A DNA stretch of 64,000 nucleotides from Acidobacteriota bacterium (GTDB taxonomy: Bacteria; Acidobacteriota; Thermoanaerobaculia; Gp7-AA8): the NCBI GenBank assembly GCA_019244185.1, contig JAFATB010000023.1, forward strand, positions 416,001 to 480,000, written 5' to 3'. The notes below the pieces were generated by a model. It made no database searches, had not been told where the DNA came from, and was given only the letters and a program-made list of their open reading frames with translations. Below are positions 1 through 64,000 of the stretch, in pieces. Numbering within the stretch: the first letter of the stretch is position 1; the number at the start of each line of letters is the position of its first letter. The position numbers and the translations under genes are program-made.

Positions 1-1083
1 CTCGGCCTGCAGCGCGGCGCGAGCCTCGACGACATCAAGAAGTCCTACCGCAAGCTCGCGGTGAAATATCACCCGGACAAAAATCCGGGCGACCCCGAGG
101 CGGAGGAGAAGTTCAAGGAAGCTGCGGAGGCGTACGGCGTGCTCTCCGATGAGGAGAAGCGCGCGCGCTACGACCGCTTCGGACATCAGGGGATGTCCGG
201 CATGGGCGGCTTCGATCCGAATCAGTTCTCCGACTTCGGCGACATCCTCGGCGATCTCTTCGGCTTCGGCGACTTCTTCGGCACGCGCGGCCGCCGCAGC
301 ACGCGCGCCGCGCGCGGCAACGATCTCCGCTACGACCTCACGCTGGAGTTCAACGAGGCGGTGTGGGGGAAGGAGATCACGCTCGACGTGCCGCGCTCCG
401 CGACGTGCACGACGTGCAGTGGCAGCGGCGCGAAGCCCGGCACGCAACCGGTGACGTGCACCGGCTGCGGCGGACGCGGCCAGATCCGCTACTCACAGGG
501 CTTTTTCGCCGTCGCGCGCACGTGCCCGCAATGCGGCGGTGCGGGCAAGGTGATCAAGGACCCATGCGCGACGTGCGGCGGCGCGGGACGCGTGCGCGAG
601 GAGAAGCAGATCTCCGTGAAGGTGCCGGCGGGCGTCGACGACGGCTCACGCCTGCGCGTGGGCGCCGAAGGCGAAGCCGGCTACAACGGCGGACCTCCCG
701 GCGATCTCTACGTGTTCATCAACGTCCGCGAGCACGAGAAGTTCACGCGCCGCGACTACGACATCCACAGCGAGCAGCCGATCACGATGACCCAGGCCGC
801 CCTCGGCGGCGAAGTGCGCACCGACACCATCGACGGCGCCGAATCGCTGCGCGTCCCCCCAGGAACGCAACCCGCGCAAGTCTTCCGCCTGCGGGGCAAA
901 GGCGTCCCCTTCCTCGACGGCACCGGCCGCGGCGACCACTACGTCCACGTCGCCGTGCGCGTCCCCACGTCGCTCAACGACGCTCAGCGCGCGCTGCTCG
1001 AGCAACTCGCCACGCTGGAAGGCGAAACGCCTCCGGGTGAGAAGCGGATGCTGGATAAGGTGAAGGACTTTTTTACGAACTGA
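1..1083 (+). CDS. dnaJ: Molecular chaperone DnaJ (5' end lies outside the window)
   Basis: Frame is open from base 1 ([28 protein letters not shown]). J-domain HPD motif, G/F-rich region, four CxxCxGxG zinc repeats and C-terminal domain are present. Confidence 0.97.
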
Positions 1084-1099
1084 GGGACCCGGGGGAGCC

Positions 1100-1330
1100 T
1101 TACTTGGCCGACAGCTCGTGGAGTAGCTGTTCTACCGTTTCGGGTACCGCAACCGGGACGAACCACGCTTCCGGATACAAGTAGTCCTCACCCGATTCGT
1201 CGATGACCCGAACAAAGTTGCGCTGCGCAGCCACAGCATCATCGAGAACTTCGTAGACTTTTCGGAGTTCCAACGTGCCCGCATAGGGGCCGTTATGGAT
1301 GCAAATCGCAAAGTGGGTGTTAGAGCGCAT
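1100..1330 (-). CDS. Small conserved hypothetical protein, putative immunity/antitoxin partner
   Basis: 76 aa with motif KVYEVL...[13 protein letters not shown]. Starts 4 nt after the stop of the 1335-1580 gene. Codon usage is less GC-rich than the flanks. Confidence 0.75.
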
Positions 1331-1334
1331 AGGG

Positions 1335-1580
1335 CTAATCGAGAAAACGCTTAATTTTCACCCACCGCATTCCGATGCCGTCGGCCTCATACCAGTGAAG
1401 CTCGGCTTCCTGCATCGTACCATCGCCGAGGCGCACGGTTGCGAGCCCCTTCAGCTTGAGCCAGTCGCCCGTGCCGAAGCGTTCCTCGATGGCGACAAGA
1501 TCGCGAATCTCTTCGCCACGCGCGATCACCTGAATTCGACGGATCGACCCCACGATCTCGAACGAATCCCACACGTCCAC
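1335..1580 (-). CDS. Small hypothetical protein, putative toxin-like domain
   Basis: Motif GDWLKLKG...[12 protein letters not shown]...KIKR. GTG start chosen at 1580, 7 nt below a TGnTACGCT -10-like box (1593-1588). The ORF-track start at 1634 is probably too long. Confidence 0.75.
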
Positions 1581-1658
1581 GTGCAGGAGCGTAGCACGCG
1601 GCAAACTCGTGCGCTGGCTCCGCATCCTCATCACCCCCCCGCGCTACAATCCCGCCCC

Positions 1659-2276
1659 ATGCCCGACCGCAGTTTCTCCCGCTGGCGCCCGCATCCGTGG
1701 CATGGTCTCTCGGCCGGGGACGAGGCGCCGCGCGTGGTGAACGTGTATGTCGAGATCACGCCGTTCGATTTGATCAAGTACGAGATCGACAAGGCGAGCG
1801 GGTATTTGCGCGTCGATCGGCCGCAGCGCACTTCGTCGCAATTGCCGGCGCTGTATGGATTCATTCCGCAGACGTATTGCGCGGAGCGGGTGATGCGGCT
1901 CTCGGCGGGGGCGACGCAGGGGGACGGGGATCCGCTCGACATTTGCGTGTTGAGCGAGCGTCCGATCTCGAAGTCGGAGCTGCTCGTGCCGGCGCGCGTG
2001 ATCGGCGGGCTGCAGGTGCAGGATCGCGGCGAGGCGGACGACAAGATCGTCGCGGTGCTGCAGGGCGACTACGTCTGGGGGGAGGCGGTGGACCTCGACG
2101 ATGTGCCGGACGTGCTCATCGAACGGCTCGAGCACTACTTCACGACCTACAAGCTCGTTCCCGGCGAGGCGCCGCGCATCCGCATCATCGGGCGTTACGG
2201 CTACGACCACGCGGCCGCGGTGGTGCAGGCGGCGATGGAGGACTATCGCGCGCACTTTGGCGGCGGCGATGCGTGA
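1659..2276 (+). CDS. ppa: Inorganic pyrophosphatase (family I)
   Basis: HPWH N-terminus, KYEIDK, YGFIPQT, DGDPLD active-site motif, DDKI. ATG at 1659 follows TACAAT (1645-1650). Confidence 0.93.
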
Positions 2277-3126
2277 TTACCTCCTCGAGATCTCGTTCGA
2301 CGCGCGCGACACCGCGCTCGAGGACGAGATCCAGTCACGACTATTTCTCACCGCGACGACCGGCAGCACGTCGAACGATGTCAACGGCACGCTGACCATC
2401 TCCGCGTACTTTGACGAGCCCGAACAGCGCGACGCCGCAATGGACGCGCTGCGCGACGTCGATGCCATTGAGCTGCACGCGACGGAACGCGAGCGCGTCG
2501 ATTGGCTCGATCTCTATCAGCAGTCGCTCGAACCGCTCGTGATCGGCACGCGCTTCATCGTCGCGCCCGACGCCGCGCTGTTGCCGGATGCCGTTGCGCA
2601 CGGCGCCGACCGCCTTACGATCGTCGTGCCGCAGGAGCAGGCCTTCGGCTCCGGCTCGCACGAGACGACGTCGCTTTGCATCGAGCTCCTCGAAACGCTG
2701 CCGGTGCGCGGCGCGCGCGGTCTCGACATCGGCGCGGGCAGCGGCATCCTCGCCATCGCCATGCATCGTCTCGGCGCGGCGAAGGTGATCGCCTTCGACA
2801 ACGATCCCGACGCGTACGGCGCGTTGCGCGACAACCGCATCCGCAACGAGGTCGCCGAGTCCGCGCTGCCGCTCTTCATCGGCAGCGTCGAGGCGTTGCG
2901 CGCGGGTGCGTTCGACGTGCTGACGATGAACATCATCCCGGAGGTCATCGTGCCGATGCTCGGGGACGTCGTGAGGCACATGGCGCGCGACGCGCGGCTG
3001 CTCGTCAGCGGCATCCTCGTCGTCAAGCGCGACGAGGTCGTCGCCGCGGCGGGCGCGCACGGCCTGCAACTGATCGATGAACGTGAGAAGGGCGAGTGGT
3101 GGGCGGGCGTGCTCGGCATGTTATGA
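2269..3126 (+). CDS. prmA: Ribosomal protein L11 methyltransferase
   Basis: [25 protein letters not shown]-binding motif, SGIL. Overlaps the ppa stop codon. Confidence 0.9.
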
Positions 3127-3142
3127 AGTGCGCATGCACTTG

Positions 3143-4429
3143 ATGCGACGCGCGGTTCTCGTCGTTCTTCTGGCCACGCTGTCGTTGCACGCGCAGGACT
3201 CGCCGCTCGCCGCGGCGTTGCGCGCGAACGGCGTTCCGTTCACGATCGAGAACGGCCAGCTCGGCGGCGCCGGCGCGGCGTTCTTCCGCCAGCTCGCGCG
3301 CGAGCATCAGTTCATCATCATCGGAGAAGACCACGGCATCCACGAAGTGCCGGAGTTCGTCGGCGCCGCATTCGATCTCGCGCGCCGCGACGCGAACTAC
3401 CGCCACCTCGGCATCGAGCTCGGTCCCGAAACGGCGCGCCAGCTCGAGACCATGCTACGCAAGCCGAGCGGACAGGACGACCTGAAAGCGTTCCTCACGC
3501 GCTACACCGGCTTCTCGCTGCCGTTCGCGAACTGGCGCGAGGAAGCGCAGCTCTTCCAGCGCGTCGTGCAGTCGCTGCCGGACGAGAAGCACGTGCTGTG
3601 GGGACTCGATCAGGAGTTCATCGTCGCGCCGTCGTATTTGTTCGAGAGCCTCGCGCGCATGGCACCGAACGATGAAGCGCGGACGCTGGCGACGAATCTC
3701 GCGGCGTCCTCGCTGGCGTCGGACCGGCGCATGATCGCCGAGGCGAATCCGCAGGCGGTGTGGATGGTCACGTCGACGGATGCGGACGTCGCGGCGTTGC
3801 AGAAGGCATTCGCGAACGCCACGCCCGCGGCGCGCGCGCTGCTCGACGAGATCGTGCAGAGCCGCGCGATTTACCGCGCGATCTTCAGCGGCAAGAACTA
3901 CGAGTCGAACCGCGACCGCGCGGAGCTGATGAAGCGGCACTTCGCCGCCGAGTACGAGGCGGCGCGCCGCGCCGGAGAAGCCGCGCCGCGCGTGATGCTG
4001 AAGTTCGGCTCGAACCACGCGTTTCGCGGCGTGAGCGGGACCAGCACTTACGAGCTCGGCTCGTTCCTGCCGGAGCTCGCGATCGCGAACGGCTCGCATG
4101 CGTGCAACGTGCTCCTCGTGCACACGCGCGGCACGCAGAACATGTACCGCCCGTTCGGCAGCAAGCTCGAAGACCAGGCGAAGCCGTTCGCGGACGGCGG
4201 GAGCGACTCCGACAACGACGTGCTCGACGTCCGCGCCGCGCGCGCCATCGCGGGCGACGCGATGATGATGTTCGATCTGCGCCCGGTGCGCGCCGCGGCG
4301 CAGAACCGGAAGCTCGGGAAACTCGATCCGCCCGTGCTGCGGCTGCTGCAGGCGTTCGACGTCGTGGTCGTGCTGCCGGTCGTGCACGCGTCGGCGCTGA
4401 TCGTGCCGCCGGCGGAACCGTCGCACTGA
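3143..4429 (+). CDS. Secreted hypothetical protein, possibly EreA/ChaN/TIKI-like hydrolase fold
   Basis: Signal peptide MRRAVLVVLLATLSLHA. IIIGEDHG, GLDQE and KFGSNH motifs resemble the erythromycin-esterase-like superfamily (inference). Confidence 0.6.
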   Translation: MRRAVLVVLLATLSLHAQDSPLAAALRANGVPFTIENGQLGGAGAAFFRQLAREHQFIIIGEDHGIHEVPEFVGAAFDLARRDANYRHLGIELGPETARQLETMLRKPSGQDDLKAFLTRYTGFSLPFANWREEAQLFQRVVQSLPDEKHVLWGLDQEFIVAPSYLFESLARMAPNDEARTLATNLAASSLASDRRMIAEANPQAVWMVTSTDADVAALQKAFANATPAARALLDEIVQSRAIYRAIFSGKNYESNRDRAELMKRHFAAEYEAARRAGEAAPRVMLKFGSNHAFRGVSGTSTYELGSFLPELAIANGSHACNVLLVHTRGTQNMYRPFGSKLEDQAKPFADGGSDSDNDVLDVRAARAIAGDAMMMFDLRPVRAAAQNRKLGKLDPPVLRLLQAFDVVVVLPVVHASALIVPPAEPSH

Positions 4430-4431
4430 AG

Positions 4432-4454
4432 GCGCGGCGCTCGCGGCGCCGCGC
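4432..4454. terminator. GC hairpin between convergent genes
   Basis: GCGCGGCGC-tcgcg-GCGCCGCGC inverted repeat between the stops at 4429 and 4461. No U-tract. Confidence 0.35.
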
Positions 4455-4460
4455 AATGCC

Positions 4461-5744
4461 TCAGCGCTGGTCGATGGCGACGTAGTCGCGGCGCGGCGCG
4501 CCGGTGTAGATCTGCCGCGGACGCGCGATCTTCTGATCGGGATCGCCGAGCATCTCCTGCCACTGCGCGAGCCAGCCGGACGTGCGCGGGATCGCGAAGA
4601 GCACCGTGAACATCTCCATCGGGAACCGCATGGCCTGATAGATGAGGCCCGAGTAAAAGTCGACGTTCGGGTAGAGCTTGCGCTTGATGAAGTAGTCGTC
4701 CTCGAGCGCGATGCGTTCGAGCTCGACGGCGATGTCGATCAGCGGATTCTTGCCCGTCACCTCGAACACCTCGTACGCGACCTGCTTCACCAGCTTCGCG
4801 CGCGGGTCGTAGTTCTTGTAGACGCGGTGGCCGAAGCCCATGAGGCGTCCTTCGCCGCCCTTCACGCCCTTGATGAACTCGGGGATCGCGCTGACGGAGC
4901 CGATCTCGAGGAGCATGCGGATGACGGCCTCGTTCGCGCCGCCGTGCAGCGGGCCATAAAGAGCCGCGGCGGCCGCGGCGCCTGCCGAGTACGGATCGAC
5001 CTGAGAGCTGCCGACGGCGCGCATGGCGTTGGTCGAGCAGTTCTGTTCGTGGTCCGCGTGGAGGATGAAGAGGATGTCCAGCGCACGCTCGAGCACGGGG
5101 TTCGGCGTGTACTTCACCTCCGTCATCTTGTACATCATGTTGAGGAAGTTGCCGGCGTACGAGAGCTCGTTGTCGGGATACGCATACGGCATCCCGATCG
5201 TGCTGCGGTAGTTGAACGCGGCGATCGTCGTGACCTTCGCGATGAGCCGGTGGATCTGCTTCTGCCGGCATTCGGCGTCGAAGATGTTCTTCGATTCCGG
5301 ATAGAACGTGCCCAACGCGGCCAGCGACGCGATGAAGCGGCCCATCGGATGCGCGTTGTAGCGGAACGAGTCGATGAGCTTGCGGAAGTTCTCGTTGAGG
5401 ATGGTGTGGTGCGTGACCGAGTGCTGCCATTCGGCGAGCTGCGTTTGGTTCGGGAGCTCGCCGTTGAGGAGGAGATACGCGACTTCGAGATAGCTGCTCT
5501 GTTCCGCGAGCTGTTCGATCGGATAGCCGCGGTATTCGAGGATGCCCTGGTCGCCGTCGATGAAAGTGATCGCGCTGCGGCACGACGCGGTGTTCATGAA
5601 CGCCGGGTCGTAGGTCATCATCCCGAACTCGTCGTCGGTGACTTTGATCTGGCGAAGGTCGAGGGCTTTGATCGTGCCGTCGTTGATGGGGACGTCGTAG
5701 GTTTTTCCGGTTCTGTTGTCTGTGATGGTGAGGGTCTCGGCCAC
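4461..5744 (-). CDS. gltA: Citrate synthase
   Basis: DPAFMNTASC, LHADHEQNCST, GPLHGGANE, GFGHRVYKNYDPR, YPNVDFYSG. GTG start has GGAGGT RBS. Confidence 0.97.
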   Translation of the reverse strand: MAETLTITDNRTGKTYDVPINDGTIKALDLRQIKVTDDEFGMMTYDPAFMNTASCRSAITFIDGDQGILEYRGYPIEQLAEQSSYLEVAYLLLNGELPNQTQLAEWQHSVTHHTILNENFRKLIDSFRYNAHPMGRFIASLAALGTFYPESKNIFDAECRQKQIHRLIAKVTTIAAFNYRSTIGMPYAYPDNELSYAGNFLNMMYKMTEVKYTPNPVLERALDILFILHADHEQNCSTNAMRAVGSSQVDPYSAGAAAAAALYGPLHGGANEAVIRMLLEIGSVSAIPEFIKGVKGGEGRLMGFGHRVYKNYDPRAKLVKQVAYEVFEVTGKNPLIDIAVELERIALEDDYFIKRKLYPNVDFYSGLIYQAMRFPMEMFTVLFAIPRTSGWLAQWQEMLGDPDQKIARPRQIYTGAPRRDYVAIDQR

Positions 5745-5777
5745 GAACGGCACCTCCAATAGCGGAGGCGTAATCTA

Positions 5778-6470
5778 CTACAGATCCCCGAAGCGGGAAG
5801 CGATGACGCTCAGTGCGACGATCGCTGCCGTTTCGGCGCGCAAACGGCGCGGTCCGAGGCGCATGAAACCGCAGCCGAAGTCGCGCGCGCGGCGCAGTTC
5901 GTCGTCGCTCCAGCCGCCTTCCGGACCGATCAGCAGCGTGACCTCGTTCATGCGCTCGACCGAGGTTGGTTCGGCATCGGCGTCGAAGAGAAGCTTCACG
6001 CCCGGACGCGCGAGCACTTCATCGAACGACAGCGGCGCTTCGAGCCGCGGAATGCGCGCGCGTCCCGACTGCTTCGTCGCCTCGAAGAGGATCTTGTTCC
6101 ACCGCTCGAGCTTTCCCTGATAGCGCTCGCGCCGCACTTCCGTGTGCTCGGTTTCCATCGGAACGATCGACGCGGCGCCGAGCTCGGTCGCCTTCTGCAG
6201 CACGAGCTCGAACTTCTCGAGCTGAATGACGCTCATCGCCAGATGCATCACGAGCGGCGACTCGCGCGACGGCAGCGCGTCGCCGGCAACGATGATCGCG
6301 CGATCGCGTTCGATGGCTTCGACGACGCCGCGCGCGGCACGACCCTCACGATCGAAGAGCTCGACTTCCTCGCCCGCGCGCACGCGTACCACGCGGATCG
6401 AATGATGGAACTCGTCGCCCGCGACTTCCGTGCGCGGCGCGATGGCGTCGACGAAGATGCGATGGCGCAT
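5778..6470 (-). CDS. rsmE: 16S rRNA m3U1498 methyltransferase
   Basis: HHSIRVVR, QKATELG, EATKQSGR, IGPEGGWS, LGPRRLRAETA (SPOUT motifs). Confidence 0.95.
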   Translation of the reverse strand: MRHRIFVDAIAPRTEVAGDEFHHSIRVVRVRAGEEVELFDREGRAARGVVEAIERDRAIIVAGDALPSRESPLVMHLAMSVIQLEKFELVLQKATELGAASIVPMETEHTEVRRERYQGKLERWNKILFEATKQSGRARIPRLEAPLSFDEVLARPGVKLLFDADAEPTSVERMNEVTLLIGPEGGWSDDELRRARDFGCGFMRLGPRRLRAETAAIVALSVIASRFGDL

Positions 6471-6489
6471 GGCTGGTTAAAATACCGCA

Positions 6490-7407
6490 GTGACCCTGGA
6501 GCTTCTCCGTTCCTCTCGACGCATCGGCTTCGTCTTCTCCGGCGGCTCGTCGCGCTGCGCGTTTCAGGTCGGCGCCGTCGAGCGCCTCTCCGCCCTCGGC
6601 ATCCGCGCGGCGGTGACCGTCGGCGTGTCGGCCGGCTCGTGGAACGCCGCGATCGTCGCCGCGCGCTCGGAAGATCGCATTCGCTATTTCTGGAAGTCGT
6701 TCATGCGCATGCCCGCCTTCGACGTGCGCAATCTCTTCCGCGCGCATCACTCGCCGTGGCGTTACGCGGAGATGCATCGCCGCAACTTCGGACGCTTCAT
6801 CGACAAGCGCCTGCACGATCGCGACGCGCTGCCGTGCCTCGTCTCCGTCACGCGGCTGCGCGACAAGGCGAACGCGATTCTCGCGGCGGCGGACGTCGAC
6901 GATCCGCTGGAGCTGCTGCTCGCGACGAACTACCTCCCGCCGTTCTACACGCACGCGCCGCGCATTCAGGGCGAGCGTTACGGCGACGGCGGCGTGACCG
7001 ACAACGCGCCGTACGAGGCCGCCTTCGCCGCCGGCTGCGACGCGGTCGTGCTGATCACGATGAAAGGCGAGTCCGAAGGCGGCATCTACAAAAGCACGCG
7101 CGACGTCGATCACGTGATCCCGCCCGCCTTGCGCGAGCGCGTGGTCGTCATCCGCCCGCGCCATCGACTTCCCTTCAGCTTCACCGAACGCCGCTGGGAG
7201 AAGCTCTCCGAGCTCATCACCCTCGGCGATCTCCGCACGCGCGAGCTGCTCCTCGGCGAGCGCCATCCCGAGACCGACGTCCGCGCCACCGGCGAGTCGC
7301 CGACCGTGAAGGTCGTGCGCGCGCTGCGGAAGCTACGCGTCGGTGACGACCGTCGCCGTCCCGCGGACGCGTTCGCGGATCAGCGGGAGGAGCGCGAGCC
7401 CTGGTAG
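6490..7407 (+). CDS. Patatin-like phospholipase
   Basis: FSGGSSR oxyanion loop, GVSAG nucleophile elbow, DGG motif. Confidence 0.85.
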   Translation: MTLELLRSSRRIGFVFSGGSSRCAFQVGAVERLSALGIRAAVTVGVSAGSWNAAIVAARSEDRIRYFWKSFMRMPAFDVRNLFRAHHSPWRYAEMHRRNFGRFIDKRLHDRDALPCLVSVTRLRDKANAILAAADVDDPLELLLATNYLPPFYTHAPRIQGERYGDGGVTDNAPYEAAFAAGCDAVVLITMKGESEGGIYKSTRDVDHVIPPALRERVVVIRPRHRLPFSFTERRWEKLSELITLGDLRTRELLLGERHPETDVRATGESPTVKVVRALRKLRVGDDRRRPADAFADQREEREPW

Positions 7408-8541
7408 CGCGAGCGCGGCGGTGAGCCAGTAGTAGCGCGCGTAGCCGAGGTCCTGCGCGAAGAAGCCGCTGACCGAGCCGGCCAGCGTGCGCGTGAAGCC
7501 GAAGACGGCGCTCAGCATTGCGAACTCCGTGGCCGCGTTTTCCTTGTCGCAGACGAACATCAGGAACGAGAGGAACGCCGCGATGCCGAGGCCGCCGCAG
7601 AACGTCTCGATGACGGCGGCGCCGTACAGCGCGGAGCGGCCCGCGCCCGTGGTGGCCACGAACGCGTAGCCGAGGTTCGAGAGCATCTGCACGAGACCGA
7701 GCCAGAAGAGACCGGCGAAGATGCCGAAGCGCGCGACGAACGCGCCTCCGGCGATGGCTCCCGCGATGGTGCAGATCATCCCGAGCGTCGTGGTCACGTT
7801 GCCGACTTCCGTCGCCGTGAAGCCGCGCGCGATCCAGTACGGCTTGATCATCGGCGAGAGCGCGGAATCGCCGAGGCGATAGAGCAGCACGACGGCGAGC
7901 AAGGGAAGTGAGCCGGGACGCTGCAGCCACGCGACGAGCGCGCGCAGCGGATTCGCGTGCGCGTCCGCGCGTCCGGCCTCGCGCGGCAGCGCGGTGAGGA
8001 GCGCGACGATGATCAGCAGCGGCAGGATGGCGGAGACGAGGAATGCGTGGCGCCAGCCGATGCGATCGGCGAGGACGGCGATGCCGCCGCCGGCGAGGAT
8101 GATGGCGACGCGATACGACGTGACGCGCGCGGAGTTCACGATGCCGAGCTGCTCCGGCGGCGTGATGCGGATCGTCAGCGCGTCGATGGCGATGTCCTGC
8201 GTCGCCGACGCGAGCGCGAGCACGGCGGCGACGATCCAGAACGGCGTCGTGGCGGGCGTCACGAATCCGAGGGTTGCGAGCGACGCGGTGATGACGACGA
8301 GCGCGCCGCAGATCCACGCGCGATACGTTCCCGCGAGATCGACGGCGGGCGCCCAGAAGAGCTTCAGCGTCCACGCGAGGCCGACGCTGCTGAGCAGGCC
8401 CACCTGCGCGAGCGGCGCGTGCACCGCGGCGAGGTAGAGGTTCAGCGTCTCGGTGACGACGCCGAAGGGAAGCCCCTGCGAGAAATAGAGGATGCTGGCG
8501 AGCGTCGGGAGGAGCCAGCGCGATCGTGCAGGTGCGGACAA
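7333..8541 (-). CDS. AmpG-like MFS permease
   Basis: LYFSQGLPFG, LKLFWAPAVD, SATQDIAIDA motifs. About 12 hydrophobic segments. Confidence 0.88.
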   Translation of the reverse strand: MSAPARSRWLLPTLASILYFSQGLPFGVVTETLNLYLAAVHAPLAQVGLLSSVGLAWTLKLFWAPAVDLAGTYRAWICGALVVITASLATLGFVTPATTPFWIVAAVLALASATQDIAIDALTIRITPPEQLGIVNSARVTSYRVAIILAGGGIAVLADRIGWRHAFLVSAILPLLIIVALLTALPREAGRADAHANPLRALVAWLQRPGSLPLLAVVLLYRLGDSALSPMIKPYWIARGFTATEVGNVTTTLGMICTIAGAIAGGAFVARFGIFAGLFWLGLVQMLSNLGYAFVATTGAGRSALYGAAVIETFCGGLGIAAFLSFLMFVCDKENAATEFAMLSAVFGFTRTLAGSVSGFFAQDLGYARYYWLTAALALPGLALLPLIRERVRGTATVVTDA

Positions 8542-8569
8542 GCGCCCGCGATTCTAGTGTGGCGAGCGG

Positions 8570-9073
8570 CTATCTCGACGAGTACACCGTCACCGGAAAC
8601 TTCATCTGTCCGATGGGGGTGTTGTAGTACGCGTTGCCGCGGATCTCGTAGCGCGCGCGGTTGCCGCGCACGACGTCGGCGATCTCGGTGAAGATCGAGC
8701 GGATGTTCTGGTAGCCGATGCGCGTGGAGAGGCGCACGTCGCCGCGGCCGTTGGCGGGGATGCGGATGCCCTGCTGGCTCACCGAGTCGAGGACGCGCGT
8801 GTCGTTGATGAAGAGGTTGAAGTCGATCTGGTCGAGCCGCAGCCCGACGGAGTTCGGATTGTCCACTTCGAGGGCGAAGTCGACGTCGATCGAGGACGCG
8901 GAGAGGGGGAGCGCGATGTCGACGCGCGGATGGATGTCGCGGATGCTGTAGCGCGGGTTCTCGATGTTGAGCGCGCGGGCCACGCTGCTGCAGCCCGAGA
9001 GCGTGAAGCAGGCGATGCCGGCCACGATGCTCAATGCCGCGAGGAGGCCGCCCAGGGTCAGGTTCCGTTTCAT
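8570..9073 (-). CDS. LEA type 2 (WHy domain) lipoprotein
   Basis: Start MKRNLTLGG, lipobox LSGC, V.NPN motif, beta-rich body. Confidence 0.8.
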   Translation of the reverse strand: MKRNLTLGGLLAALSIVAGIACFTLSGCSSVARALNIENPRYSIRDIHPRVDIALPLSASSIDVDFALEVDNPNSVGLRLDQIDFNLFINDTRVLDSVSQQGIRIPANGRGDVRLSTRIGYQNIRSIFTEIADVVRGNRARYEIRGNAYYNTPIGQMKFPVTVYSSR

Positions 9074-9085
9074 CGCGCAGCGAGA

Positions 9086-9101
9086 GTGCAAACGGCTCGC
9101 C
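9086..9101 (-). promoter_or_regulatory. Candidate sigma54 -24/-12 promoter for the LEA gene
   Basis: Minus strand reads GG-CGAGCCGTTT-GCA (GG-N10-GC spacing) about 15 nt above the ATG. Confidence 0.35.
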
Positions 9102-9134
9102 CGGCGCGCGCCTGCCATCAAGTAGAATCCGCCG

Positions 9135-9150
9135 TGGTCTGGCCGTTGCA
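9135..9150 (+). promoter_or_regulatory. Candidate sigma54 -24/-12 promoter for the GT2 gene
   Basis: TGG-TCTGGCCGTT-GCA with GG-N10-GC spacing and TTGC. A TAGAAT box also lies at 9123-9128. Confidence 0.35.
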
Positions 9151-9165
9151 AACCCGTCGATCACG

Positions 9166-9894
9166 ATGTCTCTGGAGGCAGAACGCTTGAGGACCACCGC
9201 CGTAGTCGCGGCGTACAACGAAGAAAAGACCATCGGCGACGTCCTCCGGGCGCTCACGTCGACGGACCTGATCGACGAGGTGATCGTGGTGAGCGACGGC
9301 TCGGACGACCGGACCGTCGAGATCTGCCGCGGCTTCGAGCGCGTCCGTACCATTGCTCTCAGGGAGAATCACGGCAAAGGGTTCGCGATGGCGGTCGGCG
9401 TCGCCAACGCCTCGCATGACGTGCTCTTCTTCTGCGACGGCGACATGTACAACGTCACCGAGGAGCACATCGCCGCGTTGCTCGAGCCGGTCGTGCGCAA
9501 CGAATGCGACATGAACATCGGCATCCGCGACCGCGGCGCCGTCGCGAACTTCTTCCACCTGCACCTGAAGTGCGGCCCGGTGCTGTCGGGCATCCGCGTC
9601 ATGCGCCGCTCGGTCTTCGAGACCGTGCCGCCGCAGTATCAGGCGCACTACAAGATCGAGGCGGCGCTGAACTGCTTCTGCGCGGCGGCGGGCTTCCGGC
9701 AGCGGCAGACGATCATCCGCGGGCTCGACCACGTGATCAAGGAGTCGAAGCGCGGGCTGCGCGACGGCCTCTACGCGCGCTGGCACATGATGCGGCAGGT
9801 GTTCCTGCTGCTCTTCGATCTGTATGTCTTCGAGACGTGGCGCTGGACGCCGCGCAGCGAGCTGCCGGTCGCGGAGTACGACCTCTTCGAGTAG
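9166..9894 (+). CDS. Glycosyltransferase family 2
   Basis: AAYNEEKTI, VVSDGSDD, NHGKGFA, FFCDGD (DxD motif). Confidence 0.9.
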   Translation: MSLEAERLRTTAVVAAYNEEKTIGDVLRALTSTDLIDEVIVVSDGSDDRTVEICRGFERVRTIALRENHGKGFAMAVGVANASHDVLFFCDGDMYNVTEEHIAALLEPVVRNECDMNIGIRDRGAVANFFHLHLKCGPVLSGIRVMRRSVFETVPPQYQAHYKIEAALNCFCAAAGFRQRQTIIRGLDHVIKESKRGLRDGLYARWHMMRQVFLLLFDLYVFETWRWTPRSELPVAEYDLFE

Positions 9895-9912
9895 CCGCGG
9901 AGCGGCGCCGGC

Positions 9913-10674
9913 ATGCATCAGCACGACTCGATCGACCGCATCACGCCGACGCTCGAGCCCGACCAGCCGGTGCTCATGCATCAGGACTGGCACCATCTGC
10001 TCTTCCTGCATTGGGAGATTCCGGCCGCGGAGCTGCAGGCGCTCGTGCCGCCGCGGCTGACCGTCGACACGTTCGAAGGAAAGGCGTACGTCGGACTCGT
10101 TCCGTTCACGCTGAGCGGTGTGCGCCCCGTCATGACGCCGCCGCTGCCGTGGATCTCGCGCTTCCATGAAGTCAACGTACGTACTTACGTGCATCTCGAC
10201 GGGCGCGATCCCGGCGTCTGGTTCTTCAGCCTCGACGCGTCGAGCACGATCGCCGTCGCCGCCGCGCGCGCCGCGTACAAGCTGCCGTACTACGACGCGC
10301 AGATCGAGCTCATGACCAGCGGTGACGCGCTGCCGGTCATCGACTTCCGCTCGCATCGCACCGACCCGCGTGGCCCCGCGCCCGCGCATTGCCACGCGCG
10401 CTACCAGGCAGTGGAAGGTGCCGCGAGCGCGTCGGCGCCCGGCACGCTCGAGCACTTTCTCGTGGAGCGCTACATCCTTTACGCGGAGGACGAGCAGCAT
10501 CGCCTGCACCGTGCGCGCGTCCACCATCAGCCGTATCCCGTGCAGCGCGCGGACGTGCTCGCGCTCGACGAGACGGTGGTGTGGGCGGCCGGCATCCGCC
10601 GCAACGATTCCGTCCGGCTGCGGCACTACGCTCGCGAGGTGAACGTGAAGGTGTATCCGCTCGAGACGGTGTAG
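9913..10674 (+). CDS. DUF2071/YqjF family protein
   Basis: MHQDWHHLLFLHW, FHEVNVRTYV, GVWFFSLDA, FLVERY. Confidence 0.88.
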   Translation: MHQHDSIDRITPTLEPDQPVLMHQDWHHLLFLHWEIPAAELQALVPPRLTVDTFEGKAYVGLVPFTLSGVRPVMTPPLPWISRFHEVNVRTYVHLDGRDPGVWFFSLDASSTIAVAAARAAYKLPYYDAQIELMTSGDALPVIDFRSHRTDPRGPAPAHCHARYQAVEGAASASAPGTLEHFLVERYILYAEDEQHRLHRARVHHQPYPVQRADVLALDETVVWAAGIRRNDSVRLRHYAREVNVKVYPLETV

Positions 10675-10693
10675 CGCTCACCAGCCGGCGGCG

Positions 10694-11215
10694 ATGCGGA
10701 TGACGGTGACGCCCGCGATTCCGCGAATCTTTCTAGCAGGCGTGCATCTCAGCGCGGCGCTGCTTCCGCCGCGCACGATTGTCATCCTCAGCGATTCCAT
10801 CGTGCACGGCGCCGGCGACGAATCAGGGCGCATCGCCGCCGGGGCGCGTCACGAACTCGACATCAACGGCGCGCGCAGGCGAAATTCTTCATCGCCTCGC
10901 CGATCCGTGCATGCGCGCCATTGTGCAACGCGCGGACGCGATCATCATGCTTCGATCGGCGGCGACGATCTCTTCGGCGACGTGCCGTCACGATTGCTCG
11001 CCGTCGCCGCGCCGCGCTTCGCCGAATGTCGCACAGCACTGCGCGTAGGCACACTGCGCGACGCGAACGCCTCCGCACGCGTCTCCATTTCGGCGTGTAA
11101 ACCCGTGTCGCACGTCGTCGCAAACGTCATGATCGCGACCGCGCCGGCGACGAGCGCGCGCTTCATGAACTGCGATACGCGCGAGCCGCGGCTATGTTGC
11201 GGACGCGTTCGCGCC
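10694..11215 (+). pseudogene. Degenerate SGNH/GDSL hydrolase remnant
   Basis: Block I-like ILSDSIVHGAGDESG, INGAR, ADAII (other frame), SIGGDDLFG (GxND-like) and RDANASARV are spread over different frames with motif-breaking substitutions. Confidence 0.55.
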
Positions 11216-11217
11216 GT

Positions 11218-11628
11218 TCACTGCAGCGTCGTCGTGCACGCGCGGCAACGGCGCGCGGCCGCGGGGATCATCTCCAGGCACTCGGGACACTGCTTCATCG
11301 GCTCCGCGGCGGGAGCCGGCGCGGGCTTGACGAGCGAGCGCACGATGAGGAACGTCACGAACGCGATGATGATGAAGTCGATGACGACGCCGAGGAAGTG
11401 CCCGTAAAGCAGCGCGTTCTCGACGACTTTCCCGCCTTTGGTCGTGCTGCTCAACACGACCTTTGCCTCGCGCCAGTCGCCGCCCGGGAGCAGGAGACTG
11501 ATGACCGGCATGAGGAGATCGGCGGCGAGCGCGCTGACGACGTTCCCTACCGCGGCACCGATGATGACGCCGACGGCAAGCGCGAGCGCGTTGGTCTTCG
11601 TGAGGAAGCCTCGGAATTCAGCGAGCAT
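11218..11628 (-). CDS. mscL: Large-conductance mechanosensitive channel with C-terminal zinc ribbon
   Basis: MLAEFRGFL, LAVGVIIGAA, YGHFL..IDFIII. Tail reads CPEC...RCRAC. Confidence 0.92.
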   Translation of the reverse strand: MLAEFRGFLTKTNALALAVGVIIGAAVGNVVSALAADLLMPVISLLLPGGDWREAKVVLSSTTKGGKVVENALLYGHFLGVVIDFIIIAFVTFLIVRSLVKPAPAPAAEPMKQCPECLEMIPAAARRCRACTTTLQ

Positions 11629-12373
11629 GATTCGACCTCGGCTCCGAGTTTACAGCAGAGCCCGGCCGCACGAGCAGCGTGTACTGCCCGTCGAGCTCTC
11701 CGTCGCGCAGCAGCTCCAGCGCGTAGCCTTTCGCGCGCAGGAGCGTGCAGCAGCGCTCGTGCGTCTCGTAGCCGTGCGTCGAGAGCAGCAGCGTCGGCCG
11801 GTCGCGTGCGAGGATCGTCGCGGCACCGGTGAGGACGTCGTACTCCGCGCCTTCGACATCCATCTTGATGAAGCGCGGCGGCGGAATCGTTCCCGATGCG
11901 ACGAGGCGATCGAGCGTCTCGACGCGCACGTCGACGTCGCCTTCCGCCGCGAGCCTGCCCATCGACGCATTCATGCCCGACGCGAACCGCGCCACGCCCG
12001 GCTTCGATGACAACGCGAGCTCGAGCACCTGCACCGTCGACGCGCGATTGAGCGCCACGTGTTTGCGCAGGAACGCGAGATTCCGCGCGACCGGCTCGAA
12101 CGCGTAGACGGCGCCGCGCGCGCCGGCGCACTTTGCCGCAAGCAGCGTGAAGAAGCCGGCGTTCGCGCCGACGTCGTATACGACGTCGCCGTCGTGCACC
12201 GCGTCGCGAAACGCGCGCTGCGCCTCCGGCTCGTACGTCCCCAGCCAGCAGCCGTGCGTCGCCGCGCCGGCGATCCACTTCGAGCCGCGCAGCTCACCGC
12301 TCAGCACGCGCATGGTCGCGCCGCGCGGGACGAGACGGAGCGGGGCGCGCAGGAGCCGCGAGAGGAAGTTCAC
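11618..12373 (-). CDS. FkbM family methyltransferase
   Basis: GTYEPE, YDVGANAG, YAFEP, FIKMDVEGAE. GTG start overlaps the upstream TGA (GTGA). Confidence 0.88.
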   Translation of the reverse strand: MNFLSRLLRAPLRLVPRGATMRVLSGELRGSKWIAGAATHGCWLGTYEPEAQRAFRDAVHDGDVVYDVGANAGFFTLLAAKCAGARGAVYAFEPVARNLAFLRKHVALNRASTVQVLELALSSKPGVARFASGMNASMGRLAAEGDVDVRVETLDRLVASGTIPPPRFIKMDVEGAEYDVLTGAATILARDRPTLLLSTHGYETHERCCTLLRAKGYALELLRDGELDGQYTLLVRPGSAVNSEPRSNHAR

Positions 12374-13192
12374 GGCGACTGATCCAGCCGGAACACCTTC
12401 ACCGCGTTGTCGTGAAACACCTGCTGCCAGTACTTCCGCGGAATCGCGCGCTGGAACGACGCGATGTCGACGAGCGGCCAGTCCGTGCCGAACATCAGCT
12501 TCGACGGGTCTTCGATGTAGCCGAAGATCCACCGCAGCGGCTTCGTCACGTACTCGTCGGACCTGCGCGCGCGGGAGCCTGGTCATGTCGCCGACGAGGA
12601 ACGCCGAGCCGTCCAGGTACACATTGGGATTCTTGTACGCGACCTCCGCCGCGGACTCGATCCACGGATTGCCGCAGTGCGCGATGACGAAGCGGACGCG
12701 CGGATGATCGACGGCGACTTCGTCGATCGTCAGCGGATCGGCGTACTTCAGCTTCGCGCGCGTCGAGTCGGTGTCGCCGGTATGGAAGACCACCGGCACG
12801 TCGTACTTTTCCGCGAGCGCGTAGACCGGTTCGTATTGCGGCTCGCTCGCGAAGTGATGCGTGTAGCCGAGGTAGATCTTGATGCAGCGATAGTCGCCGC
12901 GGCGCAGGCCGGACTCGAGCGTGTCGAGATGCGGCGCGTCGAAGATGCCGGCGCAGTAGATCGTGTTCGGCTCGCGCGGCTCCGGCAGCCGCCCGTCGTC
13001 GGTGTGCAGGATGCCGACCGCGTACACGACGTGCGCCTTCCGCCGCTGCTCCTCGTACGACGCCGCCGAGCGCGTGCCGTTCGGCTGAAACTCGGGATGC
13101 GTGTGCACGTCGATGATCGCGAGCGGCTTCGACGCGCACGCGAGGGTGAGGGTGGTGAGGAGGGCGAGCGCGGCGGGTGTTGCGCGTCTCAT
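12370..13192 (-). pseudogene. Amidohydrolase_2 family lipoprotein, frameshifted near 12560 (pseudogene or sequencing error)
   Basis: Lipobox LAC, IIDVHTH, VVFHTG, IAHCGNPW. After CAG GTC C GAC (one extra base) the other frame gives DEYVTKPLRWIFGYIEDPSKLMFGTDWPL...NAVKVFRL then stop at 12370. Confidence 0.85.
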
Positions 13193-13209
13193 GACGAATG
13201 CAGACGTTG

Positions 13210-13395
13210 CTAGTGCGTAGAGGCTTCGAGGCGCTCGACGCGAGACTGAAGATCGACGAGCGCACGTTCGAGGACGCGGACGCGGCGATCGAGCTCGGCG
13301 TAGGAAAACCGGCTTGTCTGACGCTCGTCTGCGAAACCGGCGTCGCTTTCCGACCTCGGTCCTTCGCTCAGCTCGTCGTCCATTACTTCGTTCAT
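13210..13395 (-). CDS. Small hypothetical protein with coiled-coil C-terminus
   Basis: 61 aa with heptad pattern LDRRVRVLERALVDLQSRVERLE. Fills an otherwise empty gap. Confidence 0.5.
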   Translation of the reverse strand: MNEVMDDELSEGPRSESDAGFADERQTSRFSYAELDRRVRVLERALVDLQSRVERLEASTH

Positions 13396-13433
13396 TTTAC
13401 TTCTTACACCGCGCCCCCAACCGATCGTTTACC

Positions 13434-16400
13434 ATGCCTAACGATCGTCCCGTGTCGGAGCCCACCTCTCTCCGCAACCGCAGTGCTTCCCGCGTCGACG
13501 CGTTGCTGCGCGAGGCGGAGGGGCGGTTGCGCCGGCAGAACAACGTCCTGGTCGATCTCGCGCGGCGCGCGTCGCTGCACGCGGGCAATCTCGCCGAAGC
13601 GTTGCGGGAGATCGCGAGCGCGGCGGCGCCGACGCTCGACGTCGGGCGCTTCAGCGTCTGGTTCTTCACGGCCGACCGGCGCGCGATCCGCTGCGTGGAG
13701 CTCTTCGACCGCGAGCAGCATGCGAGCGGCGGTGAGATTCACGCGGCGGCGTTTCCGGTCTACTTCCGCGCGCTCGAGTCGGAGCGCACGATCACCGCGG
13801 ACGATGCGAACCTCGATCCGCGCACGAGCGCGTTCGCCGAGGCGTCGCATCATCCGTTCGGCGTGACCTCGCTGCTCGACGCGCCGGTGCGGCGGCTCGG
13901 ACAAACCATCGGCGTGGTCTGCTTCGAGCACACCGGACCGCAGCGCGCGTGGACGGTCGAGGAAGAGAACTTCGCCAGCTCGATCGCGGACCTCGTGGCG
14001 ATGGCCGTCGACGCGCAGGAGCGGCGGCAGACGCAGGAAGCGCTGCGGCACCGCGTCGACTTCGAGAAGCTGGTCGCGAGCATCTCGTCGCGTTTCGTCA
14101 ATCTCGCGCCGGAGGAAGTCGACCGCGCGATCCGCGAGACGCTCGAGGCGATCGCGACGTTCGTCGGCGCGGAGCGCGGACACGTGTTCATGCTCGCGGA
14201 GAGCGGCGACAGCGCGAAGCTCACGTACGAATGGAGCGCGCCCGGCGTCGCGTTGCGCGCGGACGCGTACGGCGAGTTGCCCACCGCGGCGTTCCCGTGG
14301 TGGGTCGAGCAGCTGCGGCGGTCGGACATCATCAACGTGACGACCCTCGACGATCTCCCGCCCGAGGCGATCAACGAGCGGCGGCTGTTTGCGCGGCACG
14401 GGATTCTGAGCGCGGTGTTCGTGCCGATGGTGGTGAAGAAGACGCTCGTCGGCTCGGTCGGCTGTAGCAGCGTCACGCGTGAGATGTCGTGGTCGGAAGA
14501 GACCATCGCGCTGCTGCGCATCGCCGGCGAGATCTTCGTCAGCGCGCTCGAACGCGGACGCGCGTTGCGCGCGCTGCGCGCCAGCGAGATGCGGCATCGC
14601 ATGCTCTTCGAGCGCAACCTCGCCGGCGTCTACCGCAACGGCGTCGACGGCCGCATCCTCGAATGCAACGAGGCGCTCGCGGAGATGCTCGGCTTCCCGT
14701 CGAAGGACGAGTTCATGCGCAACAACGCGCGCGATCTCTACTTCGATCCGTCGGAGCGCGAGCGGTTCATCGAGCAGCTGCGGCGCCACGGCGGCATCCG
14801 CAATCGTGAAGTACGCCTGCGCCACCGCGCCGGCCATCCGATCTGGCTGCTCGAGAGCGTGCACATCGTGCCCGCGGAGAACGGCGACGAAATCCTCGAA
14901 GGAACGGTCATCGACATCACCGACCGCAAGCTCGCCGAGACCGCGCTGCGCGAGAGCGAGGCGCGCTACCGGCTGATGGCCGAGAACTCGACGGACCTCA
15001 TCTCGCGCACGACCGGCCGCGGCGCCTTCCTCTATGCCTCGGATGCGGTCCGCAGCCTCCTCGGATACGAGCCGTCCGAGCTCGTCGGCCGCAGCGTCTT
15101 CGAGTTCGTCGATCGCGACGATCACTACCTCATCCGCCGCTTCACCGACACGCTGCAGGAGTCGCCGCGCAGCGTGAGCTACCGCGCCATTCGCAAGGAC
15201 GGCACGCGGGTCTGGTTCGAGACCACGAGCCGCGCGATCGCGGGCGACGACGGCGCGATCGCGGAGATCGTCTCGGTCTCGCGCGACGTCAGCGAGCGAC
15301 GCCGCGCCGAAGAGCAGATCGAGTATCAGGCGTACCACGACGCGCTCACCGGATTGCCGAACCGGCTGCTGTTCCGCGACCGTTTGACGATCGCGCTCGC
15401 GCACGCGAAGCGGAAAGAGATGCCGCTCGCGGTGATGTTCCTCGATCTCGACCGCTTCAAGTACGTCAACGACACGCTCGGCCACAGCCTCGGCGACGAG
15501 CTGCTGCGCGCGATCGCGTCGCGATTGCGTTCCGTGCTGCGCGACGGCGACACGATCGCGCGGATGGGCGGCGACGAGTTCACGATCCTGCTCGCGGATC
15601 TCCAGCAGCCGAGCGACGCGGCGAAGATCGCGCAGAAACTGCTCGAGGTCGTCGCGCAGCCGGTGCGCGTCGAAGGGCACGAGCTCTACGTCACGACGAG
15701 CATCGGCATCGCGCTCTTTCCGAACGACGGCGACACGGCGGAGACGCTGCTCAAAAGCGCCGACAGCGCGATGTATCGCGCGAAGGAGTCGGGTCGCAGC
15801 TCGTATCAGCTCTGCACGGCCACGATGAACCTGCGCGCGGCGGAGCGGCTGTCGGTCGAAGGCGCGCTGCGGCGCGCGCTCGATCGCGACGAGCTCGTGC
15901 TGTATTACCAGCCGCTCGTGCACGTCGCCACGCGGCAGGTCGCGGGCGTGGAGGCGCTGCTGCGCTGGAACCGGCCCGGCAGCGGCGTCGTGCCGCCGGC
16001 GACGTTCATCGACATCGCCGAGGAGACGCGGATGATCGTGCCGATCGGCGAGTGGGTGCTGCGGGAGGCGTGCCGGCAGGCGAAGGAATGGCAGAAGCGC
16101 GGCACTCCGTCGTTACGCGTCGCCGTCAATCTGTCTCCCCGTCAGTTTCAGCAGAGCGATCTGTGCGACGTCGTGCAGCGCGCGCTCGACGAGAGCGGCC
16201 TCGCCGCGCATTTCCTCGAGCTCGAGATCACGGAGACGACGGCGATGATGAACACGGAGCGTTCGATCGCCACGCTCGCCGATCTCCGCACGCTCGGCGT
16301 GCGCATCGCGCTCGACGACTTCGGCACCGGGCATTCGTCGCTCAGCTACCTGCGCCGCTTCCCGATCGATCGCGTGAAGATCGACCGCGAGTTCATCCAG

Positions 16401-16616
16401 GACCTCGAGCACAGCCGCAGCAACCGCGCCATCGTCGCGTCGGTGGTGTCGATGGCGCACGGACTCGACCTCGCCGTGACGGCGGAAGGCGTGGAGACCG
16501 AGGAGCAGGTCGGGTTCCTGCGCGACCAGAAGTGCGAGGAAGTGCAGGGCTACCTGTTCGGGCGGCCGGTGCCGCCCGAACAGAATGAAGAACGCAGAAC
16601 GCAGAACGCAGAATGA
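13434..16616 (+). CDS. GAF-GAF-PAS-PAS-GGDEF-EAL c-di-GMP signalling protein
   Basis: Two GAF-like segments, two PAS/PAC, YHDALTGLPNR, MGGDEF, VEALLRW, LDDFGTG, AEGVET. Confidence 0.95.
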   Translation: MPNDRPVSEPTSLRNRSASRVDALLREAEGRLRRQNNVLVDLARRASLHAGNLAEALREIASAAAPTLDVGRFSVWFFTADRRAIRCVELFDREQHASGGEIHAAAFPVYFRALESERTITADDANLDPRTSAFAEASHHPFGVTSLLDAPVRRLGQTIGVVCFEHTGPQRAWTVEEENFASSIADLVAMAVDAQERRQTQEALRHRVDFEKLVASISSRFVNLAPEEVDRAIRETLEAIATFVGAERGHVFMLAESGDSAKLTYEWSAPGVALRADAYGELPTAAFPWWVEQLRRSDIINVTTLDDLPPEAINERRLFARHGILSAVFVPMVVKKTLVGSVGCSSVTREMSWSEETIALLRIAGEIFVSALERGRALRALRASEMRHRMLFERNLAGVYRNGVDGRILECNEALAEMLGFPSKDEFMRNNARDLYFDPSERERFIEQLRRHGGIRNREVRLRHRAGHPIWLLESVHIVPAENGDEILEGTVIDITDRKLAETALRESEARYRLMAENSTDLISRTTGRGAFLYASDAVRSLLGYEPSELVGRSVFEFVDRDDHYLIRRFTDTLQESPRSVSYRAIRKDGTRVWFETTSRAIAGDDGAIAEIVSVSRDVSERRRAEEQIEYQAYHDALTGLPNRLLFRDRLTIALAHAKRKEMPLAVMFLDLDRFKYVNDTLGHSLGDELLRAIASRLRSVLRDGDTIARMGGDEFTILLADLQQPSDAAKIAQKLLEVVAQPVRVEGHELYVTTSIGIALFPNDGDTAETLLKSADSAMYRAKESGRSSYQLCTATMNLRAAERLSVEGALRRALDRDELVLYYQPLVHVATRQVAGVEALLRWNRPGSGVVPPATFIDIAEETRMIVPIGEWVLREACRQAKEWQKRGTPSLRVAVNLSPRQFQQSDLCDVVQRALDESGLAAHFLELEITETTAMMNTERSIATLADLRTLGVRIALDDFGTGHSSLSYLRRFPIDRVKIDREFIQDLEHSRSNRAIVASVVSMAHGLDLAVTAEGVETEEQVGFLRDQKCEEVQGYLFGRPVPPEQNEERRTQNAE

Positions 16617-16684
16617 AGAAAGCAGCGTGGCGCGCGCTCGTGTCAGTTCTACGTTCTTCATTCTGCGTTCTGCGTTCTTCATTC
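16583..16684. repeat. Heptamer-built inverted repeat element, copy A
   Basis: Left arm GAATGAA-(GAACGCA)x3-GAATGAA-GAA, 33-nt spacer, right arm TTC-TTCATTC-(TGCGTTC)x2-TTCATTC. Confidence 0.9.
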
Positions 16685-16777
16685 AGCCTTTCGTCTTAAT
16701 CCCGCCACAACTCGCGCCGCACAATTCCTCGACCGCGCCACTGCAGGTGCGGGCTCATGTGCGTAGACTGCTCGCGT

Positions 16778-19700
16778 ATGAAGAAGGCCGTTGCCGCGCT
16801 CCTCTTTGTTCTCGCCGCGCCGTCGCTCCTCGCCGCGAACCTGCGGATCGTCAGCGCCGGGCCCGTCGGAAAGATCGCCTCGCTGGCGGAAGCGAACGAG
16901 ATCCGCGTCGTCTTCTCGGAGCCGATGGTGGCGGTGGGACGGATTCCGCAGCCGGTGACGGCGCCGTTCTTCCGCATCGCGCCCGCTGTTGCCGGCGCGT
17001 TCCGCTGGTCGGGCACGACGACGCTCATCTTCACGCCCGACAAGCCGCTGCCGTACGCGACCGAGTTCGCGGTGTCGGTCGACGCGTCGGCAAAATCGGT
17101 CGCGGGGCACACGCTCGATCAGCCGTATCGCTGGACGTTCACCACGCCGACGATCCAGTTGATCGCGACCGACTGGTATCGCAAGTCCAACGGCGCGGTC
17201 GTGATCGGGCTGCGCTTCAACCAGCCGGTCGATGCGTCGGCGGTGACGCCGCACGTGCATCTCACGACCGCGACGCGCGCGTTCACGCTCGACCCGCTGC
17301 CGGAGGCCGGCGCGGCGCGCCTCAAGAAGCTCGAGCCGCAGGCCCTGCAGGCGTTCGAAGCGAAGCGCGCGAAGGCGCAGGCGAATGCGAACTCGAACGG
17401 GCAGACCGTCTTCTCGTTTCTCGCGACGGAATGGAAGAAGGAGCGTTTCGCGCCGGGCAAAGACCTCGTCGTGCTGGAGACGAAGCCGGGGATTCCGCCC
17501 GACACGGCGATCCTCGTGACGCTCGACGCGGAGCTTGCGGCCTCGCCGCGCCACGTGCGCAGCGGCTCGGCGCAGACGTACACCGTCGAGCTCGAGCCGA
17601 CCTTCTTCGTGAGCTCGATCACGTGCGTCGAGGAATGCGACCCCGAGTCCCGCAACTCGATCGAGTTCCGCATCGGCAGCGGCGTTCGCTTCGACGAGGT
17701 GCGCAAGGCGGTGACGCTCACCGACATCACCGATCCGACTCACGAGGTCGCGGTCAAGCCGAAGAAAGTCACGACCGAGTACGACTATCCGAACAACGCG
17801 TACTCGCTCGACGAGCTCGGGTTCAGCGTGACGCCGGGACATCGCTACGCCGTCCGCGTCGATCCGAGCCTCACCGCGGAAGACGGGCAGAAGCTCGGCT
17901 ACGCGTGGATGGCCGTCGTCGACTACTGGCACGCGTCGGCGTTCGTCAGCTTCGGCGCGGGGAACGGCGTCTGGGAATCCGACGGCGGATCGATCCTGCC
18001 GTTCTCCGCGCGCAACTTCCGCAGCGTGAAGCAGTGGCTCGCGCCGCTGAAGGTCGAGCAGCTCCTGCCGATCATGCAGCAGATGCGCACGAGCGGCTTC
18101 AATACGCCGCCGCCCGACACGAAGCCGACGACGCGCACGCTCAATCTCCCGCCGGATCGCATCGCCGCGGTCGGCTTCGATCTGAAGCCCGCCATCGGCG
18201 CCGATAATCGAGGCATCGCGTGGGCGGCCATCGAGCCGGGCGAAGAGCTGCCGAAGTCGAAGGTCTACGCCAAGAACGTCGTCGCCACGCTCGTGCAGTC
18301 GACGAACCTCGGCATCAGCGTCAAGGACAGCCCGCTCAACACGCTGATCATGGTCACGCGTCTCGACGACGCGAAGCCGGTCGAAGGCGCGAAGGTCACG
18401 ATCCGCGACCGCAACAACAAAGTGTTCTGGACCGGCACGACCGACGCGAACGGCATCGCCGTCGCGCTCAACACCGATCTGCGGCGCAAGAAGAAGGAAG
18501 ACAAGAAGCCGGAAGAGATGGACTACGACGAGTCGTGGTCCGCGCTCAGCGAGCTGCACTTCCTCGTCAGCGCGGAGAAAGACGGCGACGTCGCGTACAT
18601 CGGCAGCGACTGGAACGACGGCATCGGCCCGTGGGACTTCGGCGTGCGCTTCGATCTGCACGAGGCGGAGCCGCAGCTGCGCGGCACGGTCTTCGCCGAC
18701 CGCGGCGTCTACAAGCTCGGCGAGGAAGTGCACCTCAAAGCGATCGCCCGCGCCGACACGCCGAACGGCATGCAGCTCCTCGCCGCCGGAACGCAGCTCC
18801 ACATCGAGATCCGCGACAGCCACAACATGAACGTCTTCGAGAAGACGGTCGCGGTGAACGCGTGGAGCAGCGCCGAGCTCACGTTCAAAGTGCCGCAGGA
18901 AGCGCCGCTCGGCACGTACAGCATCATCGCCGCGACGACGTCGCAGACCGGCACCATCGACGGCGACTTCCTCGTCGCCGCGTACCGCCGTCCCGACTTC
19001 CGCGTCGACACCACGCTCGACGGCAACAGCACCGTCGCCGGCACGAAGCTCACCGGCGTCGTCACCGGACGTTATCTTTTCGGCGCGCCGATGTCGGGCA
19101 AGCCGGTGAGCTGGACGTACTCGCGCACGCGGATGACCGACATCCCCGAGAAGATCGCCGACCGCTGGCCCGAGGAGCGTTACGCGTTCCTCGGCCGCGA
19201 CGAGAGCGACGAATCGGGCGACATCGTCTCGATCGCGCAGAAAGAAGAAGCACTCGACGCGAAAGGGCAGCTCACGCTGAAGCTCGATACCGACCGCACG
19301 CTCGGCGAACCGTGGCAGTACGCGCTCGAAGGCGTCGTCACGGACGTCACGCGCCAGGAGATCGCCGGCCGCGCCTCGTTCCGCGTCGATCCGGCTCCGT
19401 GGTACATCGGCGTGCATCGCCCGCCGTACTTTGCCGAGGCGCAGCAAGGCATCGACACGGACATCGTTGCGGCGGGGCTCGACGGCCTCGCTGTTGACGG
19501 TGTCAACGTCAAGGTCGAGCTGAAGCGCATCCAGTGGGTGAGCGCGCGTCAAGCGGAAGGCGACGGCTTCTACGACTGGCAAAGCGAGCGGAAGGAAGTC
19601 GACGCCGGCCACTGGAACGTGACCACGAAGACCGAGCCGGTGCCGCTGCACATCCCCATCAGCGAAGGCGGCGAGTATCAGCTCATCGCGCGGGCCGAAG

Positions 19701-22540
19701 ATGGGCAGGGACGCTCGACCACGACGCGCGTCTGGTTCTACGCGGTGGGCGAGGGTTACACCGCGTGGGAACGCTACGATCACATGCGCATCGATCTCGT
19801 TCCCGAGAAGACGACGTACAAGCCGGGCGACACCGCGCGCATCATGATCAAGTCGCCGTGGGAGCACGCCACGGCGCTGCTCACCACCGAGCGCGAAGGC
19901 GTGCGCACGTGGAAGCCGTTCGAGCTGACCTCGACGCAGCAGACCATCACCATTCCCATCACCGAGAAAGACATCCCGAACGTGTTCGTCTCCGTGCTGC
20001 TCGTCAAAGGCCGCACGAAGAAGGATCCGGGTAAGGACGGCAGCGATCCCGGCAAGCCCGCGCTGCGCCTCGGCTACGTCGAGCTCGCGGTCCAGGACTC
20101 CGCGAAGCGTTTGCAGGTCGACGTGCACGCGAACCGCGACGAGTTCCGCCCGGCGACGAAGGCGAAGATCGACGTCACGGTGAAAGACCGCGCGGGACAG
20201 CCGTCGCCGTCCGAGGTCACGCTGTGGGCGGTCGACTACGGCGTGCTCTCGCTGACCGGCTACGAGACGCCCGACGTGTTGAAGCACATCTATCTGCAGA
20301 AGGCGTTGCAGGTCGCGAACGAAGACTCGCGCGAGAACATCGTCAGCCGCCGCGTGATCACGCCGAAGGGCGCGGATGAGGGCGGCGGCGGGGGACGCGA
20401 CGCGGGACCGGGTACGCTGCGCAAGGACTTCCGCGTGCTCGCGTTCTGGCTCGGCTCACTGACCACCGACGCGAAAGGCCGCGCGCATACCGAGGTCACG
20501 CTGCCGGAGTCGCTGACGACGTATCGCATCATGGCCGTGGCGGGCGACCGGCAGTCGCGCTTCGGCTGGGCGCAGAACGAGCTGCGCATCAACAAGCCGC
20601 TGATGCTCACGCCGGCGCTGCCGCGCTTCCTCGCGGTCGGCGACCACGCGTCGTTCGGCGGCGTCGTGCACAACCAGCTCAAGCAGGGCGGCAAGGCGAC
20701 CGTGTCGATCGAGTCTCTCGATCCGAGCGTGCTCGAGATCAAAGGCTCGCAGACCGTCGACGCGAAGCCGAACGCGCCTCTCGAAGTGCGCTTCGACGGC
20801 GTCGCGAAGGCGATCGGCGATGCGCGCATCCGCATGCGCGTCCAGATGGGCCGCGAGAACGACGCGTTCGAGGAAGTGCTCCCCGTCCGCGCGATCGTGA
20901 CGCCGGAGACGTTCGCCGCGTACGGCGAGGCGAGCCCGCACGCGGAAGAGAAGCTCGAGATTCCGAAGGACGTCGTGCCGAACTTCGGCGGGCTGCGCAT
21001 CGATCTCGCGTCGACGCAGCTCGTCGGCCTCGGCGAAGGCGCGCAGTACCTCATCGAATATCCGTACGGCTGCGCGGAGCAGCGCTCCTCGCGCGCGCTC
21101 GCGCTCATGCTCGCCGGCGATCTCGGCGCGACGTTCAACCTCGGCGGCATCGACGCGCCGAAGGCGAAGTCGACGGCGCAGGAGACCATCGCGGACCTCG
21201 GCCGCTTCCAGTGCGGCGACGGCGGGTTCGCGTTCTGGGCCGGCGACTGCTCGATGAGCTCTCCGTATCTCACGAGCTACGTGCTGCACGTGCTGCAGCG
21301 CGGGCAGAAGCTCGGCTACAAGGTCGACGCCGACATGCTCACGCGCGCGTACACGTACCTCGACGGCAAGCTCGGCGAGCCGAAGCCGGAGAACGAGGGC
21401 TACGTGCCCGCGTACACCGCGTGGCAGTCGTTCGCGACGAAGGTGCTGGCCGAGGGCGGGCGCAACGTCGACTCGCACGTCAACCGCTTGTACGCGTATC
21501 GCGAGCGCATGCCGCTGTTCGGCATCGCGTACCTGCTCGACGCGCTGCAGGCAAAGAAGGAAGGAGGCGAACGCGCCGCGGATTTACATCGGCGCCTCAC
21601 GAACGCCATTCTTCCGGAGGGCGGCACCGCGCACGTCGCCGAGCTCGCCGATCCGTACCTGATGTGGTTCTGGAATTCGAACGTGCGCTCCACCGCGATC
21701 GTCCTCGGCACGCTGACGCGCGGCGGGCAGGACGAAGAGCTCGTGAAGCGGATGGTGCGCTGGATGATGCAGGTCCGCGAGGACGGCCGCTGGGGCAACA
21801 CCCAGGAAAACGCGTGGGCGATGGAAGCGCTCGTCGACTACTACCGCAAGTACGAATCGGAAACGCCCGACTTCCTCGCCAAGGTCGCGCTGGGCGGCGA
21901 GACGCTCGCGAACGAAACATTCAAGGGCCGCTCGGCCGACGCGCGCACGAAAGGCTGGTCGATGGCGGACGTGCTCAAGCGTCCCGGAGGCACAGTGACG
22001 TTCGACAAGCAGGGCGCGGGCACGCTCTTCTACATGATGCGTCTGCGCTACGCGCCGAACGCGCTGCATCTCGACGCGATGGACCAGGGCTTCCGCGTCG
22101 AGCGCTCGTATCGCGTGCAGGGCGCCGACGCGTCGGCGACGACGTTCAAAGCCGGCGATCTCATCGAGGTCACGCTGCATCTGCGCAACACGAAGGAGCG
22201 CCGCTTCGTCGCGGTGACGGATCCGATCCCCGCCGGCACGGAGCCGGTGGAGACGTGGTTCGCGACGACGGCGTCGGCGCTCGTCGAGGCGCAGCAGAAC
22301 AACGAGGCCACGAGCTGGTGGATGTGGTGGGAGCGCGGCGGCTGGGATCACGTCGAGCGTCACGACGATCGCGTGAATCTCTTCGCCACGCGCCTGGGCG
22401 AAGGCGACTCGTTCTTCACGTACCTCGTGCGCGCGACGACGGCGGGGACGTTCGTCACCGCGCCGGCGCACGCCGAGGAGATGTACGAGCCGGAAGTGTT
22501 CGGCCGCACCGCGACGATGACGATCGAGGTGAAGAAGTGA
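16778..22540 (+). CDS. Bacterial alpha-2-macroglobulin with N-terminal Ig-like domain
   Basis: Signal peptide, DRGVYKLGE, AYRRPDF, AVDYGVLSLTGY, LRKDF, thioester motif YPYGCAEQ, WGNTQENAWA, EEMYEPEVFGR. Followed by pbpC. Confidence 0.95.
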   Translation: MKKAVAALLFVLAAPSLLAANLRIVSAGPVGKIASLAEANEIRVVFSEPMVAVGRIPQPVTAPFFRIAPAVAGAFRWSGTTTLIFTPDKPLPYATEFAVSVDASAKSVAGHTLDQPYRWTFTTPTIQLIATDWYRKSNGAVVIGLRFNQPVDASAVTPHVHLTTATRAFTLDPLPEAGAARLKKLEPQALQAFEAKRAKAQANANSNGQTVFSFLATEWKKERFAPGKDLVVLETKPGIPPDTAILVTLDAELAASPRHVRSGSAQTYTVELEPTFFVSSITCVEECDPESRNSIEFRIGSGVRFDEVRKAVTLTDITDPTHEVAVKPKKVTTEYDYPNNAYSLDELGFSVTPGHRYAVRVDPSLTAEDGQKLGYAWMAVVDYWHASAFVSFGAGNGVWESDGGSILPFSARNFRSVKQWLAPLKVEQLLPIMQQMRTSGFNTPPPDTKPTTRTLNLPPDRIAAVGFDLKPAIGADNRGIAWAAIEPGEELPKSKVYAKNVVATLVQSTNLGISVKDSPLNTLIMVTRLDDAKPVEGAKVTIRDRNNKVFWTGTTDANGIAVALNTDLRRKKKEDKKPEEMDYDESWSALSELHFLVSAEKDGDVAYIGSDWNDGIGPWDFGVRFDLHEAEPQLRGTVFADRGVYKLGEEVHLKAIARADTPNGMQLLAAGTQLHIEIRDSHNMNVFEKTVAVNAWSSAELTFKVPQEAPLGTYSIIAATTSQTGTIDGDFLVAAYRRPDFRVDTTLDGNSTVAGTKLTGVVTGRYLFGAPMSGKPVSWTYSRTRMTDIPEKIADRWPEERYAFLGRDESDESGDIVSIAQKEEALDAKGQLTLKLDTDRTLGEPWQYALEGVVTDVTRQEIAGRASFRVDPAPWYIGVHRPPYFAEAQQGIDTDIVAAGLDGLAVDGVNVKVELKRIQWVSARQAEGDGFYDWQSERKEVDAGHWNVTTKTEPVPLHIPISEGGEYQLIARAEDGQGRSTTTRVWFYAVGEGYTAWERYDHMRIDLVPEKTTYKPGDTARIMIKSPWEHATALLTTEREGVRTWKPFELTSTQQTITIPITEKDIPNVFVSVLLVKGRTKKDPGKDGSDPGKPALRLGYVELAVQDSAKRLQVDVHANRDEFRPATKAKIDVTVKDRAGQPSPSEVTLWAVDYGVLSLTGYETPDVLKHIYLQKALQVANEDSRENIVSRRVITPKGADEGGGGGRDAGPGTLRKDFRVLAFWLGSLTTDAKGRAHTEVTLPESLTTYRIMAVAGDRQSRFGWAQNELRINKPLMLTPALPRFLAVGDHASFGGVVHNQLKQGGKATVSIESLDPSVLEIKGSQTVDAKPNAPLEVRFDGVAKAIGDARIRMRVQMGRENDAFEEVLPVRAIVTPETFAAYGEASPHAEEKLEIPKDVVPNFGGLRIDLASTQLVGLGEGAQYLIEYPYGCAEQRSSRALALMLAGDLGATFNLGGIDAPKAKSTAQETIADLGRFQCGDGGFAFWAGDCSMSSPYLTSYVLHVLQRGQKLGYKVDADMLTRAYTYLDGKLGEPKPENEGYVPAYTAWQSFATKVLAEGGRNVDSHVNRLYAYRERMPLFGIAYLLDALQAKKEGGERAADLHRRLTNAILPEGGTAHVAELADPYLMWFWNSNVRSTAIVLGTLTRGGQDEELVKRMVRWMMQVREDGRWGNTQENAWAMEALVDYYRKYESETPDFLAKVALGGETLANETFKGRSADARTKGWSMADVLKRPGGTVTFDKQGAGTLFYMMRLRYAPNALHLDAMDQGFRVERSYRVQGADASATTFKAGDLIEVTLHLRNTKERRFVAVTDPIPAGTEPVETWFATTASALVEAQQNNEATSWWMWWERGGWDHVERHDDRVNLFATRLGEGDSFFTYLVRATTAGTFVTAPAHAEEMYEPEVFGRTATMTIEVKK

Positions 22541-24717
22541 AATGGAAGTGGCTCGGCGGCGCGGGCGCGGCGGTGGTCGCGCTCGCGCTGTACGTGCGCC
22601 TCGGGCCGCTCGCGCCGATCGACGCGAATCAGTTCGAGTCGCTGACGGTCGTCGACCGCCACGGCGAGGTGTTGTACGAGCCGCTCGCGTCGACGGGCAA
22701 CCGCGCGCTGTGGCTGAAGGCGGACGAACTGCCGCAGCCGGTGATCGATGCGACGCTGGCAGCCGAGGATCGCAGATTTTTCTCGCACGTCGGCGTCGAT
22801 CCGCTGGCGATCGCGCGCGCGGTCGTGCACGACGTGCGCGCGTTGCGCGTCGTCGAAGGCGGCTCCACGATCTCGCAGCAGGCGGCGAAGCTGCTGCTCG
22901 GCTCACGCGAACGGACATTGACGCAGAAGCTGCGCGAGAGCGTCGTCGCGCTGCGCCTCGAACATCGTTACTCGAAGCGCGAGATCCTCGCGCTGTACCT
23001 GAACCTCGCGCCGTACGGCAATCGCATCAACGGCATCGCGCGCGCGAGCCGCGCGTACTTTGGTTGTCCGCCGCAAAACCTCACGCCCGCGCAGGCCGCG
23101 TTTCTGGCCGCGCTGCCGCAGCGTCCGGACGCGTTCAATCCGCTCCGGAACCCGCGCGCCGCGCGCACGCGGCAGCTGGCGGTGCTCGCGCGGATGCCGC
23201 TGTCGCGCGACGACCTCGCACACGCCCGCGACGAACGGCTGCGCTTCGCGACGAGCGCGCAGCCGGCCGTCGCGATGCATTACGTCGAGCACGTGCTCGC
23301 GCACGCGCCGTCGCGCGGACGCATCACGACGTCGCTCGACGCCGGCCTGCAGCGCGACGTCCTCGGCATCATCGCCGCCCATCGCGACGATCTCGTGCGC
23401 CACGGCGCGCGCAGCGTGGCGGTGGTCGTGTTCGACAACCGCAGCGGGCAGTGGCTGGCGTGGGAAGGCTCCGGCGACTATTTCGGTAGTAGCTTCGGCG
23501 GCGCCATCGACGGCGTGACCACGCCGCGCCAGCCGGGATCGACGCTCAAGCCGTTCACGTACGCGCTGGCGTTCGAGAGCGGCGAGTCGCCCGCAACCGT
23601 GCTCGCGGACGTGCCGTCGCATTTCCCGACCGCGGAAGAAGGCATCGTCTACACGCCGCGCAATTACGACGGCCGCTATCGCGGACCGCTGCGCGTGCGC
23701 GCCGCGCTGGCCGGCTCCGAGAACATCCCCGCCGTGGCGATGCTGGCGAAGCTCGGCCCCGAGTCGCTGCTGCGCCTCTTGCGCAACGCCGGCTTCACGA
23801 CGTTCGACCGCACCGCCGACTACTACGGCCTCGGCCTCACGCTCGGCGACGCGGAAGTCACGCTCGAACAACTCGTGCGCGCGTACTCGGTCTTCGCGCG
23901 CGACGGCGTGGCCGCGAACGGACGGCGTGTCGTCGCGCCGCGCACGGCGTTCTGGATCACCGACATCCTCTCCGACCCCGACGCGCGCGCCTACGCGTTC
24001 GGCACCGGCGGCAGTCTCGATTTCCCGTTCCCGGTCGCGGTGAAGACGGGGACGTCGCAGGCGTATCGCGACAACTGGACGGTCGGCTACACGCGCGACG
24101 TCACGGTCGGCGTCTGGGTCGGCAACTTCGACCGCACGCAGCTGCGCGGATCGAGCGGCATCACCGGCGCCGCGCCGATCTTTCACGGGGTGATGCTCGC
24201 GGCGATGCAGCGCGCGCGCGGACGGCTGCCGATCGGCGACACGACGCCCGTCGTCGCGCCGCCGGCGAACGTGACGTCGGTCGAGATCTGCGCGCTCAGC
24301 GGCCTGCGTCCGTCGCCGTACTGTCCGGCGGTTCGCAAGGAATGGCTGCCGTCCGAACAGCCCGCGCGCTTCTGCGCGTGGCATCACGCGGACGGAGCGA
24401 TCGACTGGCCGGGCGAGTACCGCGCGTGGAACCGTGCGGCGCAGCCGGCGCTCGCCGCGCGCGGCGAAACCGTGCATCGCGCCGAGACGCTGCGCATCGC
24501 GAACCCGCCCGACGGCGCGACGTATCTCATCGACCCGACGCTGCGCGCGCCGTTTCAGTCGCTGCGCCTCCGCGCGATCGCGACCTCGCGCGTCGCGTGG
24601 CAGGTCGACGGACGCCGTGTCGCGTCGACGGAATGGCCGCTCGTCCCCGGACGCCACGAGATCACCGCCGTCGACGCCGAAGGGCGGAGCGATCGCGTGC
24701 GCATCTTCGTGAAGTGA
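22537..24717 (+). CDS. pbpC: Penicillin-binding protein 1C
   Basis: AEDRRFFSH, GGSTISQQ, YLNLAPYG (transglycosylase), GSTLKPF (SxxK), SEN, KTGTS. GTG overlaps the A2M stop. Confidence 0.93.
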   Translation: MKWKWLGGAGAAVVALALYVRLGPLAPIDANQFESLTVVDRHGEVLYEPLASTGNRALWLKADELPQPVIDATLAAEDRRFFSHVGVDPLAIARAVVHDVRALRVVEGGSTISQQAAKLLLGSRERTLTQKLRESVVALRLEHRYSKREILALYLNLAPYGNRINGIARASRAYFGCPPQNLTPAQAAFLAALPQRPDAFNPLRNPRAARTRQLAVLARMPLSRDDLAHARDERLRFATSAQPAVAMHYVEHVLAHAPSRGRITTSLDAGLQRDVLGIIAAHRDDLVRHGARSVAVVVFDNRSGQWLAWEGSGDYFGSSFGGAIDGVTTPRQPGSTLKPFTYALAFESGESPATVLADVPSHFPTAEEGIVYTPRNYDGRYRGPLRVRAALAGSENIPAVAMLAKLGPESLLRLLRNAGFTTFDRTADYYGLGLTLGDAEVTLEQLVRAYSVFARDGVAANGRRVVAPRTAFWITDILSDPDARAYAFGTGGSLDFPFPVAVKTGTSQAYRDNWTVGYTRDVTVGVWVGNFDRTQLRGSSGITGAAPIFHGVMLAAMQRARGRLPIGDTTPVVAPPANVTSVEICALSGLRPSPYCPAVRKEWLPSEQPARFCAWHHADGAIDWPGEYRAWNRAAQPALAARGETVHRAETLRIANPPDGATYLIDPTLRAPFQSLRLRAIATSRVAWQVDGRRVASTEWPLVPGRHEITAVDAEGRSDRVRIFVK

Positions 24718-24721
24718 CGCG

Positions 24722-25120
24722 ATGCGGACGTTCGCGTATCTCTGCGCGCTCGTGCTCCTCGCGCCGCAGCTCGCGTTCGACGCCGCGTTCCTCTCGCTCG
24801 ATCGCGTGACCTCCGGCCACACGCTCGGCGCGCTGCTCAGCAATGCGCTCGACTTCGTGAGCCTGCTCTTCGGCTGGGGCGGCGTGGTCGCGCTCGCGGC
24901 GATCGTCGGCGCGATCGTTGCGGCGTTCCATCGCCACTCGCGCGGCGTGGCCGCGATCGTGGTGGCGCTCGCCGGCGTCGGCACGGCCGTCGACTTGCTG
25001 CGCCGCATCGGCGTCCCCGCGAGCATCGACGTCGTGCTGTTCTTCGTGCCGGGAGCGCTCGGCATTGCATTGTGCGTATGGGTCGCGTGGCGCGAGCTTG
25101 CGCCCGCGCGCGCGGCGTGA
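24722..25120 (+). CDS. Hypothetical membrane protein
   Basis: 132 aa with about 4 hydrophobic segments, 4 nt after pbpC. Confidence 0.65.
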   Translation: MRTFAYLCALVLLAPQLAFDAAFLSLDRVTSGHTLGALLSNALDFVSLLFGWGGVVALAAIVGAIVAAFHRHSRGVAAIVVALAGVGTAVDLLRRIGVPASIDVVLFFVPGALGIALCVWVAWRELAPARAA

Positions 25121-25172
25121 TGCGTCGTGTCACGAATTCCGCCGCGACGCTACTTCGTTGGCGGAGGCAACG

Positions 25173-26241
25173 ATGACCAGCGACACGATGGAATCGGATG
25201 TACTGCTCGCGCGCGGCGGAGACGACGCGGCCTTTCGCAGACTCGTCGATCGATGCAGCCGCATGGTGTGCTCGATCGCCTTCGCGATCGTGCGCAACGT
25301 GCACGCGAGCGAGGACGTCGCGCAGGAGGTCTTTCTCGCCGCGTGGGAAAACCTCGGCAAGCTGCGCAATCCGGCGAGCTTTCTGCCGTGGCTGCGGCAG
25401 GTCACGCGCAATCAGGCGCATGTCTGGCGGCGCGAACACGCGCGCGAGTTCACGGACGACGCGGCGCTCCTCGCCGCCGTCGACGCGCGGCCGTCGCCCG
25501 CGGACGACGCGATCGCGGCGGAAGAACAGCGTCTTGCGCGAAGTGCTCGACGGCATTCCAGACGACGCGCGTGAAGTGATCGTGCTGTATTACCGCGAGT
25601 CGCGGTCGACGCGGCAGGTCGCGGCGCTCCTCGGCATCAGCGAGGCGGCCGCGCGCCAGCGGCTCTCGCGCAGCCGCGCGCTGATCCGCGAGGAAGTACT
25701 GGAACGCTTCGGCAGCGCCGCCGCCGCGACCGCGCCCGGAGCGGCGTTCACGCAGGCGATCGCGCTGCTCGTGCCCGCGGCGCCCGCGCTCTCAGCGGGC
25801 ATCGCCGCGAAAGGCGCGGCGTCCGCGTCGACGCTCGCGAAAGCGACGGCCATCGGCGCGGTGTTCGGCTGGATCGGCGTGCTGCTCGGCATGCGCGCGC
25901 TCGAGCCGGCGCTCGACGAGCGCGAAGCGCGCCAGCTCCGGCGCTTTCGCAACGTCGTGCTCGTCGTCGTGACGCTCGGCTGTGCGGCGGTGGCGATGAG
26001 CGTCTCGTCCGCGGTGCGTCTGCTGATCGCGCTGCAGTCGTTGTACGTCATCGTCGCGGCGCTGTACGTCATCTGGCTGCCGCGCATTCTGCGGCGGCGG
26101 TTCGAGTCGCTGCACGCGGTCGATCCGGTGAATGCGCGCGCGCAGCGGCGTCGCTGGCTGCGGTCGATGATCGTGCCCGCGGTCGGCGCCGCGATCGCCG
26201 GCGTCCTGTTGATGGCGGTGGTGCTGATGTTGCGCGGCTGA
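25173..26241 (+). pseudogene. ECF sigma factor with C-terminal transmembrane extension, frameshifted near 25530
   Basis: Region 2 (SEDVAQEVFLAAW...FLPWLRQVTRN) is in one frame. Region 4 (REVIVLYY...VAALLGISEAAARQRLSR) and 4 TM helices are in another. Junction GAACAGCGTCTTG looks like a lost GC dinucleotide. GGAGG RBS. Confidence 0.85.
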
Positions 26242-26243
26242 CG

Positions 26244-26618
26244 TTACTCCGACCGATCCTCGCCGAAGTAGATCGTGTGGCCCTGATCGTCGAGGATCAC
26301 GAACTCGCGCGTGGCCCAGGCGGTGTCGTGCACGTCCTCGACGAGCGCGACGCCGTTCTGCTTCACGAATGCGGCGGCGGCGGTGGCGTCGTCGGTTTGC
26401 AGGTAGAGGTGGAAGTGGTCGCCGTGGCTGACCCAGTCGATCGACGGGTCCTTCTCGTCGACGCGCTTGAGGTGGAAGATCTGATTGCCCGCGCGGATGC
26501 CGGCGTAGAAGTCCTCGTACTGAAAGACGAGCTCGAGTCCGAGCTTCTGCGTGTAGAAGCGGATCGACTCGCCCAGATTGCGCGTGCGGAGCTGCGGAAT
26601 GACGCCGGTGATCTTCAC
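26244..26618 (-). CDS. VOC/glyoxalase (bleomycin-resistance-like) protein
   Basis: IPQLRTRNLGESIRFYTQKLG, DTAWATREFVILDDQGHTIYFG. GTG overlaps the ClC stop. Confidence 0.88.
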   Translation of the reverse strand: MKITGVIPQLRTRNLGESIRFYTQKLGLELVFQYEDFYAGIRAGNQIFHLKRVDEKDPSIDWVSHGDHFHLYLQTDDATAAAAFVKQNGVALVEDVHDTAWATREFVILDDQGHTIYFGEDRSE

Positions 26619-28426
26619 GACTCCGCCTGCGCCAGCCGGCGTTCGTGCGCGCGCAGCAGATCGCTGCGCGTGAGGATGCCGACGACCTGGCGCGGGTTGC
26701 CGCGCGCGACGACGGGGAGGCGACCGACTTTCTCGCGCACCATCGCGTCGGCCGCGTCGCGGAGCGAGCTGTCGAGATAGATCACGACCGGCGGGCGCGT
26801 GACCGCTTGACGCGCTTTGAGCGTCGACGGTTTCGTCAGATCGAAGACGTCGCGCCGCGTGATGACGCCGATCAGAACGCCGTTCCCGTCGACGACGGGG
26901 AAGCCTTGATGCGAGACGTCGTTCGTGCGGAGCGTCCCGAGCTCGTCGTCCGCGTTCACGGTCACGACCTTCGTCGTGCACGCGTCGGCGACGTTGATCA
27001 GCGAGAGGAAGTCGGCCGCGTATTCGGTCGGCACGCGCACGCCGCGGCGCGCGAGCTTCTCGGTCATGATCGTGTTGCGCATCAGCAGCGACGACACGAG
27101 GTAGCCGGCCGTGCAGCCGCCGAGGAGCGGCAGGAGGCCGAGCGGCTGCAGCGTCGTCTCGAACGCGAAGAGCACCGACGCGAGCAGCGCGCGCGACGCC
27201 CCCGCGAACATCGCCGCCATGCCGACCAGCGCGCAGATGCGGACGTCGATGTGCGCCCGCGGCAGCGTCGACGCCGCGAGCTCGCCGAGGACGATGCCGG
27301 CGCCGCCGCCGATCGTCAGCAACGGCGCGAGCGTGCCGCCCGACGTGCCGCTGCCGAGCGAGATCGACCACGAGATGAACTTCATCAGACACAACACGAG
27401 CGCCGCGGTGCCGAGGAGACGTCCGCTGACGAGGTCTTCGATGTTCGTGTAGCCGACGCCGAGCGTGCGCGGCGCGTACAGACCGACGAGGCCGACCGCG
27501 ATGCCGCCGATGGCGGGCCACCACATCCAGTGCACCGGCAGGTGCTCGAAGAGGTCTTCGATCCAGTAGACGACGCGCGTGACGTAGACCGACAGCGTCC
27601 CGATGATCGCGCCGAGGACGACGTAGCTCGCCAGCGCGGCCTCGCTCGGCTGCTGGATCGGTGGCATCGCGAACGCCGGCACGTAGCCGACGAAGGCGAT
27701 GCGCACCGCCGCCGCGGTGACGGCGGCGAGCGACACGGCCACGATCGAACGCGGGCGCAGTTCGAACAGCAGCAACTCGATGGCGAGCAGCACCGCGGAA
27801 ACCGGACTGCCGAAGATCGCGGCCATGCCCGCGGCCGCGCCGGCGGCGAGCAGCGTCTTGCGCTCGAGAGCGCTCGTCTCGACGAACTGCCCGAGGACGG
27901 AGCCCATCGCGCCGCCGGTGGCGATGATCGGACCTTCCGCGCCGAACGGACCGCCGGTGCCGATCGACACCGCCGCCGACAACGGCTTGAGGAACGTCAC
28001 GCGCACCGGGATGCGGCTCTCGTTGAGCAGCACCTGCTCCATCGCCTCGGGGATTCCATGTCCGCGAATCGCGCGCGAGCCGTAGCGCGCCATGAGGCCG
28101 ACGATGACGCCGCCGACGATCGGCACGAACAGCGCGAGCCAGCCGAGGTGATTGCCCGCGGGCGAGGCGGGCTGCACGGAGAAGCGGCCGTAGTACGCGA
28201 GGTTCGTCACGAAATGAATGATCGTGACGAGCAGCTGCGCGACGACACCGGTCACGAGCGCGAGGCCGATGCACATCGCGCTGATGAAGACCGAGCGGCG
28301 GTCGAGCAGCGTGACCTCGGCCGGCGTTTGCGTGCGTTCCATCAGCGCACCCATGGAGGGAGCGATGGGAACGCCTTCAGTTGTGGCTGCGTTTTCGAGA
28401 GCTTCGGGTGGTGCGGCAGGATCCAT
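26615..28426 (-). CDS. ClC-family chloride channel/antiporter with tandem CBS domains
   Basis: GHGIPE, GGPFGAEGP (gating Glu), GTSGG, LGVGY, C-terminal CBS pair. Start is ATG 28426 or GTG 28429. Confidence 0.93.
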   Translation of the reverse strand: MDPAAPPEALENAATTEGVPIAPSMGALMERTQTPAEVTLLDRRSVFISAMCIGLALVTGVVAQLLVTIIHFVTNLAYYGRFSVQPASPAGNHLGWLALFVPIVGGVIVGLMARYGSRAIRGHGIPEAMEQVLLNESRIPVRVTFLKPLSAAVSIGTGGPFGAEGPIIATGGAMGSVLGQFVETSALERKTLLAAGAAAGMAAIFGSPVSAVLLAIELLLFELRPRSIVAVSLAAVTAAAVRIAFVGYVPAFAMPPIQQPSEAALASYVVLGAIIGTLSVYVTRVVYWIEDLFEHLPVHWMWWPAIGGIAVGLVGLYAPRTLGVGYTNIEDLVSGRLLGTAALVLCLMKFISWSISLGSGTSGGTLAPLLTIGGGAGIVLGELAASTLPRAHIDVRICALVGMAAMFAGASRALLASVLFAFETTLQPLGLLPLLGGCTAGYLVSSLLMRNTIMTEKLARRGVRVPTEYAADFLSLINVADACTTKVVTVNADDELGTLRTNDVSHQGFPVVDGNGVLIGVITRRDVFDLTKPSTLKARQAVTRPPVVIYLDSSLRDAADAMVREKVGRLPVVARGNPRQVVGILTRSDLLRAHERRLAQAES

Positions 28427-28460
28427 CACCGCGAATATATCGTGATAGTTTCAGTCGCCA

Positions 28461-29762
28461 ATGACCCCGACCCGCAGCGCGGAACCGTATGACTATGACT
28501 TTGCGATCGCCGGCGGCGGACCGGCGGGCTGCGCGACCGCGATCCGGCTGCGGGAACACGGGCATTCGGTGGTGCTGCTCGAGCGCGACACGTTCCCGCG
28601 TTTTCACATCGGCGAGTCGCTGCTGTCGACGGCGAACGACGCATTCGTGACGCTCGGCGTCGCGGAACGCATCGCCGCGGCAGGCTTTCCGGAGAAGTGG
28701 GGCGCGCGGCTCGTGACGCACGACGGCAAGAGCGGGCGCGGCGTGAACTTCGGGACGGTCCGCGAGGTGCGGCGTCCGCAGACGTATCAGGTGTCGCGCG
28801 CGGAGTTCGACATGATCCTGCTCGACCGCGCGCGCGAAGTCGGCGCCGAGGTGCGCGAAGGCGTGCGCGTGACCGGCTGCGAGTTCACGCGCGACGCGGC
28901 GCACGTCGACTATGCCGACGAAGGCAGCCCGGGACGTCTGCGCGTGCGCGCGCTCGTCGATGCGACGGGGCGCAATGGCTTGCTCGCGCGCAAGTTCGAT
29001 CTGCGCGCCGACGAGCCGCTGCTCGCGAACATCGCGATCTATTCGCACTACAAGAAGGTGCCGCGGCTCGCCGACGGCTGTCCGAACGACATCCGCATCA
29101 TCGCGCGGGAAGACGCCGGCTGGTTCTGGTTCATCCCCATCTCGGACGAGCTGACGAGCGTTGGCGTCGTGCTGCCGCAGTCGCTCTTTCTGGCGATGGA
29201 GGAAGCGACGCCGGAAGAGCGTTTCGACCGCACGCTGCGCGACACGATGGCGGTGGCGGAGCTGATGCGCGACGCGGAGCGGGCGTGGCCGGTGCGCGTG
29301 GAGAAAGACTTCTCGTACAGCGCATCAAAGTACGCGGGCGAGCGCTGGATTCTCGCCGGCGACGCGGGTTCGTTCCTCGATCCGGTGTTCTCGACCGGCG
29401 TCTCGATCGCGCTCGAGTCGGGGATCGAGGCGGCCGACGAGCTCGATCGCGCGCGGAAGACGAACGACTTTTCGGAGAAGCGCTTCGCCGCGTTCTCGCG
29501 CCGGCAGAAGAAGCGCTTCGAGATCTTCCGCCGCTTCGTCATCGGCTTCTACACGCCCGAGTTCCGCGACCTCTTCTTCCAGCCCGATCCGCCGCCGACG
29601 CTGTTCCGCTCCGTCACGACGGTGCTCGCCGGCCGCTGGGACCCGAGCCTGCGCATGCGTTTGCTCAACCGCGTCTTCTTCGCGCTCGTCGCGGTGCAGA
29701 AGCGCTTCGCCATCGCGCAGCGCGCGTTCCGCCGCGACGCGGGCGCCGGCTATCCGCGCTGA
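28461..29762 (+). CDS. Flavin-dependent halogenase-like oxidoreductase
   Basis: GGGPAG FAD motif, FPRFHIGES, GFPEKWG (position of catalytic Lys), WFWFIP (WxWxIP halogenase motif), GDAGSFLDPVFSTG. Confidence 0.85.
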   Translation: MTPTRSAEPYDYDFAIAGGGPAGCATAIRLREHGHSVVLLERDTFPRFHIGESLLSTANDAFVTLGVAERIAAAGFPEKWGARLVTHDGKSGRGVNFGTVREVRRPQTYQVSRAEFDMILLDRAREVGAEVREGVRVTGCEFTRDAAHVDYADEGSPGRLRVRALVDATGRNGLLARKFDLRADEPLLANIAIYSHYKKVPRLADGCPNDIRIIAREDAGWFWFIPISDELTSVGVVLPQSLFLAMEEATPEERFDRTLRDTMAVAELMRDAERAWPVRVEKDFSYSASKYAGERWILAGDAGSFLDPVFSTGVSIALESGIEAADELDRARKTNDFSEKRFAAFSRRQKKRFEIFRRFVIGFYTPEFRDLFFQPDPPPTLFRSVTTVLAGRWDPSLRMRLLNRVFFALVAVQKRFAIAQRAFRRDAGAGYPR

Positions 29763-31040
29763 TCACAGCTGACGCTTCGCCAGCGCGCTCACGCGGTCGC
29801 GGAGTTTGTGCGCGAGCGAGCGCTCGTTCCAGCGCGCAAGCGTCCACGGATCGGCGTCGATGAGATCTGCCTCGAACGCGCGCACGAGCTCCTGTGCGAC
29901 GTTCTCGTCGTAGATCGCGACCGTGATCTCGTCGTTGATGTTGAACGAGCGCGGATCGAAGTTCGTCGAGCCGATCGTGCACCACGCGCGGTCGACGATC
30001 ATCACCTTCTGATGCATGCCCGAGCGCGTGTACTCGTGGATCGACGCGCCGGCCTGCAGCAGCGGCCCGTACGCGTAGTGGCTGGTGTGCTGCACGATCG
30101 GGAAGTCGCTCGTGGCGGACGTCGGCAGCATCAGACGCACGACGACGCCGCGGGCGCACGCGGCGCGGATCAGCTGCACGGCGTGGCGGTCGGGGACGAA
30201 GTACGGGTTCTGCAGGATCAGCTCGCGCTTTGCCGACGCGATGGCGAGGTAGTAGAGACGCTTGACGGCGCTGCTCGTCTCCGGCGGAGCGAGATACGCG
30301 ACGTGCAGCGGCGTCGAGCCCGCGCGCGGCAGCTCGGGAAAGTACGCGCGGCCGGTGAGCGCGCGGCGGCGGATCTTGAGCCAGTTGTCGAGAAACGCCG
30401 TCTGCAGCTCGTTGACCACAGGACCTTCGAAGCGCGCGGCCGTGTCGCGCCAGCCTTGCGGCTGATCGGCGGACGGACCCCACATGTCCGCGACGCCGTG
30501 GCCGAACGTGTAGCCGATGCGGCCGTCGATGATCGCGATCTTGCGATGGTCGCGGTTGTTGTACCAGCCCAGTTCGCGGAAACGCGCGCGGTGATACACG
30601 CGGAAGTCGACGCCGGCATCGCGCAGCGTGCGCCACACCAAAGGCGAGGTCGTGATCGCGCCGCGATGGTCGACGAGCACGCGCACTTCGATGCCTTCGC
30701 GTGCTCTCGCGGTCAGCGCGGCGACGATGCGATCGGAGACGAAGCCGTTCTGCCAGAGGAACGTCTCGAGATGCACGTGATGCGTCGCGGCGGCGACGTC
30801 GTCGAGGAGCGCGTCGAAGAAGGCGCTGTTCTGCACGATCGTGACGCGGTTGCCTTCGATGACGCGGCCCCACGTCAGTCCCGCGAACGAGCGCATGAGC
30901 GCGTGCGCGTCTTCATCGGGCGGCACCGGCAGCTCGATGTGACGGCGCCGCGTGCGCGCCCACAAGAGGAACGCGACGACGACGGCGGCAATCGTGACGA
31001 GAGCGAAGGCGGCGCGCATGCGCGCGTCGCTGTTCTGCAA
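29763..31040 (-). CDS. Cardiolipin synthase-like phospholipase D
   Basis: Two HKD motifs (HRKIAIID, HQKVMIVD), WRDT, NPYFVP, GSTNFDPRSF, N-terminal TM helix. Confidence 0.92.
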   Translation of the reverse strand: MQNSDARMRAAFALVTIAAVVVAFLLWARTRRRHIELPVPPDEDAHALMRSFAGLTWGRVIEGNRVTIVQNSAFFDALLDDVAAATHHVHLETFLWQNGFVSDRIVAALTARAREGIEVRVLVDHRGAITTSPLVWRTLRDAGVDFRVYHRARFRELGWYNNRDHRKIAIIDGRIGYTFGHGVADMWGPSADQPQGWRDTAARFEGPVVNELQTAFLDNWLKIRRRALTGRAYFPELPRAGSTPLHVAYLAPPETSSAVKRLYYLAIASAKRELILQNPYFVPDRHAVQLIRAACARGVVVRLMLPTSATSDFPIVQHTSHYAYGPLLQAGASIHEYTRSGMHQKVMIVDRAWCTIGSTNFDPRSFNINDEITVAIYDENVAQELVRAFEADLIDADPWTLARWNERSLAHKLRDRVSALAKRQL

Positions 31041-31067
31041 GTTCTGCGCGCTGGCGCGAGTTCAGCA

Positions 31068-31310
31068 ATGGCCACGCGCGTGGCCAAGCGGAAACGGAGC
31101 CCCGCGCCGTACTGGCTCGACTCCCGCGAGCGCACCTGCAGCACCTGCGGGCAGACGCACGCGTATGCGGTCGAGGCGCGTTGTCTGGAATGTGATCGAC
31201 CGTTCTGCCCGCTTTGCGTCATCATCGTGCGCAACGAAGTCTTGTGCTCCGACTGCCACGGCAAAGGAGGGACGTCGCGATGGCGGCGCGCGCGATCTGG
31301 AAAGGCATAG
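31068..31310 (+). CDS. Small Cys-rich zinc-finger protein
   Basis: 80 aa: CSTC..H..CLEC.RPFCPLC..CSDC. Hidden at the end of ORF 29808..31310 and overlaps the first Ku start. Confidence 0.65.
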   Translation: MATRVAKRKRSPAPYWLDSRERTCSTCGQTHAYAVEARCLECDRPFCPLCVIIVRNEVLCSDCHGKGGTSRWRRARSGKA

Positions 31311-32065
31311 TCCACGTGGGCACGCTGCAGGTGCCGGTGAAGTTGTATTCGGCCGTGCAGGATCATTCGATCCGCTTCCGCCTGCTGCACAAGACCGATC
31401 ACGCCCCGGTCAAGCAGCAGCTCGTCAGCAGCGTGAGCGGCGACGTCGTCACGTACGAGTCGGTGCGCAAGGCGTTCCCCATCGCGCGCGGACGCATGGT
31501 CATGCTCGCGGCCGAGGAGCTCGAGAAGCTGACGCCGGAAGAGTCGCGTGACATCGAAGTCGCGCGCTTCGTCGACAGCGGCGCGATCGATCATCGCTGG
31601 TACGAGCGCGCCTACTACCTCGGGCCCGACGGCAATGAGCGCGCGTACGCCGCGGCCGCCGAGGCGATGGAGAAGAAGCAGAAGGAAGGGTTGGCGAAGT
31701 GGGTCATGCGCGGCAAGTCGTACGTCGGCGCGCTGCGCGCGGAAGACGGCTACCTGATGCTCATCGCGCTGCGCCACGCGGAAGAAGTCATCGACGCGGC
31801 CGCGCTCACGCCGCCGACGGGACGTCCGCTCGCGGAGCGCGAGCTCGAGATGGCCGAGCAGCTCCTTTCCGCGCTGCACGGCGCGTTCGATCCGGCGCAG
31901 TTCCACGACGAATACCGCGCGCGCGTCATCGACCTCGTCGAGACGAAGGCCGCCGGCAAGAAGCCGAAGATCGCGAAGTTCCAGCCGCGCAAGACGAAGG
32001 AAGACCAGATCACCGACGCGCTCGAGGCGAGTCTGGCCGGCATGAAGAGGAAAGCCCGTGGCTGA
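31280..32065 (+). CDS. ku: NHEJ DNA end-binding protein Ku (copy 1)
   Basis: RAIWKG, VPVKLYSA, YERAYYLGP, FHDEYR, ALEASL. GGAGG RBS. Confidence 0.92.
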   Translation: MAARAIWKGIVHVGTLQVPVKLYSAVQDHSIRFRLLHKTDHAPVKQQLVSSVSGDVVTYESVRKAFPIARGRMVMLAAEELEKLTPEESRDIEVARFVDSGAIDHRWYERAYYLGPDGNERAYAAAAEAMEKKQKEGLAKWVMRGKSYVGALRAEDGYLMLIALRHAEEVIDAAALTPPTGRPLAERELEMAEQLLSALHGAFDPAQFHDEYRARVIDLVETKAAGKKPKIAKFQPRKTKEDQITDALEASLAGMKRKARG

Positions 32066-33056
32066 CGAAGACGACGACCTCGAACAACCTGCCGGACTGC
32101 GCCCGTTCTGGAGCGGCACGATCACCTTCGGACTCGTGACGGTGCCTGTGGCGCTCTTCACCGCGACGCGGCCGCGCGGCGTCTCGCTGCGCATGATCGA
32201 GCCGGAAACGCAGTCGACGATCCAGCGGCGCTACGTCTGCTCGAAGGACGAAGAGCCGCTCGACAACGACGACATCGTGCGCGGCTACGAGATCGAGAAA
32301 GGGAAGTTCGTCGTCGTCACCGATTACGAGCTCTCGGCGATCGAGCCGCGCAAGTCGCGCGAGATCGACCTGCGCCTCTTCGTCGACCGCGACGAGATCG
32401 ATCCGATGTACTTCGAGCGCGCGTACTTTCTCGTTCCCGCCGGCGGCACCAACAAAGCGTACCGGCTGCTTGCGGAGGCGATGCAGCGCACGAAGCAGGC
32501 CGGCATCGCCACGTTCGTCATGCGCGCGAAGGAGTACCTCGTCGCGATCCTCGCCGAGAACGGCATCCTGCGCGCGGAGACGTTGCGCTTCGCCGACGAT
32601 CTCCGCTCGCCGGAAGACGTCGGCCTCGACGACATCCCGAAGCCCGCCGGCGCCGACGTGAAGAAGTTCGAGGAGCAGATCGCGCGGCACACGAAAAAGC
32701 AGGTCGACCTGCACGATCTCCTCGACGACTACACCGAACAGCTCGAGAAGCTCGTCGCGCAGAAAGAGAAGAAGGGCGACCACGTCATCGGCATGCCGGA
32801 GGAGTCCAGCGGCGGCGGCGGTGCGGGCGGCGGCGGCGCGGAGGTCGTCGATCTCCTGCAGGTGCTCAGCCGCAGCCTCGGCGAAGCCGGCGCGGTGCGC
32901 AAGTCGCCGAAGAAAACGACCACGACGGCGAAGCGCAGTTCGGGGACGAAGCGCGCGTCGAGCACCAAGCGCACGTCGAGCGCCAAACGCGCGTCCGGCA
33001 CGAAACGCGCGCCGACGACGAAGGCGCGGAAGACCGCGGGCGCGAAGAAACGTTAG
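32058..33056 (+). CDS. ku: NHEJ DNA end-binding protein Ku (copy 2, basic C-terminal tail)
   Basis: FWSGTITFGLVTVPV, VRGYE, IDPMYFERAYFL, AYRLL, VVDLLQVLSRSL, then a Lys/Arg-rich tail. Confidence 0.94.
   Translation: MADEDDDLEQPAGLRPFWSGTITFGLVTVPVALFTATRPRGVSLRMIEPETQSTIQRRYVCSKDEEPLDNDDIVRGYEIEKGKFVVVTDYELSAIEPRKSREIDLRLFVDRDEIDPMYFERAYFLVPAGGTNKAYRLLAEAMQRTKQAGIATFVMRAKEYLVAILAENGILRAETLRFADDLRSPEDVGLDDIPKPAGADVKKFEEQIARHTKKQVDLHDLLDDYTEQLEKLVAQKEKKGDHVIGMPEESSGGGGAGGGGAEVVDLLQVLSRSLGEAGAVRKSPKKTTTTAKRSSGTKRASSTKRTSSAKRASGTKRAPTTKARKTAGAKKR
32931..33020 (+). repeat. Five imperfect 18-nt tandem repeats in the Ku tail
   Basis: Encode KRSSGT-KRASST-KRTSSA-KRASGT-KRAPTT. Confidence 0.8.
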
Positions 33057-33065
33057 GCTTTTCGC

Positions 33066-33848
33066 ATGACCACGAAACCGCTCATCGGCATCGGCTCCGA
33101 CATCAACAGTCCCGCGGGACAGCGCGAGAAAGCGTTCGCGTACCTCACGTACACCGAGGCGCTGCGGCGCGCGGGAGCGATCCCGGTGGTCATTCCGCCG
33201 CAGCCGGAGAACGCGGCCGCGCTCGTCGAGGCGCTCGACGGCGTGCTGCTCGCCGGCGGCGACGACTGCGATCCCGCCGCGTACGGACAGGAGCGCCATC
33301 CGAGCGTCGAGCCGATGGACCCGCGCCGGCAAGCGAACGACCTCGCGCTCGCGGAAGCGGCGCGGCGCCGCGGCATCCCGACGCTCGGGGTCTGCCTCGG
33401 ACTGCAGGTCATCAACATCGTCGCCGGCGGCTCGCTCGTGCAGGACATCGACTCGCAGGTCGACACCGAGATCGTGCACGCCAGCAAGCCCGAGGATCGC
33501 GCGCGGCACGATGTGCTCGTCGAGCAGGGGACGCAGCTCGCGTCGATCGTCGGCGAGCGCGAGCTCAACGTGAACTCCTCGCATCACCAGGCCATCGGCG
33601 ACGTCGGCGCGGGGCTGCGCGTCACCGCGCACGCGCCGGACGGCATCGTCGAAGGTCTCGAGGATCCGCGCCTGCCGTTTTATCTCGGAGTGCAGTGGCA
33701 TCCCGAGGACATGAACGGCGAGGAATCGGCGTCGACGCTCTTCGGCGCATTCATCGAGGCGGCGCGCCGTTACGCCGCGGAGAAGCGCGAGCGCGCGCTG
33801 AAACAAGAGGCCACGGAGCTGTCACCGGCCGTTAGCGAACCGCGCTGA
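33066..33848 (+). CDS. Peptidase C26 / gamma-glutamyl-GABA hydrolase family (class I GATase)
   Basis: DGVLLAGG.D, LGVCLGLQ nucleophile, VNSSHHQA, GVQWHPE. Confidence 0.92.
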   Translation: MTTKPLIGIGSDINSPAGQREKAFAYLTYTEALRRAGAIPVVIPPQPENAAALVEALDGVLLAGGDDCDPAAYGQERHPSVEPMDPRRQANDLALAEAARRRGIPTLGVCLGLQVINIVAGGSLVQDIDSQVDTEIVHASKPEDRARHDVLVEQGTQLASIVGERELNVNSSHHQAIGDVGAGLRVTAHAPDGIVEGLEDPRLPFYLGVQWHPEDMNGEESASTLFGAFIEAARRYAAEKRERALKQEATELSPAVSEPR

Positions 33849-33899
33849 GACGCGGAATAGGGGTAGAACACCTCCCGTTTCGACGCGGCGGAGGCCCTC

Positions 33900-34751
33900 T
33901 TGAACCGACGAATCGCTCTGCTCGCCGTCCTGGCGCTCACGCTCGCGCCCTCCACGTTCGCCGCCGGCACGTGGCTCAAGACCGTCGGCGCAGCGCAGAC
34001 GGCCGCGAAAGCGAAGAAGCAGCTCATCCTCGTCGACATGTTCGCGGAGTGGTGCGGCTGGTGCCATCGGTTCGAGCGCGAGGTCTTTCCCTCCGCGATC
34101 TTTCAGACCGCGACCTCCGACATGATCCTGCTTCGCCTCAATACCGAGGACAACGGCGAGGGGACGCAGTTCGCGCGCAAGTTCGGCGTGACGTCGCTGC
34201 CGACGTTTCTCATCCTCGACTCCGACCTCTCGCTCGCCGGCTTGATCCGCGGCTACGCGCCGCCGACGGACTTCGCGAACTCGCTCAAGGACAGCCGCAC
34301 GAAGTACGCGATGTTCATGAACCGCGTGAAGAACGAGCCGAACCTCGGCAAGGACTACATGGCGCGGCTCGATCTCGCGAAAGAGTTCCTCAGCCGCAGC
34401 GCGTGGGACAAGAGCGATCCGCGGCTCAAGAAGCTGATGACGGAGAAGGGCGTGCCCGCCGCGATCCGCGATGAGGCGTACTACCAGCTCGCCGTCAGCT
34501 ACGCGGTGCAGAACAAGAACGAAGAAGGTCTCAAGACCATCCGCGCGCTCAATCAGCTGAGCAAGCAGGGCGAGTCCCTCGAGCGTGCGCTGTATCTCGC
34601 GGGACAGATCTACATGCAGCAGGGCAACCTCATGGCCGCGGCGAACGAGTTCCGGAAGTTCAAGACCACGTTCCCCGCGTCGCCGCTCGTCGAGAACATC
34701 GACGTCGTACTGCCCGAGCTCGAGCGCCGTCTCTCCAACGGCGGAAAATAA
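33900..34751 (+). CDS. Secreted thioredoxin-fold protein with TPR tail
   Basis: Signal peptide, AEWCGWC, cis-Pro LPT, TPR-like helices. Confidence 0.85.
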   Translation: MNRRIALLAVLALTLAPSTFAAGTWLKTVGAAQTAAKAKKQLILVDMFAEWCGWCHRFEREVFPSAIFQTATSDMILLRLNTEDNGEGTQFARKFGVTSLPTFLILDSDLSLAGLIRGYAPPTDFANSLKDSRTKYAMFMNRVKNEPNLGKDYMARLDLAKEFLSRSAWDKSDPRLKKLMTEKGVPAAIRDEAYYQLAVSYAVQNKNEEGLKTIRALNQLSKQGESLERALYLAGQIYMQQGNLMAAANEFRKFKTTFPASPLVENIDVVLPELERRLSNGGK

Positions 34752-34757
34752 ACCGAC

Positions 34758-36476
34758 GTGAAAAAGCAGCTCGTCGTACTGCTGTTCGCCCTCTTCGCTA
34801 CCCGTGCGTCGTTCGCGCAGTTCGGGATGCCGGACGCGACGCCGAAGGTCACCATCGACGGCTCGCTGCAATCGCGCAACGGCGATGCCGTGACCGGAAC
34901 GATCCGCGCGCACGTCGCCAGCGGATGGCACGTCAACTCGCACACGCCGTCGGAAGAGTTCGCGATTCCGACCGTGCTCACGCTCGAAGGCGCGGAGCTC
35001 GTGAGCGCGCAGTATCCGGCGCACGTCATGAAAGCGTTCGAGTTCACCGGCGGCAAGCCGCTCGCGGTGTACGACGGCACGGTGTCGATCGCGTTCACCG
35101 CGAAGCTGCCGGCGAACGCCGCGAAGTTCCGCGCGAAGCTGCACTATCAGTCGTGCAGCGACCGCGTCTGCCTGCCGCCGAACGATGCGTTTGCCGACAT
35201 CGACGCGAATGCCATCGTTGCCGCGCCTGCGACCACGGTGGCAGCGCCGACGCCCGCAACCGGCAGCTTCACACCGTTGTCTTCCGCGCCGAAGAACGCC
35301 GCGCCGCCGAATCGACTCGCGGAAGCGTTCGCGTCGAAAGGCATGGTGCTGACGCTCGGCCTGCTGTTCCTCGGCGGACTCGCGCTCAATCTCACGCCGT
35401 GCGTCTTTCCGCTCATCCCGATCACGCTCGGCTTTTTCGCGATGCAGAGCGACGGCCGCCGTTCGAGCCGTTTCGCGCTCTCGCTGATGTACGTGCTCGG
35501 CATCGTCATCACGTACTCGGTGCTGGGCGTGCTCGCCGCGATCGGCGGAAAGCTGTTCGGCGCGTGGATGCAGCTGCCGGTCGTGCTGATCGGCTTCGCG
35601 CTGCTGATGCTCGTGCTCGCGTCGTCGATGTTCGGCGCGTTCGAAATCCAGGCGCCGCGCTTCATCGCCAACCAGTCGCAGGGGCGCGCGGGACTGGTCG
35701 GCGCGCTGTCGATGGGACTCGTGATCGGCATTGTCGCCGCGCCCTGCGTCGGCCCGTTCGTCATCTCGCTCATCACGTACGTCGCGCAGCTCGGCGATCC
35801 GTTCCTCGGCGGCTGCATGTTCTTCGTGCTCGGCTTCGGCCTCGGCTTCCCGTACCTCGTCATGCTGAACGCGCTGCCGCGTCCGGGCGAATGGATGCTG
35901 ACCGTGAAGAAGGGGATGGGCTTCGTGCTCGTGGCGATGGCGTTCTACTTCCTCCGCGCGCTGGTGGGCGAGAACGTCTTCCGCTTCGGCGTCGCGGCGA
36001 GCCTCATCATCGGCGCGGCGTATCTGCTCTTCTCGCGCACGCGCGGCGCGCGCGCGCTGCAGCTCAGCGTCGCCGCGCTCCTGCTGGTCTGCGGTGTCGC
36101 GTTCGCGCTTCCGCACAAGGAGAGCCGCGTGACGTGGGAGCGTTACGACGAGCAGGCCATCGCCGCCGCGAAGAACGCGCACAAGCCGGTCATCGTCGAC
36201 TTTTACGCCGACTGGTGCATCCCGTGTAAGGAGCTCGACCAGAAGACGTTCAGCGACGATCGCGTCGCCGCGGAGCTCGATCGCTTCGCGCGTTTCAAAG
36301 GCGATCTCACGACGCCGGACAGCGCGACGACGAAGGCGCTCACGAAGCAGTACGCGATTCTCGGCGTGCCGACGATCGTGCTCATCGACGCGAACGGCAA
36401 CGAGGTCGCGGCCGCGCGTCTGACCGGATACGAAGCGCCGGACGCGTTCCTGCAACGCCTCCGGCAGGTGAAATGA
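34758..36476 (+). CDS. dsbD: DsbD-family thiol:disulfide interchange protein
   Basis: N-domain CSDRVC, TM domain LTPCVFP and APCVGP, C-terminal ADWCIPC thioredoxin. Confidence 0.92.
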   Translation: MKKQLVVLLFALFATRASFAQFGMPDATPKVTIDGSLQSRNGDAVTGTIRAHVASGWHVNSHTPSEEFAIPTVLTLEGAELVSAQYPAHVMKAFEFTGGKPLAVYDGTVSIAFTAKLPANAAKFRAKLHYQSCSDRVCLPPNDAFADIDANAIVAAPATTVAAPTPATGSFTPLSSAPKNAAPPNRLAEAFASKGMVLTLGLLFLGGLALNLTPCVFPLIPITLGFFAMQSDGRRSSRFALSLMYVLGIVITYSVLGVLAAIGGKLFGAWMQLPVVLIGFALLMLVLASSMFGAFEIQAPRFIANQSQGRAGLVGALSMGLVIGIVAAPCVGPFVISLITYVAQLGDPFLGGCMFFVLGFGLGFPYLVMLNALPRPGEWMLTVKKGMGFVLVAMAFYFLRALVGENVFRFGVAASLIIGAAYLLFSRTRGARALQLSVAALLLVCGVAFALPHKESRVTWERYDEQAIAAAKNAHKPVIVDFYADWCIPCKELDQKTFSDDRVAAELDRFARFKGDLTTPDSATTKALTKQYAILGVPTIVLIDANGNEVAAARLTGYEAPDAFLQRLRQVK

Positions 36477-36477
36477 C

Positions 36478-36777
36478 ATGGCCGCACTGACGAGCAAGCA
36501 ACGGCGGTTTCTGAAGGGTCTCGCGCATCCGCTCTCACCGATTGTGCGCGTCGGCAAAGGCGGCGTGACGCAGGCGGTGATCGCGGAGACGCAAAAGTCG
36601 CTCGACGCGCACGAGCTCATCAAGGTGCGCATCGACGTCGAAGACAGCTCCGAGCGGCGCGCGTTCGCCGAACAGCTCGCGACGCAGACCGACGCGCAGC
36701 TCGCCGGCACGATCGGCAAGATCGCGATCCTCTATCGCGAGCGCGACGAAGAGCCCCAGATCGAGCTGCCGGGGTAG
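36478..36777 (+). CDS. yhbY: CRM-domain RNA-binding protein YhbY
   Basis: LTSKQRRFLKGLAHPL, VGKGG, HELIKV, IGKIAILYR. Confidence 0.95.
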   Translation: MAALTSKQRRFLKGLAHPLSPIVRVGKGGVTQAVIAETQKSLDAHELIKVRIDVEDSSERRAFAEQLATQTDAQLAGTIGKIAILYRERDEEPQIELPG

Positions 36778-36784
36778 CGCGCGA

Positions 36785-37963
36785 TTACTTCTGCGTTCCG
36801 CCGTGCGCGGCCACGGTGACGTGCGCGGCGGTCGATGCGGCCGCGGGCGTCGTCGTCGCGGGCGGGGCGGGAGGTGCCGGAGGCGTGGGGAACTTCAGCA
36901 GCCACGACGCCTCGACGCGTTTGCCGGTCTTCATGTCCGTGCCCCACACGACCGCGCGGTGATAGCGCGCCTTCATCGAGTCGAGCGCGTCGCGGAGCAC
37001 GAGCGTGATCGAGCCGCTGCGAGGATCGTACGTGTACGGAATCGCGGAGCCGAGCGAGAGGAGCGCCATGCCCACCGACTTCGGGTCGAGCTGCTGATAG
37101 CCGGGGATCTTCGCCGAGATCACGGTGACGCCGGCGTCGAGCGGCTTCGTCGGCGCGGGCGTGACGTCGGCGAGCTGCATCGGCGTCGCGCCGAGGTAGT
37201 GGCGGAAGGCGGCAAAATCCATGCGGTCGTCGATCACGAAGCGGCGCATGCGCAGCGGATCGGAGCCGCGACGGACTCTGCCGAAGTCGCACGTCAGCGC
37301 CGCGGAGTAGCCCGCCTGCGCGACCGCCTTCGTCAGCTTCTCGTCGTAGTCGCCGTACGGATACGCGAGGAACGATACCGTCTTGCCGGTCTCTTTCTCG
37401 AGAAGGCGCTTGCTCTCGACGAGCTCGTGCTGCACCCACAACGCGTACTCGGTGTCGTTGAACGAGCCGTGGCGGCGGCGGGTGAGGTACGGATGCGAGA
37501 GCGAATGGCTCTGGATGTCGACGCCGGCGTCGGACATCTCGCGGATTTGCTTCCAGGTCAGCGCGTTCGCGGTCTGCCCGATGATCTTCGGATAAACGAA
37601 CACCGTGAACGGAAATTTGCGTTTCTGCAGCTCGGGGAACGCCTCGGTGTACGTGCTGCGCCAGCCGTCGTCGAACGTCAGCACCACCGCGTTCTTCGGC
37701 AGCGACGCGCGTTTGCCCATCACGTACTCGTACAGATGCTGCAGCGGGATGACGTTGTAGCCGGTCATCTCCAGGTACTGCAGATGCTGGCGGAACGCGC
37801 TGCGGCTGATGAGCATCCGCGGCGCGGACGGACCTTCGACGATGTGATAGCAGATCACCGTCGCGCCGGAGAGATCGGGCGTGGGTACGCTGGGAGGCGC
37901 GGCGAAAGCCGTCGCGGATAGAAGAACGAGAATCGTGGCCAGGTTCGCGCGCCGCGCGGTCAT
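36785..37963 (-). CDS. Secreted polysaccharide deacetylase (CE4)
   Basis: Signal peptide, ICYH, LTFDDG, SHSLSH, AYPYG. Confidence 0.9.
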   Translation of the reverse strand: MTARRANLATILVLLSATAFAAPPSVPTPDLSGATVICYHIVEGPSAPRMLISRSAFRQHLQYLEMTGYNVIPLQHLYEYVMGKRASLPKNAVVLTFDDGWRSTYTEAFPELQKRKFPFTVFVYPKIIGQTANALTWKQIREMSDAGVDIQSHSLSHPYLTRRRHGSFNDTEYALWVQHELVESKRLLEKETGKTVSFLAYPYGDYDEKLTKAVAQAGYSAALTCDFGRVRRGSDPLRMRRFVIDDRMDFAAFRHYLGATPMQLADVTPAPTKPLDAGVTVISAKIPGYQQLDPKSVGMALLSLGSAIPYTYDPRSGSITLVLRDALDSMKARYHRAVVWGTDMKTGKRVEASWLLKFPTPPAPPAPPATTTPAAASTAAHVTVAAHGGTQK

Positions 37964-38025
37964 GGTGCTCCCGAATTGCCGAAGATCGATGACGTACCGA
38001 AGGTTGAAAACGTGGTCGGGCCCAC

Positions 38026-38042
38026 TGCAACTTCAATGCCCC
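38026..38042 (-). promoter_or_regulatory. Candidate sigma54 -24/-12 promoter for the deacetylase
   Basis: Minus strand reads GGGGCATTGAAGTTGCA: GGCA...TTGC with exact GG-N10-GC spacing, about 60 nt above the ATG. Confidence 0.45.
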
Positions 38043-38156
38043 GGAGTGCGCTGCTTTTCCGGCGGGAACCGACCCGCGGACTATTGTAGCTCCGTTGACG
38101 GTTCTTGCGGCCTACAGTAGAGTCGCCCCTCTTCAACACGGAGGCTTTTCCCACCC

Positions 38157-38876
38157 ATGGACCGTCAACACCGTTACGATCTGAAACACGACAGGTTCGT
38201 CGATGAAATCGGCGCCCTCTCGTCGAAAGCACGCGCCAACCAGCGCCTGCTCCTGACCATCGCCGCCGGCGCGGTACTCATCGCCCTCGTCGCCTTCGGC
38301 GTCTATTTCTACCGCTCCACGCGTGAGGACAACGCCCAGCAAGCGCTCGCCGAGGCGATCGACACGATCGAGGCACCGGTGGATCAGCCGGGACAGCCCG
38401 CGCCGAAGACCGGACCGCACTTCAAAACGAACGAAGAGCGCAACGCCGCCGCCGAGAAGCTGTTCAAGGACGTGCAGGCGAAGTACTCCGGCACCAACGC
38501 CGCCGATCTCGCCGAGCTCTTCCTCGCGCGCATCACCGTCGCGCGCGGCGACAGCGCCGGCGGCCGCAAGATGCTCGAGTCGTTCATCGACGATCACAAG
38601 AAGAGCATCCTCGTCGGCGGCGCGCGCTACAGCCTCTATCAGCTGCGCATCGACAACGGCGAAGCCGCGCAGGTGACCGTCGAGCTGAACGCCGAGATGG
38701 CGAAGGCCGATCCGGTTCTGCCGGGCGACTCGATCCTCTCGCTCCTCGCGCATGCGTACGAGGTGCAGGGCAACCCGGCCAAAGAGCGCGAGGCGTATCG
38801 CCGCATCGCGAACGAGTTCCCCGACTCGCCGTACGCCGTCGACGCGCAGCGCAGAGCGGGAATGGGACCGGCGTAG
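38157..38876 (+). CDS. Membrane-anchored TPR protein (YfgM-like)
   Basis: MDRQHRYDLKHDRF N-terminus, single TM helix, TPR-like helices, FPDSPYA. Confidence 0.8.
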   Translation: MDRQHRYDLKHDRFVDEIGALSSKARANQRLLLTIAAGAVLIALVAFGVYFYRSTREDNAQQALAEAIDTIEAPVDQPGQPAPKTGPHFKTNEERNAAAEKLFKDVQAKYSGTNAADLAELFLARITVARGDSAGGRKMLESFIDDHKKSILVGGARYSLYQLRIDNGEAAQVTVELNAEMAKADPVLPGDSILSLLAHAYEVQGNPAKEREAYRRIANEFPDSPYAVDAQRRAGMGPA

Positions 38877-38900
38877 CATGCGGGCGCGCTCCGCGCTCGC

Positions 38901-40022
38901 ATGAACGCACTCGCGACCGTCGTCCTCATCCTCTGGCTCCTCGCCCTCGGGCGAACGATTCTCAACCTGCTCTTCGTCCCGCGGCTGCGCGCGGCCAGTC
39001 CCGCGCGCACGCCGCTCGTGTCGGTGATCGTCCCCGCGCGCGACGAAGAACGCGCCATCGGACGTTCGGTGCGCGCGCTCCTCGCGCAGACGTATCCCGC
39101 GCTCGAGGTCATCGTCGTGAACGATCGCTCGGTGGATGACACCAGCGCGATCCTCGCCGCGATCGACGATCCGCGCCTCGTCGTGGTGAAAGGCGAAGAT
39201 CCGCCCACGAGCTGGCTCGGCAAACCGTGGGCGCTGCATCAGGGCAGCCTTCGCGCGCGCGGCGAGCTGCTGCTGTTCGTCGATGCCGACGTGCTGTACG
39301 AAGAAGGCGCCGTTTCCGCCGCGGTGGCGCAAATCGAATCGCGCGGCGCGGCGCTGCTCGCGCTGTTCCCGCGCTTCGTCATGCGCGGCGCGTGGGAGCA
39401 CATCGCCATGCCGAACCTGCCGCTGACGGCGTTCGTCGTGCTGCCGCTGTGGCTCGCCAACCGGACGCGCATCCGGACGCTCGCGATCGGAGGCGGCCCG
39501 GGGAATCTCATCCGCCGCGCCGACTACGACGCCGCCGGCGGACACGAGGCGCTGCGCGACGCCGTCGTCGACGACATCGCGCTCGCGCGTCTCGTGCGGC
39601 GCGCGGGCCGCCGCACGGAGATCGTGCGCGCCGACGACTTCGTCTCCGTGCGCATGTACCACGGCCTGCGCGAGATCGTCGGCGGCTTCACGAAGAACTT
39701 CTTCGCCACGCTGAGCCGCAACTATGTCGCGGCCGCGCTGTCCGCCGTGCTTCTGCCGCTGATGTGGATCGCGCCGTACGCCGGCGCGTTCGCGGGCAAC
39801 CGCATCTGGCTCGCGGCGCTCATCGCGATGACGCTCGTGCGCGTCGTGCTCTTCGCCGCCCTCGGCTATTCGATCGCGAGCGCGCTCTTCGGTGCGATTC
39901 CGATGGCGCTGGTGTGGCTCTGGATTCTCGTGCGCTCGACGTGGAAGACCGGCATTCGCCGCCAGCTGGACTGGCGCGGCCGCACGTACGACGCGAGCCG
40001 CACGCGCTTCGGCGCGGACTGA
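38901..40022 (+). CDS. Membrane glycosyltransferase family 2 (CrtQ/HpnB-like)
   Basis: VIVPARDEE, WLGKPWA, FVDADV, GGHEA..DDIAL, VRMY, C-terminal TMs, WRGR. Confidence 0.88.
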   Translation: MNALATVVLILWLLALGRTILNLLFVPRLRAASPARTPLVSVIVPARDEERAIGRSVRALLAQTYPALEVIVVNDRSVDDTSAILAAIDDPRLVVVKGEDPPTSWLGKPWALHQGSLRARGELLLFVDADVLYEEGAVSAAVAQIESRGAALLALFPRFVMRGAWEHIAMPNLPLTAFVVLPLWLANRTRIRTLAIGGGPGNLIRRADYDAAGGHEALRDAVVDDIALARLVRRAGRRTEIVRADDFVSVRMYHGLREIVGGFTKNFFATLSRNYVAAALSAVLLPLMWIAPYAGAFAGNRIWLAALIAMTLVRVVLFAALGYSIASALFGAIPMALVWLWILVRSTWKTGIRRQLDWRGRTYDASRTRFGAD

Positions 40023-40054
40023 CGCGGGAATGCGGGTTTGTTCTCATCAGTGAG

Positions 40055-41047
40055 ATGAACCCTCTTCACGGAATCGACGAGGCGGCGTCTCTCACGCCGC
40101 CGTTTGCTCCTCCCACCGAAGACGAAGCGATCCTCGACGCGTACTCGCGCGCGGTGATCGGCGCCACCGAGCGCATCATGCCGTCGGTCGTGAACATCGA
40201 CGTGCACGCGCAGCGCGGGCGCGGCGGCGGCTCCGGCTTCCTCTTCACGCCGGACGGCTTCGTCATGACGAACTCGCACGTCGTGCACGGCGCGACGAAG
40301 CTCGAGGTCGCGCTCGCCGACGGCACGCGCTGCGGCGCTACGCTCGTCGGCGACGATCCGCATACCGATCTCGCCGTCATCCGCATCGAAGGCCCGCGCC
40401 AGCCGGCCGCGCAGCTCGGCAACTCCGACTCGATCCGCATCGGCCAGCTGGTCGTGGCCGTCGGGAATCCGTTCGGCTTCCAATGCACCGTCACCGCCGG
40501 CGTCATCAGCGCGCTGGGCCGCACGATGCGCGCGCAGAGCGGCCGCGTCATCGACAGCGTCATCCAGACCGATGCCGCGCTGAATCCCGGCAACTCCGGC
40601 GGACCGCTCGTCAACGCGCGCGGCGAAGTCGTCGGCGTGAATACGGCGGTCATTCGTCCCGCGCAGGGGATCTGCTTCGCGATTCCGGTCAACACCGCGA
40701 CGTTCGTCGCCGCGCGACTCATCCGCGACGGCCGCATCACGCGCAGTTGGATCGGCCTCGGCGGCCAGAATGTGCCGCTGCTCACGCGCGTCGTCCGCTT
40801 CTACGATCTGCCGGTCGCGAGCGGCATCCTCGTCGTCTCGGTCGAGCCCGACGGACCGGCCGCGAAGGCCGGGCTCGCCGAAGGAGACCTCATCGTCGGC
40901 TTCGATGAAACGCCGATCGCGAGCATCGACGATCTGCATCGGCTGCTCACCGAAGAGTACGTCGGCGTGAGCGCGGAGCTGACCGTCATCCGCCGCACGG
41001 AACGGCTGTCGCTGACGGTCGTTCCGCTGCCGGCCGGCGACCGGTGA
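40055..41047 (+). CDS. HtrA/DegP-like trypsin serine protease with PDZ domain
   Basis: GSGF, TNSHVV (His), DLAV (Asp), IQTDAALNPGNSGGPL (Ser), one PDZ domain. Confidence 0.93.
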   Translation: MNPLHGIDEAASLTPPFAPPTEDEAILDAYSRAVIGATERIMPSVVNIDVHAQRGRGGGSGFLFTPDGFVMTNSHVVHGATKLEVALADGTRCGATLVGDDPHTDLAVIRIEGPRQPAAQLGNSDSIRIGQLVVAVGNPFGFQCTVTAGVISALGRTMRAQSGRVIDSVIQTDAALNPGNSGGPLVNARGEVVGVNTAVIRPAQGICFAIPVNTATFVAARLIRDGRITRSWIGLGGQNVPLLTRVVRFYDLPVASGILVVSVEPDGPAAKAGLAEGDLIVGFDETPIASIDDLHRLLTEEYVGVSAELTVIRRTERLSLTVVPLPAGDR

Positions 41048-41095
41048 GGAACGGGAAATATGATAGATTTCTGACGGTTCTCACGCAGACGCACT

Positions 41096-41863
41096 ATGTC
41101 CAAACCTGCCGAACGGTACACCCGCATCCTCGATCAGCTCATCGGTCCCTTCGACCTCAGCCACGACTTCGGACGCAAAGGCGCGTACGAGGCCGCGATC
41201 GACTATGCGCGGCAGAATCTCATCGACGATCCGCACTGCAACGAGTTCCTGCTCGCCGCCGCGAAACGCCTCGGCTTCGCCGCCATCACGCGCGAGGCGC
41301 TCGAGAGCCGCATCAAGCTGCCGAAAGAAGCGTGGCTCGACGTCTGGATCTCCGACGAGGACGATGAGGTCGCGCTCACCGGCACGCGCGAGGGCATCCA
41401 GTACCTGATCGATCTCCTCACGCAGCTGCGCGATGCGAGCGATCCCGAACAGCACATCCACCTCGACCGCGGCGCGCTGCCGATGACGGAGAACTCCGCG
41501 AACCTCGTCCTCTTTAAGGAAGACGAGACGTGGTTCACCGGCGTGGCCGGCGAAGGCGCGCAGGATTTCCCCGAGCGCGAGATCGATCCGAAGTCGATCT
41601 ATGCGATCCAGTTCATCCACTATCCGCCCGACGATCTCCCCATCAGCGCGCACCGTCTCTATCGCGTGCTGAAGGTGGAAGAAGACCGCGGCAACGCGTC
41701 GAACATCAAGGAATTCGGCGAAGGCAGCGAGACGCGCTATTACCGCTTCACGTTCCTCGCCGACAATGACGAGCGCTTCACGTACACCTTCCACCTCGAC
41801 GACCCGGCCGTGAACTACTTCACGCATCGCGAGATCCTCTCGCTGGCGATGAAGGCCGTTTAA
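41096..41863 (+). CDS. Hypothetical protein with central Imm32-like segment
   Basis: 255 aa with normal codon bias. EVALTGTREGIQYL...HIHL resembles immunity protein Imm32 (from memory). Confidence 0.7.
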   Translation: MSKPAERYTRILDQLIGPFDLSHDFGRKGAYEAAIDYARQNLIDDPHCNEFLLAAAKRLGFAAITREALESRIKLPKEAWLDVWISDEDDEVALTGTREGIQYLIDLLTQLRDASDPEQHIHLDRGALPMTENSANLVLFKEDETWFTGVAGEGAQDFPEREIDPKSIYAIQFIHYPPDDLPISAHRLYRVLKVEEDRGNASNIKEFGEGSETRYYRFTFLADNDERFTYTFHLDDPAVNYFTHREILSLAMKAV

Positions 41864-42098
41864 TCACGGTCGTCGTTCCCGCACAGAACTGTAGGAATGC
41901 GCCGCCTCAATGGAGGTGTGTCTGCCCGCTTTTCTTCAGCGGGTAGGGAAATCAGGCGTGCCGTCACTCCTTAAAGCGAGAGTGCTCTGAGACAAGAGGA
42001 AGTGTCGCTGTGTGCCGGCGACCGCGACTGCGACCGGCACCCATGATTCGTTCCGAAGGTCGTATTGGCGCGCTGCGGCGCCAAAAAGGAGCAACGAC

Positions 42099-43400
42099 AT
42101 GAAGACGGTGATGTTTGTTGCATTGTTCATGACGTCCTCACTGTCCGCCGATGAATTACCGGCGCTGCCGGCCTTTGCGCGCGTGCGCGCGGCCTCACAG
42201 GCTCACGACGGACAGGCAGTCGCGGCGTTGAAGCGCTTCTATGAAGGACGCGCGCTCATTGTGGGCGATTTTCGCTCGACGAACGATGCGTTGGCGCTGG
42301 CGGACGCCATTGAAGCAGCAGGCGGCCGTATCGATCAGATCGTCAATGACCGCGCTCTCGTGGGATTCATCCCCGCGGCCATCGATGAATTCGTGCGGCA
42401 TGCACCGGGCGTGCGTTTTTTCTCGCGAATTCCTGTCGTCGACCTGACAGCCGTCCCCTTCAATGACGATGAGGGCGTGCGCGGCGCGGTGCGACATTTC
42501 AATCGCACGCTCGACGGCTCGGTCCTCCGCGATCTGATGACCAGCGAGTTTCTCCCGCCGGACCGCGACGTCATTGTGGCGCCGGAATCGAGCGTGCCCG
42601 TCGTGAGCACGCAGGACGTGCACGCGCAGGCGGCCGTGCGCAATGTCTCGATGACCGGCCGCATCGGCATTACGTTTCATTTCGTGGAGAGCAACGGCGC
42701 CATCGACGCGGACGAATTCACCTGGACGCCGGCCGACCGCGGCACGATCATCACCCGCGCGCAGGACGGTTACGACTGGTGGCAGTCGCAGGCGAACGCG
42801 CGCGGCAAATCGATCCTCTACACGATCCGCTTCCTGTCGACGCCAGGAAACGCACAGGAGTACGAGCCCTACGAGCCGATCCGCCATCCCGTGAATCACA
42901 AGAGCTATCTCTGGGTGAACCCGATCATGGCCAACTTCGGCTACACGATGACGGACCCGGATCAGGAGATTCAAGCGCTCCGCCGTGTCGATGCGTACAA
43001 CGAGGCCTTGCGCGCCACGATCAACGCGCAGGCGACCTTCTCCGTTTTCGTCATCTACAACCCGAGCCCGGCGCCGACGACGCACACGGACGGTTTCTAT
43101 ACGCTGACGTATTTCGGCGGGCCATGGATGGATCACCCGTTCCGGCCGGGCGGCTATCCGACGTCGTCGTGGGGCTGGGTGCTGGCACACGAGATGGCGC
43201 ACGTCTTCTGGGCGTGCGACGAGTACGCGCCGGTCTGCACCACGTGCAGTTACTGCTTCCCAGGGCAGGGGCCACGTCCGACGACGCCGAACGGAAACTG
43301 CGACAATCCATGCAACACGACTCCGACCGCCTGCATCATGCGCATTGTGAACCCGAGCCAGCCGGTGTGCTCGTATACGGCGACGCAGATCGGCTGGTGA
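42099..43400 (+). CDS. Secreted zinc metalloprotease
   Basis: Signal peptide, AAAGGAG RBS, HEMAHVFWACDEY (HExxH...DEY), Cys-rich C-terminus with CIM (Met-turn-like). Confidence 0.8.
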   Translation: MKTVMFVALFMTSSLSADELPALPAFARVRAASQAHDGQAVAALKRFYEGRALIVGDFRSTNDALALADAIEAAGGRIDQIVNDRALVGFIPAAIDEFVRHAPGVRFFSRIPVVDLTAVPFNDDEGVRGAVRHFNRTLDGSVLRDLMTSEFLPPDRDVIVAPESSVPVVSTQDVHAQAAVRNVSMTGRIGITFHFVESNGAIDADEFTWTPADRGTIITRAQDGYDWWQSQANARGKSILYTIRFLSTPGNAQEYEPYEPIRHPVNHKSYLWVNPIMANFGYTMTDPDQEIQALRRVDAYNEALRATINAQATFSVFVIYNPSPAPTTHTDGFYTLTYFGGPWMDHPFRPGGYPTSSWGWVLAHEMAHVFWACDEYAPVCTTCSYCFPGQGPRPTTPNGNCDNPCNTTPTACIMRIVNPSQPVCSYTATQIGW

Positions 43401-43419
43401 GAACGCAAGGAGGCAAGTC

Positions 43420-44112
43420 ATGCGACGTTTGATGGTCACGGCACTTCTTCTGATCGCGGTTCGCCTCCACGCCATCGAGTTCGAACGGGTCCTGCTGCCC
43501 ATCACGGTGCTGGACGTGCCGGGCGCGTACGGTTCGTTATGGCGCTCCGAGGCGTGGGCGGACATTCGGGAATCCGGCGTCACGATTCTGCTCGTGCGGC
43601 AGACGCATGCGAATCCGCAGCCTCCCGGCAGTCAGCAACTGTCGATCTTTTTCAACGGACCGGGACAAGAGCCTGGCCAGTTTCTCCAGGTGACGCGCGG
43701 CGCCCAGATCTCGTTCAACCTGCGTATTCGAGATCTCTCGCGTGCTGCCGAGACGTGGGGCACGGAAATCCCCGTCGTGTGGGAACGCGACTTCCGCACG
43801 ACGGTCACGCTGCTCCCCATTCCGGCGAACGACGAGTTTCGCAGCACGGTGCGCATCTATGGCGGCACCGCGGGCGACGTGCGCGTGCGCGTCACGGATC
43901 TCGAGACATCAGCCGTGTTATCGGACGACGTGATCTCGCTGCCGGCGACCATCTCCGAGTACCAGCCGCCCTACGCCGAACTGAATCTCCCCACGAACGC
44001 GAACCTCATGCGCGTCGACGTCGACGCGGTATCGCCCGATCTGCGCTTCTGGGCGTTCGCCTCCGTGACGAACAACGCGACGCAGCACGTGACGACGATC
44101 TCGCCGCAGTGA
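43420..44112 (+). CDS. Secreted hypothetical protein, tandem paralogue 1
   Basis: 230 aa, signal peptide, GGAGG RBS. Motifs ERVLLP, GAYGSLW, EIPVV, WAFASVTNN.TQ. Confidence 0.85.
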   Translation: MRRLMVTALLLIAVRLHAIEFERVLLPITVLDVPGAYGSLWRSEAWADIRESGVTILLVRQTHANPQPPGSQQLSIFFNGPGQEPGQFLQVTRGAQISFNLRIRDLSRAAETWGTEIPVVWERDFRTTVTLLPIPANDEFRSTVRIYGGTAGDVRVRVTDLETSAVLSDDVISLPATISEYQPPYAELNLPTNANLMRVDVDAVSPDLRFWAFASVTNNATQHVTTISPQ

Positions 44113-44144
44113 GGGCATCGCGCCGCAGAATGAGACAGACGGTT

Positions 44145-44837
44145 ATGCGACGTTTGACGCTTGCAGCACTCATCCTGATCGCCGTTCGCCTCCATGCGTT
44201 CGATGCCGAGCGGGTCTTGCTGCCGATTGCGGTTCAGCAGGTGCCGGGCGCATACGGTTCGCTGTGGACGTCCGACGTCTGGGCCGATATTCGCGCAGCC
44301 GGCGTGTCGATCGTCCCGCTACGCATTACAGACACGAATCCGCAATTTCCCGGCAGTCAGGAACTGCCGGTCGTGCTGTTCGAAGCTGGCCATCCACCAG
44401 GCCTCTTCCTCGAGGTATCGCGCGGCGCGGCCATCACCTTCAATCTGCGTATTCGAGATCTCTCGCGCGCCACCGAAACGTGGGGTACGGAAATCCCGGT
44501 TGTTTGGGAACGTGACTTCCGCACGACGGTCACGCTGCTCCCCATTCCGGCGAGCGACGAATTTCGCAGCACTGTGCGCATCTACGGCGGAACCGCGGGC
44601 GACGTGCGCGTGCGCGTCACGGATATCGAGACCTCCACGGTGTTGTCGGACGACGTGATCTCGCTGCCGGCGACAATCTCGGAGTTCCAGCCGCCCTACG
44701 CCGAACTGAATCTCTCGCCAAACGCGAACCTCATGCGCGTCGACGTCGACGCGGTGTCGCCCGATCTGCGCTTCTGGGCGTTCGCCTCCGTGACGAACAA
44801 CGCGACGCAGCACGTCACGACGATCTCGCCGCAGTGA
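44145..44837 (+). CDS. Secreted hypothetical protein, tandem paralogue 2
   Basis: 230 aa, collinear and ungapped against paralogue 1. True ATG is at 44145. Confidence 0.85.
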   Translation: MRRLTLAALILIAVRLHAFDAERVLLPIAVQQVPGAYGSLWTSDVWADIRAAGVSIVPLRITDTNPQFPGSQELPVVLFEAGHPPGLFLEVSRGAAITFNLRIRDLSRATETWGTEIPVVWERDFRTTVTLLPIPASDEFRSTVRIYGGTAGDVRVRVTDIETSTVLSDDVISLPATISEFQPPYAELNLSPNANLMRVDVDAVSPDLRFWAFASVTNNATQHVTTISPQ

Positions 44838-44890
44838 CGTCGCTGGCGTCGACTCTCGTGCTACGATCCGCTCCCTTCAGGAGGTGCAAC

Positions 44891-45136
44891 ATGCGCAAGC
44901 ACACTGATTACGAGAACCTCGCTTCCTTTTGAGCGGTCGAGCAAACGGAGGAAGGGGATATCCATCCGAAACGAACGTGCGGCGAGGGCCGCGCGTCGTG
45001 CACGGCGACAAGGTTCTGCTCGAGAAGCTTGGACGCAACGATCCCTGCCCCTGCGGCTCCGCACGCCGGTTTCAAACACTGCTGCATGAAGACCGGCGAC
45101 TTCGACGGGCAGCGGCGCGATCACTATGAACGGTAG
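44891..45136 (+). CDS. Small SEC-C motif protein interrupted by three +1 frame transitions
   Basis: TGnTACGAT box, GGAGGT RBS, ATG 44891. Joined frames read [32 protein letters not shown]...[36 protein letters not shown]. Confidence 0.7.
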
Positions 45137-45143
45137 CCACCGC

Positions 45144-45170
45144 GGCCGCGGGCGAAACACGCCCGCGGCC
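45144..45170 (+). terminator. 11-bp GC hairpin after the SEC-C gene
   Basis: GGCCGCGGGCG-aaaca-CGCCCGCGGCC, 7 nt after the TAG at 45136. No U-tract. Confidence 0.5.
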
Positions 45171-45199
45171 CGCGACGCGTGCGATACACTTCGCGGCCG

Positions 45200-46054
45200 A
45201 TGATCCGGCAGATTTCCGTTCTCGGCACCGGCACGATGGGGCGCGGCATCGCGTATCTCGCGGTCGTCGCGGGCTACGACGCGGTGCTCTTCGACGTCGA
45301 CTCCGCGGCGCTCGACGCGGCGAAAGCGTCCATCGAGTCGCTGCTCCGCAAGGCCGTGGAGAAGGGGAAGCTGAAGGATGGAGACGCCGCCGACGCGGGG
45401 GCGCGCCTGCAGCTCGTCCCCGAGCTCGAGCCGGCGGTGAGCGGCGCGGATCTCATCATCGAGGCGGTGCCGGAGATCGCGGAACTGAAGATCGATCTCT
45501 TCGCGCAGGCCGATCTCTTCTGCGGCGTCGACACGATCCTCGCGTCGAACACGTCGTCGATCTCGATCACGCAACTGGCCTCGAACGTCGAGCGTCGCGA
45601 CCGCTTCGTCGGGATGCACTTCTTCAATCCGCCGCACGTGATGAAGCTGATCGAGATCGTACGCGGCGAGCGCACCAGCGACGCGACGGTCGATCAGGTG
45701 CGCGCGGTCGCGGAGAAGATGGGCAAGACGCCGATCGTCGTGCGCGACAGTCCCGGCTTCGCCACCTCACGCCTCGGCGTGGCCATCGGACTCGAGGCGA
45801 TTCGCATGCTCGAAGAAGGCGTCGCCGAGGCCGAAGACATCGACCGCGCCATGGAGCTCGGCTACAACCATCCGATGGGACCGCTGCGTCTCACCGATCT
45901 CGTCGGCCTCGACGTGCGCCTCGGCATCGCGGAGTATCTCGCCGCGACCCTCGGCCCGCGCTTCGACCCGCCGCAACTCCTCCGCGACAAAGTCGCGGAG
46001 GGGAAGCTGGGGAAGAAGACGGGCGAGGGCTTCTATCGCTGGCCGAGCGACTGA
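45200..46054 (+). CDS. 3-hydroxyacyl(butyryl)-CoA dehydrogenase
   Basis: GTGTMGRGIA, IEAVPE, LASNTSS, GMHFFNP, HPMGPL, LGKKTGEGFY. Confidence 0.94.
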   Translation: MIRQISVLGTGTMGRGIAYLAVVAGYDAVLFDVDSAALDAAKASIESLLRKAVEKGKLKDGDAADAGARLQLVPELEPAVSGADLIIEAVPEIAELKIDLFAQADLFCGVDTILASNTSSISITQLASNVERRDRFVGMHFFNPPHVMKLIEIVRGERTSDATVDQVRAVAEKMGKTPIVVRDSPGFATSRLGVAIGLEAIRMLEEGVAEAEDIDRAMELGYNHPMGPLRLTDLVGLDVRLGIAEYLAATLGPRFDPPQLLRDKVAEGKLGKKTGEGFYRWPSD

Positions 46055-49000
46055 ACGCGCCGCTGCGCGAGCTCGTACGTCGTGCCGCCGCCCTTGCGCT
46101 CCGGCTTGACGACGCGCTTGTACGCGGCGAGCGCGGCGTCGTTCGCGCCGTAGTTCTCGGCGATGCGGCCGAGGACGTACCAGTCGACGCTCGACGGCTC
46201 CTCGCGGCCCGCGGCGTCCATGCATTCGAGCAGCTTCGTGCGCGCTTCGAGGCTCTTGCCCGCTTCGGCGTATGCAGACGCGAGCGTATGCAGCGCGGGC
46301 CAGCCGCCGCCCGGCATCGACGTCGCCTGATGCGCGTCGTCGATGGCCTTGTCGTACGCGTTGCCGAGGAAGAGCTCGGCCCAGGCGATGGCGTTGTAGT
46401 CGTCGGACGTCGCGGACGACTGATCGATGAGCTGGCGGAGATACTTCGACGCGGTGTCGTACTGCCCTTTGTCCTCCGCGACCTCGGAGAGCAGCCGCAG
46501 CGCATCGCGGTCGTTCGGCATTTTTTCGAGACGCCCCTTCGCGACCTGTTCCGCGCCGGCGGCGTCGCCGCTGCTGATGAGCGCGTGCACGAGCGCGGTC
46601 AGCGCGCGCGGTGAATCGGGATACGCGGCGCTGATGCGGCGCGCGACGGCGAGCTCGTTCGCGTCGTCGCCGTTCTGCGCGTACGCGGTGAAGAGCGCGA
46701 TGTCGATCCAGATGCGCGAGGCCTCGGGTGTCTTCTCGCGGACTTCCGCGAGGAGCGGCGCCGCGGCGGGCGCGTAGTCCTGATCGGAGGTGAGCAGGAT
46801 GGCCGCGGCGGCACGCAGCTCGTCGGCGGTCGCGGTGCTCTTCGCCTTCGGCCAGAGCTCGGCGAACGGCGCGCCGCCGAGCGGATCGTCGCCGCCGCCG
46901 GCGGTCATGTCTTCGCGAATCCAGTTCAGCCACTGCCGCGCGGTCTCGAGCTCGTTCTTCTCGACGAAGTGCAGCACGGCGACGCCGATGCTGCCCGGCT
47001 GCGTGCGCGTGCCGGCGACGGCGAGGCGATCGTTCTCGCGGACGACGAACATCGCTTCGCCGGCGGCCGCGAAGCCGGAGAGTCCTGCCTTCGCGCGGAG
47101 GCGAATGCGATAGCCGGTGGCGTCGCTGCCGTCCTGCAGCAGGTCGATCGCGGCGATGCCGAGCTCCATCACGACGCGCGGGGACAGGTCATTGTCGGAG
47201 CTCTTCATGCGCGCGCGGGTGAGCGGATCGGCGCGCGGCGTCTCGTTCGTTTTCGCTTTTGCCTTCGCCTTTGCCTTCAGATCTTTCTCGAACGCCGCGA
47301 TGTACGACGCCTCGTACTTGTCGAGATCGTCGGAGGTGATGCTGTCGTCGGCGAAGAGCGACATCAGCTGCAGCGTGAGCGCCTTCGGATCGTCCTTCGC
47401 GAACTGCATCTCCTCGAGGCGTTTCGTGTGGCGCAGCACGTCGACGAGGCTGCGCACCTGCGTCGCGTTCGGCGCGCCCTGCGCGGACTGCTCGAGCAGC
47501 GCCGCCGCCTGCGGGTAGTAGCGCAGCTGCGTGAGCGTCTGCGCGGCGCCGGCGAGCACGCGGCGGCGCACGGTCGTGTCGACGGACGCGGCCTCGCGGA
47601 GCGCGCCGTCGACCCCTTCGGTCGCGGCGGCGGCGACGACGAGCGCCATCATCTTCTGATCGGCGTCCTTCACGTCGCGGGCGCGCGTCTTCATGTCGTC
47701 GAAGCGGCCGGCGTGCGCCATCGTCAGCAGCAGCTCGCCCTCGTAGCGCTCGTCCTTCAGATCCGTGACGATGCTCTTGTACTCGTCGATCGCCTCGGCG
47801 AGTTTCGCGTTGCGGCCGAACGCGACGCCGTCTTCGCCGCGCGTGAGGAGCTTCGCGTATTCGCCGCGGATCTCGACTTCTTTTGGGGCGAGCTCTTTCG
47901 CCTTCTTGTACTCGGCGAGCGCGCCGGCGAGGTCGAAGCCCTTGCGGAACTCGCGCGCGAGAAGGTCGTGCTGCAGGACGACGCCCATGAAGCGGTGCGC
48001 GGGCGCGTAGTTCGGCTCGAGCGCGATGGCGCGTTTCAGTTCGTCGCGCGCGACCTCGCCCATGCCGCCGCCGAAGTACGCGCGCGCGATCTGCACGTGA
48101 TGCCGCGCTTCCTTCGGATGCAGCGCCGCGAGCTTGCGGAACTCGGCGAGCGCGCCGCCGATGTCGCCGTTCGTGAGCTTCGTCCAGCCGAGCGAATCGA
48201 AGCCGAGGATCACGGCGTCGCTTTTCGATGCGGCGACGATGGCTTTGCGCGTCTCCTCGAACTCCGCGGGCGTGAGGCGGCGCTTGCCGCTGTCGAAGCG
48301 GATCGTCGCGACGATCGCGCCGTCGGGTGCGACTTCGTACTTCGACGTCAGCGTCGCCGCGCCGAGCTGGCGCGTGTCGCTCGGCGGCAGCGTACGCGCG
48401 ACGAAGCCGGGAGGCGGCACCGCGCGGTAGACCCACTCCTTCACGTACGGCGACGGGTTCACGAAATCGTGGACGCGCGTCTTCTTCGCTTTCTTGTCGT
48501 TCTCGTCCGGCTCGTTGTGCAGCGACCACGGCAGCGCATTCGCGAGCTGCTGCGGGAACAGCGCGACCGCGGCGTCGACGTCGCCGGTGCGTCCGCGGCC
48601 CGCGTCGGTCGCCTCGATGTTGATGTGGAACGGCGCGGTGAGATCGCGCGGATCGGTGTGATCGACGTTCTTCACCGCATCCGCCGCGTACTCCTGCTTC
48701 GCGTAGTTCTCCATCGCCTCGCGATAGTTCTTCTTGCTCGCGCCGGCGGCGTAGCGGCGCATCGACGAATCCTGCGACCCGGTGCCCTCGGTGAGCTCCG
48801 CGACGACAGCCTTGCCTTCGTCGGCGAGCGTGAACGTGCGCGTCTCGCGGATGAGGTTCGCGGACGACTCCGCGGCGGGCGTGCGGATGAGCGCCGTCGT
48901 CGCGGCTTCGGCGACGAGCACGAGGCGATCCTGATCGGAGATCGGCAGCGTGCCGGCGGGGGAGAACTCGTCGGTCGGATCGACCCACATCGGCTGTTCG

Positions 49001-50160
49001 CCGCCGACGCGCACGATTACGTGATTGAAGCCGCCGAGGCTAGGGAGATCGCTGTCAACGTCGAGGGAGGTGCCGGCGCGGAGCAGGACCACGTTCGCGG
49101 GAATGCCGGCGGAGCGCAGCATGGCCACGAGCAGCGTCGCCTTGTCCTTGCAGTCGCCGTACTTGAGATTGATGACGTTCTGCGGCGCGCGCGGCACGAT
49201 CGAGCCTTCGCCCACTTCGATGCCGGCGTAGCGGATGTTCTTCTGGATCGCCGCGAGCGCGCGCGCGACGACTTCGCGGCGATCGGTGGCGTTGCCGATC
49301 GCGTTCTTCGCGAACGCGGCGACGCTCGACGCGTCACCGATCTGCTTCTCCACGATCTCGTTGTAGCGGCGCGCGACTTCCTGCCACGAGCGGCCGGTCG
49401 AGAACGCGACGTACGGAACGTTCGATTCATCCGGCGGCAGGTTCCATTCGAGGTCCTCGAGCGCTTCCATGCGTGCGGACTCGAAGACGATGTGCTGCCG
49501 CCCGTCCTGCTCCGTCTTCAGCGGCTCGAGGTGCGGCGCGGTCTTGTTGACGAAACGCATCGCGAGCGCCGACGGCGCGTCGATGACGAGCCGCGCCTGC
49601 TGCACTGGCGCGAAACGGCCGAACATCATGCGACCGCTCGTGCCCGCGTCGTACAGCGGATTGCGGTCGTGATAGGTGATGAGCTGCTCGACGACCGCGC
49701 CCGCGGCCATGCCGGGGAGCGGCGCGCGCAGGATGCGGTTGTCGCTGAAGATGTCGTCGGACTCGTCGCCGGCCGCGGTTTCGGTAATCGACTTCGGATC
49801 GAGCGTCTGCACCGAGCCGTCTTTCGCGATCACGCGTGCTTCGAGCGCCGGCTTCTCGTAGTACCAAGGAGCCCAGTCGGCTTCGACGGTCGACCAGTCG
49901 TCGACCGCGGAGGCGTCGGCGATGCGAAAGATCAGGTGCTCTTGGCGTGTGGCGCGGCCGTCCGCGTCGAACGTGTAATGGAGCTCGTCGAGCAGCACGA
50001 CCGCGGGCGCGTCGCCGGCGGGAACGGCTTCGGCCGCGGCGACGATCGCTTTGGGCTCGCCGGAAAACGGCGCGCCGTTCCACGGCAACTCGGCCGCCGC
50101 GAGAGGAAGCGCAAGACACACGACCGCCGCGAGCCGGGCGCGCAGGATGAAACGCAACAT
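46033..50160 (-). CDS. Secreted DUF3857 + transglutaminase-like + TPR protein
   Basis: Signal peptide, YGDCKDKA (Cys), FNHVI (His), WVDPT (Asp), many TPR-like repeats. Confidence 0.88.
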   Translation of the reverse strand: MLRFILRARLAAVVCLALPLAAAELPWNGAPFSGEPKAIVAAAEAVPAGDAPAVVLLDELHYTFDADGRATRQEHLIFRIADASAVDDWSTVEADWAPWYYEKPALEARVIAKDGSVQTLDPKSITETAAGDESDDIFSDNRILRAPLPGMAAGAVVEQLITYHDRNPLYDAGTSGRMMFGRFAPVQQARLVIDAPSALAMRFVNKTAPHLEPLKTEQDGRQHIVFESARMEALEDLEWNLPPDESNVPYVAFSTGRSWQEVARRYNEIVEKQIGDASSVAAFAKNAIGNATDRREVVARALAAIQKNIRYAGIEVGEGSIVPRAPQNVINLKYGDCKDKATLLVAMLRSAGIPANVVLLRAGTSLDVDSDLPSLGGFNHVIVRVGGEQPMWVDPTDEFSPAGTLPISDQDRLVLVAEAATTALIRTPAAESSANLIRETRTFTLADEGKAVVAELTEGTGSQDSSMRRYAAGASKKNYREAMENYAKQEYAADAVKNVDHTDPRDLTAPFHINIEATDAGRGRTGDVDAAVALFPQQLANALPWSLHNEPDENDKKAKKTRVHDFVNPSPYVKEWVYRAVPPPGFVARTLPPSDTRQLGAATLTSKYEVAPDGAIVATIRFDSGKRRLTPAEFEETRKAIVAASKSDAVILGFDSLGWTKLTNGDIGGALAEFRKLAALHPKEARHHVQIARAYFGGGMGEVARDELKRAIALEPNYAPAHRFMGVVLQHDLLAREFRKGFDLAGALAEYKKAKELAPKEVEIRGEYAKLLTRGEDGVAFGRNAKLAEAIDEYKSIVTDLKDERYEGELLLTMAHAGRFDDMKTRARDVKDADQKMMALVVAAAATEGVDGALREAASVDTTVRRRVLAGAAQTLTQLRYYPQAAALLEQSAQGAPNATQVRSLVDVLRHTKRLEEMQFAKDDPKALTLQLMSLFADDSITSDDLDKYEASYIAAFEKDLKAKAKAKAKTNETPRADPLTRARMKSSDNDLSPRVVMELGIAAIDLLQDGSDATGYRIRLRAKAGLSGFAAAGEAMFVVRENDRLAVAGTRTQPGSIGVAVLHFVEKNELETARQWLNWIREDMTAGGGDDPLGGAPFAELWPKAKSTATADELRAAAAILLTSDQDYAPAAAPLLAEVREKTPEASRIWIDIALFTAYAQNGDDANELAVARRISAAYPDSPRALTALVHALISSGDAAGAEQVAKGRLEKMPNDRDALRLLSEVAEDKGQYDTASKYLRQLIDQSSATSDDYNAIAWAELFLGNAYDKAIDDAHQATSMPGGGWPALHTLASAYAEAGKSLEARTKLLECMDAAGREEPSSVDWYVLGRIAENYGANDAALAAYKRVVKPERKGGGTTYELAQRRVQSLGQR

Positions 50161-50231
50161 GAGAGCTCCTGGTGGGTTATTTGAACCGTTGACGATGGTA
50201 GCACGCGATACGATGCGGACGGACGACCTCG

Positions 50232-51005
50232 ATGCATTCCGAAGCCTATGATGCGTTCGCTTACGCCTACGACGCCGCGCTGGGACGAAGGTTCTTCACC
50301 GCCGCGCGCGCGTTGCTGCACGAGCTGCTCGATCGCTATCCCACGCCGAAGCGCTCGCATCTCGATCTCGCGTGCGGCACCGGCCTGGCGATGGAGTTTT
50401 TCCGTTCACAGGGGTGGCGTCCGACGGGCGTCGACGCCTCGGTGCCGATGCTCGAGATCGCGCGCGGCCGCGTGCCCGACGCGCGTCTCGTCGCCGGCGA
50501 TCTGCGCGCGCTGCCGCTGCGCGGACGCTTCGCGCGCATCACGTGTCTCTACGACAGCCTCAATCATCTGCTCGAGCGCGAGCAGCTCGTCGCCGCGTTC
50601 CAGGGCGTGCGCGGCGTGATGGATCACGACTCGCTCTTTTTCTTCGACATGAACCATCCCGACATCTATCCGGAGGTATGGGGACTGGCAGAGCCGTACA
50701 CGTCGCGCGGCGAAGATCATCAGCTCGAGATCGCCACGACGTATCGCAAGCGGCAGAAGCTCGCGACGGCAATGGTGCGCGGTTGGGCGACGATCGGCGG
50801 TACGCGCGTCACGATCCGCGAGCAGCGGCTGCAGCGCGCGTACAGCGAGAAGGAGATCGTAGGCGCGCTGGAGGAGGCGGGACTCGCGCCGGTCGACGTC
50901 ATCGACTTCGATCCGTATCAGGAAGCCGATGACGTCGACGCGGCGACGGTGAAACTGTTCTTCGTTTGTGCGCCGGTCAGTGTTGGCCGAGCACGGCTTT
51001 CTTGA
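50232..51005 (+). CDS. Class I SAM-dependent methyltransferase
   Basis: LDLACGTG, GVDASVPML, CLYDSLNHL, FFFDMN. Confidence 0.9.
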   Translation: MHSEAYDAFAYAYDAALGRRFFTAARALLHELLDRYPTPKRSHLDLACGTGLAMEFFRSQGWRPTGVDASVPMLEIARGRVPDARLVAGDLRALPLRGRFARITCLYDSLNHLLEREQLVAAFQGVRGVMDHDSLFFFDMNHPDIYPEVWGLAEPYTSRGEDHQLEIATTYRKRQKLATAMVRGWATIGGTRVTIREQRLQRAYSEKEIVGALEEAGLAPVDVIDFDPYQEADDVDAATVKLFFVCAPVSVGRARLS

Positions 51006-51534
51006 AGTCGTCGCCGGGGCCGGGCTTCGGGCCGATCCACGTGTTGAGGATCGCGTCGGACGTCGCTTTGCCGCCGAGCGTCCCCTTGCTCTTGCCGTTG
51101 ACTTCGACGGTCGTGCCGATGCCGGGGACGTACGTCAGCACGATCGTGTGACCGCTCGGCACGTCTTCCATCCACGACTGCAGCGTCTTGAATGCCGTCT
51201 TCACCTCGGGCGACGCATTCGGCGTGTTGTCCTCGAGCCCTTCCTGCCACGCGTCCGCCATCTGCGACTTGCTGACGCTGAAGAGGAAGTGCAGCACCAT
51301 GCGGCGCGGCGCGTCGGTGGCGATCACGGTCGCAGCGCTGGTCTGCTTCGCCGGCAGATAGAGTCCGCCGACGTAGACCTTGATGAAGAGCTTCTTGCGG
51401 AGCGCCGCGCCGTTGAGCACGAGCGTCTGGTTGTTGACCGAGGTCCGGTCTTCGAGCGTGACACCCGCGACAGTGGCGGCGTTTGCGGCAGCCGCTGCCA
51501 GGACGAGGGTTGCGGCGAGGAGCAGCTTGCGCAT
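50977..51534 (-). CDS. Secreted chalcone-isomerase-like protein
   Basis: Signal peptide, LVLNGAALRKKLFIKVYVGGLYL, WIGPKP. GGAGG RBS. Confidence 0.88.
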   Translation of the reverse strand: MRKLLLAATLVLAAAAANAATVAGVTLEDRTSVNNQTLVLNGAALRKKLFIKVYVGGLYLPAKQTSAATVIATDAPRRMVLHFLFSVSKSQMADAWQEGLEDNTPNASPEVKTAFKTLQSWMEDVPSGHTIVLTYVPGIGTTVEVNGKSKGTLGGKATSDAILNTWIGPKPGPGDDFKKAVLGQH

Positions 51535-51592
51535 CAGTTCGATTCCTCCGTGCGGGATTGTAACCCGCGGCATCGACGTTAAACTCCGTCCA

Positions 51593-52591
51593 GTGACGAA
51601 CCACCTCGAACGCTCGTTCTCGATCGGCGGCGTGCACATCGCGCAGCCGCTCGCCCTCGCGCCGATGGCCGAGGTGACGGACACGTATTACCGCTCGCTC
51701 ATCAAAGAGCTCGGCGGCGTGGGGCTCGTCGTCTCGGAGTTCATCTCCGCGGAAGGGCTGACGCGCAAGAACGACCGCAGCCATCAGATGCTCGCGTTCA
51801 ACGAGAACGAGCGGCCGGTGGCGATTCAGATCTACGGCGGCGATCCGGAGCGGATGGACGACGCGGCGGCGATCGTCGAGGCGCAGGGCGTCGACATCGT
51901 CGACGTCAACATGGGCTGCCCGGTGAAGAAGATCGTCAACAGCGGCGCGGGCTCGGCGCTGCTCAAGGACTTCGACAAAGCGGCGCGCGTGGTCGAGAAG
52001 ATCAAAGCCGCGGTGAAGATCCCGGTCACGGTGAAAGTGCGCAAGGGGTGGGAGTCGAACGACGTCATCCCGCTGCTCAAGCGCTTCGAGGACATCGGCG
52101 TCGCCGCGATCGCAATCCACGGCCGCACGCGCAGCGAGGCGTACACCGGCGCAAGCGACTGGAACTACATCGCGCGCGTGAAGAGCGAGCTCACGATTCC
52201 GGTGTGGGGCAACGGCGACGTGAAGACCGCCGCCGACGCGATCCGCATGTTCGAGACGACCGGCGTCGACGGCGTGATGATCGGCCGCGCCGCGCTGCAC
52301 AATCCATTCATCTTCCGCGACATTCACGCGTACGTGCGCGGCGAGCGGATGATCGAGAACGAAGTCGAGCGCCGCATCGACGCGATGCAGAAGTACCTCT
52401 CGAAGATCGACGCCGCGCCGCAGATCGACCGCTGGAAGCTGCACAAGGCGCGCACCGTGATCGGCTGGTTCTCGAAAGGCATCCCGCACGGCAAGGACAT
52501 CCGCATGGGACTGCAGGACATCGCCTGCGTCGCCGACGCCCAGCGGCTGCTCGAGCTCGCGCGCACGCGCATGAACGCGTACGCCGCGTGA
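51593..52591 (+). CDS. dusB: tRNA-dihydrouridine synthase
   Basis: LAPMAEVTD, DVNMGCP, VTVKVRKGW, IHGRT, GNGDV, GVMIGRAA. Confidence 0.94.
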   Translation: MTNHLERSFSIGGVHIAQPLALAPMAEVTDTYYRSLIKELGGVGLVVSEFISAEGLTRKNDRSHQMLAFNENERPVAIQIYGGDPERMDDAAAIVEAQGVDIVDVNMGCPVKKIVNSGAGSALLKDFDKAARVVEKIKAAVKIPVTVKVRKGWESNDVIPLLKRFEDIGVAAIAIHGRTRSEAYTGASDWNYIARVKSELTIPVWGNGDVKTAADAIRMFETTGVDGVMIGRAALHNPFIFRDIHAYVRGERMIENEVERRIDAMQKYLSKIDAAPQIDRWKLHKARTVIGWFSKGIPHGKDIRMGLQDIACVADAQRLLELARTRMNAYAA

Positions 52592-53538
52592 GCTTTCCCG
52601 AGCATCTCGATCGCATCCTGAACGCGTACGGCGTCGCGGCGGACACGAAGGCCGCGCTCTACGATCTCTATCTCTCGCTCGGCGATGAAGTGCTGGAAGT
52701 CTTCAGCGACATCGCGGAGACGTCGGCTTCCGTCGCGTCGCTGCGTCCGGAAGACACGACGACGATTCGCGCGCGCGTCGTCGAGCGCTATCTCGCGCGC
52801 AATCATCCGCGCTGGACCGCGGGCCAGCCGACCGCGAGCCTGTGGCATCCGCGCGTCGCGGAAGGTCGCGCGTCAGGCCTGGCGATTCCGCTCGGCGAGC
52901 CTCCCGAAGCCGCGCGTCGGGCGGTGGGCGAGGGGCAGTCGGTCCCCGACGGCTTCCTCATGCTCGGCCGCAACGCGCACCTCGGCGGACGCGCGGATAC
53001 GATCTCGTTCGACCTCGTGGCGACCTCGCTCGACGATGCGCTCGCGCTCGCGCGCGCCGAAGGGCAGCAGCACACGTTGCCCGGTTCCGCGGGCGAAACG
53101 AGCGGCACGTTCGACAGCCAGCGCGGTCTCGCGCTGCTGTGGGAAGTGCAGCCGAACGTCTACAAGCCCGCGGGCGAGCGCAATCGCGCCATCGCGCGGC
53201 TGTACCGGCGGCATCGCAACTGGCACCTCGCCACACTTGCATCCGCGCTCGACTGGCTCGCGCAGCAGCGCTGCACGACGTTCATCCTGCGCGGCGATGC
53301 GCTCGCGGCGACGCACGAGGTGAATCCCGAAAAGCCGCTCTCGCCGGCGATCGCCGCGCTGCACGACCGCACCGTCGAACGCGTCACGCGCGCGCTCGCG
53401 CTGACGCTCGAAGCGCCGTCGCCGCTCGACGAGCTGCAACTGCTCGATTCGGCGGTCATGAACCACGCGCTGCGGCGTCACGTTCTGCAGCACGGCGCGG
53501 CGGGCGCCGTCTGGCGCGTGATGGGAATGCCAGCTTAG
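52588..53538 (+). CDS. Hypothetical protein of unknown function
   Basis: 316 aa. GTG overlaps the dusB TGA. Fills the gap to rimO with coding-like bias. Confidence 0.75.
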   Translation: MSFPEHLDRILNAYGVAADTKAALYDLYLSLGDEVLEVFSDIAETSASVASLRPEDTTTIRARVVERYLARNHPRWTAGQPTASLWHPRVAEGRASGLAIPLGEPPEAARRAVGEGQSVPDGFLMLGRNAHLGGRADTISFDLVATSLDDALALARAEGQQHTLPGSAGETSGTFDSQRGLALLWEVQPNVYKPAGERNRAIARLYRRHRNWHLATLASALDWLAQQRCTTFILRGDALAATHEVNPEKPLSPAIAALHDRTVERVTRALALTLEAPSPLDELQLLDSAVMNHALRRHVLQHGAAGAVWRVMGMPA

Positions 53539-53583
53539 CCGCGCGGGAAGCGTGCGCGGCATGTTCCTGTTGCTAGCAGTTCC

Positions 53584-54948
53584 ATGACCGTTGTCGCACC
53601 CGAAAAGCCTGTCCGCCGCGTGGGGATGATCTCCCTCGGCTGCCCGAAGAATCTCGTCGATGCCGAGATCATGCTCGGGCAGTTGCAAGCGGAGTCGGAC
53701 GTCGTGCTGACGAACGACCTCGACGATGCCGACGTCGTCATCGTCAACACCTGCGGCTTCATCGATGCGGCGAAGCAGGAGTCGATCGACACGATCCTCG
53801 AGGTCGCCGAGAAAAAAGGGCGCGGCGTCGAGCGGCTCATCGTCACCGGCTGCATGGTGCAGAAGTACCGCACCGACCTGCAGCAGTCGATCCCCGAGAT
53901 CGACGCATTCGTCGGCCTCGATCACCTCGAGAAAATCACCGAAGCGGTCACCGGTGTCGTCGATGACGCGGCGCCGGTGAAGCGGAAGATGTCGGTGCGG
54001 TTGTACGAAGATCTGCCGCGCGTGCTCACGCACGGTACCGCGCACGCGTATCTCAAAGTCAGCGAAGGCTGCTCGAATCCGTGCACGTTCTGCGCGATTC
54101 CGCAGATGCGCGGCAAGTTCCGCTCGCGCAGCATCGAGTCGCTCGTGCGCGAGGCGCAACAACTCCAGGCCGCGGGCGTGCTCGAACTGAACCTCGTCGC
54201 GCAGGACACGACGCGTTACGGCGAAGACCTCGGCCACGCGCACGGGCTCACGCAACTCGTGGAGACGCTGCTGCGCGAGACCGACTTCCGCTGGATCCGT
54301 TTCCTGTACGCGTATCCCGGCTCGCTCGACTGGAGCCTCTTCGAGCTGATGGCGCGCGAGCCGCGCTTCGCGTCGTACGTCGACATCCCGCTGCAGCACG
54401 TCTCCGCGAACGTCCTCGGACGCATGCGTCGTCCCGGGTCGCCGTCGGAGTATCGCGAAATGATCGCGCGCATGCGCTCGCTCGTGCCGGACCTCACGAT
54501 CCGCACGACGTTCATCACCGGACATCCCGGCGAAACGCCGAAGGATTTCGGCGAGCTCTATGACTTCGTCGAATGGGCGCGCTTCGACAACATGGGCGCG
54601 TTCGTCTATTCAGCCGAGGACTCGACGATCGCCGCGCGCATGCCGGACGTGCCGACGCGCAAGACCGCGGAGCGCCGCCGCGCGAAGCTGATGGAACTGC
54701 AGCAGCAGATCGCGCTCTCGCGCAATGAAGCACGCGTCGGGCAGACGTACGACGCGCTCGTCACCGGCGTCTGTGAGGAGACCGAGCATCTGCTCGAAGG
54801 CCGCATCATCGGCCAGGCGCCGGAGATCGACGGCCGGCTGCTGATCAACGACGGCATCGATCGCCTGCCGAAGTCGCTGCCGGCGTTCGCGCGCATCGAG
54901 ATCACCGACGCGCATCCGTACGATCTCGTCGGCGCCGTCGTCGCGTAA
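53584..54948 (+). CDS. rimO: Ribosomal protein S12 methylthiotransferase
   Basis: SLGCPKNLVD, NTCGFI, EGCSNPCTFCAIP radical SAM motif, WIRFLYAYP, APEIDG TRAM domain. Confidence 0.96.
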   Translation: MTVVAPEKPVRRVGMISLGCPKNLVDAEIMLGQLQAESDVVLTNDLDDADVVIVNTCGFIDAAKQESIDTILEVAEKKGRGVERLIVTGCMVQKYRTDLQQSIPEIDAFVGLDHLEKITEAVTGVVDDAAPVKRKMSVRLYEDLPRVLTHGTAHAYLKVSEGCSNPCTFCAIPQMRGKFRSRSIESLVREAQQLQAAGVLELNLVAQDTTRYGEDLGHAHGLTQLVETLLRETDFRWIRFLYAYPGSLDWSLFELMAREPRFASYVDIPLQHVSANVLGRMRRPGSPSEYREMIARMRSLVPDLTIRTTFITGHPGETPKDFGELYDFVEWARFDNMGAFVYSAEDSTIAARMPDVPTRKTAERRRAKLMELQQQIALSRNEARVGQTYDALVTGVCEETEHLLEGRIIGQAPEIDGRLLINDGIDRLPKSLPAFARIEITDAHPYDLVGAVVA

Positions 54949-54963
54949 CGCGTCGCCTGCCTC

Positions 54964-56757
54964 CTAGGGAACGGACGGCGGTTCGACGCACGGCAGCACG
55001 TGCGCGGCACGTCCGCCGGCCTGCACACCGACGAGGGCACCGAGCGTCGGCGCGAGATCGATCGGCGACGCGTCGCCGTCGTAGCGTCCCGGCTTGATGC
55101 CCGCGCCCCACAACAGCAGCGGCACGTGCAGATCGTTTTCGACCGGCTGCCCGTGCGTGGTGCTGTTGACGCCCCAGGTCCAGATCCAGCCCGGGCGCAG
55201 CGCCATGAGTACGTCGCCGCTGCGGTCGCTGCGATACGACGCGCGCATGAACTGCTCGGCCTGCGTGGCGTTCGCGCGCGGCTCCAGCAGGTCGGTGCTC
55301 GTCCACGCGTCGGCGATGCCGATGTCGCTCATCGCGCGCACGGCATCGCGCACGATGCGTTTGACGCGATCGTGGTCGAGGCCGAGCGCGTCGATGCGAC
55401 GCCAGTTCAGATATAGCGACGGCTCTTCGAAGAAGTAGACGAACGCGTCGGTGAGCGGCGTCTGCTCGTCGATGCGAATGCCGAGCTTCTGCGCGACGGC
55501 GCGCTCGATGGCCACGCGCGCGGGCGGCAGGTCGCCGAGGACGCGCGCCTTCGGATCGGCGTTGCGCAGATCGGTGCGTCCGACGTCGGCGTTCGGATCG
55601 CGCAGCTTCACGATCTCCGGAGTCGACTGCACGCCGTGATCGGCGGTGAGCGCGACGACGACACGATCGCCGAAGCGGCGTTCGAGCGCGTCGAGGAAAT
55701 CGGCGAGCGCGCGGTCGAGCCGCACCATGCTGTCGGCGACTTCCATCGAGTCGGGGCCGTAGTAGTGGCCGAGGTAATCGGTCGAGGAGACGCCGACGAA
55801 GAGCACGTCGGGCGCGTCGGCGTGCGTCCCGAGCTGTTCCGTCGTCAGCACGTGCAACGCGAAGTCGAGCAGCATCTGATGCGCGAACGGCGTGTACGTG
55901 AACGCGCGGATGTCTTTCGCGGGATGCGGGAACGTGCCGCCGTAGCGCGTGTTCTTCAGCGGCCACGCGGCGGGCGGATCGAACGTCGCGCGCTCGAGCT
56001 CCGCGGGCGGAATCGACGGCAGCAGGCGCCACTCCTGCGACGCGGGGAGGTAGCCGGGAATGCTCGCGTTGAACGAGAAGACCGCCGGATCGTAGTGGTA
56101 ATACGTCGATGAGATGAACGCGGGCAGCTTCCAGTCGAACCAGTACGCGGCGTCGGCGCGGCGTCCGCCCATCAGGATCGCGGCGCGATCTTTCAGCGCG
56201 ACGGACATCACGCGCGCGGTCGGATACCGGTTTTTCACGCGATCGCCGAAGCCATCCTCGGAGAGCGACGCCGGCGACATGCCGTCCGTCGCGCCGGCGG
56301 TCGGCTTCACGTGCGCGTCGTAGACGCAGTAGCGCGGCGAGCCGCCGTTCTTCCACCACCAGTCGCCCTCGTAGGTGAACGGTGTCAACCTGATGGTGGG
56401 CGGACGCCACGGCGTGGTGTCGTCGAAATACCACTCCCACTTGCGCGGGTCGATCGGCGCGTCGCGCTCGAACCACGTGTTGCCGATGATGCCGTTCTCC
56501 GTCGGCAGGCGTCCGCTGCCGATGGCCGCGTGTCCCGGTCCGGTGAACGTGACGGCGTGGCGATAGCGCGCATTCGTGAACACCGCGCCGTTGCGCGTGA
56601 AGCGCGCGAAGCCGCGCGTCGTGAACCACGGCGCGAAGCGGTCGACGTAATCGAAGCGCTGCTGATCGACGGAGATGACGACGATGAGGCTCGGCCGCTC
56701 GGCGGCGTACGCCGCGAGCGACGCGAAGAATGCGAGGATGGCGACGAGGCGGCGCAC
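54964..56757 (-). CDS. Secreted alkaline phosphatase superfamily protein (PafA-like)
   Basis: ISVDQ, TGPGHA (Thr nucleophile), LKDRAAIL..G, DYLGHYYGP, TADHG, TTHG. Confidence 0.9.
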   Translation of the reverse strand: MRRLVAILAFFASLAAYAAERPSLIVVISVDQQRFDYVDRFAPWFTTRGFARFTRNGAVFTNARYRHAVTFTGPGHAAIGSGRLPTENGIIGNTWFERDAPIDPRKWEWYFDDTTPWRPPTIRLTPFTYEGDWWWKNGGSPRYCVYDAHVKPTAGATDGMSPASLSEDGFGDRVKNRYPTARVMSVALKDRAAILMGGRRADAAYWFDWKLPAFISSTYYHYDPAVFSFNASIPGYLPASQEWRLLPSIPPAELERATFDPPAAWPLKNTRYGGTFPHPAKDIRAFTYTPFAHQMLLDFALHVLTTEQLGTHADAPDVLFVGVSSTDYLGHYYGPDSMEVADSMVRLDRALADFLDALERRFGDRVVVALTADHGVQSTPEIVKLRDPNADVGRTDLRNADPKARVLGDLPPARVAIERAVAQKLGIRIDEQTPLTDAFVYFFEEPSLYLNWRRIDALGLDHDRVKRIVRDAVRAMSDIGIADAWTSTDLLEPRANATQAEQFMRASYRSDRSGDVLMALRPGWIWTWGVNSTTHGQPVENDLHVPLLLWGAGIKPGRYDGDASPIDLAPTLGALVGVQAGGRAAHVLPCVEPPSVP

Positions 56758-56758
56758 G

Positions 56759-57673
56759 CTATTTCCTGAGCGCGTTCACCTTCGTCTGCAGTTGCGCGCA
56801 CGGATTGTCGCCGCCCTGGAACGCGCGCTCCCACGAGCCGTAAATCGGATTGGGGATGATGATCCAGCGCGTGCCCCAGCGGTCGCGCGTGTTCTGGATG
56901 ATGGCGTCGCGCTCGGCCGCGGATTTCTCGCGCGCGTTGGTGAAGTCGTTGAGATCGTCGCCGAGGAGCAGCAGCACGCGATGCGTCGACGCGACGAACG
57001 CGCGGCGCGAGGTCTTGTCGGACGTCCACTCCTTGCGTTCCTCGCGCATGAGCAGCGTGTCCTCGGTGTCGCTCAGCGGGAAGCCGAGCGTCTCGAGATT
57101 GCGGCGCACGTTCGCTTCTTCTTTTTCGAGGCGGTTCGTGACGTAGTACGGCGTCACGCCGCGGCTCTTCGCATAGTTGAGAAACTCGGCGGCGCCGGGG
57201 ATCGCGCGCGCGGCGCTCTCACCCGACCACGTCGCCCACGTCGCATCGAACGTCTTCGGGTCGTAGTCGGCGCCCTGTTCGATGAGACGCGCTTCGAACG
57301 CGGTGTTGTCGATCGCGGTCTCGTCGAGATCGAGCACGATCACCGGCGGCTGCGACGGATCGTCGTTCTTCTCCTCGTCGGCGCCGGTCCACGACTTGTC
57401 GGCGAGCGCCGCGTCGAGCGCGCGGCGCGCGGCGGCGTAGGCCTGCAGCGCGGAGGCGCGGTATTCGGCCGACTGCTGCACCCACAGCGTCGAGCTGAGG
57501 ATCGCGTTCACGGTGTTGCACGGCACGGTGGCCGTCGATGCGGTGGACGTCGACGACGATGATGCCGTCGTCACCGCGGCCATCGGAACGTCGTTCGCGT
57601 CGGCCGTCGGCATGGTGGTGTGCGCGCAGGAAACAGCGAACAGGAAGGCGAGAGCGAAGGTCAGTTTGCGCAT
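56759..57673 (-). CDS. 5'-nucleotidase lipoprotein e(P4) family (class C acid phosphatase)
   Basis: Lipobox VSC, QQSAEY, DLDET, YVTNR, GDDLNDF, PNPIYGSW. Confidence 0.92.
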   Translation of the reverse strand: MRKLTFALAFLFAVSCAHTTMPTADANDVPMAAVTTASSSSTSTASTATVPCNTVNAILSSTLWVQQSAEYRASALQAYAAARRALDAALADKSWTGADEEKNDDPSQPPVIVLDLDETAIDNTAFEARLIEQGADYDPKTFDATWATWSGESAARAIPGAAEFLNYAKSRGVTPYYVTNRLEKEEANVRRNLETLGFPLSDTEDTLLMREERKEWTSDKTSRRAFVASTHRVLLLLGDDLNDFTNAREKSAAERDAIIQNTRDRWGTRWIIIPNPIYGSWERAFQGGDNPCAQLQTKVNALRK

Positions 57674-57725
57674 CGAAGAGCCGCCCCCTCACGGCGGCGG
57701 GATCATCGCACGCGGCGGTACAAAG

Positions 57726-57760
57726 AAAAAGGCCGCCTGTCGCCAGGCGGCCTTTTCTTT
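57726..57760. terminator. Intrinsic terminator downstream of the TonB receptor gene
   Basis: AAAAAGGCCGCCTG-tcgc-CAGGCGGCCTTTTCTTT, with A/T tracts on both sides. Confidence 0.88.
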
Positions 57761-57779
57761 ACAGCGGATTGATGCGGAA

Positions 57780-60700
57780 TTAGAAGGTGATGCGGAGTCC
57801 GAGGCGACCCTGCCAGCGCGACTGAAGGTTCGCGGTGGAGTACTGGTTGCCCGGGGTGAGGCGGCCGGCGGCGGCTTCGCGGTAGACCGGAAGTCCGGAC
57901 GTCGGATCCTGACCCGAGTAGATCACCGGCTGATACGTGTTGTTGAGGACGAACTTCTCCACGCCGGCGTTGTCATCGAAGAGGTTCAGCAGGTTGAGGA
58001 TGTCGGCCTCGATCGACACGCGCGTGCCGAAGATCTGCGGCAGGCCGAGGGCGTAGTGGAAGTCCAGGCGGCGCGTCCACGGCTGCGACAGCGTGTCGCG
58101 CTTCGGCGTCTGGCCGGTGCCCGGCTCGTAGCCGACGGACTGGAGGAAGTTGTTGAAGAGCGACTTGTCGAGGGCGGTCGTCGTGTTGCCGTTCGACAGG
58201 CGGCACGGCGCGGTCGCATTCGGCGCGCTGGTGGCGTTGGACGGGCAGAGGATGAGGTTCTGCGGGATGAAAAGCAGGTCGTTGTTCGACGAGCCGTCGC
58301 GGTTCGGATCGCCGCCGAGGAGCAGCGAATACGGCTGGCCGGCCTGCGCCACGTAGAAGAGGCCGAAGTTGTGGGTGAAGGGGCCGGTGGCGAGGTCGTA
58401 CGACGCGCCGATGTTGAAGCGGTGCTCGATCTGGAAGACCGACGTCGTCAGCTCGGGCGTGAAGATGTCGCCGCGGGTGATGTAGCCGAACTGCCAGTTG
58501 GAGCTCGCGGTGCTCGAGGTCGGATCGCCGATCGACTCGGCTTTCTGGTGCGCGTAGGAACCGGTGAGCTCGAGGTGGCCGAGGCGCTTCTCGAGCTGCA
58601 GCGATTCGGTCAGCTCGTGACCTTCGGTCGAGTTCGTGAGGAAGTAGGCCTGGCCGATCTGCGTGCTGACCGACGCGTACGTCGGGCGGCCGTCGAGCGG
58701 GCTGGTGCCCACCTGATGCTTGTTGACGTTCTGGTAGAAGACGTCTTCCTGGCTCTTGGAGTAGAGCACTTCGGCGCTGGCGCGCACGCCCCAGAACAGC
58801 TCGCGGTCATAACCGAGAGTCGCGCGGAGCACGCGCGGGAAGCGGAAGTCGGAGTCGGAGAGCGAGATGTCCGGCACGGCGCCCGCGCCGAGGTTGCGCG
58901 GCTGCGTGTCCGGGTTGGGGTTGAACGTCGGGGGCGTGCAAGCGGGAGCGACGCAGCCGAGAGCGACCGTCTCGACGCCGGTGCCGCCGTAGTTGTTGGA
59001 GATCCAGACGAACGGCGTGCGGCCCTGGAAGACGCCGACGCCGCCGCGGAGCTGCTGCTTGCCCGCGCCGCCGATGTCCCAGTTGAAGCCGACGCGCGGC
59101 TCCCACGTGATCGACTCGCTCGGGATGTCGGAGGTCGAGAAGCCGATCGCGGACTGCACGGTCGGGTTGAAGGACGGCGTGGTGTCGAAGCGCGGCTTGT
59201 CGGCGCGCAGGCCCATCGTCAGCGTGACGTTGTGCGGGAGGTGCCACTGGTCATTGACGTAGAGGCTGTACTGCGCGGCCTTGAACTCCGTCGCGCGGCG
59301 CGGATCGTTGCCGGTGGCGAAGCCGATGCGGTAGATGTCCGGCGTGCCGGCCTGCAGCGCGGCGAAGTCGCGGAAGTGGTAGTAGCCGTAGAAGTCCGCA
59401 ATGAAGAGGTTCGCGAACTTGAACATCTCGTTGTGCGTGCCGACGATGATGTTGTGGTTGCCGTGCACCCACGTGAAGTCGTCGGTCACTTCGAGGATGT
59501 CCTGGTCGAGCGCGTTGGCGCCGGAGAAGCGCTCGATGCCGGCCTGGATCGTACCGGTGCGCTCGCCGCCGCCGATCTCGATGGTGGGGAAGATCGAGCC
59601 CGGGGTCTCGCGGTGCTCGCGGATGGTCTGGAAGCCGACGCGGCCTTCATTGAACATGTTCGCGCCGAAGACGCTGTTCAGCTGCGCGACCGTCGAGTTG
59701 GTCTTGCTGGGGAAGAGGTAGATGTTGTTCGGGTAGTAGAAACGCGTGGTGCTGCGGACGAAGCTCGACGGCGCGTTGCCGTTCGTGGCGTCGACGTAGT
59801 TGTGACGGAGCGTGAGGTTCTCGGACGAGCTGAGGTTCGCGTCGAGGCGGCCGAAGAGCAGCTTGCTCTCGGTGCCGAACACGAGATCGCCCAGTGGGCC
59901 CGGATCGTAGTTGTAGGTGGTGCGGAGGAAGTTCGCGACGTCCGCGGCGCTCGGCGTGCCGGTGTAGATGGTGCCCGTCGAGGTGTCGGCGGACGTGCCG
60001 TTCGGATCGTTGCGCTTGTTCGATTCGCCGCTGAGGAAGAAGAACAGACGGTCCTTGATGATCGGACCGCCGATGCGGCCACCGTACTGCGTCTGGTCGA
60101 ACTCGCCGATCTTCGTGCCGCTGGGACCTTTGCCGACGTAGTCGGGATTGCGCTTCGTGCCGAAGACCGAGCCTTCGAAGTCGTTCGTTCCGGAGCGGGT
60201 GACGGCGTTCACGCCGCCGCCGGTGAAGCCGCTCTGGCGGACGTCGTACGGCGAGATGAGGAGCTGGATCTGCGAGATGGCGTCGAGCGAGATCGGCTGC
60301 GTGCCCGAGCCGCCGCCCGGCGTGCCGGAGGAGGAGAGACCGAACAGGTCGTTGTTGACGGCGCCGTCGATCTGGATGTTGTTGTAGCGGTTGTTGCGGC
60401 CCGCGACGAACATGAACGTGCCGTCGCCGGTGAGGCTGCTGACGAAGTACGGATTCGTGCGTGCGAAGTCCTGGATCTGGCGGTTGACGGTCGGCAGGGT
60501 CTCGAGCTGCTGCGTCGAGACTTCCGAGGTCGAGCCGGTGCGGTTCGGGTTGATCACGTCATCGGCGCTGGCCGTGACGGTGATCGCCTCGCTCACCGCG
60601 TTGAGGCGGAGATTGACGTCGAGGTCCGCGGTCTCGCCGAGCGCGACCTGCACGTTGTTCACGTCGAAGGGCTTGAAGCCTTCGAGGTTCGCGGTGACGT

Positions 60701-60941
60701 GGTACGGACCGCCGACGCGCACGTTCGGGATGGTGAAGCGGCCATTCGCGCCGCTCACTGCCTGATAGTGCGTGTTGGTCGGAGTATGGACGGCTTCGAC
60801 GGTCACGCCCGGAAGCGCGGCGCCGTCTGCGCCTGTGACCGTGCCGGCGATGTTGCCGGTCGTGGTCTGTGCCTGCATCATCGGCGCGAACGCCAATAAC
60901 GCCACGGCAATCAACAACAACAATCGGTGGGGAATACGCAT
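57780..60941 (-). CDS. TonB-dependent receptor, Oar/OmpA-related type with carboxypeptidase-regulatory-like N-domain
   Basis: Signal peptide, GTVTG.DGAALPGVTV, YDVRQSGFTGGGVNAVTRSGTN plug motif, terminal LRITF. GGAGGA RBS. Confidence 0.93.
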   Translation of the reverse strand: MRIPHRLLLLIAVALLAFAPMMQAQTTTGNIAGTVTGADGAALPGVTVEAVHTPTNTHYQAVSGANGRFTIPNVRVGGPYHVTANLEGFKPFDVNNVQVALGETADLDVNLRLNAVSEAITVTASADDVINPNRTGSTSEVSTQQLETLPTVNRQIQDFARTNPYFVSSLTGDGTFMFVAGRNNRYNNIQIDGAVNNDLFGLSSSGTPGGGSGTQPISLDAISQIQLLISPYDVRQSGFTGGGVNAVTRSGTNDFEGSVFGTKRNPDYVGKGPSGTKIGEFDQTQYGGRIGGPIIKDRLFFFLSGESNKRNDPNGTSADTSTGTIYTGTPSAADVANFLRTTYNYDPGPLGDLVFGTESKLLFGRLDANLSSSENLTLRHNYVDATNGNAPSSFVRSTTRFYYPNNIYLFPSKTNSTVAQLNSVFGANMFNEGRVGFQTIREHRETPGSIFPTIEIGGGERTGTIQAGIERFSGANALDQDILEVTDDFTWVHGNHNIIVGTHNEMFKFANLFIADFYGYYHFRDFAALQAGTPDIYRIGFATGNDPRRATEFKAAQYSLYVNDQWHLPHNVTLTMGLRADKPRFDTTPSFNPTVQSAIGFSTSDIPSESITWEPRVGFNWDIGGAGKQQLRGGVGVFQGRTPFVWISNNYGGTGVETVALGCVAPACTPPTFNPNPDTQPRNLGAGAVPDISLSDSDFRFPRVLRATLGYDRELFWGVRASAEVLYSKSQEDVFYQNVNKHQVGTSPLDGRPTYASVSTQIGQAYFLTNSTEGHELTESLQLEKRLGHLELTGSYAHQKAESIGDPTSSTASSNWQFGYITRGDIFTPELTTSVFQIEHRFNIGASYDLATGPFTHNFGLFYVAQAGQPYSLLLGGDPNRDGSSNNDLLFIPQNLILCPSNATSAPNATAPCRLSNGNTTTALDKSLFNNFLQSVGYEPGTGQTPKRDTLSQPWTRRLDFHYALGLPQIFGTRVSIEADILNLLNLFDDNAGVEKFVLNNTYQPVIYSGQDPTSGLPVYREAAAGRLTPGNQYSTANLQSRWQGRLGLRITF

Positions 60942-61032
60942 GAATCCTCCTGATTTGCTGAACGCGGACATGGACGCGCGCCGTCGGACGAACGGCGCGC
61001 TGAACGAAACCTGATTTTGGTCGGACAGTTTA

Positions 61033-61050
61033 GATCAGTCGGCACTGATC
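61033..61050. promoter_or_regulatory. Perfect palindrome, candidate operator upstream of the TonB receptor
   Basis: GATCAGT-cggc-ACTGATC in an AT-richer intergenic region. Confidence 0.45.
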
Positions 61051-61080
61051 GAGTAAAGATCGTGCAAAAAAAAGCGTTCC

Positions 61081-62445
61081 TCAGAAGCTCTTGAGGAACG
61101 CCTCGTTCGACGGAAACTTCTGCAGCCGTTCGAGCAGCATTTTCATGGCCGTCATCGGATCCGTTCCCGCCAGCGCCCGGCGCAGCGTGTGGATCTTCGG
61201 CAGCACCGTCGGCGGCAGGAGTTTCTCTTCCTTGCGCGTGCCGGTCTGGCCGATGTTCATGGCCGGGAAGATGCGGCGCTCGAAGAGACCGCGGTCGAGC
61301 ACGATCTCCGTATTGCCGGTTCCCTTGAATTCCTGAAAGATCACTTCGTCCATGCGCGAACCGGTGTCGATGAGCGCCGTCGCGATGATGGTCAGCGAGC
61401 CCCAGTCCTCGGCGTTGCGCGCCGCGCCGAAGAAGCGCCGCGGCTTCTCCATCGTGCGCGCGTCGATGCCGCCGGAGAGGATCTTGCCGGAGCCGCGCTG
61501 CTCGTTGTTGTACGCGCGCGACATGCGCGTGATCGAGTCGCAGAGGATCACGACGTCTTTCTTGATCTCGACCAGACGCCGCGCGCGCTCGAGGATGATC
61601 TCGGCGAGATGAATGTGGCTGTCGGCCGTTTCGTCGGAGCTCGACGCCACGACTTCGCCGTTCTCGACCGAGCGCCGGAAGTCGGTGACTTCCTCGGGAC
61701 GCTCGTCGACGAGCAGCACGAACAGCAGCACGTCGGGATGGTTGCGGTTGATGCCGTGGGCGATGTCTTTCAGCAGCGTCGTCTTGCCGGCTTTCGGCGG
61801 CGCGACGACGAGGCAGCGCTGCCCCTTGCCGATCGGCGCGAGCAGATCGAGGACGCGCGTCGTGAGGCGCTCGGGCTCGGTCTCGAGCTTGAACATCTCG
61901 TTCGGATCGATCGAGATCAGCTCGGAGAACGGACGGCGCGACTCGCGGTACTCCTCGAGCGGCACGCCTTCGACGGTCTCGAGTCCGATGAGCTCGAGGC
62001 CGTTGCCGGTGCGGCGCGCGGAGCCGCCGAGGAGAAGGCCCGCCTGCAGGTGGAGGCGTTCGATCGTGGAGCGCGGAACGATCGCGTCGCCCGGCTGCGG
62101 GTAGTAGTTGTTCGCGGGATCGACGAGCACGCCGGCGCCGTTCGGCTTGATGAAGAGGACGCCGCCCGTGGCGACGAGCTCGCCCGGCGCGATGTCGATC
62201 GGCGGAGCGCTGCCGTTTTCCTGCGGCATCGGACGGCGGTCGCTGCCTCCCGGCCCGCTACCGCTGCGACCGCGGCGCCGGCGGCGGCGTCCGCCGCCTC
62301 CACCGTAGTTGCCGGAGGGATTTGCTTCGTTTCCTGGTGACGGGCCGTTGCCGTTGCCGTGGGGCGGCTGCCCCTCCGGTCCGGCACCGCCCGGGCGGCG
62401 TCTGCGGCGACGCCGCTTACGCGGAGTGCGGTTGTCTGGTGTCAT
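61081..62445 (-). CDS. rho: Transcription termination factor Rho (atypical N-terminus)
   Basis: PIGKGQR, APPKAGKT, DERPEEVTD, DSITR, SGGID, FFGAARN, EFKGTGN, TRKEE. Confidence 0.95.
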   Translation of the reverse strand: MTPDNRTPRKRRRRRRRPGGAGPEGQPPHGNGNGPSPGNEANPSGNYGGGGGRRRRRRGRSGSGPGGSDRRPMPQENGSAPPIDIAPGELVATGGVLFIKPNGAGVLVDPANNYYPQPGDAIVPRSTIERLHLQAGLLLGGSARRTGNGLELIGLETVEGVPLEEYRESRRPFSELISIDPNEMFKLETEPERLTTRVLDLLAPIGKGQRCLVVAPPKAGKTTLLKDIAHGINRNHPDVLLFVLLVDERPEEVTDFRRSVENGEVVASSSDETADSHIHLAEIILERARRLVEIKKDVVILCDSITRMSRAYNNEQRGSGKILSGGIDARTMEKPRRFFGAARNAEDWGSLTIIATALIDTGSRMDEVIFQEFKGTGNTEIVLDRGLFERRIFPAMNIGQTGTRKEEKLLPPTVLPKIHTLRRALAGTDPMTAMKMLLERLQKFPSNEAFLKSF

Positions 62446-62632
62446 GCAAATTCATCAACTCGACTCAATCTGATGAGGCGAACCTTACTGAGTTTTCACC
62501 TGCGAGTCCCGGGAACCGACGACGTCGGGGCGGAGAGTCAAGTCTCAACGCCCGGCGGGATGCGAAACGCAAAATCGTCGCGCTAGGTGCGCGCGTAGTA
62601 TGCGAAAGGTGGAAGGCAAATGCAAGCGGCGA

Positions 62633-62754
62633 CGAAAAGCGAATGAAGAATGCAGAACGCAGAATGCAGAATGAAGAATTGTGGTGGCGCTGCGCGCACG
62701 TTTCTAAATTCTTCATTCTGCGTTCTGCGTTCTGCATTCTTCATTCGCTTTTCG
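62633..62754. repeat. Heptamer-built inverted repeat element, copy B
   Basis: CGAAAAGC-GAATGAA-(GAAYGCA)x3-GAATGAA-GAA, spacer, then the reverse-complement arm ending GCTTTTCG. Confidence 0.9.
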
Positions 62755-62819
62755 TTCTCTTTTCCCTCCGCCTGTGCCAAAATCCCCTCCCGAAACCCCC
62801 AACCTGACGATGGTCCTGC

Positions 62820-64000
62820 ATGTCTGAAAACATTCTCGTGGTGGAGTACGAGCCCCGCTATACGGACCGCGTGCGCCAGGCGCTGTCCGGTCAGCCGTTC
62901 ACGCCGACCTTCGCCCGCGACGGCGAGGAAGCCATCCGCGTGCTCGATTCCCAATCGCAGCCGCGCCTGATCGTCCTCTCCTCCGTCGTCCCGAAGATCA
63001 GCACGACCGAGCTGATTCGCGCGATCCGCGGACGCAAGCCGCTGCAGGAAACGCCCATCCTGCTCACCGTCTCCGGTTACAACGGCAAGAGCCCGAAGGC
63101 GGACGCACAGCGCGTCGGCGCGTCCGACATTCTTCCGAAGCCGTACTCCGAAACGGAGTTCCTCGGCAAGGTGCAGCAGATGCTCGGCGTGCGCGGCGAG
63201 ACGCCGTCGCCCGCCTTCGATCCCGACTTCACCGTGCGCGCTTCCGCGCCTGCCGCGTCGGGCCAGCTCACCTCCAACGAGATCTTCGGCGACCTCTTCG
63301 AAGAGGACAAACCGAAGAAGCCCGCGTCGAAGACGGCGTCCACCGATGTCGACAAGATGCTCGCCGACACGCTCTCCGGCGTGCGTCCCGCGCGCAAGAA
63401 AGAAGCCGCGCCGACCGTCGTCACGCCACTGCCAACTCCGGCGCCCGCACCTGCACCGCCGCCCGCGCCGAGCGCGCCCGCCGCGAATGCGCGTCCCGCC
63501 GCTCCGGCACCGCAGCCCACCGCGCAGGCGAAACCCCGCACCTCGTCCGCGGAGCTCGACAAGATGCTCGAGGACACGCTCTCCGGCGTCCGCAAGCCGA
63601 CGAGCAGCGGCAACGTGCCGCGTCCCGCCGCCGCGCCCGTACCGCCGACGTCCGCGCCCGCGCAGGACAATAAGCGTTTCAACACCGAGCGGCTCGCCGC
63701 GTACGCGCCGACGGTTGCCGACCGCGTGCCGGTCTCGCAGCCGGTGATTCCCGCGGCCGAGCCGCATCGCGCCGTCGAAGACGACGAGCCGGTCGATGGC
63801 GTCAAGTTCGGGCAATACGTCCTGGTGGAAAAAATCGCCACGGGCGGCATGGCTGAAGTGTGGAAGGCCCGCATGCGCGGCGTGGAAGGCTTCCAGAAGA
63901 TCGTCGCGATCAAGAAGATCCTTCCACACCTCTCCGACAATCAGGACTTCATCGAGATGTTCGTCGATGAAGCGAAGCTTGCCGCGCAGCTCAACCACAA
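62820..64000 (+). CDS. Pseudo-receiver domain + Pro-rich linker + Hanks Ser/Thr kinase (3'-truncated, absent from the ORF track)
   Basis: Own translation: MSENILVVEYEPRY...LIVLSSVVP...ILPKPY, then a Pro/Ala linker, then FGQYVLVEKIATGGMAEVWKA...VAIKKILPHLSDNQDFIEMFVDEAKLAAQLNH. Confidence 0.9.
   Translation, partial: MSENILVVEYEPRYTDRVRQALSGQPFTPTFARDGEEAIRVLDSQSQPRLIVLSSVVPKISTTELIRAIRGRKPLQETPILLTVSGYNGKSPKADAQRVGASDILPKPYSETEFLGKVQQMLGVRGETPSPAFDPDFTVRASAPAASGQLTSNEIFGDLFEEDKPKKPASKTASTDVDKMLADTLSGVRPARKKEAAPTVVTPLPTPAPAPAPPPAPSAPAANARPAAPAPQPTAQAKPRTSSAELDKMLEDTLSGVRKPTSSGNVPRPAAAPVPPTSAPAQDNKRFNTERLAAYAPTVADRVPVSQPVIPAAEPHRAVEDDEPVDGVKFGQYVLVEKIATGGMAEVWKARMRGVEGFQKIVAIKKILPHLSDNQDFIEMFVDEAKLAAQLNH

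Follow-up and report, generated by a model that had tools for sequence, protein, structure and literature searches.

Synthesis of a small SEC-C protein in Acidobacteriota probably proceeds through three successive programmed +1 ribosomal frameshifts

We describe a gene for an 80-residue SEC-C protein that is readable only by way of three +1 transitions, and we consider it probable, from comparison of related sequences, that its synthesis involves three successive programmed +1 ribosomal frameshifts. The gene occupies positions 44891-45137 of the forward strand in the window, the 64,000-nucleotide stretch of an Acidobacteriota genome (contig JAFATB010000023.1) that was analysed, and its three transitions sum to a net shift of +3. 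That the three interruptions are same-direction, selected recoding sites, and not errors or decay, is strongly supported by their recurrence in diverged relatives; the frame architecture, its conservation, per-frame selection and the codon rules at the sites together suggest that the shifts are ribosomal. To our knowledge, prfB, the gene for release factor 2, is the only widely conserved bacterial chromosomal gene known to need +1 frameshifting. The SEC-C family described here looks like a second widespread bacterial family that depends on it.

The layout of the gene follows what a sequence-only reading of this DNA had described (Table 1). The ribosome-binding site, the ATG and a 13-residue ORF ending TCC TTT TGA are present, start codon and final TAG share a frame, and all three +1 transitions can be located, although the second, first placed within AAGGGG, is now refined to GGG|A (44955-58) by comparison with homologues: the window carries one extra base there relative to 15 genes of its bacterial family that read SSKRRKGYPSE without interruption. 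The hairpin reported after the TAG is also found, and 3 of 200 shuffles fold equally well; a consensus scan returned no terminator-like site on the gene's strand, and the hairpin is not called an intrinsic terminator. A -10-like box had been proposed as well; a simple sigma-70 consensus scan, with 0 promoter-like sites, gave it no support.

Table 1. Features of the SEC-C gene in window coordinates, with the assignment of the putative shift sites.
Feature	Position	Strand	Remarks
Shine-Dalgarno GGAGG	44880..44884	+	6 nt 5' of ATG 44891
Segment 1, frame A, 13 codons from ATG 44891	44891..44929	+	sole segment with a start codon
Shift site 1, UUU_UGA, UCC just 5'	44927..44932	+	stop (TGA 44930-32) in A site; putative P-site tRNA-Phe re-pairing UUU->UUU
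Segment 2a, frame B, ERSSKRRKG	44931..44957	+	frame-specific dN/dS and synonymous Ser switches
Internal SD-like GGAGG	44947..44951	+	exactly 3 nt (AAG) 5' of the site-2 P-site codon
Shift site 2, GGG_AUA	44955..44960	+	putative tRNA-Gly re-pairing GGG->GGA; AUA in A site very rare in genome
Segment 2b, frame C, 38 residues	44959..45072	+	first half of SEC-C motif, from 45031
Shift site 3, UUU_CAA	45070..45075	+	putative tRNA-Phe re-pairing UUU->UUC; rare CAA in A site
Segment 3, frame A again, 20 residues and TAG (45135-37)	45074..45137	+	last two SEC-C Cys at 45080-45085
G+C-rich hairpin without U tract, 3' of stop	45141..45174	+	-34.9 kcal/mol, z -2.74

The gene product is an 80-residue member of a widespread and highly conserved family of small basic SEC-C proteins (Cys-x-Cys-x8-Cys-Cys). 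The family stands alone and has no name, its members being labelled 'SEC-C metal-binding domain-containing protein' or 'nucleic acid-binding protein' in the source databases, and it comprises 2054 protein clusters at E <= 1e-3. In the uncorrected frame the window matches Pfam SEC-C (PF02810) with 27.3 bits over model positions 1-14 of 19, above the gathering score of 20.4 bits; when UUU_C is read as one step the match rises to 37.4 bits over positions 1-19 of 19 (38.5 bits in the same-genus genome L019, to which the window is 76% identical), which bears out the earlier proposal that the last transition completes the motif. The full-length signature of the family, SKRRKG(Y/F)PSET.VK(R/K)G ... 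EKLGRND.CPCGS ... FK.CC ... G.(Y/F)DG..R..YF, runs through the joined reading. The joined protein of L019 (P0001) was aligned with 19 family sequences, which for the greater part are natural proteins from other phyla encoded without interruption, such as a 75-residue Desulfatibacillum protein; identities are 65-88%, no gap falls at the junctions, and the alignment validates the joined reading. Segment 2b of the window can likewise be aligned, with no gap, to proteins from other phyla that are read continuously. An AlphaFold2 model of a natural uninterrupted homologue (P0003) has a low mean pLDDT of 58.7, with only the SEC-C part at 74-79.

Relatives of this protein with known structures share the SEC-C motif. 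The motif in the window protein (x-RRFK-x-CC end) matches by sequence the structures of the SecA C-terminal MBD and of YchJ (E 1e-8 to 1e-5), and a PDB sequence search found this motif only, with no solved relative for the N-terminal SKRRKGYPSETRVKRG.R.VHGDKEL or the C-terminal GRYDG..R..YFR(D/E), for neither of which was a named relative found. Only about 20 residues of the small protein match the SEC-C (PF02810) proteins SecA, YecA and YchJ, and, unlike the motif in those proteins, it is not the tail of a larger protein but stands alone. The SecA MBD has zinc or iron, SecB and ribosomes as ligands (10.1101/613315). We regard the small protein as probably tied to translation.

Within the window's bacterial family, the gene was found in 20 of 124 genomes, and 18 of the copies are intact. 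Each of these 18 needs exactly three +1 shifts, and all of them share the same frame architecture, with codon-position-specific conservation in each frame, a GGAGG, GGAG or GAGG 5' of the ATG and an ORF1 of 10-13 codons ending in (C/S)-F. TTTTGA is invariant in 19 of the 20 loci and TTTCAA in all 20, at a nucleotide identity to the window of 72-78% in the seven same-genus loci. The recurrence of this architecture in 18 intact genes is more than chance would give. Selection acts in the frames that the joined reading uses: a test of each segment, suggested by the sequence-only reading, gives dN/dS of 0.12-0.19 in its own frame versus 1.0-3.0 in the others (0.118 versus 2.8 and 1.0 in segment 2a, 0.130 versus 2.1 and 3.03 in segment 2b, and 0.185 versus 1.7 and 1.1 in segment 3). 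In the three genes that have site 2, segment 2a conserves Ser across TCG, TCC and AGC and Lys across AAA and AAG.

Sites of the same kind extend well beyond this bacterial family. A genome scan located the gene at 597 loci or more, and site rules were computed on 96 loci, made up of the window's family and 78 loci from other phyla; as the relatives are not independent, fewer evolutionary events lie behind these locus counts than the figures suggest. One +1 site or more is present in 77 of the 78 outside loci. The outcome that the sequence-only reading had named as refuting is therefore not what is seen: homologues are not all uninterrupted ORFs, and most of them, complete genomes of cultured isolates included, carry such sites. 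Carriers belong to Acidobacteriota, Planctomycetota, Verrucomicrobiota, Pseudomonadota, Cyanobacteria, Gemmatimonadota and other phyla, and include the complete chromosomes of Stieleria magnilauensis TBK1r and Novipirellula sp. SH528. Other cultured carriers are Massilia pinisoli JCM 31316, with one site and an in-frame tail, Hansschlegelia plantiphila VKM B-2347, with UUU_CAA and the C-terminal site, and Acidobacteriaceae bacterium KBS 96. Sequence comparison places the sites at differing positions in different lineages, with one clade having apparently swapped one site for another. A gene tree of 64 columns has good support at 2 of 90 inner branches, too few to distinguish a single origin with transfer from repeated origin. 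Current annotation of these genes gives 62-66-residue proteins, proteins ending RRFQ..., or nothing.

The codons at the junctions follow clear rules. Sites outside the window's family nearly always consist of UUU before a U or C, the codon in the A site being a stop (UGA, UAG) or CGA/CAA. Among the 96 loci, junction F10|E11 reads TTT_TGA (21), TTT_CGA (18) or TTT_CAA (1) where a shift is needed, and TTC (38) or TTT plus purine (12) in continuous genes. Junction F57|K58 reads TTT_CAA (31) or TTT_TAA (1) in shift-needing genes and TTC (46) or TTT plus purine (9) in continuous ones; its TTT_CAA, the equivalent of site 3, occurs in 14 loci of other phyla. At junction 67|68 the shift-needing genes have TTT_TGA (35), TTT_CGA (13), CTT_TGA (3) or CTG_YGA (4), and the continuous genes mostly Tyr codons (27/36). 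A-site codons elsewhere are UGA, UAG, UAA, CGA and CAA; at the C-terminal site of clade I they are CCG and CAG, which are common codons. The CTG_TGA and CTG_CGA sites of four loci in other phyla offer poor +1 re-pairing. SD-like cores 2-6 nt 5' of the slip codon accompany site 2 in 3/3 shift genes versus 2/91 continuous ones, and site 3 in 15/32 versus 1/64. In the window itself an SD-like element at 3 nt is present at site 2 (GGAGG-AAG-GGG) and absent at sites 1 and 3.

The background of the window's genome bears on how strong these sites can be. ATA accounts for 252 of 50,656 Ile codons (0.5%), CAA for 10.3% of Gln codons and TTT for 9.9% of Phe codons. The 1916 long ORFs examined in this genome contain 4067 in-frame TTT codons; the next base is C in 2791 cases, and TTT_CAA is found 32 times. 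With in-frame TTT_C so common, the motifs by themselves cannot be strong shifters in this organism. Taken with the missing 3-nt SD element at sites 1 and 3, this points to further stimulators, or to shifting of low efficiency, at those two sites.

Among other explanations, the one that fares best, though we give it little credence, is that no full-length protein is made and that the zero-frame products (a leader peptide and truncated proteins) are functional, the later frames being conserved for some other reason. The residue-67 site, common in Planctomycetota, speaks for it to a degree, as termination at its UGA leaves a complete SEC-C motif, and gene callers do annotate the resulting 62-66-residue proteins; in Planctomycetota an ATG at ..FEPMSKRRKG could also start the main ORF independently, in which case site A of those genes may be an overlap with a leader ORF. 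Against it, 54 loci conserve the nine-codon tail past residue 67 at the protein level, with D in 50, G in 51, R in 50 and Y/F in 54 in the new frame, and with 6744 differences at third codon positions versus 3603 at position 1 and 3279 at position 2. The post-shift segments in the window's family have no start codon (14/18), supply the last two Cys of the motif and are under purifying selection in the shifted frames only, and an Rfam search of the gene gave no match at E <= 1. Other routes past the first stop were considered and rejected. TTG 44929 as the start of a frame-C ORF was rejected on the protein-level conservation of ERSSKRRKG in the three genes with site 2 and its dN/dS of 0.12, and termination-reinitiation at site 1 lacks an ATG, GTG or TTG in the +1 frame before the next segment in 14 of 18 genes, including the window's. 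Selenocysteine at the UGA, for which the genome has a tRNA-SeC gene, was rejected because conservation lies in a different frame from the one that continues past this codon.

Slightly less credible again is the idea that transcriptional slippage or editing takes the extra bases out of the RNA, leaving a normal ORF for translation; a search for sequencing runs that contain this stretch listed no RNA run. Polymerase slippage is known from runs of about 7-9 or more, and such T runs do occur elsewhere (for example CAT TTT TTT CGA, with 7 T, at several Planctomycetota loci), but most sites have only 3-4 identical bases (TTTC, TTTT, GGGG-A), and the consistent stop or rare A-site codons and the SD-like elements at 3 nt are features of ribosomal and not of transcriptional events.

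An inherited, slowly decaying pseudogene is a still poorer account. The patchy distribution in 20 of 124 genomes, the lack of conserved neighbours among the 20 loci and the existence of decayed copies (L023, L034, L128) are in its favour, but the 18 diverged copies keep three open frames and the same sites, with third-position-biased change and no further indels, whereas true decay brings deletions, internal stops and loss of ligands. In L023 the 5' end is replaced and 4 nt are duplicated, L034 has a 23-nt deletion that removes the CPC ligands, and in a plasmid copy from Ca. Manganitrophus Cys residues are lost and a stop interrupts the frame; all three differ plainly from the intact genes, which indicates that real decay looks different. 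A plasmid scan returned two decayed copies, both from Ca. Manganitrophus, the other 21 records being the SEC-C motif of other proteins. A phage origin, a lead from a protein atlas, was also pursued and rejected, the viral-contig scan giving three real family matches among 10 confirmed loci.

We think it highly improbable that a dedicated four-base-decoding tRNA reads UUUY as Phe. Almost all sites are indeed UUU followed by a pyrimidine, but ARAGORN reports only ordinary tRNAs in the genome (55, none flagged as odd, with one tRNA-Phe(GAA)), the GGG_A, CUU_U, CUU_C and CUG_Y sites could not be read by one tRNA, and a quadruplet reader would damage ordinary genes, in which TTT_C is common. Homopolymer errors of sequencing or assembly, the caveat of the sequence-only reading and a natural suspicion for a draft genome of 26 contigs, can be set aside with near certainty on the evidence of assemblies. 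Contigs from four metagenome runs, runs of three further studies among them, carry the gene free of indels: over 44786-45400 there are 0 differences and 0 gaps in X1 (possibly the source), X2 and X3, and X4, a diverged strain, has three substitutions in the gene. Same-kind sites recur in 17 other genomes of the bacterial family and in 77 of the 78 outside loci, complete chromosomes included.

We therefore return to programmed +1 frameshifting and propose the following course of translation. Ribosomes would start at the sole start codon, ATG 44891, with its strong SD. At site 1, UCC_UUU_UGA, slow release at the stop would let peptidyl-tRNA-Phe slip from UUU to the overlapping UUU, and decoding would resume at GAG. 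At site 2, GGG_AUA, the ribosome would wait for the very rare AUA while the GGAGG 3 nt 5' pairs with 16S rRNA as in prfB, and tRNA-Gly would slip from GGG to GGA, with decoding resuming at UAU. At site 3, UUU_CAA, a slip of tRNA-Phe to UUC would allow the ribosome to read KHCC, which holds the last two zinc ligands. Each P-site anticodon can re-pair in the +1 frame of the window (UUU->UUU, GGG->GGA, UUU->UUC). A ribosome failing to shift at site 1 would yield a 13-residue peptide, at site 2 a frame-B product with an unrelated tail, and at site 3 a protein without the last two Cys. Three serial shifts give very little protein unless each is efficient.

Under this mechanism three slip probabilities would multiply to give the output, and each would be set by A-site vacancy, which depends on release-factor activity and rare-tRNA supply, and by the frame-holding of tRNA-Phe. 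Because output would depend on all three, we prefer to read the gene as a steep gauge, or a homeostat, of the capacity for decoding and termination, similar to prfB. The proposal of the sequence-only reading, that full-length protein would be made only on failure of frame maintenance and the gene would thereby sense tRNA damage or a lack of RF2, is plausible. RNA-repair genes, which the sequence-only reading had suggested looking for in the neighbourhood, were not found at the locus; the gene's neighbours in the window are two paralogous proteins without a Pfam match, a 3-hydroxyacyl-CoA dehydrogenase and a transglutaminase/TPR protein. More tentatively, and as a possibility that we would not favour over its negation, the family may form a second ancient and widespread bacterial +1 system beside prfB, in which one to three serial slips of tRNA-Phe at UUU_Y next to stops or hungry codons control the synthesis of a small Zn/Fe protein that binds ribosomes or RNA. 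Any faltering of termination (RF2/RF1), of the supply of rare tRNAs or of frame-holding by tRNA-Phe would raise its output steeply, for example through under-methylthiolated ms2i6A37 in iron shortage, and the protein would act on the ribosome in turn, as a homeostat that restores release or frame maintenance. An Fe-S cluster is required by MiaB (PMC5699536), and SEC-C domains of the SecA type are iron-binding in vivo (10.1101/613315). If the homeostat reading is true, the number of gates would itself be selected, exactly three sites being kept in all intact genes of the window's family even though one clade swapped a site.

Full-text searching found no paper on recoding in this SEC-C family, and the main-text passages of two surveys (PMC3711429, PMC5009743), supplementary candidate-cluster lists apart, do not mention it. 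The family appears to be the second to need +1 frameshifting, with several sites per gene and positions that vary by lineage. It offers a natural series of putative +1 sites (UUU_UGA, UUU_CGA, UUU_CAA, UUU_UAG, CUU_UGA, GGG_AUA, with or without an SD-like element) on which rules of frame maintenance can be tested, draws attention to a very conserved small protein, and shows that current annotation misses or shortens such genes.

The resemblance to prfB that the sequence-only reading had pointed out is borne out by a slippery codon followed by UGA and by the GGAGG 3 nt 5' of site 2; the prfB of the same genome reads TAT CTT TGA C. In both, a short ORF1 ends in a slippery codon and UGA, a +1 slip of the P-site tRNA would occur during slow release, and the feature is conserved across species. 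The spacing rule for the prfB stimulator is 3 nt, and an SD-like element lies 3 nt 5' of the slip codon at site 2 of the window and at site 3 in 12 genes of its bacterial family; three further loci (L086, L066, L072) even have CUU_UGA with an upstream AGGAGG. The SEC-C family differs from prfB in the number of sites per gene, which reaches three where prfB has one, in a P-site codon that is mostly UUU and not CUU, in an A-site codon that may be a rare sense codon (AUA, CAA, CGA), in a product that is not a release factor, and in sites whose positions differ by lineage. Comparable +1 cassettes with an identical tetranucleotide, UUU_CGN and UCC_UUU_CGU, are described for influenza A PA-X and plant amalgaviruses, and bacterial UUU_Ynn is shift-prone in YopN-TyeA (PMC5009743, PMC5052127). 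The first junction is UCC_UUU_CGA in L066, L083 and L103 and UCC_UUU_UGA in the window; those known sites, however, are single and lie in viral or virulence genes, whereas the SEC-C sites are chromosomal, serial and family-wide. Euplotes genes contain several +1 shifts at AAA_UAA/UAG as a genome-wide result of altered termination. The SEC-C genes share with them the occurrence of several +1 shifts at stop codons within one coding sequence, but here the proposed shifts are confined to a single gene family, and decoding in the genomes concerned is otherwise normal.

The small SEC-C gene at 44891-45137 (+) has the frame layout over 44860-45170 that the sequence-only reading described, with 80 residues readable through three +1 frame changes (see table). 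As also proposed there, the last transition completes the SEC-C motif: in the uncorrected frame the Pfam match scores 27.3 bits and ends at model position 14 of 19, and it reaches 37.4 bits over model positions 1-19 once UUU_C counts as one step. The gene has its own Shine-Dalgarno (SD) element, start and hairpin, the last being stable and lying 3' of the stop as claimed; a sigma-70 consensus scan of the gene region returned no promoter, so that the suggested -10-like box was not borne out. A long antisense ORF is probably a spurious high-GC ORF, because the plus-strand gene gives strong Pfam matches.

Features of the SEC-C gene and its surroundings (window positions, except prfB)
Feature	Position	Strand	Remarks
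HEMAH-motif protein	42012-43397		462 residues, just upstream of the tandem pair
Tandem paralogue, first	43420-44109	+	230 residues
Tandem paralogue, second	44130-44834	+	235 residues
Shine-Dalgarno GGAGG	44880-84	+	upstream of ATG 44891
ORF1	from ATG 44891	+	closes with TCC TTT TGA
Site 1, UUU_UGA	44927-32	+	
Second segment, ERSSKRRKG		+	frame +1 relative to ORF1
Site 2, GGG_AUA	44955-60	+	
Third segment, 38 residues		+	one further +1 frame
Site 3, UUU_CAA	45070-75	+	
Last segment, 20 residues		+	back in the ATG frame, then TAG 45135-37
Hairpin	45141-45174		-34.9 kcal/mol, z -2.74
Antisense ORF	44861-45637	-	258 codons, overlaps the SEC-C gene and a 3-hydroxyacyl-CoA dehydrogenase gene
prfB (L125)	contig C17, ~68380-68600	-	ORF1 ..RSVRSYL closes TAT CTT TGA C; RF2 body carries on in the +1 frame

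The three interruptions in this gene are not a sequencing artefact. Homopolymer errors had been named as a caveat, but the extra bases are kept in contigs (assemblies, not raw reads) from four metagenome runs that we compared with 44700-45400. Three of these contigs, one possibly the source, show 0 differences and 0 gaps across 44786-45400, and the fourth, from a diverged strain, has three substitutions and no indel within the gene: 44908 T>C leaves the residue unchanged in the ATG frame, 44974 A>C turns Asn into His, and 44990 C>T turns Pro into Leu, the family consensus.

The gene is single-copy in its genome and patchy in the surrounding bacterial family. Among 41 genomes searched with DNA, the window's own plus 40 relatives, seven same-genus loci turned up at 72-78% identity, and a protein search of 124 family genomes gave a strong match in 20, from five genera, weaker matches being largely the SEC-C motif within SecA-sized ORFs. 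In the alignment TTTTGA is invariant in 19 of the 20 family loci and TTTCAA in all 20. Eighteen copies are intact. The clade of the window gene, L033 and L030 has the extra base at GGG_AUA and an in-frame end, ..HY-x-R-stop; the other 15 genes read SSKRRKGYPSE continuously, with no extra base at site 2, and have a C-terminal site, TAC TTT and then C CGC TGA, T AGA TGA, T AGG TGA or C AGG TGA, where slipping by +1 at UUU_Y yields F-R-stop. At that site Arg is spelt by different synonymous codons (CGC, AGA, AGG, CGG), and nucleotide conservation stops directly 3' of its stop. Since site 2 is swapped for the C-terminal site between clades, exactly three +1 shifts are needed in all 18 intact genes; one of these (L017) comes from an unpublished genome (G002), and without it every count holds as 17/17. 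Decayed copies offer a useful contrast: of the two in the family, L023 (genome G088) has a replaced 5' end and a 4-nt duplication, and L034 (genome G121) has lost the UGA and, through a 23-nt deletion, the CPC ligands, while L128, on a Ca. Manganitrophus plasmid (CP114562.1), has an in-frame stop, has lost Cys residues and adjoins an integrase gene. A short inverted repeat, GCGCTC-N4-GAGCG, lies ~10-30 nt upstream of the SD in many of loci L016-L031 and is absent from the window; a regulatory hairpin is one possible role, termination of the gene upstream another.

Purifying selection follows the proposed frames segment by segment. In pairwise Nei-Gojobori estimates over the 18 intact genes, dN/dS is low in the proposed frame only, in all three segments tested: 0.118 for ERSSKRRK (2.80 and 1.03 in the other two frames), 0.130 for GYPSE..RRF (2.14, 3.03) and 0.185 for KKCC..DHY (1.67, 1.08), and, read in the proposed frames, differences cluster at third codon positions. 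In 14 of the 18 genes, the window gene among them, the +1 frame offers no ATG, GTG or TTG from its last stop up to its first conserved codon, and in seven of the 18 it stays open for no more than 27-30 nt. Entry into the second segment is therefore possible from ORF1 only.

Sequence comparison indicates that +1 sites are the rule across the whole SEC-C gene family, and not just in this bacterial family. Our scan, with one genome per species, confirmed at least 597 loci, of which the best 80 were kept; a purpose-written frameshift-aware dynamic programme aligned P0001, the 77-residue joined reading of a relative, to each, and slip codons were placed inside the interval permitted by the stops of both frames. 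Two public records labelled Thermoanaerobaculia read identically to family loci (L070 = L028, L073 = L025), which places the bacterial family probably in this class of Acidobacteriota. Leaving out these duplicates and the decayed family copies L023 and L034, we analysed 96 loci, 18 from the family and 78 others.

Codons at the junctions (residue positions) in the 96 loci
Junction	Shift-needing	Continuous
F10|E11	TTT_TGA 21 (plus the window and L027, by hand), TTT_CGA 18, TTT_CAA 1	TTC 38, TTT+purine 12
F57|K58	TTT_CAA 31, TTT_TAA 1	TTC 46, TTT+purine 9, other 5
67|68	TTT_TGA 35, TTT_CGA 13, CTT_TGA 3, CTG_CGA 2, CTG_TGA 2	TAC 17, TAT 10, TTT+purine 6, TTC 3
C-terminus	TTT_TAG 29, TTT_CAG 15, TTT_CCG 14, each then +1-frame R(D/E)0-2-stop	in-frame R(D/E)-stop, 17 (TTC, TTT+purine or non-Phe codon)

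At the C-terminus the remainder comprises 10 'other', one unaligned and 10 with a direct stop and a +1 frame outside the narrow pattern. Uninterrupted reading frames in all homologues would have spoken against recoding, and this is not what we saw: at least one site occurs in 77 of the 78 non-family loci (none in L054, one in 22, two in 37, three in 18, the first junction being without a call in 27 of the 78). Wherever a site exists at 67|68 the residue is switched from Tyr to Phe or Leu, and the nine codons after this shift are conserved as protein (54 loci); four Acidobacteriota loci shift a few codons earlier, at CTT_CGG or CTT_TGG. Carriers with complete or isolate genomes include Stieleria magnilauensis TBK1r, Novipirellula sp. 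SH528, Massilia pinisoli JCM 31316, Hansschlegelia plantiphila VKM B-2347 and Acidobacteriaceae bacterium KBS 96. In Planctomycetota loci such as L068, L088, L091, L100, L110, L119 and L124, 6-7 consecutive T surround the first junction (TTT TTT CGA) and an ATG comes two codons further on (FEPMSKRRKG); there the junction may instead stem from slippage during transcription or from a leader ORF that overlaps a separate start.

As a query, P0001 matches 2054 protein clusters at E <= 1e-3, many at 70-89% identity and from other phyla, some uninterrupted (for example a 75-residue Desulfatibacillum alkenivorans protein), and aligns to homologues without gaps at the junctions. The unshifted database product that had been predicted also exists, as one Thermoanaerobaculia entry ends RRFQEVLHALRPL. 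Two metagenome proteins (P0004/P0031) vary near site 3, one reading ..CPCDSGGVFKKCC.., which looks as though continuity had been restored by another indel a few codons further upstream, and the other RRFQALLQGSGRYDG, which regains the tail frame but lacks the two Cys; natural compensation or errors on short contigs may explain them.

We propose that the window protein is quite likely made by programmed ribosomal +1 frameshifting. The P-site tRNA would move by one base and pair again (UUU to UUY, GGG to GGA, CUU to UUY), next to a stop or rare A-site codon, although CCG and CAG at the C-terminus are common codons; in the window's genome TTT encodes Phe in 9.9% of cases, CAA encodes Gln in 10.3% and ATA encodes Ile in 0.5%. 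The inserted base is always a pyrimidine before GAR, GAY or AAR, which therefore creates UGA/CGA or UAA/CAA, pairs separated by a single transition. Window site 2 has a GGAGG precisely 3 nt upstream of its GGG, and at site 3 twelve family genes spell Gly-Arg-Arg GGG AGG CGY, giving GGGAGG-CGY-TTT; no SD-like element was found at window sites 1 and 3. The GGAGG element occurs in 3/3 genes with site 2 versus 2/91 without, and SD-like cores at site 3 in 15/32 shift-needing versus 1/64 continuous loci; like all our site counts, these come from relatives that are not independent, and only 2 of 90 inner branches of the gene tree are well supported. In-frame TTT_C is common in ordinary genes (2791 of 4067 TTT codons in 1916 long ORFs of the window's genome; TTT_CAA 32 times), so the bare motif is no efficient shifter, and three serial shifts would leave little product. 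At the CTG_TGA or CTG_CGA sites of L115 and L122 (Pirellulaceae, Novipirellula SH528), L081 and L104, tRNA-Leu re-pairs poorly in the +1 frame, and these sites may work in another way, for example through binding out of frame in the A site.

No conserved neighbours were found among the family loci. In the window, the tandem paralogues upstream share 186 identical residues over 236 aligned columns, each with a hydrophobic, signal-peptide-like N-terminal stretch; neither they nor the HEMAH protein has a Pfam match. The genome (G000) encodes a tRNA-SeC(TCA) among 55 tRNAs; tRNA-Ile(GAT) and tRNA-Ala(TGC) were not found in the assembly, as is usual where rRNA operons are unassembled.

Named or solved relatives (the SecA metal-binding domain, YchJ, YecA) match the SEC-C motif only, AlphaFold2 is confident only in the SEC-C part of a natural homologue, and source names are 'SEC-C metal-binding domain-containing protein' or 'nucleic acid-binding protein'. 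The SecA-type motif is described in 10.1101/613315 as binding zinc or iron, SecB and ribosomes, and a translation-linked role is thus a fair guess. Full-text literature searches and passages of the surveys PMC3711429 and PMC5009743 gave no report of recoding in this family.

PMC5009743 lists UUU_Ynn as especially +1-prone in bacteria, UCC_UUU_CGU as the influenza A cassette and, in a minority of species, UUU_U in place of CUU_U in RF2 genes. A point against our proposal is the pheL case, described as showing that high frameshifting can be incidental. The window's genome itself has prfB with the classical programmed site CTT TGA, which TTT TGA at site 1 of the SEC-C gene resembles. By analogy with prfB, our tentative reading, at less than even odds, is that the gene might act as a gauge or homeostat of the capacity to decode and to terminate.
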